Positions 1 through 64,000 of a stretch of 64,000 nucleotides of DNA are shown here, piece after piece. Made by a program: the position numbers and the translations under genes. The stretch comes from Piromyces finnis finn (lineage: Eukaryota; Fungi; Neocallimastigomycota): the NCBI GenBank assembly GCA_002104945.1, contig MCFH01000017.1:124001-188000 (forward strand), in the 5' to 3' direction. A model generated the notes under the pieces. That model saw nothing but the letters and a program-made list of their open reading frames with translations, did not search any database and was not told the origin of the DNA. How positions within the stretch are numbered: the stretch's first letter is position 1; each line of letters begins with the position of its first letter.

Positions 1-170
1 AGAGGGACATTTATTATATAATAATATAACTTTTATTATTAGTATTGTTATTATAGCTTACTACTTTTACATTTTATTTATGAAAAGTTTTATAGGATTA
101 AATGTCATTTTACATTTACTTTTATATATATCAACAAGTCACTTTTTTTCTATTCCTACAAGTCCTATCC

Positions 171-204
171 AATACGTAAATACGTAGATACGTAAATACG
201 ATAC
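171..204. repeat. Short 8-bp tandem repeat (ATACGTAA/ATACGTAG), about 4 copies
   Basis: Sequence aatacgtaaatacgtagatacgtaaatacgatac is read directly. Confidence 0.8.
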
Positions 205-1885
205 ATTTTTCCTGTTCCCTTTTTTCCTTGTCAATACAATACAAATTTTTTATTCATAAAATTTAATTTATTTTTTAATATAAATATTAATAAAAAAAGT
301 TACTATTATCCATACCATTTTTATATTTAATTTTTAATTTAAATTTAATATAAACTTTTTTTAACATCATCATCCACAATTTCAAATTTTTCAAATTTTT
401 TATATAAAAATAGTCATGGTTTGTAACGTAACAAAAAAAAAATTTTTTTTTCTTTTTTGGTGAATAATAACCTTCCTAAATTGGATGTTTCTTTTTGGTA
501 ATATGACCTTGAAATAAATTAACCAATTTTGATGACTTTATGACCTATTCAAATCTAATAAAATAATACTAATTTAATAGGAATATGAAATCTATAGAAT
601 ATATTAATGATGCTTATCAGTGGTGGATAAATAGTAAAAAAAAGAGAGAAAAGATTATTATAGAATATTAAGTAAACCCTAAATGATAATGTAATTATTA
701 TTGTTATATTGATGTTGATATTAAAAAAAAAAAAAAATCCTATAGGAAAATAGAAAAAGAATGAATCAATACATTAGGTCTACGTCATTTAGCCAAATTT
801 TAATTATAAAAATAGATAGTTATTAAATAGTAGTGGATGACTATAGGCAATTTAAAAAGTATTAATACTAATGATAACCGCCGGAAACACTCCTAACACA
901 ATGATGATAATAATTGTAGTAATATAATAAAGTAGGAATAAAAGATTTCTTTATTTAAAAATATAACATTAGAAATAAAGAATCACGGAATATTTTTTTG
1001 TTTTATTTTTTATTTTATTTTCCTTTTAAAATACCTTTTTTTTTTTTAAAAAAAAAACAAATTCAAATTTCCCTTTTTTTCATTTTTTATTTCCCATTCA
1101 AAAAAAAAAATTCCTTTGACATTTATTTACCAAAAAAGGAATTTGTCTAATAAAGAATTAAATACAATTATTTTCCTTTTTTGGAAAATTATTTAAGATG
1201 AATAATAAATAAAGTTTATCATTAAATTAAAAATAAATTGACACTTATTATTATTATGGATTTTATTATTTAATTATTTAGTATTCATTTTTTTTAATTT
1301 ATTTATAATATAATTATTATCTATTCATTGTTCTATTTTAATCTTAAAAAAAAATGTTTTGATTATTATTTTTATTGGTCTCCCTTTTTAATAGAAAAAT
1401 TTAATTTATTTTAAATTAAAAAATACACTTTTGAATAGATTAAAATTTTAAATTAAATTTTTAATAGATTAAAAATTAATTATTTATTTATATAGATTAA
1501 AATTTTAATAAAAAAAAAAAAGAGTCAAAACATAAATTAAAATTCTTTTTTTTTTATTATAATGTAATATTAAATAAATTAGAATTTAATGTTTCACCTT
1601 TTAAATTAAAATTAATAATAATAATAATAATAGTAAAAATAAGAAGAAGAAGAAGAATAATAAAAGGAAAGAAAAAAGTACAAATCTTTATATTCTCCTA
1701 AATTGAAAGTGGTAAGTTTTTAATTTATTATCTATTGACTATTTTAGTATGGATTAAAGTTTAAAAAAAAATGGGTAAAAAATAGAATAAATAATAATAA
1801 TAATAATAATTATTATTATTATTATAATAATCAAAGGTGAATGAATAAATAAAGACATTTATTAAAAGACTTTTTATTAATAATA

Positions 1886-2011
1886 AATGACGCTTTGATA
1901 GTCTTTAGAATATATTATCAGGAATGATGCTTTGATAGTCTTTAGAATATATTATCAGGAATGACGCTTTGATAGTCTTTAGAATATATTATCAGGAATG
2001 ACGCTTTGATA
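1886..2011. repeat. 37-bp minisatellite, 3 full copies plus a 15-bp partial copy
   Basis: Unit aatgacgctttgatagtctttagaatatattatcagg at 1886, 1923 (one C>T), 1960 and partially at 1997. Units are head-to-tail with no spacers. Confidence 0.95.
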
Positions 2012-4445
2012 AATAAAATACTTTTATTCTTTATAATTTTTATGCTAGCTAATGCTAGTGGTGTAATATTCTATTATCATCAATCCATCTACTACCATAC
2101 AACATACGACCTACCTACCTACCTACATAATAATAATTATGTAACAATTAAAAAAAAAAAAAGAATAATATTAAAGTTTTATAATACGAATATTAAAATT
2201 AATTAATAATTAAAAAAAAATGATAATAATTGTATTTATTTCATTTATTTCCAATATATTTTCAAAAGGAGAATACTATTATTTAAATTTTATTAATAAA
2301 TAATGAAATAATAAATAAAGAAAAAGACAATAAATATTTAATTCAAAAACTAATATTCTTAAAACAAATAAATATTAGGTTGGACCATTTTTTTAAAAAA
2401 TAGAAAAGGTGAGATTATTTATTATTTATTCATTTATTTATTTAATTTTTTTACCCTCTTTTTTTTTTGCCCAATTTATATTTACAATAAACAAATTAAT
2501 TTTAAAAAAATTGTCTTTTTTTTTAAAAAATAATAATAAACTATGGATGATGTTTCTTTTTTTTTTTTTTTTTAAATAAATAAATAAATAAAAAAGTACT
2601 CTAGGTAATTTATTTATTTTTTTTTTTAAATGGTGAATAGTTTTCTTTATTTGGAAAAAAAAAAGAAATTTATTAAAAATATTAATAAATAAAGTTTAAA
2701 TTGACGGACCTTTTCTTTAATTTTTGGCTAAATAGTATAAATTATAATTTATATTAAATAATATAAAAAATATAAAAAAACAATATTCTATCCCTAAAAA
2801 ACGGAAAATATTAAAAGTTTATTTTCTATTATTTTTTAAAAATATGGAAAGAAAGGTTACTTAATCTTATATATTTTTAATTTATCTCATTAAACTTTAA
2901 AAAAAATTTTTTTTTCAAGTAAAAAGGAACAAATCATTCAAAAGATGTATTTATAAAAAATGGGAACCGGAAAATTACGAATAGATTAAAATTTCAATTT
3001 CTAGTTTTTTAATTTGTTATCCTCCTCCATCATTTTATAATAAAAATAGTTTGGGTGGTGTGGAAGGTGTAGAATGTATGGTGTTTGTGTGTATATGGTG
3101 TATATAATTTATACAGTGTGATGTGTGTGTGTGTGTAAATAAAAATAAAATTTAATAAATAAGGATTATGTGAAAATAGGTTTTTTTTTTTTTTTTAAAA
3201 AAATGATTATAATAAATAATATATATTTGTAGTAGGTGGTAATCTTTTAATTTAATTAAATGATAAATATTACATTGTGGATGCTTATTTATTTCATTAA
3301 TTGTCTTACCATTCAAAAGCTATACTAATATTAAAGATTAATACTACTAGATTACTAATAATTAAATAATATAATAGGGAAAAAAAAAGAATAATAAATT
3401 TATATTATTTACTTTTTTATCAATAGTAAAAAAAAAAAATATTCTATCGTATGGATAATGCTTTTATTTCATTATCAGTGCCCTTATTTTTTGTGGTGGT
3501 GGTGGTGGTGGTGATGGTGAATAAAATGGAATAAAATTGTTTTATGTAAAAAAAAAAGAGAATAATATTAAAAAGAAAATATAAATTTTAAATAGAATAA
3601 AATAAAATCAAATATATAGGATATATATATTATTATTCTATTCATCTTACCATTTTTAAATGATAACAATAATAAAATTGGCTATTTTTTTGGTGTTATT
3701 GAAACCTTATTTTTATATATAAAAAATGTTTTAAAATTTTTGATTTTAATTATTCATTAAAATTAATTTATTTGTATATATTAACCGCATATATTAATAA
3801 ATTAATTTTTATATATAAATATAATTATTTTATATTGAATTTATTATTATGAATACTTTTAATGAATATCACCAACGACAAAAAAAAAGCATGCCTTTTT
3901 AAAAGTTTAATTATTATTAAAATCAATATTTTATTGAAAGGATTAAATTGTATTATATATTAATAAATTAAATTATATATAATAAATAAATTATAAATAA
4001 ATTATAAATAAATAGTATAATAAATGAATAAATAAATGAATAATATATAAAAAATAATCAAAGTATTATATATAATACTATAGACGATATCATAGTATAT
4101 CATAATATATAATAATATTTTATAGTATATAATATTATTATATATTGTTTAATACTATTTATTTATTAATTAATAAAGTTTATTTATTATTATTTACTTT
4201 AAATGAAGGTTTTAATATAAATTAAGATTTAATATACAAAAAAAATTAATTAATTAAAAAAAAAAAAAGATATAAATAATAATGAAATTCATTTTTTACA
4301 ATTTTTATTTCAATTTAAAAAAAAAAAATTTTTTATTATTTAAACTTTAATTGTGTATATATAGATGACATTTGAATGTCTTTTTTTAATTGTTAAATAA
4401 ATTTGTAATAAAAGTTAAAAAATTGTGAATAGTTTATTTTATATA

Positions 4446-4608
4446 GTTGCAATAGCAATAGCAATATAGTAGCAATAGTCAAAGTAATAGTGATAGTAAT
4501 AGTAGCAATAGTAGCAATAGTAATAGTAGTAATAGCAATAGTAATAGTAGTAATAGCAATAGTAATAGCAATAGCAATAGTAGTAGTAACAATAGCAATA
4601 GTAGTAAT
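4446..4608. repeat. Degenerate (GTAATA/GCAATA/GTA)n simple repeat upstream of the first gene
   Basis: Run of tagcaa/tagtaa/tagtag units; it generates the low-complexity ORFs 4439..4783 and 4490..4681. Confidence 0.9.
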
Positions 4609-4858
4609 TAAACTCTTTTTTTTTTTTAATCATAATGAAAATAGTCGCTATAGATATAAAATTAATATAATTTTTATTTAATTTATACGTATAACGTATA
4701 GTATATATTATTATAAAAAGAAAATTATCAATAGAAACAATTTTATTATTATTAAAATTGACCTCTTCTCTACCCACCCACATATTTGCTTTTTTGGATG
4801 GATATATAATTATATAATTGTAAAAAATTAAATTAAATTAAAATAAAATAAAATAAAA

Positions 4859-6899
4859 ATGCAAGAAAATACCCTTTTTGAGAATCCTCTTAGTATGTAT
4901 CTAACAAAACAAAAAAAGTTCAAGACCTTGGTGAAAAGTGTTCAAAATTCTTTAAAATCAAAAGAATACAAACAGCAGGGTTACTCCTTTGATGAATATA
5001 TAAAAAATCAATGGAATATATCTAAAGCTCAAGCTTATCGTTACTTGATATCGGCCAAGGTAATAGACCAACTAGAAGAATTTGATATTCAACCCTGTAA
5101 GTTTTTTTTTTTTTTTTTTCTTTTTTATTTTTATAATAAATAGGAAATAGGAATTTATTTATATATACATCTGTCATTATAATAAAAAAAATTGATAATT
5201 AATATAAAATATTTTTCTCTTTAAACATTCCATTTCTCTATATATACCCTCTGACTTACACTACTAACTGATTTACACTACTAACTGATTTACACTACTA
5301 TCTGATTTACACTACTATCTGATTTACACTACTATCTGACTTACACTACTATCTGACTTATACTACTAACTGATTTACTTTACTATCTGATTTACTATAC
5401 CTTTTTTTTTTTTAGCTTATGAACGTTTATGTAGATCATTGTATAATTATGCTAAAACTCCTCAACAAATGAAACTTTTATGGGGAACAATTCTTAAAAG
5501 AGCTAGAAGTAGACCAGATTGTATTAATAGTTCTCATGTCACTAAAATATGGAAAGAATTATACATGGATGAAAAATACTCTCATATTTGTAATTATGAA
5601 AAGAGTATTATGGACAAGGTGGAAAGATCATTAAATCGTTACTCTAAAAATATAAAGTTAAAACAAATGAATTCTTATGGTATGGCAACAACACCAGATT
5701 ATGGTCATACCACCACCACCACCACTTATTTTAATACACCTAATAGTAATGCTTCCAGTCCTGCACTTCATGGTTCCAATTCACAATACAGTCCTTTAAT
5801 GAAAGAAAATCAATTACATATTATTACCTTGAATAATAATTTAAATCATCATGGTAGTATCATTACTAATTATACCACTCCTCCTCCTCTTTCTTCGACT
5901 TCCACTTCTACAACCTATCCTGAAACTTTTAATGAATCCTCCTCCTCTTCCTCTCAATATTTTAATTCACATACTAATGCTCAAGTATCCAATATTCCTT
6001 CACCAATTATTGCTGTTCCGGTAGATCAATATGGAAATAAAATAACTTTTGGTAATACCATCAATACACCTTTATCACCTGTAAGTAATTATAGTCCCGT
6101 TTCTTATGATGAAAATAATAAATTAAATTCGGTGACAACCAATTATACTCCATCAAACTTTCAAACAGCAACGGCGACAACAACGGCAACAACGACAACA
6201 ACAATAATTTATCAAGATCAAAATACTACCACTACCACTTCTATTCCACCACAAATCCCACCACAGGTTCAACCATTAACTCAACCTCAAAATCAATATT
6301 CCTATTCTTCACTTCCTCCTCCTACCACTCAATCATCCAATTCTTATTCATATCAACAACAACAACCAACCAATTCTTCTGTTCAAATTCAATACAATGT
6401 TCCTCAAGGTCAAGCAACTGCTAATAATGAAACCATTCTATCCATGAATCCTTTAAATTATTCAACATCTTCTTCTAATGTTAATACGATTCCATATCAA
6501 CCACCACCACCACCACCATCACAACCTTCCATTAATTATTCCTATTCTCAACCTCAACAAACCATAGTAAATTATCAATCCCCATCCCCACCTCAAGTAA
6601 TACAACACATTGCACAAGTACCACAACAAGTACCATCTCAAGCCATACCACAAGTCATACCATCTCAACAGATACCACCACAACAATCCATAACACAACA
6701 ACCCATACCACAAGTCATACCATCTCAACAGATACCACCACAACAATCTATAACACAACAGCCCATACCACAAGCCATGCCACAACCCATACCATCTCAA
6801 CAGATACTACCACAACAATCTATGCCACAACAAATACAACAACAACAACAACAATCAATACCTCAACAAGCATCACAACAAACAATTGTATACTATTGA
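4859..6899 (+). CDS. Putative DNA-binding regulator (~573 aa): N-terminal HTH-like domain plus a long S/T/P/Q-rich low-complexity tail; 2 exons
   Basis: Exons 4859-5096 and 5416-6899; intron GTAAGT...TTTAG is phase-consistent (QP-S-YERLCRSLYNYAK). The N-terminal motif SFDEYIKNQWNISKAQAYRYLISAKVIDQL looks like an HTH, and the C-terminus resembles an activation domain. The function is inferred. Confidence 0.8.
5251..5400. repeat. 17-bp minisatellite (ctgatttacactacta[a/t]), about 8.8 copies, inside intron 1 of the first gene
   Basis: Units start at 5251, 5268, 5285, 5302, 5319, 5336, 5353, 5370 and 5387 and end at the T-tract/AG acceptor (5414-5415). Confidence 0.95.
6644..6830 (+). repeat. 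Coding 60-bp tandem repeat (20-aa unit QVIPSQQIPPQQSITQQPIP), two near-perfect copies plus a degenerate third
   Basis: Visible in both the DNA and the translation of ORF 5439..6899. Confidence 0.9.
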
Positions 6900-8339
6900 T
6901 TTTCAGAATAATAATTATTACTAATGATTCTATGACTAATGGTCATGACTCTCCTTTTTTTTTAAAAGCATTAAGATTTAATATATATATATTTATATAT
7001 AAATATATAATTAAATGAAAAAAAAAAAAAGTAAAAAAAAAAAAAAAAAAAAACGTAACAATGATAAAAAGGATAATAAAAATAATTTTTTTTTTTATTT
7101 ACTTTTTTTTTTTTTAATTTCTTGATTTTATATACTCTTCTTTTATATATAAATTAAATTGTATATAGAATTCACTATACTTATTAATATAAATAGAAAA
7201 AAAAAAAGATGAATTAAATAATAATTTTTTCATAATAATAATTATCTTTTTTTTTTTTAAAAAAAATATACAACCTATTCTTATTATAAATCATCAAATC
7301 AAATCAAAAAAAAAAAAAAAAGAAAAAACTACCTTTTCTCTATTAACTATAGTTGATAGAAAATAAGTAAATATTCATCATATATTAGTTTATCTTTTTA
7401 TATATTTTCTTTTTTATACATGACTTTTACTTTTTTGAATGTAATTAAACTAATTTTTTTTATCCAACTATTTATTAATACCAATAAATAATAAAAGATA
7501 TATTTTTTAAAATAAATAGTTTTTATTTTTATAAATTAAAATTATACCCTTTTTAATTAATGAAATTTAACCCTAACTCCTCATGTACTAATTTTTAATA
7601 ATAGTAGGATGAAGTTAATATCCTACGATACTAGTATACAAAGTATACTATGACTAATAATAAAATAAATGCTGTTAAACCCTTTATTTCTAATTAAATT
7701 CCATTAATTCTTTTTTTTTTTTTTTTTTATCTACCTATCTATTCAAAAATAAAAACCTTTTAAAAAAGCGCACACTTTTTTTTTTTTTTAATTTATTTTA
7801 TTAAATCATTTGATTTTAAATTTAAAAAAGTTTATTTCATATAAAAATTGAATTTTTATAATAATTAAACTTTTTGATTTCCCAATTTTCCATTGTTTCA
7901 AATTAAAAATTAAAAAGAAATTTTTTTAATTTAATTTTATTTTCCTTTTAAGGATTTTTAAGGATGGATCAAAAAAATAAGACTAAAATAAATTAATGAA
8001 TAAAAAATTAATAAAATAAATAAATCTATTTCTCTATAATTAAATGAATGAAAATATTATTAATTAAATAAATAGAAAGGTGAGTTGGCTATGTTTTATG
8101 GTGCGATATACTACGATGGAACCATTAGAAATAAAATCTTGTTGTATTCCTATACATTTCCTAGTGTTGAACTATTTTTTATTTATTTATTAAGATAGTT
8201 TATAATTTTATTAAAAATAGGTTGTTGCTATTGTTATCCAAAGGATACTTTTTTTAATATTTCTTCATAGCCCAAAATCTTTCATTTTTTTTATAATAAT
8301 AATAATATTAATAAAAAAAAAAAAGGGCGATTATACTCT

Positions 8340-8592
<253 letters not shown>

Positions 8593-8786
8593 TACTATTT
8601 AATAATTTAATACTATTAAATAATAATATTATTATATAATATTTAATATTATTTATATTTAATACTAATTTAATATTATTATTTATTTATATTTTAATAA
8701 TTTAATATTTTTTAAAGTATTAAATTAAATAGTATTAAATAGTATTATTTAGTAATTCCATGTATTATTATTATTATTATTCTCTC

Positions 8787-8818
<32 letters not shown>

Positions 8819-9639
8819 AATAATCTTTTTATTATTATAAAAAAAAAAAGGCATTTTTTGTTTATTATTATTATTCATTTATTTATCCATCACTCTTTTT
8901 TTTTTTTTTAAAAAAAAACTTGGTAAAAAAAAAAGAATTTCCTGGTAGACATTTTATTATTTTTTATTTTTATTAAATATTTATTTTTTAAATTATTATA
9001 AAAATATTAAAATAAATAATTATTATTTTTATTATTTTTTTATTTTTATTTTTACTCTTTATTGAATGCTTTCTTTTTTTTTAAATTTCACAAAATGAAA
9101 AAATAATAATATTTAATAATAATAATATTTAATAATAATAATATTTACTTCATTTCCTTTTTGTATTCATTAATAATAATATTATTATTATTTAATAATT
9201 ATTACTTTTATACTATTTAATAGTATTATATTAATAATATTATTAAGTCATCCTTTTTTTTTTTTCCTTTTTTATTAATAACAGAAATAATAGTAATTAC
9301 ATGAAAAAGAAAAAGAAAAAAAACTTTTTTTTTTTTACTACTTGGATATAATAATAATAATAATAATAATAAATATTAATAAACTATTAAAAGTATTTAA
9401 TAATATTGACTTTTTATTATTATTTTCTATTATTACTTGTCACTATCATTATTTATTATTATTACTTTTTTTTTTTAATATTTTAAATAATACTAAAAAT
9501 GTGTTACACCAAAAAAATTAATTTTTTGTGTACATTTCAGGAAAATATAATTATAATTTTGGGAGTGGTTGGTGGGTGAAAAAAAAATTGTTATTATTAA
9601 TAATTACTATTAATAATAATTAAAAGTCCTTTTTTTTAT

Positions 9640-9844
9640 TATTTAATATTATTTATTATTATTATTTAATATTATTTATTATTATTATTTAATATTATTT
9701 ATTATTATTATTTATTATTATTTAATATTATTATTTATTATTATTATTTATTATTATTTAATATTATTATTATTTAATATTATTATTTATTATTATTATT
9801 TATTATTATTTAATATTATTATTATTTAATATTATTTATTATTA

Positions 9845-9877
<33 letters not shown>

Positions 9878-9958
9878 TAATATTTAATATTATTATTATT
9901 TAATATTTAATATTATTATTATTTATTATTATTATTATTATTATTTATTATTATTATT
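9640..9958. repeat. Degenerate (TTA)n / attattatttaat repeat tract
   Basis: About 320 bp composed almost entirely of tta triplets interrupted by ttta/ttaat. Confidence 0.9.
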
Positions 9959-11019
9959 AGGTATAAAATAGTTATTTCATTGTAAAGAAGATGGAATTAC
10001 AGTTTTGTGTAAAGATGCTTTGGAACAATAGTAATAACTTTGAAAAATAAAATAAAATAAAATATATTAATAGTATTTTTTAATACTTACCACCTTTGGA
10101 TACTATTAACCTTTATTAAAAAATACTATTAATATATTTTATTTTATTTTATTTTATTTTATTTATCATATTAAATAATACTATTAACATATTTTATTTT
10201 TATTTTATTTTCATCCATAGGTGGTAGTATTATAACTAGAAAAAAAAAAAAAATAGCCAAATTCTCCTAAATTAATTATTTTATAATGGAATGACTATAG
10301 AAAAGACAAAAAAAAAAAAAAAAAACTAAATTTAATATTTTTTATTTTAGAAAAAAAGTGAGAATGTGTTCCTAAAATAAAGAAATAATAATAATTATTA
10401 AAAAAAATAAAAAGTTTTAATATTAATATAAACCTTGTTACTATGAATCATTACTATATTATAATATATAATATATATATTATTATTGTTTGATACTCTT
10501 TTTATTATTTAATATATTAGCATTTTTAATAGCATTTCCTATCATCATACTACTTTTATACTTTTTATTTCATACAATTTTTAATACATTTTTAATACCT
10601 TTTTAAAATACTTTTATACGTAATATTTTACTCTTTTAATACCTTTTTTTTTTTTTTAATATTCTTACAACTCTATATTTTTTTAATACAATTTGATGTA
10701 ATAAAAATCAAAAGAAAAAATCAAAAGAATTAAAGTTCGTCATTAAGTTCAACATAAATTCTAATTTTAGTTTTTTCTTTATATATCAAAATTCATTAAA
10801 TTATAAAAAGTTATTATTAGAAAAAATAAAAAAAACTAAAATAAAATTCAAAAAAAAACCTTTTTTTTTTTTTTTTTTTTTTTTTTCAATTATTTTATTG
10901 TAATTTATATTTTATTATAATTTATTTTATTGTAATTTATATTTTATTCATAAACACTAGTGAAATAATTTTCTATTCTTTTCTTTTTTTTTTTTTTTTT
11001 TAAAAAAAAAAGTAATATC

Positions 11020-15428
<4,409 letters not shown>

Positions 15429-15754
15429 GAAATTACCCATTTTCATTAAAGAGTGAGAAAAAAAAAAAAAAAAAAAAAAAAAAATAGGATAAAACCATTA
15501 ATAATTAAAAAAAAAAAAAAAAAATAATAATAATAATAATAATAATTATTATTATTATTATTATTATTATATTTTTTTTATATTTTCCTTTTTTTTTTTT
15601 ATATCTTTTTTTTATATATTTTCCTTTTATATTTTTCTTTCTTTTCTTTTTTTAAAATTTCTATTATTTTTAATGCTAAATTATAAATTTTTTGTTATCT
15701 TTTTTTTTTTATTCTTATTATAAAAACTATAAAAATATAAAATATAAAATAAAA

Positions 15755-15786
<32 letters not shown>

Positions 15787-15987
15787 ATAAAAATATGATT
15801 TATTTTTTTTTTTTATTTTTATTTTTATTTTTATTATTGTTGCTGTTTTATTTATTTATTTATTTTTTTTTTTTTTTTTTATAAATTATTTTAAAAGTTT
15901 GAAAATGTACAAAAAAAAATTTTTTTTTTTAAAGGATAAAACATAGAGATAAATTCTTTTTCTTTTCATTTTTTTTCCCTTTTATTA

Positions 15988-15993
<6 letters not shown>

Positions 15994-16077
<84 letters not shown>
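15994..16077. repeat. (TTA)n microsatellite between the convergent kinase and giant gene
   Basis: Perfect tta run of about 80 bp. Confidence 0.9.
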
Positions 16078-16374
16078 GAAATACTTTTTTATATTTTGGT
16101 AATAGAGTTTGATTTTTTTGATTGTTGTTTGTTGGGGATATTTTTTTTTTTTTTTTAGAATTTAATATTTAGATTTAGATCAAAGTAAAAGATTGTTTAG
16201 AGTAGGTGTAGAATAAGATTGTTATACCTGTGCTGCTGCTGCTGCTGTTGTTGTTGTTGTTGAAAGTGACGGTGGTAGTACTTTTGGGATAAAGGCTATT
16301 TATTTTACGGTTGGAAGGAATGGAATAGGGGTGGAAAAAAAAAAATTGGAAATCGGTGAAATCGAATAAAACTT

Positions 16375-19300
16375 TTAGTTCAAAACAATGGAACCCAGGG
16401 TAGCGGCTTCATTATAATTGTTGTTATTATTATTATTATTACTGTTGTTGTTGCCGCCGTTGTTGCCGTTGTTGTTATCAGGATTACTATCATTTTCATT
16501 GCCTCCATGATCATTCTTGGATAAATTGTCGTTTGTAAGGTTTACACCAACAGGAGTAGAGGAGGAATTTATCATGGTGGAGGTGGTGTTGGTATTTTTC
16601 ACTGAGAAACATAAATTTCGGAGAATATCAATGTATTGGTTATTGTACGGGAAAAAGTTAAGGAAATGGGTAAGTGAATTGATCCATTTACTATTATTAA
16701 CAATTAAAGATTCCCCAAAGGTAGGATAAAAGAATAATGAGGAAAATAAAAGAATGGCAAGTCTAAAGGATTCATCTCCTGAATGTTCTCGAGTACCATA
16801 ATAGATTAATTGATCGACAAGATAGTGATATTTAAAGTAGAGATTAGAGGTATTCACCATGGCATTATTGCTATTGCTGTGATCTTTAAGAGTACTACTC
16901 TTGCTAACTTCAATGTATCGATCAATTTCGCGTAATAATCGTATAATTCTACATTCAAGAACGTTATAGGCTGATTTTTGGACAGAGGAGGATTGGAAAT
17001 CAATAATGTTTCCAAAACTCATTTTTAATACGATCCATACCTTTTCGGTTGGTCGCTTTTTATTATAGATGGTTAAATGCTCTTGTAAATACTTGTCTCT
17101 TCGAATGGAATTAATGTCTCGCATAATGGAATCAATTCTTGGAATAATCTTGAGATTACATACACCACCGCCTGGAATAACATAAACAATGGTTTGATTA
17201 TTGGTACTGGTCTTATTACCATTCGTTTTTGCATTACTGCTAGAATCAACCACTCGGGTTAAATCATGAATAAGATCTTGACTGTCTTCTTCTGCTTGCA
17301 ATTCTTTATCCTTATCACGATTAACGCTAAAGGTTAGGGATTCTTTAGAGAAGAGGGAGGACATGGAGGTGTTCATCGAGGTGTTGGAGGTACTGTCGTT
17401 GATCGATACAATTTCAACGTCAAAGTAAATGGAATCGTTCATAACAATAAATTCTAAATCGTCTACAAATAGATTATGAACGGTGATAATGTTGGAGGTC
17501 ACGGGCTTCATGTTGACATTCCAGGTTTCTTCTTCATTCTTGTTTTGTTGTAGGGCTGGTGCTGTTGTGGCTACCATGCCATCAATAAAACCATAGGAAG
17601 CATTCGCGTTAGATTTCCCTGAATTGATTGGTGAAGAGTTGGCTTCCTTTTTGAAGATCTTGCCCTTAAAGGTAAATTCCTTGATTGGAATATCAATTTG
17701 TGGCATACGTATCGTAGCTTTAAGTGGAATGGTTAATTGATAATCCTTGACTAAGCGACAATTAATATAGATTTCGGCTTCTTCTTTCACAGCAAGGTTC
17801 GATTCTTCTAGGGTTAAAGACTTTTTCACTGGTGCATCCTCTGGTAGATCAGGTCTGAAACGTATGTATACACGAACACTACTTAAGGGTTGAATGGTTA
17901 AAACAGAATACAGTTTCACCGAGGTACGAGATAAGGAGAAAATAACTTCAAAGGAATTATTTTGACTTAAATTAGATTTAATGGTAAATTCAAGAGGGAC
18001 ATTTTCTCTATTAAAGATAACTAAACTTCTTGCTGTGGATTCACGTCCATAGAATAGATTGTCCAATTGGAAACTTGTACTTTCGGCATCCATACCGTTC
18101 AAGTAGACATCAAATACCCTATTACTTTGAACCAGGGCTAAATTGGTTGTTTCTAGTGTTAGGGGTTGATTATTTTGGAACATTTGTAAAGAGGAGGTGG
18201 CTGAGCTAGGATTAATAACACGTTGAAGATTATGTTTTGCGACGATTTCAACATAGACTTTGATGATTTTAAAATCTAATGGATTGTACAAGTTTCGTAT
18301 AATAATATAGGTGGAGTAAACACCACGAACCGCTGAATTAATGTTAATGGTAATGGAATGGGATTCTCGACGAATGGAACTGTTACCATTTAGTCCTGAT
18401 GCTGGTCCGCCAGAAGAGGTTCTAGGGAAATCTAAGACACCTTCATAACGACTTAATATGATCCAACTTTTATCGAGATGATCACAAACGGTAGAAATCT
18501 TATAGGATACTTGTTCAAACGATATGTTTTCCAAAGTAATCTTTTTACTAATTCTTGAAGAACCTAAATCTTGTTGACCAAAGTTTAAAAGATAGAATCG
18601 TTTGACTTCCTTACCAGTAATGGCATCGGTAACCTTTTGACATCCTCTTACCATCATATGGGAATTGTATTTACGAACAGATTCATTGATTTCTTTATTC
18701 ATACCATTAATATTTCCATAGGAATGAGGAATGGTATTACTGATAATTGATCGATCACCAATGGATTGCATAGATGAAACAGAAATGATATCCGATAGCC
18801 ATGTATCATCCTCTTCATCAATATTTGTATTGGAAACTAGATCCTCTTCATTACCATAGATATTTGTAGTCACAGTACTTTTGTTGTCGATATTTTCTTC
18901 AATTTCTTCTAATTCTTCATGGTTATTGTTGTTACTGTTGTTGCTGTTACTGAGGATGTTATTGTTGTTGTTATTATTACTGTTACTGCTGCTTAAAAGT
19001 ACACTAATACTCTCTGTAGTAGGAATATCACCATGAATAGATAATTTTCGTTCATTCATTTCTTCTGATATACTCGTTATCTTCTTATGTTTAAAACCGT
19101 TTCCTTCTTCTGGAGATTGTTGACTAATTTCAATATACTCTTCTTCTTCTTCTTCATCTATATCTATTAAATCATTGACTTCTTCTGGTACAATAACATT
19201 GCTACTCTCTTCAATGATTCCTATATAAACATTTATTGGAGTCTTGCTCAACGAATTAACATCATAGATATGAATTTTGACATCCTCTGAGACCCCTTGA

Positions 19301-22300
19301 ATATTTGATTTAAGCATTTCAATGGTAATAGGTAATCTTCCATTTGGTTCCACAATACCACACATGTTTTCATCGAGTGGACTGAGCTTAAGGACATCCT
19401 TTCTAGACATCAATTCAATTGGGTATTCAATATCAACCTTAAAGTTAAGTGGGAAAACTTTAGATAAATTCGTTATTACAAAGGTTTCGGTTTGAATACG
19501 CATATCCATCTTTTTAATATTCATTGCTTGCTTCTTTTTATTTTGAATGGTGGATACGACATCTTCTTCTGCATCATTTTCGTTATCAGAAAGTTCACTA
19601 TCGGAATAGACATAGCTTCTAAATTCAATACGGTTGTTGGAAATGGAAAAGGTTGGTCCTTCAATAATCTTTCCTTTTAACGGTACACCATCAAGAATTT
19701 GACGATTATTAGGATCATTCAAGATATCCTTATTCTTATCAATAATTTTCTTTAATTGATCAATTAAATAACGATTAGTACTCAAGTATAGTTCATTTTC
19801 AGAGATTTCATTTGTACGACTAATGAGTTTACTCTTTTCATCGGTTGTATTTTCAAGTGGGACATTCTTGCTCTCTTGTTCCTCGACACTTGATAAATTG
19901 GTGTTGGAAAGAGCTGAAATACCTGAGGATTGGTAGGGGAATTCTTTTAATGTTTGATGGGTAATAATCCATAATTTACCAAAGGTAATGCCATCAACAT
20001 TAACAATATTCTTACATTTTTCATTATCTAACTTGGAATCTTCACGGGAATAGGCACGAACCTTAATTTCAATTGAATTATGAGCTGCCAAGGTTAAGGT
20101 TCCGATAACCGGTGAATTTGAAAAACGAGATAATACTTCTATATTAACTAAACTGGCAATTTCATGGGCTAACTTGAAACCTAATTCAAATTTTACATCA
20201 TGATCACTCGTATTCAAAATTGTAAACCAATTATCACATGGTAAGACTTCGGCATTATAAGGATGATATAATGGTGGTAAGAAAAGTTCACCCTTATTCA
20301 AACGTTCATAACGTAATTCAAATTCGGTTAATTCCATCAAGAGCTTTACATTCATGGTATTTTCACTATTGAATTTATTAACAACCTTAATATAATATGT
20401 TCTAAATTCTGCTTTAAAGTCTGGAATATTATGAGGTTTCACCTTGGCTTCAATAACGGCCGATGAAAAGGATGAAATAATCAAATTATTTCCGATTGTT
20501 TCTTTTCTATTGATTAACTCTACGAATTCTGGAAGAATTAATTTTACACATAATGGGGCTACTGAATCATTTTTCAATTCAAAGGATAATGGGACATCAC
20601 GCCATAAATTGGTATGACCAATCTTTCCTATATCAATTTCGGTTTCATTGATATGACCCATAGACATATTGTAATAGGCATTAAGATTAAAAGCCATCAC
20701 ATCCATTTTCAGTTTCTTATCAAATAAAAGAAGAGAACCGCTTAAATCAATACTCTTACCGCTGGTCAAGGCATTTATTTCTTCATTTGATGATAAACGA
20801 GTTGGATTAGGTGCAGATATATATAGATGAACCTTTTGTCCTGGTATTAATTTTATTTCTGGACCACAGTTATTCCAACCATCATCTTTTTGTTGATCTT
20901 CATTCTTTGATGCCTCATCGTGATCATTTTTGTAATAATAGGTATTTAACAATGGATTATACCATTTTATTTGAAGGTCTAGATCTGATCGGGGAACTAA
21001 AACCATCTCATCAAATGAGGTATTTTCAACCAATATGGATTGTTCGTAAATGCCGGCCTCTTCCGAGGGATCATTCTTTTGAAGGTAGGGATAAAGGGCT
21101 CCTTCTTCATTTTTCATAATATTAACATAGACATTATTCCAAAGAATGGTTTGACAGTTTTGAACCTCCTTACTATTTTCTTTATCCACCAAGGTAGGCA
21201 TTAGTTGTGGTAGAGATTTTGACTTTTTATTACTCGTGGTATCACCCTCTGGTACTGTGGTGAATATTTCTTTTTTAGGACTAATTCTATTAATCTTCAA
21301 GTAGTTCTTATTTACAAAGAGACGAATATTAATCTTTGAAACCTGTAAGGCATTATTGACATTTTTCACAACAATATATTCATTGATGAAACCATAGCTC
21401 TTTGGACAGAATCTAAACTTGACCTTTTTCTTATCCTTTGTTGTTAACTTTGATTCCTCAGATTCCGTTGTATTGGATGGTTCTATGATACCTTTTCTTT
21501 CTTCAACAATAATATTATCGCTGGAACACTCAATTTCATATTCAAGAGGAAGAGAGGGTACCAAATTGGTAATATAGAAACTACTATTAAATTCTTGACC
21601 AATTTTTTTACAAAAACCAAAGTTTATCAAGGATTCTGACAACATTAATAAGGATTGACCGATAAACGTGGTAAATTTAACAGTTTGAATTAAGAGTTGG
21701 AACAACTCATCATCATTCTCCTTTTCCTTAATATTAATAGAAAATCTTAAACCACCAATTAAGGTTCTACACAAACTTAAAGAATCTTCCATAATAGTAT
21801 TATCTTCATCTGTCTTATTAATGAGACGATTTATGCCAAGGTTAGGTTGTAAAGCGATGTAAACAACAATTGTTTCACCCTTTTTTATTAAAATATTTTG
21901 AGCCGGTTGCTCTAAACTTTCATTCGTAAATATTAAACATTGTTGAGAAAGATTAGAGGTACAATTAAGGTAGAGATCCTTTTCATAAATATTCTTAACA
22001 TGAAATGGTGTTACTTTAGAGTATTTGTTGGTATAATCTACAAAACAATTTTTCATGTCAAATAAAGCATTCTTGTCCAAATCAGGGAAGGCTAAATAGG
22101 ATTCATTTCTACCGTAAAATTTGAAGGTAACCTTTTTATTTTCACTCTTGTCACTGTCCTCTTTAACAAATATGGTGGCTTCATTTCTTCCATGTTTAAA
22201 TGGTATTAAGGTTAAATCAATTCTTTTGGTTTCATGGCCGTTAATTTCACCAGTAAAAGCGTCCAATTCAAAAATAGAGTCTGTAGGACTATCACTGGAA

Positions 22301-25300
22301 GTTATTTTTTTATCCTTTATCTCTTCTGTAAGGAATAATTTACTATTTCCTTTAGATATGATATATTTGATTGGTTGATCCGAATTATTGGTGAGGGTAA
22401 AGTAGCAATCTTTTTCATCGTTTATTTCAATTTTTCCTAAATCAATAGAGGTCACCTCTACGGCTAAAGTATTAACTACTTCTATAATAGGTTCTGGTTC
22501 TGCAACCAAACATTCCGTAGTTTCTTTAGCACCACTCAAGTATGGCATTGGTGGTAATTTATTATCTTCTGATGGATGAATATCTATGGATTGATTCTTG
22601 ATCATACTACTTTCAGAAATAACAGAAGTTTTATTATTCTCCATAGAATCAATACTATCCTTCGAAATGTTCTGACTGGATTGATTGATATTTAATTGAC
22701 GTTGAAGGCTTGAATCGTTAATTTCTTTAAGATCTTTTTTCAATACTTCGGTTAAGTATAAACTCTTGTCGAAATAAAGATTTGCGGTGAAGGGTAATTT
22801 CTTCAATGTATCATTATTTCTATGTTCAATAATCATAAAGTTACCGGTAATTTCTTCAATAGTACCTTTTGGAATAAGATCAAGTCTTTCATGAAATTCA
22901 GATTTCAATTTTGGGAATATTTTAATGGTAATGTTTTTTATTTCTTGTGGTTCAATTGGGAATATAAATGAAGTTTTTGTTCTTTTATACTTTGAAATAG
23001 CACTTGTTGAGGTACTTGAAGCTATAGATCCTTTGACTTGAACAGAATTCGTAGCTTTTTTTGCTGTACCCTTACCATCATTTTCACTTTCACCTTCTTC
23101 CGTTTTAACCTCTGGTTCCTTTTTTTGTTCTTCGTTTTCTACCTTTTCATCATATTTATTTTCTTCTTTTTTACCACTTTTTAATCGTTCAATCTTTATT
23201 TGCATTTTCTTTACTTTATCCTTTCTACCCTTTCGCTTTGCAATTTTTAACTTTTGTTCTAGATGTTCAAGCTCTTCTTCCATTTCCTTGGTAAGAATAA
23301 CAGGTTTGTTTCTTTTGTCTAATCTATCTGTTTCGTATAATTCATCTTCATCTTCAAATTCAAATTCTAATTTATAATTTTGTGATTTTACATCCTCTGG
23401 TTCAATGTAACATATTTCAAGATAACGTCTTTGTTTATTACAAGTACTTTTAATAATAACATTTTGGATGTTGAAACAAAGCTCGTTAATAACACAATTG
23501 CCAAAATCTAACTTTGAGGTTTCCAACGAGAAATTTGAAGTCTTCTTAATATTTGCTTTAACCGATAAAATTTGATTATTTTCCCGATCATTAATATTTT
23601 CAACAATTAACTTTTCATGGAATTGACCATGTAAACTTGGTTCAAAAACAAAGGAAACCTCCCTAGTACTATAACCACTAACAATACCCATTCTTCCTTT
23701 ATTGAAAACTAAATCACTAGAAGCAATAGAGCCAGATTTTTTAATATTATAAAGAAGACTTGCTTCTGAACGATTATGAATGATAATAGTTTTGGTTTTT
23801 GAATCACCCTTTGATAGCATACCAAAATTAATATTCTTTTGACCTAAATCCATCACTGAACGACATAAAGAAAATCTTATCATGAGTTCTCTAACAGGTA
23901 TATTTTTTGTATCGGCCTTCAATAAGGTTTCAAATTGAGGTCTTGGAATTTCTCTATCAAAATTTTCTAATTTAATAAATATCTTTGCATCTTGCTTTCT
24001 TGGTTTACGTTGAATAAACGGCTTATTCTGACTGGATGGTATATATATTAATATAATTCTTTTCTCTGATTGTGATGGTATTTCGATGGTTTGAACAGGA
24101 TTTAAATAATTTGAATTTAATATATAGTCTAATTCATTTCTTAATACTATTCGGGATTGAACAAATTCAGCTTCCATGGATAATTTTGGTAATACTGGGG
24201 TTAAATTATAATTATTCGATTCATATTGATTAATTAAATTGTTAAACCTTGTCCTTATGTCATCTGATATATATTCATTAGAATCATTTATATTTGAATG
24301 CTTTGATGAGTTGTTATGATTTCCATAATTTTGTTCATTTCCTGAAAATTCATTATCATAAGTAGAATGGGGATCCTTGCTATCATCAATTTTTGAATTT
24401 ACTTTTAAAAGAAAAATAAAAAATAATTAAAAAATATTTTTATACAATTTTTATATTATGATATTTATTATTTATAATATTGGAATTATTTTCATATTTT
24501 TCAAGATACGAGCAAACTCTTTAATTTTTACTAAATTATTAAAAAGATATATACAGATAAATTTATTGATTAGCTACTTACAGTTTAATGAAGATATTGT
24601 TCTGTTATGACGGTTATAATGATGGTTATTTAATTTTTCATTAATACGCTCTATTTCACTTCCACTATCTGTTGTATCCTTTAATGAATGGATTTTTTCT
24701 AAAATTTTATTAGATTTTTTACTTCCTACTACAAAGAAATCATCATAGTCTTTTAACTTGTTTCTATTTTTCTTTACTTTCTTTGATCTTTTGGATTGAC
24801 CTACTGGTAAATAATCACTTTTTGAAACCTTTAATTCTGTTAGATTCTTAAACGACAAAGAATCCATATTTGATTTTGATTTATTTCTAGAACCAGATCT
24901 TGATCTTGATTTTGATTTTGATGAATGTCTATTCTTTCTCATAACATCTCGTTCATATGATTCCAATGAGGTAATACTTAAGCTTCGTGCTGACGAAGTG
25001 GATGAGGTGGAAGAACATTGTCTATTGTGATGTTTATGATTCTTGGATGAAGATTTTATAATTTTTTTATTAGACTTACTATGTGGATTAGTATCATCAT
25101 TACCGCTTTTATTATCGTCTGTTCCTCCATTAATTAAATCTGTAGTATGAATTAGGGATAAGCTATTGCCATTGATGGAGTTATTCATAGCACTAAGGTT
25201 ATTCGGATTACTACTGCTGGGACTAAGTGTATTGGGTAGTGTCGCTAAATCAAGATAATCATTTCTGGAAAATAAAGGTGAATCTTCTGAATATTTACCT

Positions 25301-28092
25301 TTGTAAAACAATTCATTATGTTGACGATCATTTGGGGTGATGCGTATTGATTTAGATTGTAATTTATGAATACCTCTTCGTTTATCTGCCATATTCTCTA
25401 AAATTTTCTTTCTTCGTTCGGTGGTGATGACCGCTTCTGTTTTATGTTGGGTCATTTTCATTATTTCTTTATTTTCAGTGTAAATACCAATTTCGCTCAA
25501 AGAAGCTGTTAATTGTAAGGTCAATGGCTTTTTTGAGATATTACTTATACTAAATGTACGAATAGCAGGTGAATTTAAAATGACATCACCTAAATCAATA
25601 AAATTGGTTGAATTGGAAGTAATAATTCTATAGAATAATGAATGAAAAGTAACACCATGTTTATCGATATTTGTAGATTGAATTTCGATATTTTGATTAT
25701 TACTTTTATTTAAATGGTTCACTACAGTGATTTGTTTTCGATAGTCAGGATTTACTTTTCGGGGGTATATATCTATTTTTACTTCCAAGGATTGTCGTGG
25801 TGGGATTTCATACGGTCCTCGAATACAATTTAATACTTTTGATATGAAACGAGGTTCTACCTTTGCTGAAAGGTCAGAACGATTATAAATTTTAATAGGA
25901 AGTGATCTTAACGTACCAACATTTGTATCTCCAAAGTTTACAACCTTTGGAAGAACTTCAATAAAGGATGTACAACTTCTAGCTCTACAAGTAATTTTTT
26001 TCTTTTCTTTTTGTTGCATTTTAGAAGAAGAATAATGAATAATAATTTTAAAGGTTTCCTTTGTTAAACGACCTGCACTATAATTTGCTGTTAATTCTTT
26101 TTGTTCTGGACGATAATAAACCAAAACAGTTTTTTCATTTCTTGGTTTTAAAATAATGTCTTCGGTTTGCATATAATCATTACTCTTTTCACCTTCATCA
26201 TTCTCATTATACAAATCCTTATCATATATTGAACTTAACGTTGTTCGTCTTTCCTCATTAATTTTTTCAGTCCATTTTACATAATCCAGTACATTAGATT
26301 GACTTCTTTTTTCGCTTCTTATTAAGGAAGTATTATTTGAATTGTTATTACCATCTATCACTGGAGAAGACACTCTTGAATTTATTTCGCTGGGTTGAAG
26401 AGAGTATTCATTCATACTTTGGTTGGTGTATAAACCTAATCCGGTTACATTAATAGAATTGGTACTACTATTATCCATATAATTTGTTGTTATTGTTGGT
26501 GATACTATGGTGGATGACATAGGTGAGTTTGGTATATCGTTACTTAAATTGGAAAACTTATTTAGCTCACTTAATGTCGATCGACTACTTAAAAAGGAAT
26601 CCTCTCTTGAAGGAGGAGGATAAGGTTTAACAGAAAAATTTTCTTTGTTTTCACTGTTCATATCATCAATTTTTATTTTAAATTTAACATCAGCGTCTAC
26701 ACCTTGGAAGTTAATATCTAATGGAACATCGGAAACATTACGTAAGATGATTTGTTGTTTAGTCCATACACCAGCACAACAATCACCAAAATCAAGAATA
26801 TTGCCACTACTAACAACGAGGGATTCTTCACGTTTGACAGCTCTTACAACAGAGGTAATTTTAGTTTCTTCGACATTATTCATATCGTTTGCATTTTCAA
26901 TTTGAAAATCGTAAGAAAATTCACCGATTTCCTGTGGACGGAATTTAACACGAATTCTTAAATGGGCAAAGGCTGAAAGTGGTTTACAATCCAATTCTTC
27001 ACCAGTATCATAATTATAGAATGTTAACCAATTAACATGACTATTACCCAGTGTATCTGTAATGTTCATAATCCAGTATAAATCAATTTCTGATCTATTC
27101 CAGAGAGTAAAATCTTTAAAATAAGTTCCACCTAGAACACAGTCATCAAAAGAAATACCAGTTTCACCTATATCAATCCATAAAACAGACTTACAAACTT
27201 TTGATCTAAATTTTAAAGTTATTTGTTGATCTGAGGGTATATTAGATGTTACATTATTGATCTCTTCTAATAATGATTCATTGTTGTTGATATCACCGTC
27301 TGTTGTATTATTATTTTCATTTTCTGTGATATTTCCACTATTAATTGAAATTTCTTCTATATTTGAATCCTTGTTTTTATCAGCTATAGTTATTGGTAAA
27401 TCAATATGTTGTTTTTGTAATATGGTGTCCAATCTATAGGCTATAAAAAATAATAATCCATTAATTTCAAAAAAATTGTAATTGGCATCCTCATCGTTAT
27501 ATGTGTTTAAAAAAGCGTCACTTCCATCATTTTTTAAAATATCCATATTTTGCATATTTATTTTTTCTTTATTTTCTGGTAAAAATTCTACAATAACAGG
27601 TACTGTTTGACCTGGTTCAATTTGAACTTCATCAATTTGACCTACATAATTAAAAAGTTGATTAAATTGTTTATTATACACTGCATTGGCCGTAGTATGA
27701 TTCATATTATTTAAAAGTGAGGTTGAGTAGGTACTTTCTTTTATTTTTAATTCATAGTTATGCCCTATTGATTCATTATCAGAATAGCTATTTATTGGTG
27801 AAAAAAGAGATATATTTGAACCGTAGGGTTCTGGTGTACTATTACTCTGATCATTTAAAACACTATTTAAAAATTCATTTTCATTCTCCAAATTATCATT
27901 ATTTAATTGAAAAGAAATTTGATTTCCTAAATTTGAACGTAGCTTTACTAAAATTGGATATGGTGCAATATTTTTAATATTTATTCTTTTCAATGCATGT
28001 AAATCATTCAAATAAACATTTTCTAATATAAATTTTGTATTTACATCTACCAATTCAATCAATGATTGTTCTGAGTTTTCTGCTGTTGCCAT
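16375..28092 (-). CDS. Giant uncharacterised protein (~3,845 aa) with tandem ASH/PapD(MSP)-like Ig-fold repeats; 2 exons
   Basis: Exon 1 28092-24582 and exon 2 24401-16375; intron 24581-24402 (GTAAGT...AAAG) is phase-1 consistent and joins the 1172-aa and 2600-aa ORFs (11,538 nt, divisible by 3). At least 11 repeats of a (D/N)(F/L)G-x10-15-hxhxN motif, e.g. ILDFGDCCAG..IILRNVS, VVNFGDTNVG..IKIYNRS, NINFGMLSKG..IIIHNRS, LLNFGQQDLG..ITLENIS. Confidence 0.85.
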
Positions 28093-30226
28093 ATTTTGAA
28101 TATTATAGTTTTAAATTAAACGAAACCGACTTTTTATATAAATAAAGTAAATAAATAATAGATTATAATATATCAAAGGCTATTTTATTATATTATAATT
28201 AATATAAAATAAGTCAATTAATTTTCTATATATTATAATGAATATAAAAAAATATGTATATATATAAGAGATGGTTGATATGTTGAACTATTTAAATATA
28301 AATAATTAAATATTCTACAATGATATTATCAATGAATTTTTCATTTGATTGCCATAACAGAATTTAATTTATAAAAGTACAATAATCAACTAGTACTTAT
28401 TTTTAATTTGAATTATTTTTTTTTATTTTCTAAATTAGCATTTTGCTTTACTTTATTTATTGTTTTATGTTTTTTTTTTGTATTTATTATTATTGTTGTT
28501 ATTTAACACGCTTAACATCCCAACTTTTTTTGAATTGAATAAAATTTAATTTATATATATACATTATTTGTAACAAATTCTTTTATATATATATACTATA
28601 GATGGATAATCCTTTTTATATTGAATTTTTATTTTGAATTATAATTCATCTACATCCACTCAAAAAATTATCTGTGTTTATTAATACTAGGTTTTTTTTT
28701 TTTTTTTTTTACTGTTTGAGAATAAAAATCTATAATTGAATCAATTACTTATTAATTAAAGATGAAAAAAAAAAAGGATGAAATTTGATTTACCTTTTAC
28801 TAATTAATAATGTAAATATAAAAAAAAAAAGTTTGATTTTCCCGTTTCTGTAAAATTTATTACTGTTTTCTTTTCTTACTTTAATAAATATAATGATATT
28901 ATATTTAATAAACTAAAAAATCGTATCCTTACTAAAATAAAATAAATAAAATTAAATATTTTTAATTTATCATTCTGAATTTTTTTTTTTTTTTTTTATT
29001 TTTTTATTTTTTTTTCTTAGTATTTATTATTTTAAAATATAATAATCGTTGATTGATTTTGTTTGTTTTTTTTTTTGTTTTTTTTTTTGTTTTTTTGTTT
29101 TTTACTTTTCTCTTTGTTTAAATGTTTTAAATATTTTGTATTTATTCTATCTTTAAATCTTTTTGTTAAAATTATATAAATTTAAAAAGAAATTTATTTA
29201 AAAAATATATAAATTTAAATGTAATATTTCTTTATTGTAAAAAATAAAAAATATTATATTCTATATATTTTTTATTAATAATCTCTAATGAAAAAAAAAA
29301 AAAGTAAATCGGTTGATGAATTGGTTTTTATTATTATTCTTTATCTTTTTTTTTTTTTTTCTGCCTTGAATGGCCTAGGTAAAAGAAAAAAAAATATTTA
29401 TTATTATTATATTTTATTATAATTTTTCCCTAAAAAACATGTGTAATAAAAAAAAAAAAAAAAAAAAAACCAAACTTTTTTCCAATAAATTTTTAATTAA
29501 TTCTTGAAATTTTTTTTAATTAAAAAAAAACATTTACATTATAATACATTAAGCAATAATGTAGCAAGAATGTATACATTAATGGTGATAAAAGATAACA
29601 GATAATAATTAATAAAAAAAAGACCCATTTAAGAATTCTTAAGATTATTACTATTCTTTTATAGTATTACTATAATAATTTTATGATATTTTGTGTTGTA
29701 TTGCACATTTCTTTTTTATCTAAATAATTAATTGCCTTGATAGAAATCATGTTAAAAAAAAAATCCTTTTATCACTATCATTAAATAAAAAAAAAAGAAT
29801 TCCTTTTTTTTCCCTTACTTCATTGTCCCTAACGATTTTCTTGGGTAAAAGGTCAAAATTAGATAATAAATACATTATGTATACATTATGTAGGAATAAG
29901 GAAATGACTTAACAAAGAAAAAAAAGATGTCACATGAATAACTTCTTATCCTTTGTTCATATATTATCAATTAATTTATTGCAATATATTGATGTATATT
30001 CCATTATAAAATAAATCAAAAATTATATTCGTTTTAAATATATTACAATATATTGAATTTATATTAATTAAATTCATATTTCCATTAAATTTAAATTAAA
30101 TTTTATTAGTAAAAATGAGGAAATGATTGTGTCATTATTTATTTGTTATTCATTTATTCCAAAAAAAATTTTAACAAATAATATTAATTAAAAAAAATTT
30201 TAATACTAATTTTTAAAAAAGTATCC

Positions 30227-30257
<31 letters not shown>

Positions 30258-31057
30258 GTTTTTTTTTGTTTTTTTTTTTTTTAATCGATTTTATAATAAA
30301 AAAAAAAAAAAGATTGTTCATTGAACCAATTTATTCATGGGAATGGGAACATTCCTTTATTTTATTATTATAAAAAAATAGCAACATTATATTTGTAAAT
30401 ATTAGCTTTTTTTAAATTATTAATAAAAAAAAAACATATAGCAACAAATTATTCTTTTATTATCAAATTTTAAAAATTGAGATTATAACGAAAAAAAAAA
30501 AAAAAAAAAGCTTATTACTATTTATTACCTATAAAAGCTTAACATTCATTATTATCGATAACATCTTGAAAATCTTGAACATATAAAAAAGAAGTCTATA
30601 TTGTTTTTTATTTAAAATATCAAACATTTTAATAATCAAAATTATAATCAAGTTACATCAAAATTCTGTTGAAAGACAATCATTGCTTTAAATCGATTTA
30701 AAATTAAATATATATAAAAAGTACTTTTTTTTTATTATTATTATTTATTAAAAGAAAGAATATATATAATTTTTACTATAATTATTAAATATAACCGATA
30801 ATTTCTATTCAATTCTTTAAAATTCAATTTTTTAATATCAAAAGGTTTTTTTTTATTTCAATTAAAAAATAATTATCAAAAAAATTTCAATGCTATATTC
30901 AAACAATCACAATATAAATAGAAACTAAGTAGTAGTATTTAAGCCAAAATTTAAAAAAAATAAAGGAAATTCAAAAAAAAATATAATTATAAAAAAAAAA
31001 AAAAATCAATTTCCTTCGTCAATCCATAATTATTATTTTTTAAAAATAAGAAATACA

Positions 31058-34678
<3,621 letters not shown>

Positions 34679-35461
34679 TACCGAAATCAAAACCAAAATC
34701 AAATAATAATATTAAAAAAAGAAACTTTTCCCTCTCAATTTCATATTTCAAACGATAATTAATTTATGAATGCGTTGTATTCGATATACATATTTTCTAT
34801 CCTAATCAATGTCAACACACACACACGCATACACATTATAACCTATATATGGGAATGATAAAAAAGTTTTTAAAAAAAAAAATTTTTTTTTTTTTTTTAC
34901 TATTATTTAACTTGATTTTATCGTTTTTTCTTTTTAGAAAAAAAAAATAAAAATAAAAAAATTATAATATTTTAAAGTGAAATTTTTAATCTATAATTTG
35001 TATAAAAGAAACCAACCAGTCTATCTCATAACCATCATATTAATAATAATAAATAAATATATATATATATATATATAAAAGAAAAGAATTATAAAATTTA
35101 AATTATATTATCGAATATTATCTAATTTATTTGTTTTTTTTTTTTTTTTTTTTTTTTTTATATAGAATCCAATTGGTATATTAAAGGTTATTATGAACTA
35201 GGGTTAAAATGGTTGATGAATTGATTTCCTTTTTTAAAAAAAAAATTCTTTTTAAATGTTATATATTTACACTATTATAAATGAATTTGTTATTAGAAAT
35301 AGGGAAGATGATATATATATGAAATCAATAGTTAACTCTCTATTTTATTATTCTATTGGTTTGTTTCCAACAAAGTAAAAATAGGTATTATGGATGTGCC
35401 CGATAAAACTTTTAGTTAATATTGATAGTAATTTGTATGTCGGGCCAATATGAGTAAACAA

Positions 35462-35499
<38 letters not shown>

Positions 35500-37530
35500 T
35501 TTTAAAAATATTTAAAAAAAAAAAATGTATTCCTTAAATGGGTTAAAATTTATAATAAATTGTAGATAAAAAGAGTTATCCCTTTATATTTTTAAAAAAA
35601 ATAAAAATAAATAAGAAATAGTATGAATTTATTTAGTATGATTTGCATTAGTACTCATTACTATTATTATTAGTTGTGTTATTTTTCATTAATGTTAAAA
35701 AAAAAAAAACATTAAAGGATCATTAAATTAATTAAAAGTACACTTTTTTTTGTAGTACAATATTTTATGTATATAATAAAAAGGAATAACGGAAATAGAA
35801 AAGAAAAAAAAAAAATATTAAAAATTAGATCTGAATAAATAAACCTGCATTCATAAAAAATAAAGACCTATTCAATAGTAATTAAAGAGGAGATTAGTTT
35901 TACAATTTTACAATAAAATAAAAAAAAAAAAAAACCTTTTAACCTTTATTTAAATTGTAATGAAATATATATAGTGATATATAAAATAAATTGTAAATTA
36001 CAATACAATTACTATTGTTTTTATAAAATTTATTATAGATTTTTTCAAAAAGGAAAAAAAAAAAAGTGTTAAATGATATTAAATTGTAAAATAAAATAAA
36101 AAAGGTTTAAAGATTTTTTTTTTTTTAAATAAACTCTCCAATGACCAAAAAGATATTTAATTAAATCATAAAAAAAAAAAAGTTAAAAAGAGTCAAATCT
36201 GATAAAATAAATCAATTGAATTTCCAATATAAAAATAAAAAATGTAAATACTATTTTTTTTACTAAGATTAATAGGAATAATGTAATTATAATTTTTAGT
36301 AATTGATAAAGTCTTATTATTGAAAATAAAAAGTTTTTGTTTCTTTTTAGTTTAGTTTTTCCTAATAAAGTTTTTAATAAAAATTAATTTGACTAAATTA
36401 GAAATAATGAAATTAAATATTCCTATTTTGGCAGTAATTAATTTTTTATTTTTTTTATTTTTTTGAATAGATTTTTTTAAAAAAAAAAAAAAGATGAAAA
36501 TCATAATTTATATTATAAAGGATAAAAGAAGGATGAATAATGAAAAAAGGGGCATAAAAATAAAAGAATAAATGTTATTTTTTAAAAATAATCTTTTTCA
36601 AAAGTAGATATTACTATTATTATTGATTATTTTTTTTAAAAAAAAAAAGGTTAAAATAAAAACTAAAATTAAAAATAAAAAAAAAAAAAAGGGTAAAACA
36701 CTATACAATTTTACAGTACTTTTTTTTTTTTTAATAATAATAAATATCATTTAAAGTCAAAAATAATATATAATAAAATAGTGAATATAAATGTAATAAT
36801 TGGATTAAAGTTTAATAGATTCAAATCATATGGTCAAATTTACGTTTGTATACATATATACACATATATTATCTTTCAATAAATATAACATCATTTCAAC
36901 TTTTTTTCTTTTTTTTTTATATAAATATATATATTTTCTTCAATTTTATAAACTTTTTATCCTCTTTAAAGTAAAAAAAAAATTAATAATATTATTAATA
37001 AATTATTGTAATTTTTTATAGAGTACTAAAAGGTAATGAATGTTTTAATCAATTTTTTTTTTTAAAAAAAAGAGGAATTAAAATAATAAAAAAGCATATC
37101 AATAAATCCATAAAATTATATATAATTAAATTGACATAAAAAGTAAAAAACTATTTTTTTGCTAACACTATGCATCATTATAATTCTAAAGAATATAAAA
37201 GAAGAAAAAAAAATTTAAATATTTTTTTTTACTTACTTGATAAATATTATTCCTTTTTTAATAAATTATATTCAAATAAAGGTTAAAACCATTAATCCGT
37301 ACATATATAAAATTAGGATTGATATTTAATCTCAGAAGGATGAACATTCTATACCATATCTTTATAAAAAAAAAAATAGTAGTATTAAATAAAAAGAGGA
37401 AAAATAAAAAAAAAATATATTAAGATTTAAATATATATATAAGATTTGTATATATCATATGATATTAAATAAATTATTTATTTTCTTTTTCTTTATTTCA
37501 TTTCATTTCAACTTATTCTAGAATCTCATC

Positions 37531-37561
<31 letters not shown>

Positions 37562-38448
37562 GAGTTGTCATACCATAAAACTGATTTTGATTTAGAGTTT
37601 AAATACTTTAATTGCTTTTTTTTATATAAATTTAGGTTTCTTTTTTAAAAAAAAACCTTTGATTTTTTTTTTAAAAAAAAAACTTTATTTCATATCATTT
37701 GAATAAGAAAAAATAATTATAATTTATATGGAATGAAAAAATATTTAAGATACACCATACCTCTTTTAATTATTATATATATATATGTATATATATTATT
37801 ATTAATGACCTGTATAAAAAAATAAAAAAAGGGAATGTATAAAATGATTTTATTAAAATATTAAAACAATTAAAGTTTTACTTTTTTTTCCTTATAAGAT
37901 ATAATTCTAATTTTTTCTGAATACTTTTTTTTTTCATTTTCCCGATAATAGCTATCATCATATTTTAATTTCAATAAAAGTAAAAATTGATTTTCTTTTT
38001 TTATCTTAATATTTTTTTTAGTTTTATATTCATTAAACTATATTTTTTCTTATTAAAAAAGAGGGATTGTTATTTAAGGTTTATTTTTTTTGTAATATAC
38101 ATGATTTTATATATACACAATAAAAATAAATCATAATATATTTTATTTATTATTTCTTTAAAGTAAAAATCATCACAATAACAAATTTAAAATATTATAT
38201 AAAAAAATAAATTAAATAGAATTTTTTTTAATTATTACTTTTACAATTTACTACTACGACTATAAAATAATAACTTTTTTCCTTGTTTTTTTTTTTTATT
38301 TCAATTTTTTATTTTAATTATTAATAATTATAAAAACTTTCAAGATATAAAGTAATATTTAAACGTATTTGACTATATTCGTATCATCCATTAAATAATT
38401 TTTATATTACGATTATATATATATAAAGTAAAAAAATATTTAATATAA

Positions 38449-38487
<39 letters not shown>

Positions 38488-38542
38488 ATAAATTTCTAAA
38501 AAGTAAAACTTTCTTTACCATAAAAAAAAAAAAAAAAGAAAA

Positions 38543-38683
38543 ATGTCTTCTCGTGGTAGTTACAGTAGTGGTTATTATTCTAATGGTGCTTTCTTCAATA
38601 AAAATGCACCATTAATTTCAAATGGTAATGCTCAACGTGAATACCAAAAACCAAATCAACTCTATTCGTAAGTTTTTATTTCT

Positions 38684-38716
<33 letters not shown>

Positions 38717-39164
38717 TAATAGATGTAGTAGTGTGGTAGTATGTATTAAAAAAATATGAATTGAAATAATCTATAATTATATATAAATTAAGTTATAAAT
38801 TTTTTTTTTAAAAAAAAAAAGAAAGAAAGAAAGGGATAAAACTATTATTTAATAGATTAACGATTAACCCTTTTTACTATTATTATTGTTTTATCCTTAT
38901 TTAAAAATAATATACCTTAAATAACCCTATTTTAATCCCTATATTGTATTTTTTTTTTTTTTTTTACCTTTTTTTTTTTTATACTTATATATATTTATAT
39001 ATTTTACCCTAAAAAAAAATTATTGATAAATGAAAAATAGTGAACCATTAGGTTCTCATTCTACTAGTTTATACAAAAGTTCCCGTGGTACCTACATTAA
39101 TACATGTAATGGAAGTTACAGATACGTTGGTCCAAAAAATAGAAACCCACAAACCCAAGTTTAA
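38543..39164 (+). CDS. Small hypothetical protein, 82 aa, 2 exons (absent from the ORF track)
   Basis: Exons 38543-38667 and 39041-39164; GTAAGT donor and AATAG acceptor are phase-2 consistent. Translation: MSSRGSYSSGYYSNGAFFNKNAPLISNGNAQREYQKPNQLYSEPLGSHSTSLYKSSRGTYINTCNGSYRYVGPKNRNPQTQV*. Both exons are GC islands in otherwise very AT-rich DNA. Confidence 0.75.
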
Positions 39165-39393
39165 AAATTTAATATGTTAATAATAAATTGTAACAAATAT
39201 GTATATACATCTATCAATTTATTGATATAAAAAAAAAGGCATTTACACTTTTTTTACCATTATTATTAAAAAATTTTTTAATTTAGTCAAAAAAAAAATA
39301 TATGAATGTATATAGATTTATATATTTTAATTTTATTATTATTATTATTATTATTATTATGCATAATTCATTGCCTCTAATATTTAAATTCTA

Positions 39394-39426
<33 letters not shown>

Positions 39427-41325
39427 GAGCAAACAAATATATAAATAAATAAAAACAAACAAAATAAAAAAAACAATTAAATAATATTTTTTATGATCAA
39501 ATATGTATTAAAAAAAATAAAAAAAAATAAAAAATTCCAATAGTATAAATCTATCTTTTTTTTTATCTGTAATCCTTTTATTATAAATATTTCTTTTTTT
39601 TTTTAAAAAAAAGAAAAAACTTGTTTTATGACATAAATAAAATTCAAAATTCCTTTATAATATATATTGCATGATGCTATTTTCAATATTTTATAAATAT
39701 GTGATGAATTTTTTTTTATCTTTTTTACAGATCAATTCAGTTAAAAATTATGAAATTAACCTTTTTTAAAATTTATTTATTTTTTTAATACTATAAAGTA
39801 TTTTTTAAAAAAAAAAAATCTATACTACTAATATTAATAATGTATTTTTAAAAGCATTTCATTATTATTCTATACTAATAAAATTTATTGAAATATCTGA
39901 AAATTCACTTAATACAATGAAATGAACAATCATAATAATAATACATTAAAAATATTTTTTTATTATTATAATTATCCAACTTTATAAATATATATATTCT
40001 TTTAATATTCCTAAAAATTTAAAAGCTTTGAAAATAAATAATATTTATATAGATATGAAAAGAGTATATTAATTAGATGAACTTTTTTCTTTTTATATTT
40101 AATAATAAAAAATAACTCTTTGTAAGTAATATTCCATAAACCTATTTAATTAATTTTTTTTTAATATAATAGAAAATGATTAAACATTTCATCCTTTAAA
40201 ATCTTTGTTACTATCTTTTTTTTTTTTAAAAAAAAAAAAGATGTAGAGTCTGTCCATTAAACATTTTATAATGTACCTATTTTAATTCTTTTATTTTTCT
40301 TTATATTATTATTTTTTTTTAAAAAAAAAAGAAAACAAAGAAATCTCTTTTACTCTCTTTTAATATCTTGCTGTCCAATAAATTGAAAGAATCAAAAAAG
40401 TTTTAAAAGTTTAAAAAAATAGATTTTAATGATTTTATATATATAAAAAAACTAAAAAACTATATAGAAAGATATTATATATTTTAAAAAAAAGACAACC
40501 TTCCATAAATCTTAAATATTTTTTAAATAGAATAAAATTAAAGTTTATGTAATGAAATAAACCAACAAACATAATAAATAAATAATGAAATGGGTATAGT
40601 TTTTTTTTTTAAAAAAAAAAAGTTTTAAAATAAAAAGACATCTTTGGGAGAGAAAATTTAAAAATTCAAAACTTTAAAAATAAAAAAAAAAAAAAAAAAA
40701 AAAAAAAGAATTATAAAAAGTTTATTATTTAAAAAATTTTACCACAAAATTTACCACAAAAAAGCTGCTTTTTTCTTTTTATTTTTTGTTGTAAAGTACG
40801 CTTAAATTTTTATTGTTTTTTTTATTGTTTTTTTTAGGATGATTTTTAATAAAGGATAGTTGAAGAAAAAATGTGCAATAAAACTATTTTTTGTTTCTTA
40901 TTTTTTTTATTTTATTTTATAATAAATAAAGAAGGGAAAGAAAAAAAAAAGTTGCTTTAATTTAACAGTATTGTTGAAACGTAATTTAAAGGAATAAAAT
41001 TTTGAATTAATTTATTATAATTATTTTTTAACTTTTTTTTAAAATTATTTTAACGATAGCGTTGAATTTTTTTTTTTTTTTTTTTCTTCCGTAAACGTTG
41101 TGATCGTGGTATCATTAATATAAAATTTATTTGTTACATTTTTTTTTTTTTAGATAATCTTTTTTTTTTTTTTTTTTTTTAAAAATGTATTAGTATTAAA
41201 AGTTTTACGTTTTTTTTTTTTTTTTTTTTTTTTTTTTGTGTATATTGATTTTTATAGGTAATAATATAGAGTTAAAAGTTAAAAAAAAAAAAAAAAGAAT
41301 AATAATAATAAAAAAAAAAGGGTAA

Positions 41326-44300
41326 TTAAAATAATGAAGAAGGGGAAGAATTATCTTTAAAAATGGCATTTTCCAAGGCATTTAATAAATTTTCATAATT
41401 CACAGGTGCATGATCAAAAAACATACATTTAGCAAAAGCTAATTCTGAAAATTGTTCTTTGACATCTTCACATCTAAGTAAAATTACTCTTTTCATATTT
41501 TCATTATTTTTATTTTGAAGGGTAGAAGGAGTTCTAGAATAATATTTTGAGGATTTCTTGGCTTGTTGTGAGGTATAGAGACGTCCTTGTTTATTATCTT
41601 CAAATCCTTGTTGTTTGGAAAACATTGAATTAATGTAGGGATGACGATGTTCCATTTTTTCTATTTGTTTTTTTAGAGTATCATCTTCGGTCACATCAAA
41701 TTCTATAATATCATCATCATCATCATCATTATTATTCTCATTTTCATTGACATCGGTATCCATGGTAATATCTATACTCGTATCTACATCAGAATTAGAA
41801 TCTATATCTGGGGTATTCCCTTTCTCTTTTTTATTCGATCTTAATCTAATCGTCGTTTCTTTAATAGTTGAATTAGTATCATAACTGACGTCACTTGATT
41901 CATTATTGGTAATGACGGTGGAAGAAAGAGATATTTTATGCATTTCAAGACTTTGATCAATATGATGATGTTGATAATGATCACTATTTATATTTTGCTT
42001 CGTATCAATAACACCATTATTATTATTAATATTATGCCCATTTTCTTCCTCGTCTTCGTTTTCTTCTTCTCTTTCTTCAAAAATAAATTCTTCATAAATT
42101 GGACTTTTACCTCCATTATTATTATGAATCGAATCAATGATCATATTCACATAGGCTGAATTTTGTGAAGATTGACGATTTAATTTTTTATTATTCTCAT
42201 TGGATCCAGTATTGTCGTCGTTGTACAATGGCATTTCTGATAAATTATTAATTTCATAGTTTGTCGGATCCATTACTGGGATATCGGCTGTTTCAATGAT
42301 ATAGACCACACCTGGTGGTACTAATTTTTCAGAATTCATATTCTTTTTAAAGAGAAGGAACTTTTCCCAGAACCAATTGAGCTCCTTACTTGAATTATTT
42401 TTATTAAAAGTGGCTAGTGACCTTGAAAAAATTTCTTCGGCTAAACCATGATTCTTTTCATCTAATAATTCATCTGCACAATTTCTTAAATCGGTTAAGA
42501 TACCGATGGATAGTCTGGGAATAATGTCATAGTGATTAACAACAGAAGTTACAAAGGTTCTACATATGGTAGCTAATTCTTCTTGCATACAACTTGGTGT
42601 ACCATACGAATAAACATGAAGTGGTCTATTGGGTGGTAATTTTGATTCAACACTAGTAACATAAGGCTTGTTAGGATCAATCCATAATAAACCTAGCATA
42701 GAAGCGACACCACCTCCTAAACTATGACCACATATTACTAAACCATAATCTGGATAATCGTTTAATGCTACTCTTACAATATCATGAATAACAGAATTTG
42801 GCTGAGAAATAATTTTGGCTGATTGATAAATACCACTATGAACATGGTAATCTTTTCCTTTGTAATTAAGATTGTCATAATCAAATTCTAAATCAATAAT
42901 AAAATCATAAAAACCAAGGGTTCCTCTAAGCGTCACAATAACTATGAGATTATAGTCGTGATGATGATAATAATTGTAATATATAAATTTTGTATATGTA
43001 CAATAAAAATAAATTTTAAAAATTTATTTAGTGATTATTTCAAATAATTATAAATAGATAGATGGTAATGGTAGTTTATAATAAATTTATAATTTATAAT
43101 AATTCTATAGTTGATAATAATTTTATAGTTGATAATAATTTTTTTTTAACCTACTTGCTTTCATATCATGATCAACAGATATTATATGTGCTATATTGTT
43201 GGTTGTTGATGTTGTTTTTGAGGAATAAGAAGAATATAAAATATTTTCTAATGGAGTATTTGTATGAATTGAAAAGGCATAATCATTTGGATGTAAATAG
43301 GTATCTACTGTAGTTGTGGTACGCATACCACCAATATCTAAAAATCTCATAAAATGTCTACCATAAACACCGCTAGCAAATTTAATAAATCTAAATATTA
43401 TAATAATATTAAAATATAAATATATATAGAGGTGATAAATGGTCAATTTCGTATATTTCCATTAAAAAAGATGTATTATTATATAATATATAGTATAATA
43501 GTATACAACAATATGATAATATAATTATATATATATAGTATATAGTATATAGTATACAAAAATATGAAAATATAATTATATATATATAGTATATAGTATA
43601 TAGTATATAGTATATAGTATATAGTATACAAAAATATGAAAATATAATTATATATATAGTATATAGTATAAAATATATATAATTATATAATATATAGTAT
43701 ACATGGTATACAACATATATAATAATACTATGATGCTATAATAATAATTGTTAATATAGATTTTTATTTACTTTGCTATATTATGAACGAGATGTTGTTT
43801 TGGATATATATATTTTTCTGGATTATCATCAAGACTTTCACTACTATCGGAGGATGATAAAGTATCTTTTTCATCCTGAGAATTAGAACTAGCACGACTT
43901 AATAAGCCGTGATCAATTTGATCAGATATCGTTGATGCGAATGATGGGGAATAATTGTTCATATTGTGTAGCGCTTCATCTAAAAATGACTTTTTATCAT
44001 CCTCTGATTCTGAAATTGGCGATTCTGTTTTATTTTTCGTGAGAGATAATGTGGATAATAATAATTTGGTGGTTTCATTTCTAGATTCTTTTGATTTTCT
44101 CTTTTTTGATTTAGTTTCGGAGTCCTGAGCCGATAATTCATTTTCATCTGTTTTATCTATATCTTCATTTGAATTATTCATTATTGAGAAAAATTCATTT
44201 TCCTCTGATTCTATTAATTTATTTGGAATGGGTTCCAAGTACGAATTTCCTTCATAAAGTAATGTCATTTTTCTTTTTTTCAATATATTGTCATAAGTCA

Positions 44301-45400
44301 TAATTTGTAAACAAGCATATACGGTGACTGCTTTTATAAAATTTATTGAACGTAAACCTTTTTTTATTATATTTGATTCATTTTTTACATAATTCCTTAT
44401 TTCAGACGTTATCAAATAAAGTAAAGCTGAAATTTCACGAGATGTTTCCGTTTTACCAAATACACTATCTAAAATAACAAGAGCTTCTTCTGCCCACTAT
44501 AGTACCAATAAATTAAATAATATCATAAATATTCATTAATAAATAATAAATTAGTATAAAATTCAACTTTGAAAAAATAAATTCAAAAATTCAAAATTTA
44601 TTTTTTTTTTTTTTTTTTTTTTTGAAATTAATTTATAGTTTTGTATTACTTGATTGCAATAAAGAATTATTTTTCTTGTAAAATATACATTATTTCCAAA
44701 TGTAATATATAAAATACAAAACTATTATTATAGGGATAAAAAAAAAAGGTTTAAATTATCATTTTATTTATACCTTGAATGTATATCTTAAACCTTTTTG
44801 AGCCAAGTGAAAAGAAGTTAACGTCATTACCTCAGTGGCTGAAAATGTATTATTAATAATATTGATACCAAAGTCTGTACAGGCATCAAGTGCTTTAATA
44901 AAACTATTTGGATTTCTATTTAAAGTATTAATAGTTTTAAAAAAATTTTTTTTATATATAAATATATATATATTATATATTTATTAATATTGAAAATAGG
45001 TTTAAAAAATAGTATTAGAGAGCAAACTAATACCCTCCTATTTCAATATATGTATATATTTCAGTAAAATCCTGTTGGTTAAAAAAATTACTTACTCATT
45101 TTCCTCATCTCTATGTATAGATCTAGCAATTTTTATAGCTTTTATTAATACATTACGACTTAAATCAAAAGAAGCGTCAGTTCCAGCTTTAGCTAATTCA
45201 TATAAAGTATCTACTACACTAGAAGCCGTACGTATTTTTTGACATGAAGTTGTTGCCATGGTTGTTATTCTTGAAGCAATTGCTGAAGGTAATAAACATG
45301 GTCTATTATTTTTCATATCTTTAATAATTAATGACTTTTCATTTTCATTTACATTTTCAACATTTTCAGAAATATCTATACCTTTTCCTTTTTCCTCCAT
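41326..45400 (-). CDS. Class-3 lipase (alpha/beta hydrolase, DAG-lipase-like fungal family), ~1,007 aa, 5 exons
   Basis: Exons 45400-45096, 44915-44774, 44496-43772, 43390-43155, 42941-41326, all phase-consistent. Motifs: DHDMKAIIVTLRGTLG (lid region), nucleophile elbow GHSLGGG, YSYGTP, VVNHYDIIPRLS (Asp) and MFFDHAP (His). Confidence 0.9.
43485..43700. repeat. Composite intronic minisatellite gtatacaaaaatatgaaaatataattatatatata(gtatata)n
   Basis: About three copies of a ~35-bp core separated by variable numbers of 7-bp gtatata units in lipase intron 3. Confidence 0.8.
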
Positions 45401-46178
45401 CTTAAAAAGTCTTTTTTATATTTTTTTTGTTGTATTTTTTTTAAAATAATAATAGTATATTATATATATATATGTTTTTATTCTTTTTTAAAGGTTAATT
45501 ATTATCACCAGAATTTTAATGTTTTGTCTAAAAGTTTTTTTATTTTATTATTAAAAATGTTTTTTTCCTTTTTATTTGATTTTTAAAAGATTTTGTTGTT
45601 TTACTTTTTTTTTTTTTTACTTTTTAGCTAGTAAAAAAAAGAAAATATTTTTGGTGTGTTGTGTAGTAATAAAGAATGTTTTTATTTTTTTTTAAAAAAA
45701 AGTTTTTTTTTCTTTTTTTATAAACATTTTATTTATTTTTTTTATTATTAAAAAGTATTATTTTCACTCTTTCCTTTCAAAGGTCACTTTTAAAAAACAA
45801 AACAAAGAAAAAAGATAAAAAAAAAAAAAATAAAATCAACTTTCTTTTTATAAAATCATAAAAAAATATAAAATTATTGCATCATCATTTTTAAAATAAT
45901 TATGAAATAAAATTTTGAAATTCTTTTTTTAATATAAATTAAACTTTAAAAATTTTTCCCCAAAATTAATATGACTTAAAATAATAAATAAATAAATAAA
46001 TAAATAAATAATAAAATAATAAATAAATAAATATAAAGGTTAATTAAATGAATAAATGAATGAATAAATAAATAAATAAATAATTGATTGATTGATGATA
46101 TAAAAAATGGGTAGGTAGTGGGTGGTAGTAGGTAGTAAGTTATAGGTGGTAAGTGGCAGGTAGTTGTAGGTTGCTAAC

Positions 46179-46216
<38 letters not shown>

Positions 46217-47355
46217 ATATTTACCTTTATTATTTATTAAATCTTAATATATATATTAATATATGATATAATAGTATGTATTATAAAGCAATTATATATT
46301 ATTTATATAATAAAATAAATTAATTCATTTATTCATTGGGATGATTCATTATTGAATTGTAAACATTTAATAATAAATATTAATAAATATAATATATTAA
46401 AATATATTAAAATATATGAACAATTGTAAATTTAATGTTACTTCATAAATTATGTCTTCAATACATATATACACGTGAATCATTATAAAATGAATAAATC
46501 ATGTGAAGTAGTGGCAAGACTCACAATAAGGGTTAGCTTTTATTGTATTAAAATATTAGAATGTATACATTTTTATCTATACTACATTAATGTAAAATGA
46601 ATAATATGCTAAATGACAAGGAAAGGTCGATTAATAATACTTATGATTTTATTGTCTTTTTATTAATTACTTTAAAAAAAAAAGTGTTACACCAAATCAA
46701 TGGAAGAAAAAGACATTTATACAATATGTTTATTACTATACAGATAATTGTGCTGTATAATATATTTATTAGAGATTACTATTTTTGTTTAAAACGGATA
46801 TACATAATTCATGAAAAAAAAAAAAATTAATAATGTAATTCGATTCCTAAGAATAATTATGATATATGATATATATAAGGTATATTATAAAAAAAATAAA
46901 TATATACATATACAGTAATATATATTTAGTAAATATATAACTCAATTCATAAAATATCGTTTTAAATATACTAATTAAAAAAATTAAAAAAAAAAATTAA
47001 ATAACATAAAAAAAAAAATAAATATAGTAGGAAAAAGTTTGATAAAAGAATGAATGATTTTAACTTCTATAAAAATAAAATTGAAACTTTTTACTGGATA
47101 ATGAAGATGGATAAGCAAATTACTTTTTTTTTTTTATAACATTTACGGTTATAATCATAATAATGATGGTATTAGTAATCGTAAAAAGTAGTAATATAAT
47201 AACAGTGGTAATAGTAGCATATGCTTTAAAAATAGTAATAGTTGTAATAGTAGGTAGTAGTGTAATATAATGGCATAATGACATTTATATATATATATAT
47301 AGGTTGGCGTGTGTATGTATGCGTATTATCAACTCCTTTAGAGAAAAAAAAATGA

Positions 47356-50300
47356 TTAATTAGAAATTAGTGTAGTTAATTCATAAGAGGAATGAATCGG
47401 TGAACTAATACCGATAATATCAAATAAAGAATAGGAATTATTATACACAGATTTGATCCATTTAAAAATGTTACTTTTACTCAAAATTAATTCCATTGGT
47501 TTTTTGGTTGCAGTTGATGAAAAGGATGGTGATGTGGTGATAGAGGTGGGTTTGATTTGATTGGCCTCTTCATAAATATCAAATGGAGGACAGAGTTTTT
47601 TAAATTCTTCTGCTACCACCGGAATATACTTTTCAAATTCAAGTACTGTTCCATGATAGTCAATAGTACTTGGGAAAATGACCTTAAATTCTTTATTCCA
47701 CCATAAATCATTAAAATGATCAGGGGAAGTGGAGGTGTCTTTTAATTCTGGATGATTTTTGTAGATATATTCAAACGCCTGAATAAACAAGAGTCGTAGA
47801 ATGGAAAAGGGAAGACTTTCTTCAATCCTTAAAACACCATTCTTAATACTTTCTTTATCAAAATTAATCATCTTGTTTTTACAACAAAAAATAAATAAGG
47901 AAATAATAAATCCTTCCTTTCGATTATTTGTAAATTCTTTACTCTCAATGGCTTTGAAAAGACTGATAAACGTATTCTTTTCATAGTTCAATTCTTGATA
48001 TTCTCCATAATATTTTAAAATTTCCATCCCTTTTGTCCATTGATTTTCTTGAATAATCAGCTTAATCAGTGAAATAAAAAGCTCTTTATTAATATTACTG
48101 AAATTGGAAATCTTTTTTAAATATTCAAATACAAGCCAGATCGTGTTAAATTGAATTTTCTTATTCTTTCCGTTACATTTAAAAATTAGACGATCGAGCA
48201 GTTTTTTAATGTCACTTTCTTCTAGGACAACTTCATTTTCATTTAATACTGATAAAAAAAGTTTATAGGCTTCATCTACATTATCGTCATTCAATAAAAT
48301 TTTTAATTGTAAATTGATGGTCATGCAACACTGATAATAACTTTTGGATTTAATATAGAGTAGTAGTTTGCTGGCTAGATTAAACTTTTTTTGATTATAA
48401 AAATCTTCGGTCACCTTTTCCAGTAAATAAAAGTCAATTTGAATTTTGGAATGATTTCTAATGATGGCATCTACAAGATCTTCCAAATCTCTCGGTTTAA
48501 ACTGAACCTTGGTCGTTAAAAGTTTGATATAGATCATATCGTCAATTTTGATATTGTGTCGATTCATGAAAATGAAAAGCCACATGGCATGAGAATATAG
48601 ATTACTGGCAATACAATAGTTAATAGATTCATTAAGAAAGGGAACGGATAAACTATTCATCGTAAATTGTTTCACCGATTCTGAATTCAATATCTTGAAA
48701 TTGCAGATGAATCGTTTCATGAAATCATTTAAATTATTATGCTTGATCGAAAAATCTAAAAAGAGTTTAAGCGTTTCCGGTGAAGGTAAATAAAATTTGA
48801 TCAGCTTTCGATAGATAATAATGGCGGCTTCGATTTTATTTTTCAATATACAATGAATCAATATCTTTTCCCAGTATAGATAGGGTGAGGTGTATTCCAT
48901 AACATGCTTCACGGCTATTTTGGTGAGGGTGGAAAAAATGGTGGGATTGATAAACTTATCATCGACGCAAAAGGCGCCGAGGCTTACTAAATCTTTTTCT
49001 TTGATACCTACCTCATGCTTATCTAGGAAAACAAAAAAATTGTAGGTTTGCGATATTAATCGCTTATCAATCATAATGGATATTAGTCGATGGATAGCTT
49101 GCTTTTTTTGATATTTATTGGTTAAAAATGATTCTGAGTAGAGGCGTAATACATTATCAATTTCTTCAAAACATTTAAATTTCATATACATGGAACAAAT
49201 ATGAATGACAAATAAGGCAGGCGGATTCACCTTACTTTCTTTTAAACCTTCTATGACTTCATTAAACGTATCAACATCCGATTCTCGATATTCAATCAAC
49301 GATAAAAAGTATTGAAAATCTTCTGCAGAAAAATGTACGGTATCAAGATGTCGAACCGATTTTGCTATTAAAAATACTGTTTTAATGATGTTAGGATCAT
49401 TTTTTCGAATACCTTCTTCAATTACCCGCTTAAATACATTGACGGACAGTTTATTTTTATTGTTTTGAATCACATCAAATATGATGTTAAAAGGTGTTCT
49501 TTTCTTGATATACGATATAATTAAATTTTCAAATTCAAAAAATTCATTGTATTCAATTTTTTTATGATGAATCACAAGTGTCCCATGATTCAAATTCTTG
49601 TTCTTGGAATCAAAGGAAAAAAGATTTTTTGATATACTCCGTACTTTTTCATTTAATTCCAGAGATTCTACATCCTGGTCTTGAACCTTCTTATACAAAT
49701 AATTGTTTTTATTGTTGCCGTTGTCTTGAGCATCATTAGAAAATTCATTAGTATTAATGGTATCATAAAACATATGCTTGTTTCCTGGTTTATTTATATT
49801 ATAAAGAACTTCACCTATATCTTCTGAACATTGAACCTCATCGTCTAACGAAATAACCTCCATATTATCATTTAAACGATCGAAATTTCTTTTTTTGTTA
49901 TTTAAAAAAGCTTCATAGATTTTATTATTATTATTCCCATTATTTCTATTTAATTTTATTTTTTTAACAACATTGTAAATTTCATTGTTCTTAAGAAGAG
50001 CAGAATCAAATGATCGCTTTCTATTTTCAAAATTAAAAGTGGAATTTGAACCGTACAATACATCACCATTACTAAAAGAATAATTATTTTCTCTGATTGT
50101 GGTATCATTAAAGATTGGTGAAGGTTTATCAATATACTCATTTTTTGTCTCTTTATTTTGTTTTATTGGATTACTTTTAATGCTAAAGTCGTAATAATTC
50201 TCGGTTGAACTTTCCTATAGCGTTGGTTATAAATCAAATGAAATATATTAAACAAGTTTATTAATTATTACCACCATTAAATTTTAATTTATATTGGATT

Positions 50301-52126
50301 GGGTTCATAACTATTTTATAGGATTTGATAGTATAAACTTACCTCATATCTTGTTTTTTGATATGATTTAAAATTATTACTATTATTATTGTTGTTGTTA
50401 ATATTGTTAAATAATAATCTATGTACTGGCTTTTTTAAAGGTTTAATTTTTAACCTGGCAATTCTTTGGATAACTGGACTTTGGCCTAAATCAATTTTCA
50501 TTCTAATGTTTTTCATATTTCGACTGGGGGAAGGAATAAGCGTCGGATAGGGAGCATCCGATGTTGGACATGAGCTACAAATCGAGGTTTTCCTTGAAGA
50601 AATTATACTGTGGGTGTCGGAACTATTTTCTATGATTATTTTCATGATATTGTTTTCCGGTTGAGGGCTCTTTTCCTTCTTTTCATCACCATTACATTGC
50701 TCAAAATATTTATCTTTCAACAGCCGTTCGTCTTCAGAGAGTGAGGATGAAAAACTTTGAATGGTAATACTATTGCTATTATTATTTATAGAACTTTCCG
50801 CTAATGCATTTTTTGGATCATTTTTAATACTATTATTGTTTGTTATTAGGGAACGAATACTTTTATTGTCTTCGTCATCACTTTCATCCCTGTTATTATC
50901 ATCATTATCATTATTGGTATTGAAAGGTGTTCTCTGATACAAATTAGAAGTACATTTATCAAATGGAGAAATTCTATAAAATGTGGGCGTGATGGCTCTA
51001 TCATTATATCCAATTGTGTTAAATGGTGTGTTTGGGTTACTGGGTGAAATAATTTTTTTTTCAGAATTTACAATTTTACAGAATGGGGTTACTATTCTAT
51101 CTCTCAGATCAGCCGAGAGAATAGAATTATTTGGTGTTGCAATGTGATCAATTAACATTTTATCATCATAAAAATCACAATAATTATCTTTTACGTCTCT
51201 ATTATTTCTTTCATCGTCAAAACTATTTATTTCTATGGGATTATTGTCTCTGTCATAACTACTATGACTCATATTTGAACTCTTTCTTCCAGAATGATTA
51301 TTATTATTATGATTATCATTGGTTTCCGAATTAATGGTATATTGGCTATGTATTGAACATGCTTCTTGATGCTTACTGTTATTAAATATACATTTTCTAT
51401 CTACATCATAGACTATATCATAGGTATTAGTATTCATGATATCATTTAAATTTGTTTTTAAATCCTGCTTATTACTAATATCTATGATGGTCCTATCGTA
51501 TGATGATCTAATATTTAATTTTTCTTTTAATGGTCCAAATGTTGGATTAACATTTCTTTCTGATTCATATAATGCGGTGGCAGAACTTAAAGATTCTTTA
51601 TCTTGTTTAAACAGTGTACTACTTGAATTAATTAATGTTTTACTATCTAATAGAATCTTGTTATTATTCATTAATTTTATACTTTTCTTTAAATTCATCA
51701 TATCGTCATTAGAACTTAATCCATGTGAACTTAAACTTAATCCGTCTGAACTTAAATCATCAATATCAAAGGTATCTGAACTTAATGTAAATATTGATGA
51801 TTTTTCATTTAAATCAGAATTAAATTCACTTAAATTATCATCAAGGTTATTTAATTTAACATCACGACCACCACGTTTCATTTTTATATCATTTTTATAT
51901 TGTGGATTCATATTACCATTAAATTCATTTTTATTATTTATGTTCTGGCTTGGATGCTTATGTTTATTACATTTATTTGGTTTTGTTTTGTTGTTATCGT
52001 TATTACTAACTTTAATATTTTTATTTATATTGTTGTTTTCATTGTCACTATATTCATTTTTGTTATTAACGTTGGCTTTACTATTACTATTATTATTATT
52101 ATTAATAATATTATTATTATTGGAAC

Positions 52127-52168
<42 letters not shown>

Positions 52169-54805
52169 AAGTATTAGCAGTAATATTGTATTTTGGAAGA
52201 TTCTCTACATTTATTGAATTTAGCAAATTACAATTATTTTTGATATCATCCTTTTTCACATTGATAGTATTGTCTTTTTTATTAATATCATTATTAATAC
52301 AATTTGGTATAATTGAAACTTCTTTTTCTTTCTTACATTGATTATTGATAGTATCTTTTTTATGTTTACATTTTTCATTACTGGAAGAATTTTTTAAATT
52401 CTTTTCTTGAATTTTTTTTTTTTTATTAATTTCAATGGTATTATTAGTACCGCTATTATTATTATTGTTATTGTTGTTATTGTTGTCATCATCATCATCA
52501 TCATAATTTAAATGTTTATATTCTTCATATTCAATTCTACTATTATTTCTGTCAATTTCTTTGTCTAAATTCATTTCCTTTATTTTCCCACCTTTCTTTT
52601 TGGATTTTTTCTTTTTCTTTTTTTTCTTTTCTGTTTTAACTTTATTGATTTCATTATTATTTTTGTTATTGCTGTTATTGTTGATTTTATTATTAGGTAT
52701 ATTGTCGATTTTTTTCTCATTATTATTAACACTATTTACACCTTTTTCTTTGCTATCCTCATTGTCAACCTTTTGATTATTGTTAATGTTTACGTTCTTT
52801 ATAATTTTTTCTTTATTACCTTTATTATCAACCTTTTGATCATTACTAATACTCTTTACACTTTTTTCCTTATTGTCTTCACAGTCAATCTTTTGATTAT
52901 TACTGACATTTTTTACAACCTTTTCTTTATTGACCTCGGTTTCTTTAGTTATATTAATATTTCTGTTATTATCATTACTATTAACATTATTTTGTATATT
53001 ATTACCTTTTTTTATATAATTATTATTTAATAAAATTATAATTAAGTTAATTAATGCTTAATAGGCATTATTTATCACTATTATTTTCTTTTTATAAAAA
53101 TAAAAGTAAAATATTACCATTGTCATAGTTATTATCGTTATTATTGACATTGTTGATATTATCAACATTACTAATGTTATTATTATTGGTATTATTAGTA
53201 TTATTGACATTATTTGTATTGCTTTTATTTATCTTTTTCTTTTTTTTAAATATAAAGGGTACTATAATAATGATAATAATAATAATTATAATAATTATAA
53301 TATATTAATGAATATAAGTTTTTATTATACTTTAAATATTATAAATAATAAATTTTTACTTTTACTATTAGACTGAGTCTTTGAATTTGCTATTGGAAAA
53401 TTTTCATTGTTAAGATTAGAATTAATATTAAATTGGTACAATATTTTATTTAGTTCTTTTTCCCTTCCAGCATTTGAATCAATAGTAGTAGATATATTAT
53501 TATTTTCTTTCCTTTTAAAAATATTTATATCGTACACATCATTTAATAATTCCGGTGAATTTTGCTTTGTATTATTCATTTCGGTTTTTGAAAAAGAAAA
53601 AATTCCATTTTTTTGTGATTTTTGAACCTCATATAAAATAACAGATGAATCATCTGAAATGGACATACTATCATCATCATTATCATCATCATTATCACTA
53701 TTACTATCATTATCATCTTTATTTGATATTATATTTTCATTTTTACTTGATAAACCATTCTCCAAATTAGTATCACACTTTGACTTCTCGTCAGTTTTCA
53801 TTAAATTTTTCTTGTCTGATTTTGAAACAACATTATCAGTGACTTCATTATCGGAAATAATACTTGTAGATAATATTTTCTTTGTCTTTATATTAAATTT
53901 TATTTTTGATGCATTTTTGTTTAGTTTGTTCTTGTTTAATGAAAAGGATTGAGTTTGAAAGATATCATTGGATGAATTTATCTTATTATTATTATCCTTG
54001 GAGTATGTTTCTGGTGATTTAGTTTGTATTGGTATATTTGATACTTTTGTGTTTTCGATAGATAATTTATTATTGGATGATGTTGTCAAGGTGTTTGAGG
54101 TAGTTGGTTTAAAATTAAATTTATATCTATTAGAATTATTAAATGATGATGGTGTTTTATTCGGAAATGGTGAAGAGATTGATGGTATATTTGAAAATGA
54201 TGGTAATGGTTCGGATGGAATTGGAGGTATTAATGCTATATTTAAAGGTGGTGGTGGCTTAGAAGGTGGTGGGGGTATTGGAATCATTGATGAATTAAAT
54301 AAATTGGGAGGTTGTGAATTGATGTATGGTTTTTCATTATAAAAAGTATTTGATTGAGTTGAATTATACTGTAGTTCAGAAGTTTCATAATTAAATTGCA
54401 TATATGGATAGATAGATTGAGAAGGATTGTTATAATATGTTTGAGTAATAGAAGCATTATAATAAGAGTCTTGGGGATTTTGAAAGTAATATTCATTTTT
54501 ATTATTTCTATACTTGAATGACTTTTTTTTTAAAAAAATAAAAATTTTATTAATTAAATATTTTATATATATTAGTATTCTATACATGACAAATCCAGTT
54601 TAAACATTTTATGTATACACTATATAAAAAATACCTCATTATTACTGCCATATTTTTCAAAAGTATTATAATACTCATATTGATTTCCTATATTTATATT
54701 TTGTTAAAATAATTAATACTATATTATAATAATAAATATATATATACTTTTATTTTTTCATATACCAAATTTCTTTGACTTATCAGTTGATTTTTTAAAA
54801 TTCAT
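47356..54805 (-). CDS. Large protein (about 2,300 aa if joined): long N/K/S-rich disordered N-terminal part plus a C-terminal PPR/TPR-like helical solenoid and a putative degenerate Smr-like domain
   Basis: Proposed exons 54805-54766, 54687-54635, 54521 to ~53331-53366, ~53239-53118, 53005-50343 and 50214-47356. All junctions are phase-consistent except the one near 53240-53365, which is unresolved, so this could be two genes. The last ~700 aa are helical repeats (e.g. FLNESINYCIASNLYSHAMWLFIFMNRHNIKIDDMIYIKLL). Confidence 0.6.
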
Positions 54806-55680
54806 TGTGATAAAGTTTAATTCTTATTTATATAAGAATTATGTTTATATTACTGGATATTTATAACTTAATAATACTACTTTATATTTTTTAAAAAGTA
54901 TTATTTTTACAACAGTTATTCAATAGTTATTTTATTTCAGTATAAGTTTTAATTTTTTACTTTTTATTTTTTTTTTTTATTAAATTTCAATTTTTTTTTT
55001 TTTTTTATTTTTCTCATAACATTGCTAGATGACCTGGAACATTGTTGTTGTTTTTATAATTTAATAAATAAATGAAGTTTCATTTTATAGCATTTATTTT
55101 AAAGAAAAAACTTAAAATGGTAATGCTAATAATGCTTAGATTATCTCATTTAAATATTGTTAAAAAAAACATATATATGTATACAAAATGAATTTTTAAG
55201 AATTGAATAATAAATGTTTTCAATGGGCAATTAAAAATTTAAAATTTCAAAATTAAATGATAAAATAAAAGATACAATGAATAGTTTAATTATCTAATTT
55301 TTTTATTATGAATAGAATAGAGTTGTAAAAGATTTTCTTTTTTATTAATTAGTTAAAACTCGAGTAAAGGAAGAAGAAGAATAAAAAAAAAAGGTAGTCA
55401 ATGAACACTTTTTGAAATGTTTCAAGTTACCTTTTCTATCTTTTTTTTTATAATCATTTAAATATACAAAAAAAATTTTAATTTAAATTTAAAAATTATA
55501 TTAAATTTACTTTAATAATTAATTTATATTAAATAGTTCAGCGAATAAGAAGAAAGAGTTTAATTACCATTTAATTTAAAGAAATATGTATTTTTTACAT
55601 TGATTAATCATAGATTTATGAATTTCACATGAATATCATTTATTTTGATCTTGAATAGTATGAATCAAGAAATCATTTTT

Positions 55681-55721
<41 letters not shown>

Positions 55722-55748
55722 TAATTTTGGATATTCTAAAAAAAAAAA

Positions 55749-56496
55749 ATGATTCCATATTTAGTTTATTTTGTTCAATTTCATGAAGATTTCAGAATTC
55801 AAGGTTTGAAAATAAATAATAATTGAGTCAACATTTTATAGTATAGTTAATATTCATATTAATAATGATTAAATATCGAATATAATATATTTTAAAAATT
55901 TATTCAGAACTTGAAGCTTTAGCAAAACTCGAAAATGTTAAAATAAAATTTAACCGTGAAGACTATTCAAATGAAGTAAATAATATTATAAAAATACAAT
56001 TTTAAAAAATTTAATATATATAAATTTAATAAATTTGAAAATAAAACTTTAAAATGTTTAAAGAGTAAATGTATTAAAATCTAAAATAAAAATCAATATA
56101 TATCAAATTCAAGAATCCTTTCTTTATTGTAGAATTAGAATCAGATGAAGATGCAAAACGTTTAATTCGTCGTTCAATATTAATAAAGTATATATATATA
56201 TATAATATTAATAAAAATTAATATTATATTTTTTGAAATAAATTTTAAAATAATTAGCCCTAAATAAAAAATTTCATTTTCCATTTTCAAAAATTTATCA
56301 GACATATTATTCAACTCTGGACTTCTGGTAACGATTACCCTGAAGTTTACAAAAATTTAAAAAGCTTCGACCCAGAAAAATATGTAATGTTAAACACTTT
56401 ATAAACAAAAAAAAAAAAAAAAAAAAAACAATGTTATATAATTTATTATCATATCACCAAAATAAATTATTAATTAAAATTTCTGGTAAATTTATA

Positions 56497-56532
<36 letters not shown>

Positions 56533-58260
56533 AGAAACCTTATGAAACTTCAACATTTAAATTTATGGTCGAAACATACAATGGTACAAGAACTATGAAA
56601 GAACAAGTTGATATTATTAATACTTTTTCTTTTCTTCCATTCACTGGAAGTATTGATTTAAAAAAGCCTGATAATACTTTTATGGTATTAGAAAAATACC
56701 CAGCTCCAACTGAACCACCTTGCAAAATTTATATGGGAAAATTAGTTGGTAGTGGTGATAGACAATTAGTAGCAAAATACGATTTAAAGAAAAGAAAGTA
56801 TTTGGGAACAACATCTATGGATGCTGAATTATCTTTAATTATGTCAAACATGGCTTTAGTACGTAGTTTTATAATTAATTAAAAAAAAAATAATAACAAT
56901 AACAAAGAAAATTATAAAAAAGAAATTTTAATATTAATATATAACACACCGATAATATAGGTTCGTCAAAATTCCTTAGTATTAGATCCATTTGTTGGTA
57001 CAGGCAGTTTCTTAATTACTTGTTCACACTATGGTGCTTTTACTTTAGGTAGTGATATTGACGGAAGACAAATCAGAGGAAAGGGAAAAACTAGTATTGC
57101 TACTAATATTGAACAATATAATATGAAAAAGAAGGTTTTAGGAACTATTGTTAGTGATATGGGTAAAATTATAATAATATATAATATAAAAAAATATATA
57201 TATATTAAATTTATTTTCTAATAATATAGCTCATCATCCATGGAGAAATAATGGTGAATTATTCGATGCTATTGTTACTGATGTAAGTTTTTTTTTTTTT
57301 TTTCATTTATTATATATAATATATAATATATATAGTTAATTTTTAGAAAATTATTTAAAAAAATTATTTATAATAATTTTTATAAAACTTTTTGATTTAC
57401 AATATTAATTTTTCTTTTCTCTAATAATATTAATTATTTATAAATCTATATATTTCAACTATAGCCTCCATGTAAATATATAAAAATATGATATTATATT
57501 ATAATGTTATAATGAATAGATAAAATATTAATTTTTTTATAATTATTTTTAGATGGTGTTCGTGCTGGTGCCAAAAAAATTGGTTTAAATACTGATAAGT
57601 ATGACGCTCCACCACCAACTAAGAGAGATGCTATGAACCCAAGATATCCATTAACTGTTCCTTATGAAATGGAACAAGTTTTAATTGATTTAATTGAATT
57701 TGCTAGTAAATACCTTGTTGTCGGTGGTCGTTTAGTTTATTGGTTACCAACAAATTCTGAAGAGTAAATAAAATTTTATTATTTTATAAACTTTAAAAAA
57801 ATATATATATCTATTTATTAAAAAAATATTTTTATTAAAAATTCAATTTATTTTAAAAAAAAAAAAAAATAGATATAACAAAAATGATATACCACAACAT
57901 CCATCATTAAAATTAATTGCTAATAGTGAACAATCCTTTGGTAAATGGAGTAGACGTTTAATTACCATGGAAAAGGTTAAGAAATATGAAGATATTCGTC
58001 TTACTGGAGAAGGTAACACAGGTCACTATCAATTTAGACAATTCTATTTCTATGGAAAGGTAAAAATTCAATTATAATTATTTTCATTCAAATATATACT
58101 AGTATAATAATTAAAATGATGATTAAAAAAAAAATTGTAATTTCAAATATTTCATATATATAATATCTAGGACGGAGAACAAAAGCAAGAAAATAACAAA
58201 AAGGAACAACCAAAGGATGAATTAGAAAGTGAAAAAGTTAAAAAAAGCAAACATGAATAA
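55749..58260 (+). CDS. TRM11: tRNA (guanine(10)-N2)-methyltransferase, ~450 aa, 11 exons
   Basis: Exons 55749-55803, 55908-55975, 56114-56187, 56302-56383, 56535-56858, 56961-57162, 57230-57282, 57465-57471, 57553-57763, 57873-58059, 58171-58260. Motifs: N-terminal YLVYFVQFHEDFRIQELEAL, YDLKKRKYLGTTSMDAELSLIMSNMA, SAM motif LDPFVGTGS, GSDID, FDAIVTDPPYGVRAGAKKIG, GGRLVYW, SEQSFGKWSRRLITMEK. Confidence 0.95.
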
Positions 58261-58717
58261 ATTAAATTAATATGAAAAATATATAAATATTACTTTTTTT
58301 TTTCATTTCTTTTAAATAGACTATAGCATATTAATAAATATTATTATTAAAATTAGTAATAATTAGATAAATTAGAAGTATATTAATTTACATAAAGAAA
58401 AGAAAAAAAATTTTAAATAAATTTTTTAATATTTAAAAGTTTTTAATATAAAATGTTTATAATCTATTGTATTATTTATTTATTATAAAATTCAAAATAA
58501 AACTATTTTATAAATCTAAGGATTATAAAATTTATATAAATCTTTTTTATATTAGATATATATATATATATTCTACAAAAATTACATATTGTTATTATAG
58601 ATATTCTTCATTAAATAAATTATTATAAATCAAATAATAGTGTAAAGAGTGAGGGCATGCTTTTATGTTTCCATTGGTAATTGAATAAGGTAAATTCCAT
58701 TTAGAAATAAAAAGTTT

Positions 58718-58813
58718 TTAATTTAATGTAATGTAAAGAATTTGAATACCAATTCCTGATAAGGCAACCTTCCATTTTTTGTCGCTAATAACATAAATAA
58801 GATAGATAAATTA

Positions 58814-58860
<47 letters not shown>

Positions 58861-59120
58861 GGTTTGATTTACTCTATTTTTGAACTATAAATATATATAA
58901 AAAAAAATAAAATAAATATAAAATACAAACCTTATCTTTTTAACATCCATACAAGATACATCAGCAATATCAATATATCTTGATTCTATTAATTCTAAAT
59001 CAATTTTGTCTTCATTATTTATTTTAATGGCCCATATATTTAATCTTTGATCTTCAGATATGGTTAATAAATAACTATCATTAAAGATTTTAACATCTAT
59101 ATTTGTTATTATATAAGAAA

Positions 59121-59151
<31 letters not shown>

Positions 59152-59697
59152 GGAATATTTTTATGGTTAAATATATATATATTATCATAAATCAAAAAAA
59201 AAAAAGTTTTAAAAGTTTAAATTTATAACAGGGTAAGTTAGTTTTATTACCTGTTAAGGCTGAAGAATGAGCAAATTCTTGAGTAAACTTTCCATACTTT
59301 GAAACAGAAAGGATATTTTGTTCATTCTTTGAAATATCAACATAAGCAGTAGAACAAGCATTATCATCACCACCAGTAGCTAAAATAATTCTTTGTTTAT
59401 TATTCATATCTAAAAAAACGTATAATAACATTTTTTTTTTTTTTTTTTTTTTTTTATTTTTTGTCAGAATTCTATATTTGAATAAAGTTTTTTTTTTTTT
59501 TTTTTTTTTTGAATATTTGGTCCTTACCAATCTTAGAATCTATTCCATTAATACCAGATTGGTGTAATGTAATTTTACTAAAGGAAACTAACTCTTCAGA
59601 TTTACTTAATTCACCATCCAAATATGTAAATATTTTGAATGAAAATCATTATAAATAATAATGATGATACTATAAAATTAAAAATAATAACAATTCA

Positions 59698-59734
<37 letters not shown>

Positions 59735-62700
59735 TATAAATTATTTATTTATAAAAGGATATCTTTTGATTATACTGGTACAATTACAGAAGTATACTTG
59801 ACCATCAGTAGCAGAAACTAAAGCTATTAATTCTTTAGTATTATCATCAAATGACATAAATTGGAATTTAGTTCTTAAAATACATCTATTGGTTAATTTT
59901 CCACAAGCAATAACTTCAAATTTATTGGTATTTTCATTAAATATCCATAACTATAACAAATTTTTAACAATGAAATAAATAAAAATAAAAAAAAAAAATT
60001 AATTTTTTTAAATTTAAATGTTTATAAAAAGATTTTTTTTTTATTATTATTATTAATAAACAACTTACTCTAGTTAATGAATCAGAATAACCGGCAATGA
60101 TAAGATGAATTCCATTGTCATTAGCATATTCTCTTAATTTCAAAGAGCCTAAACTATAAACATCCATATCCATAATACGAGTTTCAGAGGAAGCTGGACT
60201 AACATGTGGAGCACTAACATAATTTACACAATTAATATATAAATCACTATCATTCATCATTTCTGAATTGTCATCCTTAATTTCAAGTTTCCAGGCATTT
60301 AATTCTTCACAAGCACCACTAGAGAATAATAATTTGTTTAATCCAACAGAAAAACCTAAATTCTTAATAACAGAAGTGTGCTTTCTTATAGAAGATCTTG
60401 AATGAATTTGAATAGATGATTCAGGTTCATCTAAAATAAGATTGTATAGGAATGAAAAGAAAGAAGAAAGGTATTAGATATGTAATTTTTAATGAAATGT
60501 CTTACTTTAATTAAATAACTAATTTTATTATTAATTTAAAAGAAAAATACAAACATTTTAAGAATTTTAATAATGAATCTTCAGCACCAGTAATTAATAA
60601 ACCATTGTCTTCTTTTGGTTTATCGCTTTCAATAAATGAATCATCAATAAATTTAATGGCTCTAATTTCCTTTCCATGAAGATTATCCTAATAATAATTA
60701 TTATTACCAATATTCATATATAAATATATATACATTTAGTATTTACACATTTATATATATATATATATTTGTATATGTATGTGTAATAAAATTAAAAAAA
60801 AAAAAAATCATACTTGTAATTTTTCTTCCTTGAATGGTTTTTCATACTTTATATTTCTAAGATATACGTATAACTATTATATATTACATTAAAATAGTTA
60901 AATTTCATATTGTTAATGTTTTTATAATAATAAATTTTAATAATATTATGAAAAAAACATATTTTTTTTTTTTTTTTTTTTACCTTTTCCTTTCTGTAGA
61001 ATGCAAATTCAGCCTTATTTATAGTCTCAGTTTCAGTACTGAAATACCATTTTCTGTGAGCACCACCACAAGCAATAGACATAACCTTTTTCAATTATAT
61101 ATATAATTATTAAATAATTAATTATTTCTATTTCTAGTTTTAAATATAAATAAGAGAATATTATAAATTAAAATTTAGAAGTGAATTATCCTACTTCATA
61201 TTTCTTATCATCATTATATACAAAGAAACGCTTTTGGAAAAATCCTAATAAGAGCTTAGTATTATTGACAATAATGATCTATTGAATAAAAAAGAATTAT
61301 ATATATTAATTCATGAAATTTTAATTTTTTAATTTAATAATTTAATTATTAAATAACGACATATTTTAATAGTTTTACCTTTTCTAACCAACCCTTGGTA
61401 ATCTTTGATTTACCAATTTCTTCAATTTTAATTGGATCTTGTTCATTTATATCACCATTCAAAAGTTTACCGGTGGCACGGAATTGAATATAATTACCAT
61501 CACGACCAGTAGAATAGAATACTAAAGAATTACTGGTAGATAAACTCTTATCAATAGTAATACATGTAAGAGCATCACGACCATGAGCACCAACGTATCT
61601 GAATACTGGTTCAATTGTTTCATTAGAATCATCATTAGTGATTTTATAAACAATAACAGAACCATGTCTACAACCCATAAGAAGTATATTATGTTCTTCT
61701 GAATAAGTTAAACACATAACTGTATTTACAGTAAGCTTGATCTTCTTTTTTAAAGTTACAACAGGCTAAATATTAAAAATAATAATTGTAATAGGAATAA
61801 AAAAAATATGTGAGATACTGTATTACAAATATTTTGTTTATATTATATTTTTATATGTAAAACTCAAAAATGATTATTGATACATTTGAAATATCAGAAA
61901 TATCAATGGTATTCCAAAACATTTCATTATTTATACTGTATGAAAAGAAGTAGACAATATCTAAATATTTATTTCATAGATTTACATTTTAAAAATAAAT
62001 CATTAGTTTATAATATTTTTAATAAATTAATTACTAAAAAAAAAAAAAAAAGATCTATTTTAAATTTTATAATATCTACTTGGGTTATTTGATTTTTCAA
62101 AATAGACATCAAAGACCTTTCCTTCATGAGCTTTCCATTTAATTGGCTTAATTATTGTTAAACGATACGACATAAATTAGTAAATATAATATGTTTATCC
62201 AAAATATATATATATATAATAAAAAAAAAAAGAAAAAAAGAAAAATACCTTAAATGAATTATCTGGACTTAAAAGTAAAACATTACCACTAAGATCACCA
62301 CAACCAATAATTCTTTGACATTCTGAAACATCAATCATTGAATAATTACAGAAAGATTTATCTTGATATAAAACAGAAGATTCATCGGTACTTAAATCAT
62401 TTGCAAGGATATAACTAATAATCATAAAAATAAAAAAGAGCTATTAATATTTTGCTTTTTTTTTTTAATGCTTTATCTTTCAATTTGAATCAAGAATAAA
62501 AATTATTAAATATTCTATACAAACCCGGTATTAGTAACAAAAATGCTTTTTTTATCACCAACTTGAGCAAAGTTTCTAATAAATTCTTTCTTTGGTAATG
62601 AATCCTTTTTAATAAATAAATAAAAAAAAGTATTAATGAAAACTGAAAATAATTATAAATTTATTATTTTATTATAAAAAGAATTACTTTTAAAGCTGGA

Positions 62701-64000
62701 TCAATATAAGTATCTTGATTTGGTAAGGAAATTTCTTTTAATCCACTAGTAGATTCTAAATATTAAAATAACATCGATTTTATAGTTAATATTTAAATTA
62801 ATACTTATCTAATAGTTAAAATGGTAAATTAAATTAAATATATTATTGTATCATCAAATATTATATATGTATTACCAATTTTGTTGGATTCTAAATCTTT
62901 TAAATTCCATAAACGAACACCAGAATCACCACCACCAGTAGCAACAATATCTCTTTCAGGAGACATAGCTACACACCAAATATCTTTACCGTAGTGACCT
63001 TCCCAACAAGCAGCACAAGATTCATTATTATAATCCCATACACGACAAGTTGTATCTTCAGAAACAGTAATGGCATATTTATCAGTTAAAATACAATCCC
63101 ATATACGAGAAGTATGACCATATAATACAATTGATTTTCTTTTTTATAATTAATTAATTTTATATTTTATATATAATAACAATGTTTTTTTTTTTTAATC
63201 AAAAGAAATACACCTTCATTTAATACTTTAAAAATAAAACATATTTATTATTTTTTAATTATTAATTTAAATTAAAAATTACCTATCATTAATAGTCCAA
63301 ACACGAAGAGTTCTATCATCTGAAACTGAACATATCTTTTTACCATCATCAGTGAAATCCATAGCAAAAATAACACCCTTTTAATATAAAAAGAAAAAAA
63401 GTATTAATATTTTCATGTATATTTATATATAAATATAATGTTTAAATAAATTATTAAAATATATGTTATTTTTAAATTAATATCATTAAATATTTACTTC
63501 ATGTCCTTTAAATTCTTGTATAATGGCACTTCCATTTGATTTATTTAAAACGTTCCATAAAATAACAACATTAAATACAGTACCGGATGCTAATTTTAAA
63601 GTACTTAATGTATTACCATAAAACTTGGCTGAATAACTGATTAAATTTGTAATTATCATTATAAATTAAATAAATTTTGGTTATTTTCCAATATTTTATT
63701 TTTTGTATATTCTTTCAATAATTCTTTTAATAATGACGTTTACATAATACAATTAACTTCAGAATGAACTTCATATTTTTTAGTTGTTAAATTAATATCA
63801 TAAACTTCAACAAAATTATGGCCTAAAGCTAAAGCAATATCGGTTGGAATGTCTGATTGTTCCTAATTATTTTATTGATTGATGTAAATTTGTAAATAAT
63901 AAAGTGAAATAAAAAATTAAATTATTATAATTAGTATTTCCATTTATAATTATTGTCGAGGTTGTTGTAGAAATTGAAATTATTAAACAATTTATAATAT
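58718..64000 (-). CDS. WDR6: WD40-repeat tRNA 2'-O-methyltransferase regulator (WDR6/Trm734/Rtt10 family); multi-exon, 5' end lies beyond the window
   Basis: Spliced segments read LASGTVFNVVILW, KGHE/GVIFAMDF..SDDRTLRVW, YGHTSRIWDC..SEDTTCRVW..GHYGKDIWCV..ATGGGDSGVRLW, AHGRDALT, GGAHRKWYF, HGKEIRAI, HTSVIK, GGDDNA..AHSSALTG, SEDQRLNIW, IADVSCMD. The last exon ends VALSGIGIQILYITLN* (stop 58720-58718). Confidence 0.88.

What the first reader, a model, noticed from the sequence alone, without database searches (positions are those of the whole stretch)
4859..5700. Fungal regulator built on a phage/bacterial-type HTH motif
Seen: the spliced N-terminal ~165 aa carry SFDEYIKNQWNISKAQAYRYLISAKVIDQL followed by QPSYERLCRSL...QMKLLWGTIL...INSSHVTKIW, then a ~400-aa S/T/P/Q-rich tail. 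Inference: the motif matches my recollection of the 'FEEY(C)xxxWGhSRxxAYRhhxAAxV' HTH of prokaryotic and phage hypothetical proteins (DUF3102-like, often next to or fused with DNA methylases). It matches none of the standard fungal TF folds (Zn2Cys6, bZIP, bHLH, C2H2, Myb). It may be an undescribed, horizontally acquired transcription-factor family of zoosporic fungi, comparable to the viral-derived KilA-N/APSES family.
Basis: partly seen in the sequence, partly recalled or inferred. Interest (0 to 1): 0.7.

Follow-up and report, generated by a model that had tools for sequence, protein, structure and literature searches.

The report
Plasmid/phage-type HTH regulator of zoosporic fungi
A real, spliced and transcribed gene of the gut fungus Piromyces finnis carries a DNA-binding-type domain whose only detectable relatives outside flagellated fungi are bacterial plasmid-partition and phage proteins, so it probably marks an undescribed family of gene regulators that early fungi took from prokaryotes.

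Summary
A two-exon gene (4859-5096, 5416-6899, + strand) encodes the 573-aa P. finnis protein BCR36DRAFT_369679. It has a basic helical domain of about 165 aa and a 403-aa Q/P/S/T-rich tail. A transcript-like contig shows the predicted splice.

No member of the domain family reaches threshold in Pfam, PHROGs or NCBIfam. A full HMM search found 313 relatives. Every named one is from Neocallimastigomycota, Chytridiomycota or Blastocladiomycota. The short form here is a Neocallimastigomycota-specific clade nested among longer chytrid proteins.

Profile-profile comparison links the domain to two prokaryotic groups:
- Actinobacterial plasmid proteins encoded directly after ParA: 97.5%, E 8e-12, 100 columns.
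- A DUF3102-like prophage family: 95%.

Unrelated HTH regulators score below 1%. AlphaFold models of the fungal and phage domains retrieve the same top PDB set: KorB, ParB, Spo0J and SopB DNA-binding domains, plus Raf1.

My best reading is a ParB/KorB-type HTH DNA-binding regulator of prokaryotic ancestry. DNA binding, regulatory function and the direction of transfer are inferred, not shown.

This scan already reported a paralog of the same family on another piece of this genome (s1-185560).

The parts
4859..5096 (+). Exon 1 (ATG at 4859; aa 1-79 plus first base of codon 80)
   Evidence: Translation. Identical to P0001 residues 1-79. Covered by contig X3 record 13.
4886..4957 (+). Long N-terminal helix of the domain (aa 10-33), ending in the conserved K-x-Y-K
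   Evidence: AF2 model, helix 10-33, pLDDT above 89. F21, K35 and Y37 are nearly invariant in 72 members. Aligns to the helix before the HTH in the prokaryotic relatives.
4988..5071 (+). Helix-turn-helix (aa 44-52 and recognition helix aa 56-71, with near-invariant S55, A57, Q58, Y60, R61)
   Evidence: Model helices. Conservation. This segment carries most of the score against the prokaryotic relatives.
5097..5415 (+). Spliceosomal intron, GT..AG, phase 1, containing a 17-nt tandem repeat (5250-5395, 8.6 copies)
   Evidence: Sequence. TRF. Skipped in contig X3 record 13. The same exon boundary is implied by partial paralog models that start at YERLCRSL (P0006, P0011).
5416..6899 (+). Exon 2 (aa 80-573 and TGA/TAA stop at 6897-6899)
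   Evidence: Translation. Identical to P0001. Contigs of X3 and X4 cover 5416-5458, 5496-5878, 5850-6672 and 6719-6973.
5421..5567 (+). Post-HTH helices of the core domain (aa 82-130; conserved E82, C85, R86, L88, L101, W102, L106)
   Evidence: Model helices 82-91, 95-109 and 118-130. Conservation. Included in the 100-column hhalign match to ParA-partner proteins and in the structural matches to KorB, SopB and ParB DNA-binding domains (model range 16/19..130).
5595..5675 (+). Extra long helix (aa 140-166) found only in the short Neocallimastigomycota form; possible dimerisation helix
   Evidence: Model helix 140-166, pLDDT 63-88. Profile positions 132-171 match only tier-1 proteins. The dimerisation role is inference.
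5688..6896 (+). Low-complexity Q/P/S/T-rich tail (aa 171-573), probably disordered; holds a 60-nt in-frame repeat at 6639-6782
   Evidence: Composition. No Pfam family. Atlas model of the whole protein has mean pLDDT 0.50. 26% identity to the ortholog's tail. TRF.
6876..6896 (+). C-terminal motif QQTIVYY (hydrophobic-hydrophobic-Y-Y end shared by many short-form paralogs)
   Evidence: C-termini of tier-1 proteins..QIIYYY..QVLYYY..TMLYY..SIIYY..QILYYY and others. Function unknown.

Best explanation
The gene encodes a DNA-binding regulator. Its N-terminal domain (core aa ~16-131) is a ParB/KorB-type helix-turn-helix DNA-binding domain without the ParB CTPase/nuclease domain. It is homologous to the DNA-binding module of bacterial plasmid ParA-partner proteins and of DUF3102/PF49-like phage proteins.

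Proposed mechanism (inferred):
- The recognition helix (aa 56-71, conserved S-[KR]-A-Q-x-Y-R) inserts into the major groove.
- The following helices (aa 82-130) add contacts, as in KorB.
- The extra helix at aa 140-166 may pair two subunits.
- The 400-aa Q/P/S/T-rich disordered tail and its C-terminal hydrophobic-YY motif recruit the transcription machinery or co-regulators.

The family is shared by Chytridiomycota, Blastocladiomycota and Neocallimastigomycota, so it was in place by their common ancestor. It most likely came from a plasmid or phage gene. The short form in this window is a Neocallimastigomycota-specific offshoot.

Shown here: gene structure, splicing, family distribution among named relatives, homology to prokaryotic proteins, and fold class. 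Inferred: DNA binding, regulatory role, and direction and timing of transfer.
For: Gene and splice.

Model: AF2 model pLDDT 87.6, all-helical.

Family: 313 relatives. All named ones are zoosporic fungi.

Tree: the short form is a clade (SH-aLRT 99), sister to the long Neocallimastigomycota proteins (90), and lies inside chytrid sequences.

Homology (hhalign of fungal profile A2):
- vs 4 actinobacterial ParA partners: 97.5%, E 7.6e-12, 100 columns.
- vs single ORFs: 97%.
- vs L004, which was found independently of the fungal motif: 94% over 89 columns.
- vs the DUF3102-like prophage family: 95%, all 25 of whose sampled members hit DUF3102.
- Controls, GntR and BldC regulators: 0.5% and 0.2%.

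HMM scores: 39.5 and 37.5 bits for L003 and L002.

Context: relatives lie directly after ParA genes in 4 of 4 loci examined.

Fold:
- VIA-align on 48,161 chains for the fungal model: KorB Z 6.5 and 5.9, SopB 5.8, Spo0J 5.5, P1 ParB 5.2, Raf1 7.1.
- The phage-domain model gives the same set: ParB 8.1, Spo0J 7.5, KorB 7.3.

Charge: domain pI median 9.7, and 71 of 72 members are above 8.

Selection: domain 85% vs tail 26% identity between orthologs.
Against: - No experiment shows DNA binding or nuclear location.
- Structural Z-scores (5-8) are in the range the tool calls middling for helical proteins. Foldseek against PDB gave nothing below E 1.
- L001-L003 were fished out with a pattern taken from the fungal motif. 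With the 11-residue motif masked, only 5-7 bits remain, on the N-terminal side (shuffles reach at most 3.1). Most sequence signal therefore lies in the HTH itself.
- L005, whose HTH is divergent, reaches only 54%.
- The same fold serves as a protein-binding domain in Raf1.
- The prokaryotic relatives are, by gene context, partition proteins rather than classical transcription factors.
- Only 150 of the 313 relatives could be seen, and about 30 of those carry an organism name. Absence from other eukaryotes is therefore not proven.
- No phylogeny including prokaryotes was possible, because the alignable region is too short and divergent.
Confidence: 0.65

Rival explanations
1. The domain binds DNA but does not act as a gene-specific transcription factor. 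Like its ParB, KorB and PF49 relatives, it would mark or organise particular DNA: repeats, centromere-like or episomal DNA, or DNA carrying a modification such as 6mA, which is abundant in early-diverging fungi.
For: The closest prokaryotic relatives sit in parA-parB-like operons. There is a weak match to Borrelia PF49 partition proteins. The recognition-helix residues are nearly invariant across paralogs and phyla, which fits a common target. Iyer et al. 2016 (PMC4738411) describe a ParB-type HTH fused to a Dam-type adenine methyltransferase in chytrids.
Against: The architecture is typical of eukaryotic transcription factors: one DNA-binding domain plus a long Q/P/S/T-rich tail and no other domain. 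There are several paralogs per genome with very different tails. No methyltransferase domain or DPPY motif in a plausible context was found in any family member seen. KorB itself is also a transcriptional repressor; that point is my own knowledge, supported only by the PDB title.
Confidence: 0.2
2. The helical domain is a protein-protein interaction module, as the Raf1 alpha-domain is for Rubisco large subunit, and does not bind nucleic acid.
For: Raf1 alpha-domains are the top or near-top structural matches for both models (Z 7.1 and 7.9).
Against: The domain is strongly basic in 71 of 72 members. The most conserved stretch is the HTH recognition helix. Sequence homology is to DNA-binding partition-type proteins, not to Raf1. 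No Raf1 sequence match was found in PDB profile searches.
Confidence: 0.08
3. The resemblance to prokaryotic proteins is convergence on a common HTH motif. Under this reading the domain arose within early fungi or is an unrecognisably diverged eukaryotic HTH, and no transfer took place.
For: Most of the sequence score sits in an 11-residue motif. No Pfam, PHROG or NCBIfam model reaches threshold. Structural Z-scores are moderate.
Against: - The alignment to ParA partners spans 89-100 columns in one register, including helices before and after the HTH.
- Unrelated HTH proteins score below 1%.
- The order and lengths of the helices agree between the fungal and phage models, and both retrieve the same PDB set.
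- All Atlas neighbours are prokaryotic or phage, and none is eukaryotic.
Confidence: 0.1
4. The gene is bacterial or phage contamination, or a mis-assembly, in the fungal genome.
For: Only the prokaryotic affinity of the domain.
Against: - It has a spliceosomal GT..AG intron that is removed in a transcript-like contig.
- It has the AT-rich sequence typical of the surrounding window.
- It lies on an 865-kb contig.
- Orthologs and paralogs occur in many fungal genomes of three phyla.
- tblastn of the fungal domain against 50,697 phage records finds nothing.
Confidence: 0.01

Closest known systems
DNA-binding domain of ParB-superfamily proteins (KorB of RK2, Spo0J/ParB, SopB of F, P1 ParB, VirB, Noc)
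   Same: All-helical domain with a central HTH followed by further helices. These are the best solved-structure matches over model residues 16/19..130 (Z 4.1-6.5; Noc by Foldseek). The phage relative's model gives the same matches at Z up to 8.1. The domain is basic.
   Different: There is no N-terminal ParB/Srx CTP-binding domain, no ParA partner, and no detectable sequence match to these proteins. It is a eukaryotic, intron-containing gene with a long low-complexity tail.
Unannotated ParA-partner proteins of actinobacterial and cyanobacterial plasmids (L002-L005; 149 plasmid records)
   Same: These are the closest sequence relatives I found outside fungi: hhalign 97.5% over 100 columns. They share the helix - K/RxY[KR] - FExY - WxhSRAQAYR - downstream helices layout.
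   Different: They are bacterial and encoded directly after parA, with an alanine-rich C-terminal region instead of a Q/P/S/T tail. Identity is about 21-27%. They have no Pfam or NCBIfam family either.
DUF3102 (PF11300) and Borrelia PF49 / Plasmid_parti_N (PF01672, NF033725) families of phages, plasmids and bacteria
   Same: A prophage family of Ruminococcus and Oscillospiraceae that hits DUF3102 in 25 of 25 members aligns to the fungal profile at 95%. Exon 1 and the phage ORF align to the same part of the PF49 model. Atlas neighbours carry these families.
   Different: DUF3102 is not among the families reported for the 72 fungal members, and PF49 matches stay far below the curated threshold. 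The match covers only about 51 columns (helix 1 plus the HTH). The phage proteins continue into a long coiled coil.
ParB-type HTH fused to chlorophyte-type Dam adenine methyltransferases in chlorophytes and chytrid fungi (Iyer, Zhang, Aravind 2016, PMC4738411)
   Same: This is a precedent for a phage or prokaryotic ParB-type HTH resident in chytrid genomes.
   Different: The present family has no methyltransferase domain. I could not fetch those fusion proteins, so whether the two HTHs are sister groups is untested.
KilA-N/APSES (SBF/MBF) transcription factors of fungi
   Same: This is an analogy only: a fungal DNA-binding family thought to derive from a viral or prokaryotic DNA-binding domain acquired early in fungal evolution (Medina et al. 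2016, PMC4862756, listed).
   Different: The fold is unrelated. APSES factors persist in Dikarya, whereas this family was seen only in zoosporic lineages.

Membership tests
DUF3102 (Pfam PF11300) | Match to the Pfam model at or above its gathering score (24.4 bits) | tested here: not met
   DUF3102 is absent from the hits of exon 1, exon 2 and P0001:10-140. It is also absent from the 25 most-matched families of the 72 members at E<=0.1.
DUF3102 (Pfam PF11300) | Profile-level homology to proteins that do match DUF3102 | tested here: met
   A2 vs A3: hhalign 94.9%, E 4e-8, 51 columns. All 25 A3 members hit DUF3102, best E 6e-6. A tblastn relative in Paenibacillus phage Pd_22F is annotated DUF3102.
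ParB/KorB-type HTH DNA-binding domain (fold level) | Helical domain with a central HTH superposable on solved ParB-family DNA-binding domains | tested here: met
   KorB Z 6.5 (99 aa, 3.6 A) and 5.9, SopB 5.8, Spo0J 5.5, P1 ParB 5.2. With Raf1, these fill 10 of the top 11 rows of 48,161 chains. The phage relative's model gives the same set. The Z-scores are moderate, so this shows fold class and is not proof of homology.
ParB family proper (chromosome/plasmid partition proteins) | N-terminal ParB/Srx-like CTP-binding domain | tested here: not met
   The HTH domain starts at about residue 10 of the protein. No ParBc-type Pfam hit in P0001 or in the 8 long homologs scanned whole; the 72-member scan covered only the domain segments.
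ParB family proper (chromosome/plasmid partition proteins) | Encoded next to a ParA ATPase and acting on a centromere-like site | tested here: not met
   The fungal gene is a monocistronic, intron-containing gene. ParA adjacency holds only for the bacterial relatives.
Standard fungal transcription-factor families (Zn2Cys6, bZIP, bHLH, C2H2, Myb, homeodomain, APSES) | Pfam match to the family's DNA-binding domain | tested here: not met
   No such family for exon 1, exon 2, the 72 domain members or 8 full-length long homologs.
ParB-HTH/Dam methyltransferase fusions of chytrids and chlorophytes (Iyer et al. 2016) | Dam-type N6-adenine methyltransferase domain fused C-terminally to the HTH | tested here: not met
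   No methyltransferase Pfam hit. No DPPY-type motif in a credible context among the family proteins retrieved.
Sequence-specific transcription factor (functional class) | Binds specific DNA, is nuclear, and changes transcription of targets | not testable with these tools
   Only indirect support: basic domain (pI median 9.7), a conserved recognition helix, and a disordered Q/P/S/T tail.

The most novel reading that the evidence does not exclude
This is a previously undescribed class of eukaryotic DNA-binding domain. A plasmid or phage partition-type (ParB/KorB-like, DUF3102/PF49-related) HTH was captured by the ancestor of fungi and turned into a multi-paralog regulator family. It was kept only in lineages that still make flagellated zoospores and lost in terrestrial fungi. 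It would thus be a second APSES-like case of a mobile-element DNA-binding domain rewired into fungal gene regulation, possibly controlling zoospore-specific programmes.
Probability: 0.45. Interest if true: 0.75.

Novelty: new variant of a known kind. Interest (0 to 1): 0.6.

Why it matters
Transcription-factor catalogues for early-diverging fungi are built from Pfam domains, so a family without a model is invisible to them.

If this domain binds DNA, it adds a lineage-specific regulator family to chytrids, blastoclads and anaerobic gut fungi. These groups matter for amphibian disease, algal parasitism and lignocellulose breakdown. It would also be a second example, after KilA-N/APSES, of a mobile-element DNA-binding domain recruited into fungal regulation.

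Its restriction to flagellated lineages makes a testable link to the zoospore life cycle. The Spizellomyces ortholog SPPG_02829 sits in a species I recall, from my own knowledge, to be genetically tractable.

The work also exposes an unannotated family of ParA-partner proteins on Streptomyces and Nostoc plasmids.

Tried and rejected
Searches that gave nothing usable:
- Pfam, PHROGs and NCBIfam on each exon and on 72 family members gave only sub-threshold hits: DUF3791 (18 of 72, best E 1.7e-4), HTH_7, borfam_49 (E 1e-3) and phrog_4571. I treated these as HTH-motif echoes, not membership.
- PDB sequence and profile searches gave nothing meaningful.
- Foldseek against PDB gave no E<=1e-3.
- tblastn of the fungal domain against 50,697 phage genomes found no match.
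- The word-based search with the family profile returned only fungal proteins.

Ideas rejected:
- The 'F-box domain-containing' name of paralog P0014. F-box is hit by 3 of 72 members at E>=0.02 only.
- Methyltransferase fusion. None was seen.
- Contamination. Ruled out by the intron, the spliced contig and orthologs in three phyla.

Limits on what I could do:
- The rumen setting of the phage family (Ruminococcus, Oscillospiraceae) tempted a recent rumen-transfer story. I rejected it because the family is shared with chytrids and blastoclads and the tree roughly follows phyla.
- Joining the two exons into one query was deliberately not done. I used exon-wise references and the public protein P0001 instead.
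- The tail of the big search (hits 151-313) could not be inspected.
Full report
**Observation.** The region holds a two-exon gene on the + strand.
- Exon 1 is 4859-5096, the intron is 5097-5415 (GT..AG, phase 1), and exon 2 is 5416-6899.
- I searched the exons separately by reference and did not join them myself. A region search with exon 2 returned, at 100% identity, the public 573-aa protein P0001, 'hypothetical protein BCR36DRAFT_369679 [Piromyces finnis]'. Its sequence reads ..DIQPSYERLCRSL.. across the junction.
- Contigs of run X3 cover the exons. One of them (record 13) lies on 4887-5092 and continues at 5416-5458 with four letters between, which is exactly the spliced form. X3 has no depth over the middle of the intron (bins 5162-5392). 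The tool only guesses that these runs are RNA, so I take this as good but not formal evidence of transcription.
- The tail (aa 171-573) is 58% Q/P/S/T.

**The domain is real and under selection.**
- Between the P. finnis and Anaeromyces orthologs, the first 165 residues are 85% identical and the tails 26%.
- An AlphaFold model of aa 1-172, built from nine family members, has mean pLDDT 87.6. It is all-helical, with helices at 10-33, 36-39, 44-52, 56-71, 82-91, 95-109, 118-130, 132-138 and 140-166.
- The domain is basic: median pI is 9.7 over 72 members, and 71 of them are above 8.

**Family and distribution.**
- The exhaustive HMM search of 1.84 billion representatives found 313 proteins at E<=1e-3, of which 159 are at E<=1e-10. 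The 150 visible ones fall into two tiers.
- Tier 1 is short proteins (about 200-570 aa) carrying the whole 170-aa domain at the N-terminus.
- Tier 2 is long proteins (about 400-1450 aa) sharing the core (profile positions about 16-131) at varied positions.
- All names recovered belong to zoosporic fungi (taxonomy checks):
  - Neocallimastigomycota: Piromyces, Anaeromyces, Neocallimastix, Orpinomyces.
  - Chytridiomycota: Gonapodya, Spizellomyces, Rhizoclosmatium, Chytriomyces, Cladochytrium, Nowakowskiella, Polychytrium, Zopfochytrium, Homolaphlyctis, Blyttiomyces, Polyrhizophydium, Quaeritorhiza, and a Chytridiales sp.
  - Blastocladiomycota: Allomyces, Paraphysoderma, Sorochytrium.
- Many hits are unnamed metagenome or Logan proteins, and hits 151-313 were not visible. 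Absence elsewhere is therefore not proven.
- A quick ML tree of 72 domains shows the short form as one clade (SH-aLRT 99). It is sister to the long Neocallimastigomycota proteins (90) and nested among chytrid sequences. Blastoclad sequences lie near the midpoint root. The gene in this window therefore belongs to a Neocallimastigomycota-specific offshoot of an older family.
- Eight long homologs have no other Pfam domain.

**Not a described family.**
- None of the 72 members reaches a Pfam threshold. The most frequent sub-threshold hits are DUF3791 (18 of 72) and HTH_7 (5 of 72).
- PHROGs and NCBIfam give only weak hits. The only consistent one is the Borrelia PF49 partition protein model, at E 1e-3 for exon 1.
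- PDB sequence and profile searches are empty.
- Full-text searches for DUF3102, for four locus tags of family members, and for combinations of chytrid or zoosporic fungi with transcription factor and HTH found no paper on this family.

**Prokaryotic and phage affinity, by sequence.**
- Scans with a pattern from the conserved motif returned three loci: a viral contig (L001) and two actinobacterial loci (L002 Streptosporangium, L003 Actinomadura).
- The L001 ORF belongs to a large prophage family of Ruminococcus and Oscillospiraceae. All 25 sampled members hit DUF3102, best E 6e-6.
- The fungal profile aligns to that family at 95%, E 4e-8, over 51 columns covering helix 1 and the HTH.
- The actinobacterial ORFs align at 97% over 73-77 columns.
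- tblastn with the L003 ORF found 149 plasmid records (Streptomyces 72, Nostoc 34).
- In all four loci inspected, the gene directly follows a ParA ATPase gene. These relatives therefore occupy the ParB position of partition operons.
- A four-member profile of them matches the fungal profile at 97.5%, E 7.6e-12, over 100 columns, which is nearly the whole core domain.
- The phage and actinobacterial families match each other at 96.6%.

**Bias control.** Because L001-L003 were selected through the fungal motif, I checked for bias.
- Plain HMM scores are 39.5, 37.5 and 21.0 bits for L003, L002 and L001.
- With the 11-residue motif masked, only 5-7 bits remain on the N-terminal side, against a maximum of 3.1 in 300 shuffles. 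The HTH carries most of the signal.
- L004 and L005 were reached through L003, not through the motif, and both have divergent HTH sequences. They still align in the same register, at 94% over 89 columns and 54% over 61 columns.
- Two unrelated HTH regulators from the same plasmid give 0.5% and 0.2%.

**Prokaryotic and phage affinity, by structure.**
- Foldseek against PDB found nothing significant.
- The exhaustive VIA-align search placed these at the top for the fungal model, all over model residues 16/19..130: Raf1 alpha-domain (7.1), KorB (6.5, 5.9), SopB (5.8), Spo0J (5.5) and P1 ParB (5.2).
- A model of the phage DUF3102-like domain (pLDDT 90) has the same order of helices. It retrieves the same set with a clearer gap to the next rows: ParB 8.1, Raf1 7.9, Spo0J 7.5, KorB 7.3, then 5.0.
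- BFVD's best rows are unnamed or uncharacterised proteins, two of them labelled as phage; DUF3102 and Spo0J/ParB-like phage proteins appear lower in the list. ESM-Atlas neighbours are DUF5131-fused phage proteins, DUF3102 and DUF222. No eukaryotic family appears in the Atlas lists.
- The Z-scores are moderate, so taken alone they show fold class only. Together with the profile matches they make homology to ParB/KorB-type HTH modules the best reading.

**Mechanism.** I commit to a DNA-binding regulator.
- The near-invariant S55, A57, Q58, Y60 and R61 open the recognition helix. E82, C85, R86, L101 and W102 lie in the following helices. In KorB, contacts outside the HTH contribute to specificity; I take this from the title of Khare et al. 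2004, which is cited in PMC5415576.
- The short form adds a long helix (aa 140-166) that could dimerise. The phage relatives continue into a coiled coil at the same place.
- The disordered Q/P/S/T tail and the recurrent C-terminal hydrophobic-YY motif would recruit partners.
- None of this is shown experimentally. The prokaryotic relatives' partition context leaves open a DNA-marking or organising role rather than gene-specific regulation. The Raf1 match leaves a small chance of a protein-binding role.

**Origin.**
- Support for prokaryotic ancestry: only prokaryotic and phage relatives are detectable, and no eukaryotic family appears among the Atlas neighbours or the Pfam and PDB searches.
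- Against a recent rumen transfer: the family is shared by three zoosporic phyla, and its tree roughly follows those phyla. This places any acquisition before their divergence.
- Direction and number of transfers were not testable, because the alignable region is short and only 21-29% identical.
- Iyer, Zhang and Aravind (2016, PMC4738411) report a ParB-type HTH fused to a Dam-type methyltransferase in chytrids and chlorophytes. The present family has no methyltransferase. I could not compare the two HTHs.

**Earlier scan note.** After forming this reading, I found that the scan had already followed up a paralog on another piece of the same genome (s1-185560) and reached the same conclusion. 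Its statement that the prokaryotic domain is usually attached to adenine methyltransferases was not confirmed by the relatives I examined.

**Verdict.**
- Caveats: the domain is not a DUF3102 member by threshold, and HGT and transcription-factor function are inferred.
- Novelty: a new variant of a known kind, namely a eukaryotic, stand-alone, tail-bearing family built on a ParB/KorB-type HTH.
- Interest: 0.6.

Noticed in passing
window 5250-5395: The gene's only intron holds a 17-nt tandem repeat (TCTGATTTACACTACTA, 8.6 copies, 91% matches). Short low-depth contigs of runs X1 and X2 lie inside it (5279-5413). They could be unspliced RNA, DNA carry-over, or copies of the repeat elsewhere.
   Followed up: partly
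window 4441-4606: An imperfect microsatellite of GCAATA/AGTAAT-type units (periods 6, 21 and 33) lies about 250-420 bp upstream of the start codon, in the presumed promoter region.
   Followed up: no
window 6639-6782: A 60-nt in-frame repeat (2.4 copies, 94% matches) in the tail duplicates the peptide QQPIPQVIPSQQIPPQQSIT. This is recent expansion of the low-complexity region.
   Followed up: no
window 6876-6896; proteins P0005, P0007, P0008, P0012, P0014, P0015, P0017, P0036 and others: Many short-form paralogs end in Q-x-[IVL]-[IVL]-Y-Y(-Y), despite otherwise unalignable tails. Some long chytrid members instead end in ..[DA]FLLN (P0056, P0096, P0106) or ..NYILNK (P0057, P0059). These are possible C-terminal docking motifs.
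   Followed up: partly
L002 3818-4564, L003 3728-4534, L004 2291-3241, L005 2390-3181: A family of about 250-320-aa proteins is encoded directly after parA on actinobacterial and cyanobacterial plasmids: 149 PLSDB records, with Streptomyces 72 and Nostoc 34. It has no Pfam or NCBIfam model and is annotated 'hypothetical protein'. By position it is an unrecognised ParB-analogue.
   Followed up: partly
models mc785154fba39 and mb989b3743429: The alpha-domain of Rubisco accumulation factor Raf1 (8ilb, 6kkn, 6smh) is as good a structural match as KorB or ParB for both the fungal and the phage domain (Z 6-8). This suggests that the Raf1 alpha-domain has a ParB-type HTH fold.
   Followed up: no
L001 1538-3013 and neighbours: The DUF3102-like prophage protein (HTH plus long coiled coil) lies two genes upstream of an SSB gene (3641-4153), in a Ruminococcus/Oscillospiraceae-type viral contig. 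Some plasmid and phage relatives are fused to DUF5131 (H17; Atlas rows).
   Followed up: no
window 6933-6973 and 7013-7070: Transcript-like contigs extend to at least 6973, giving a 3' UTR of at least 74 nt. A genomic A-rich tract (36 A's at 7018-7053) follows.
   Followed up: no
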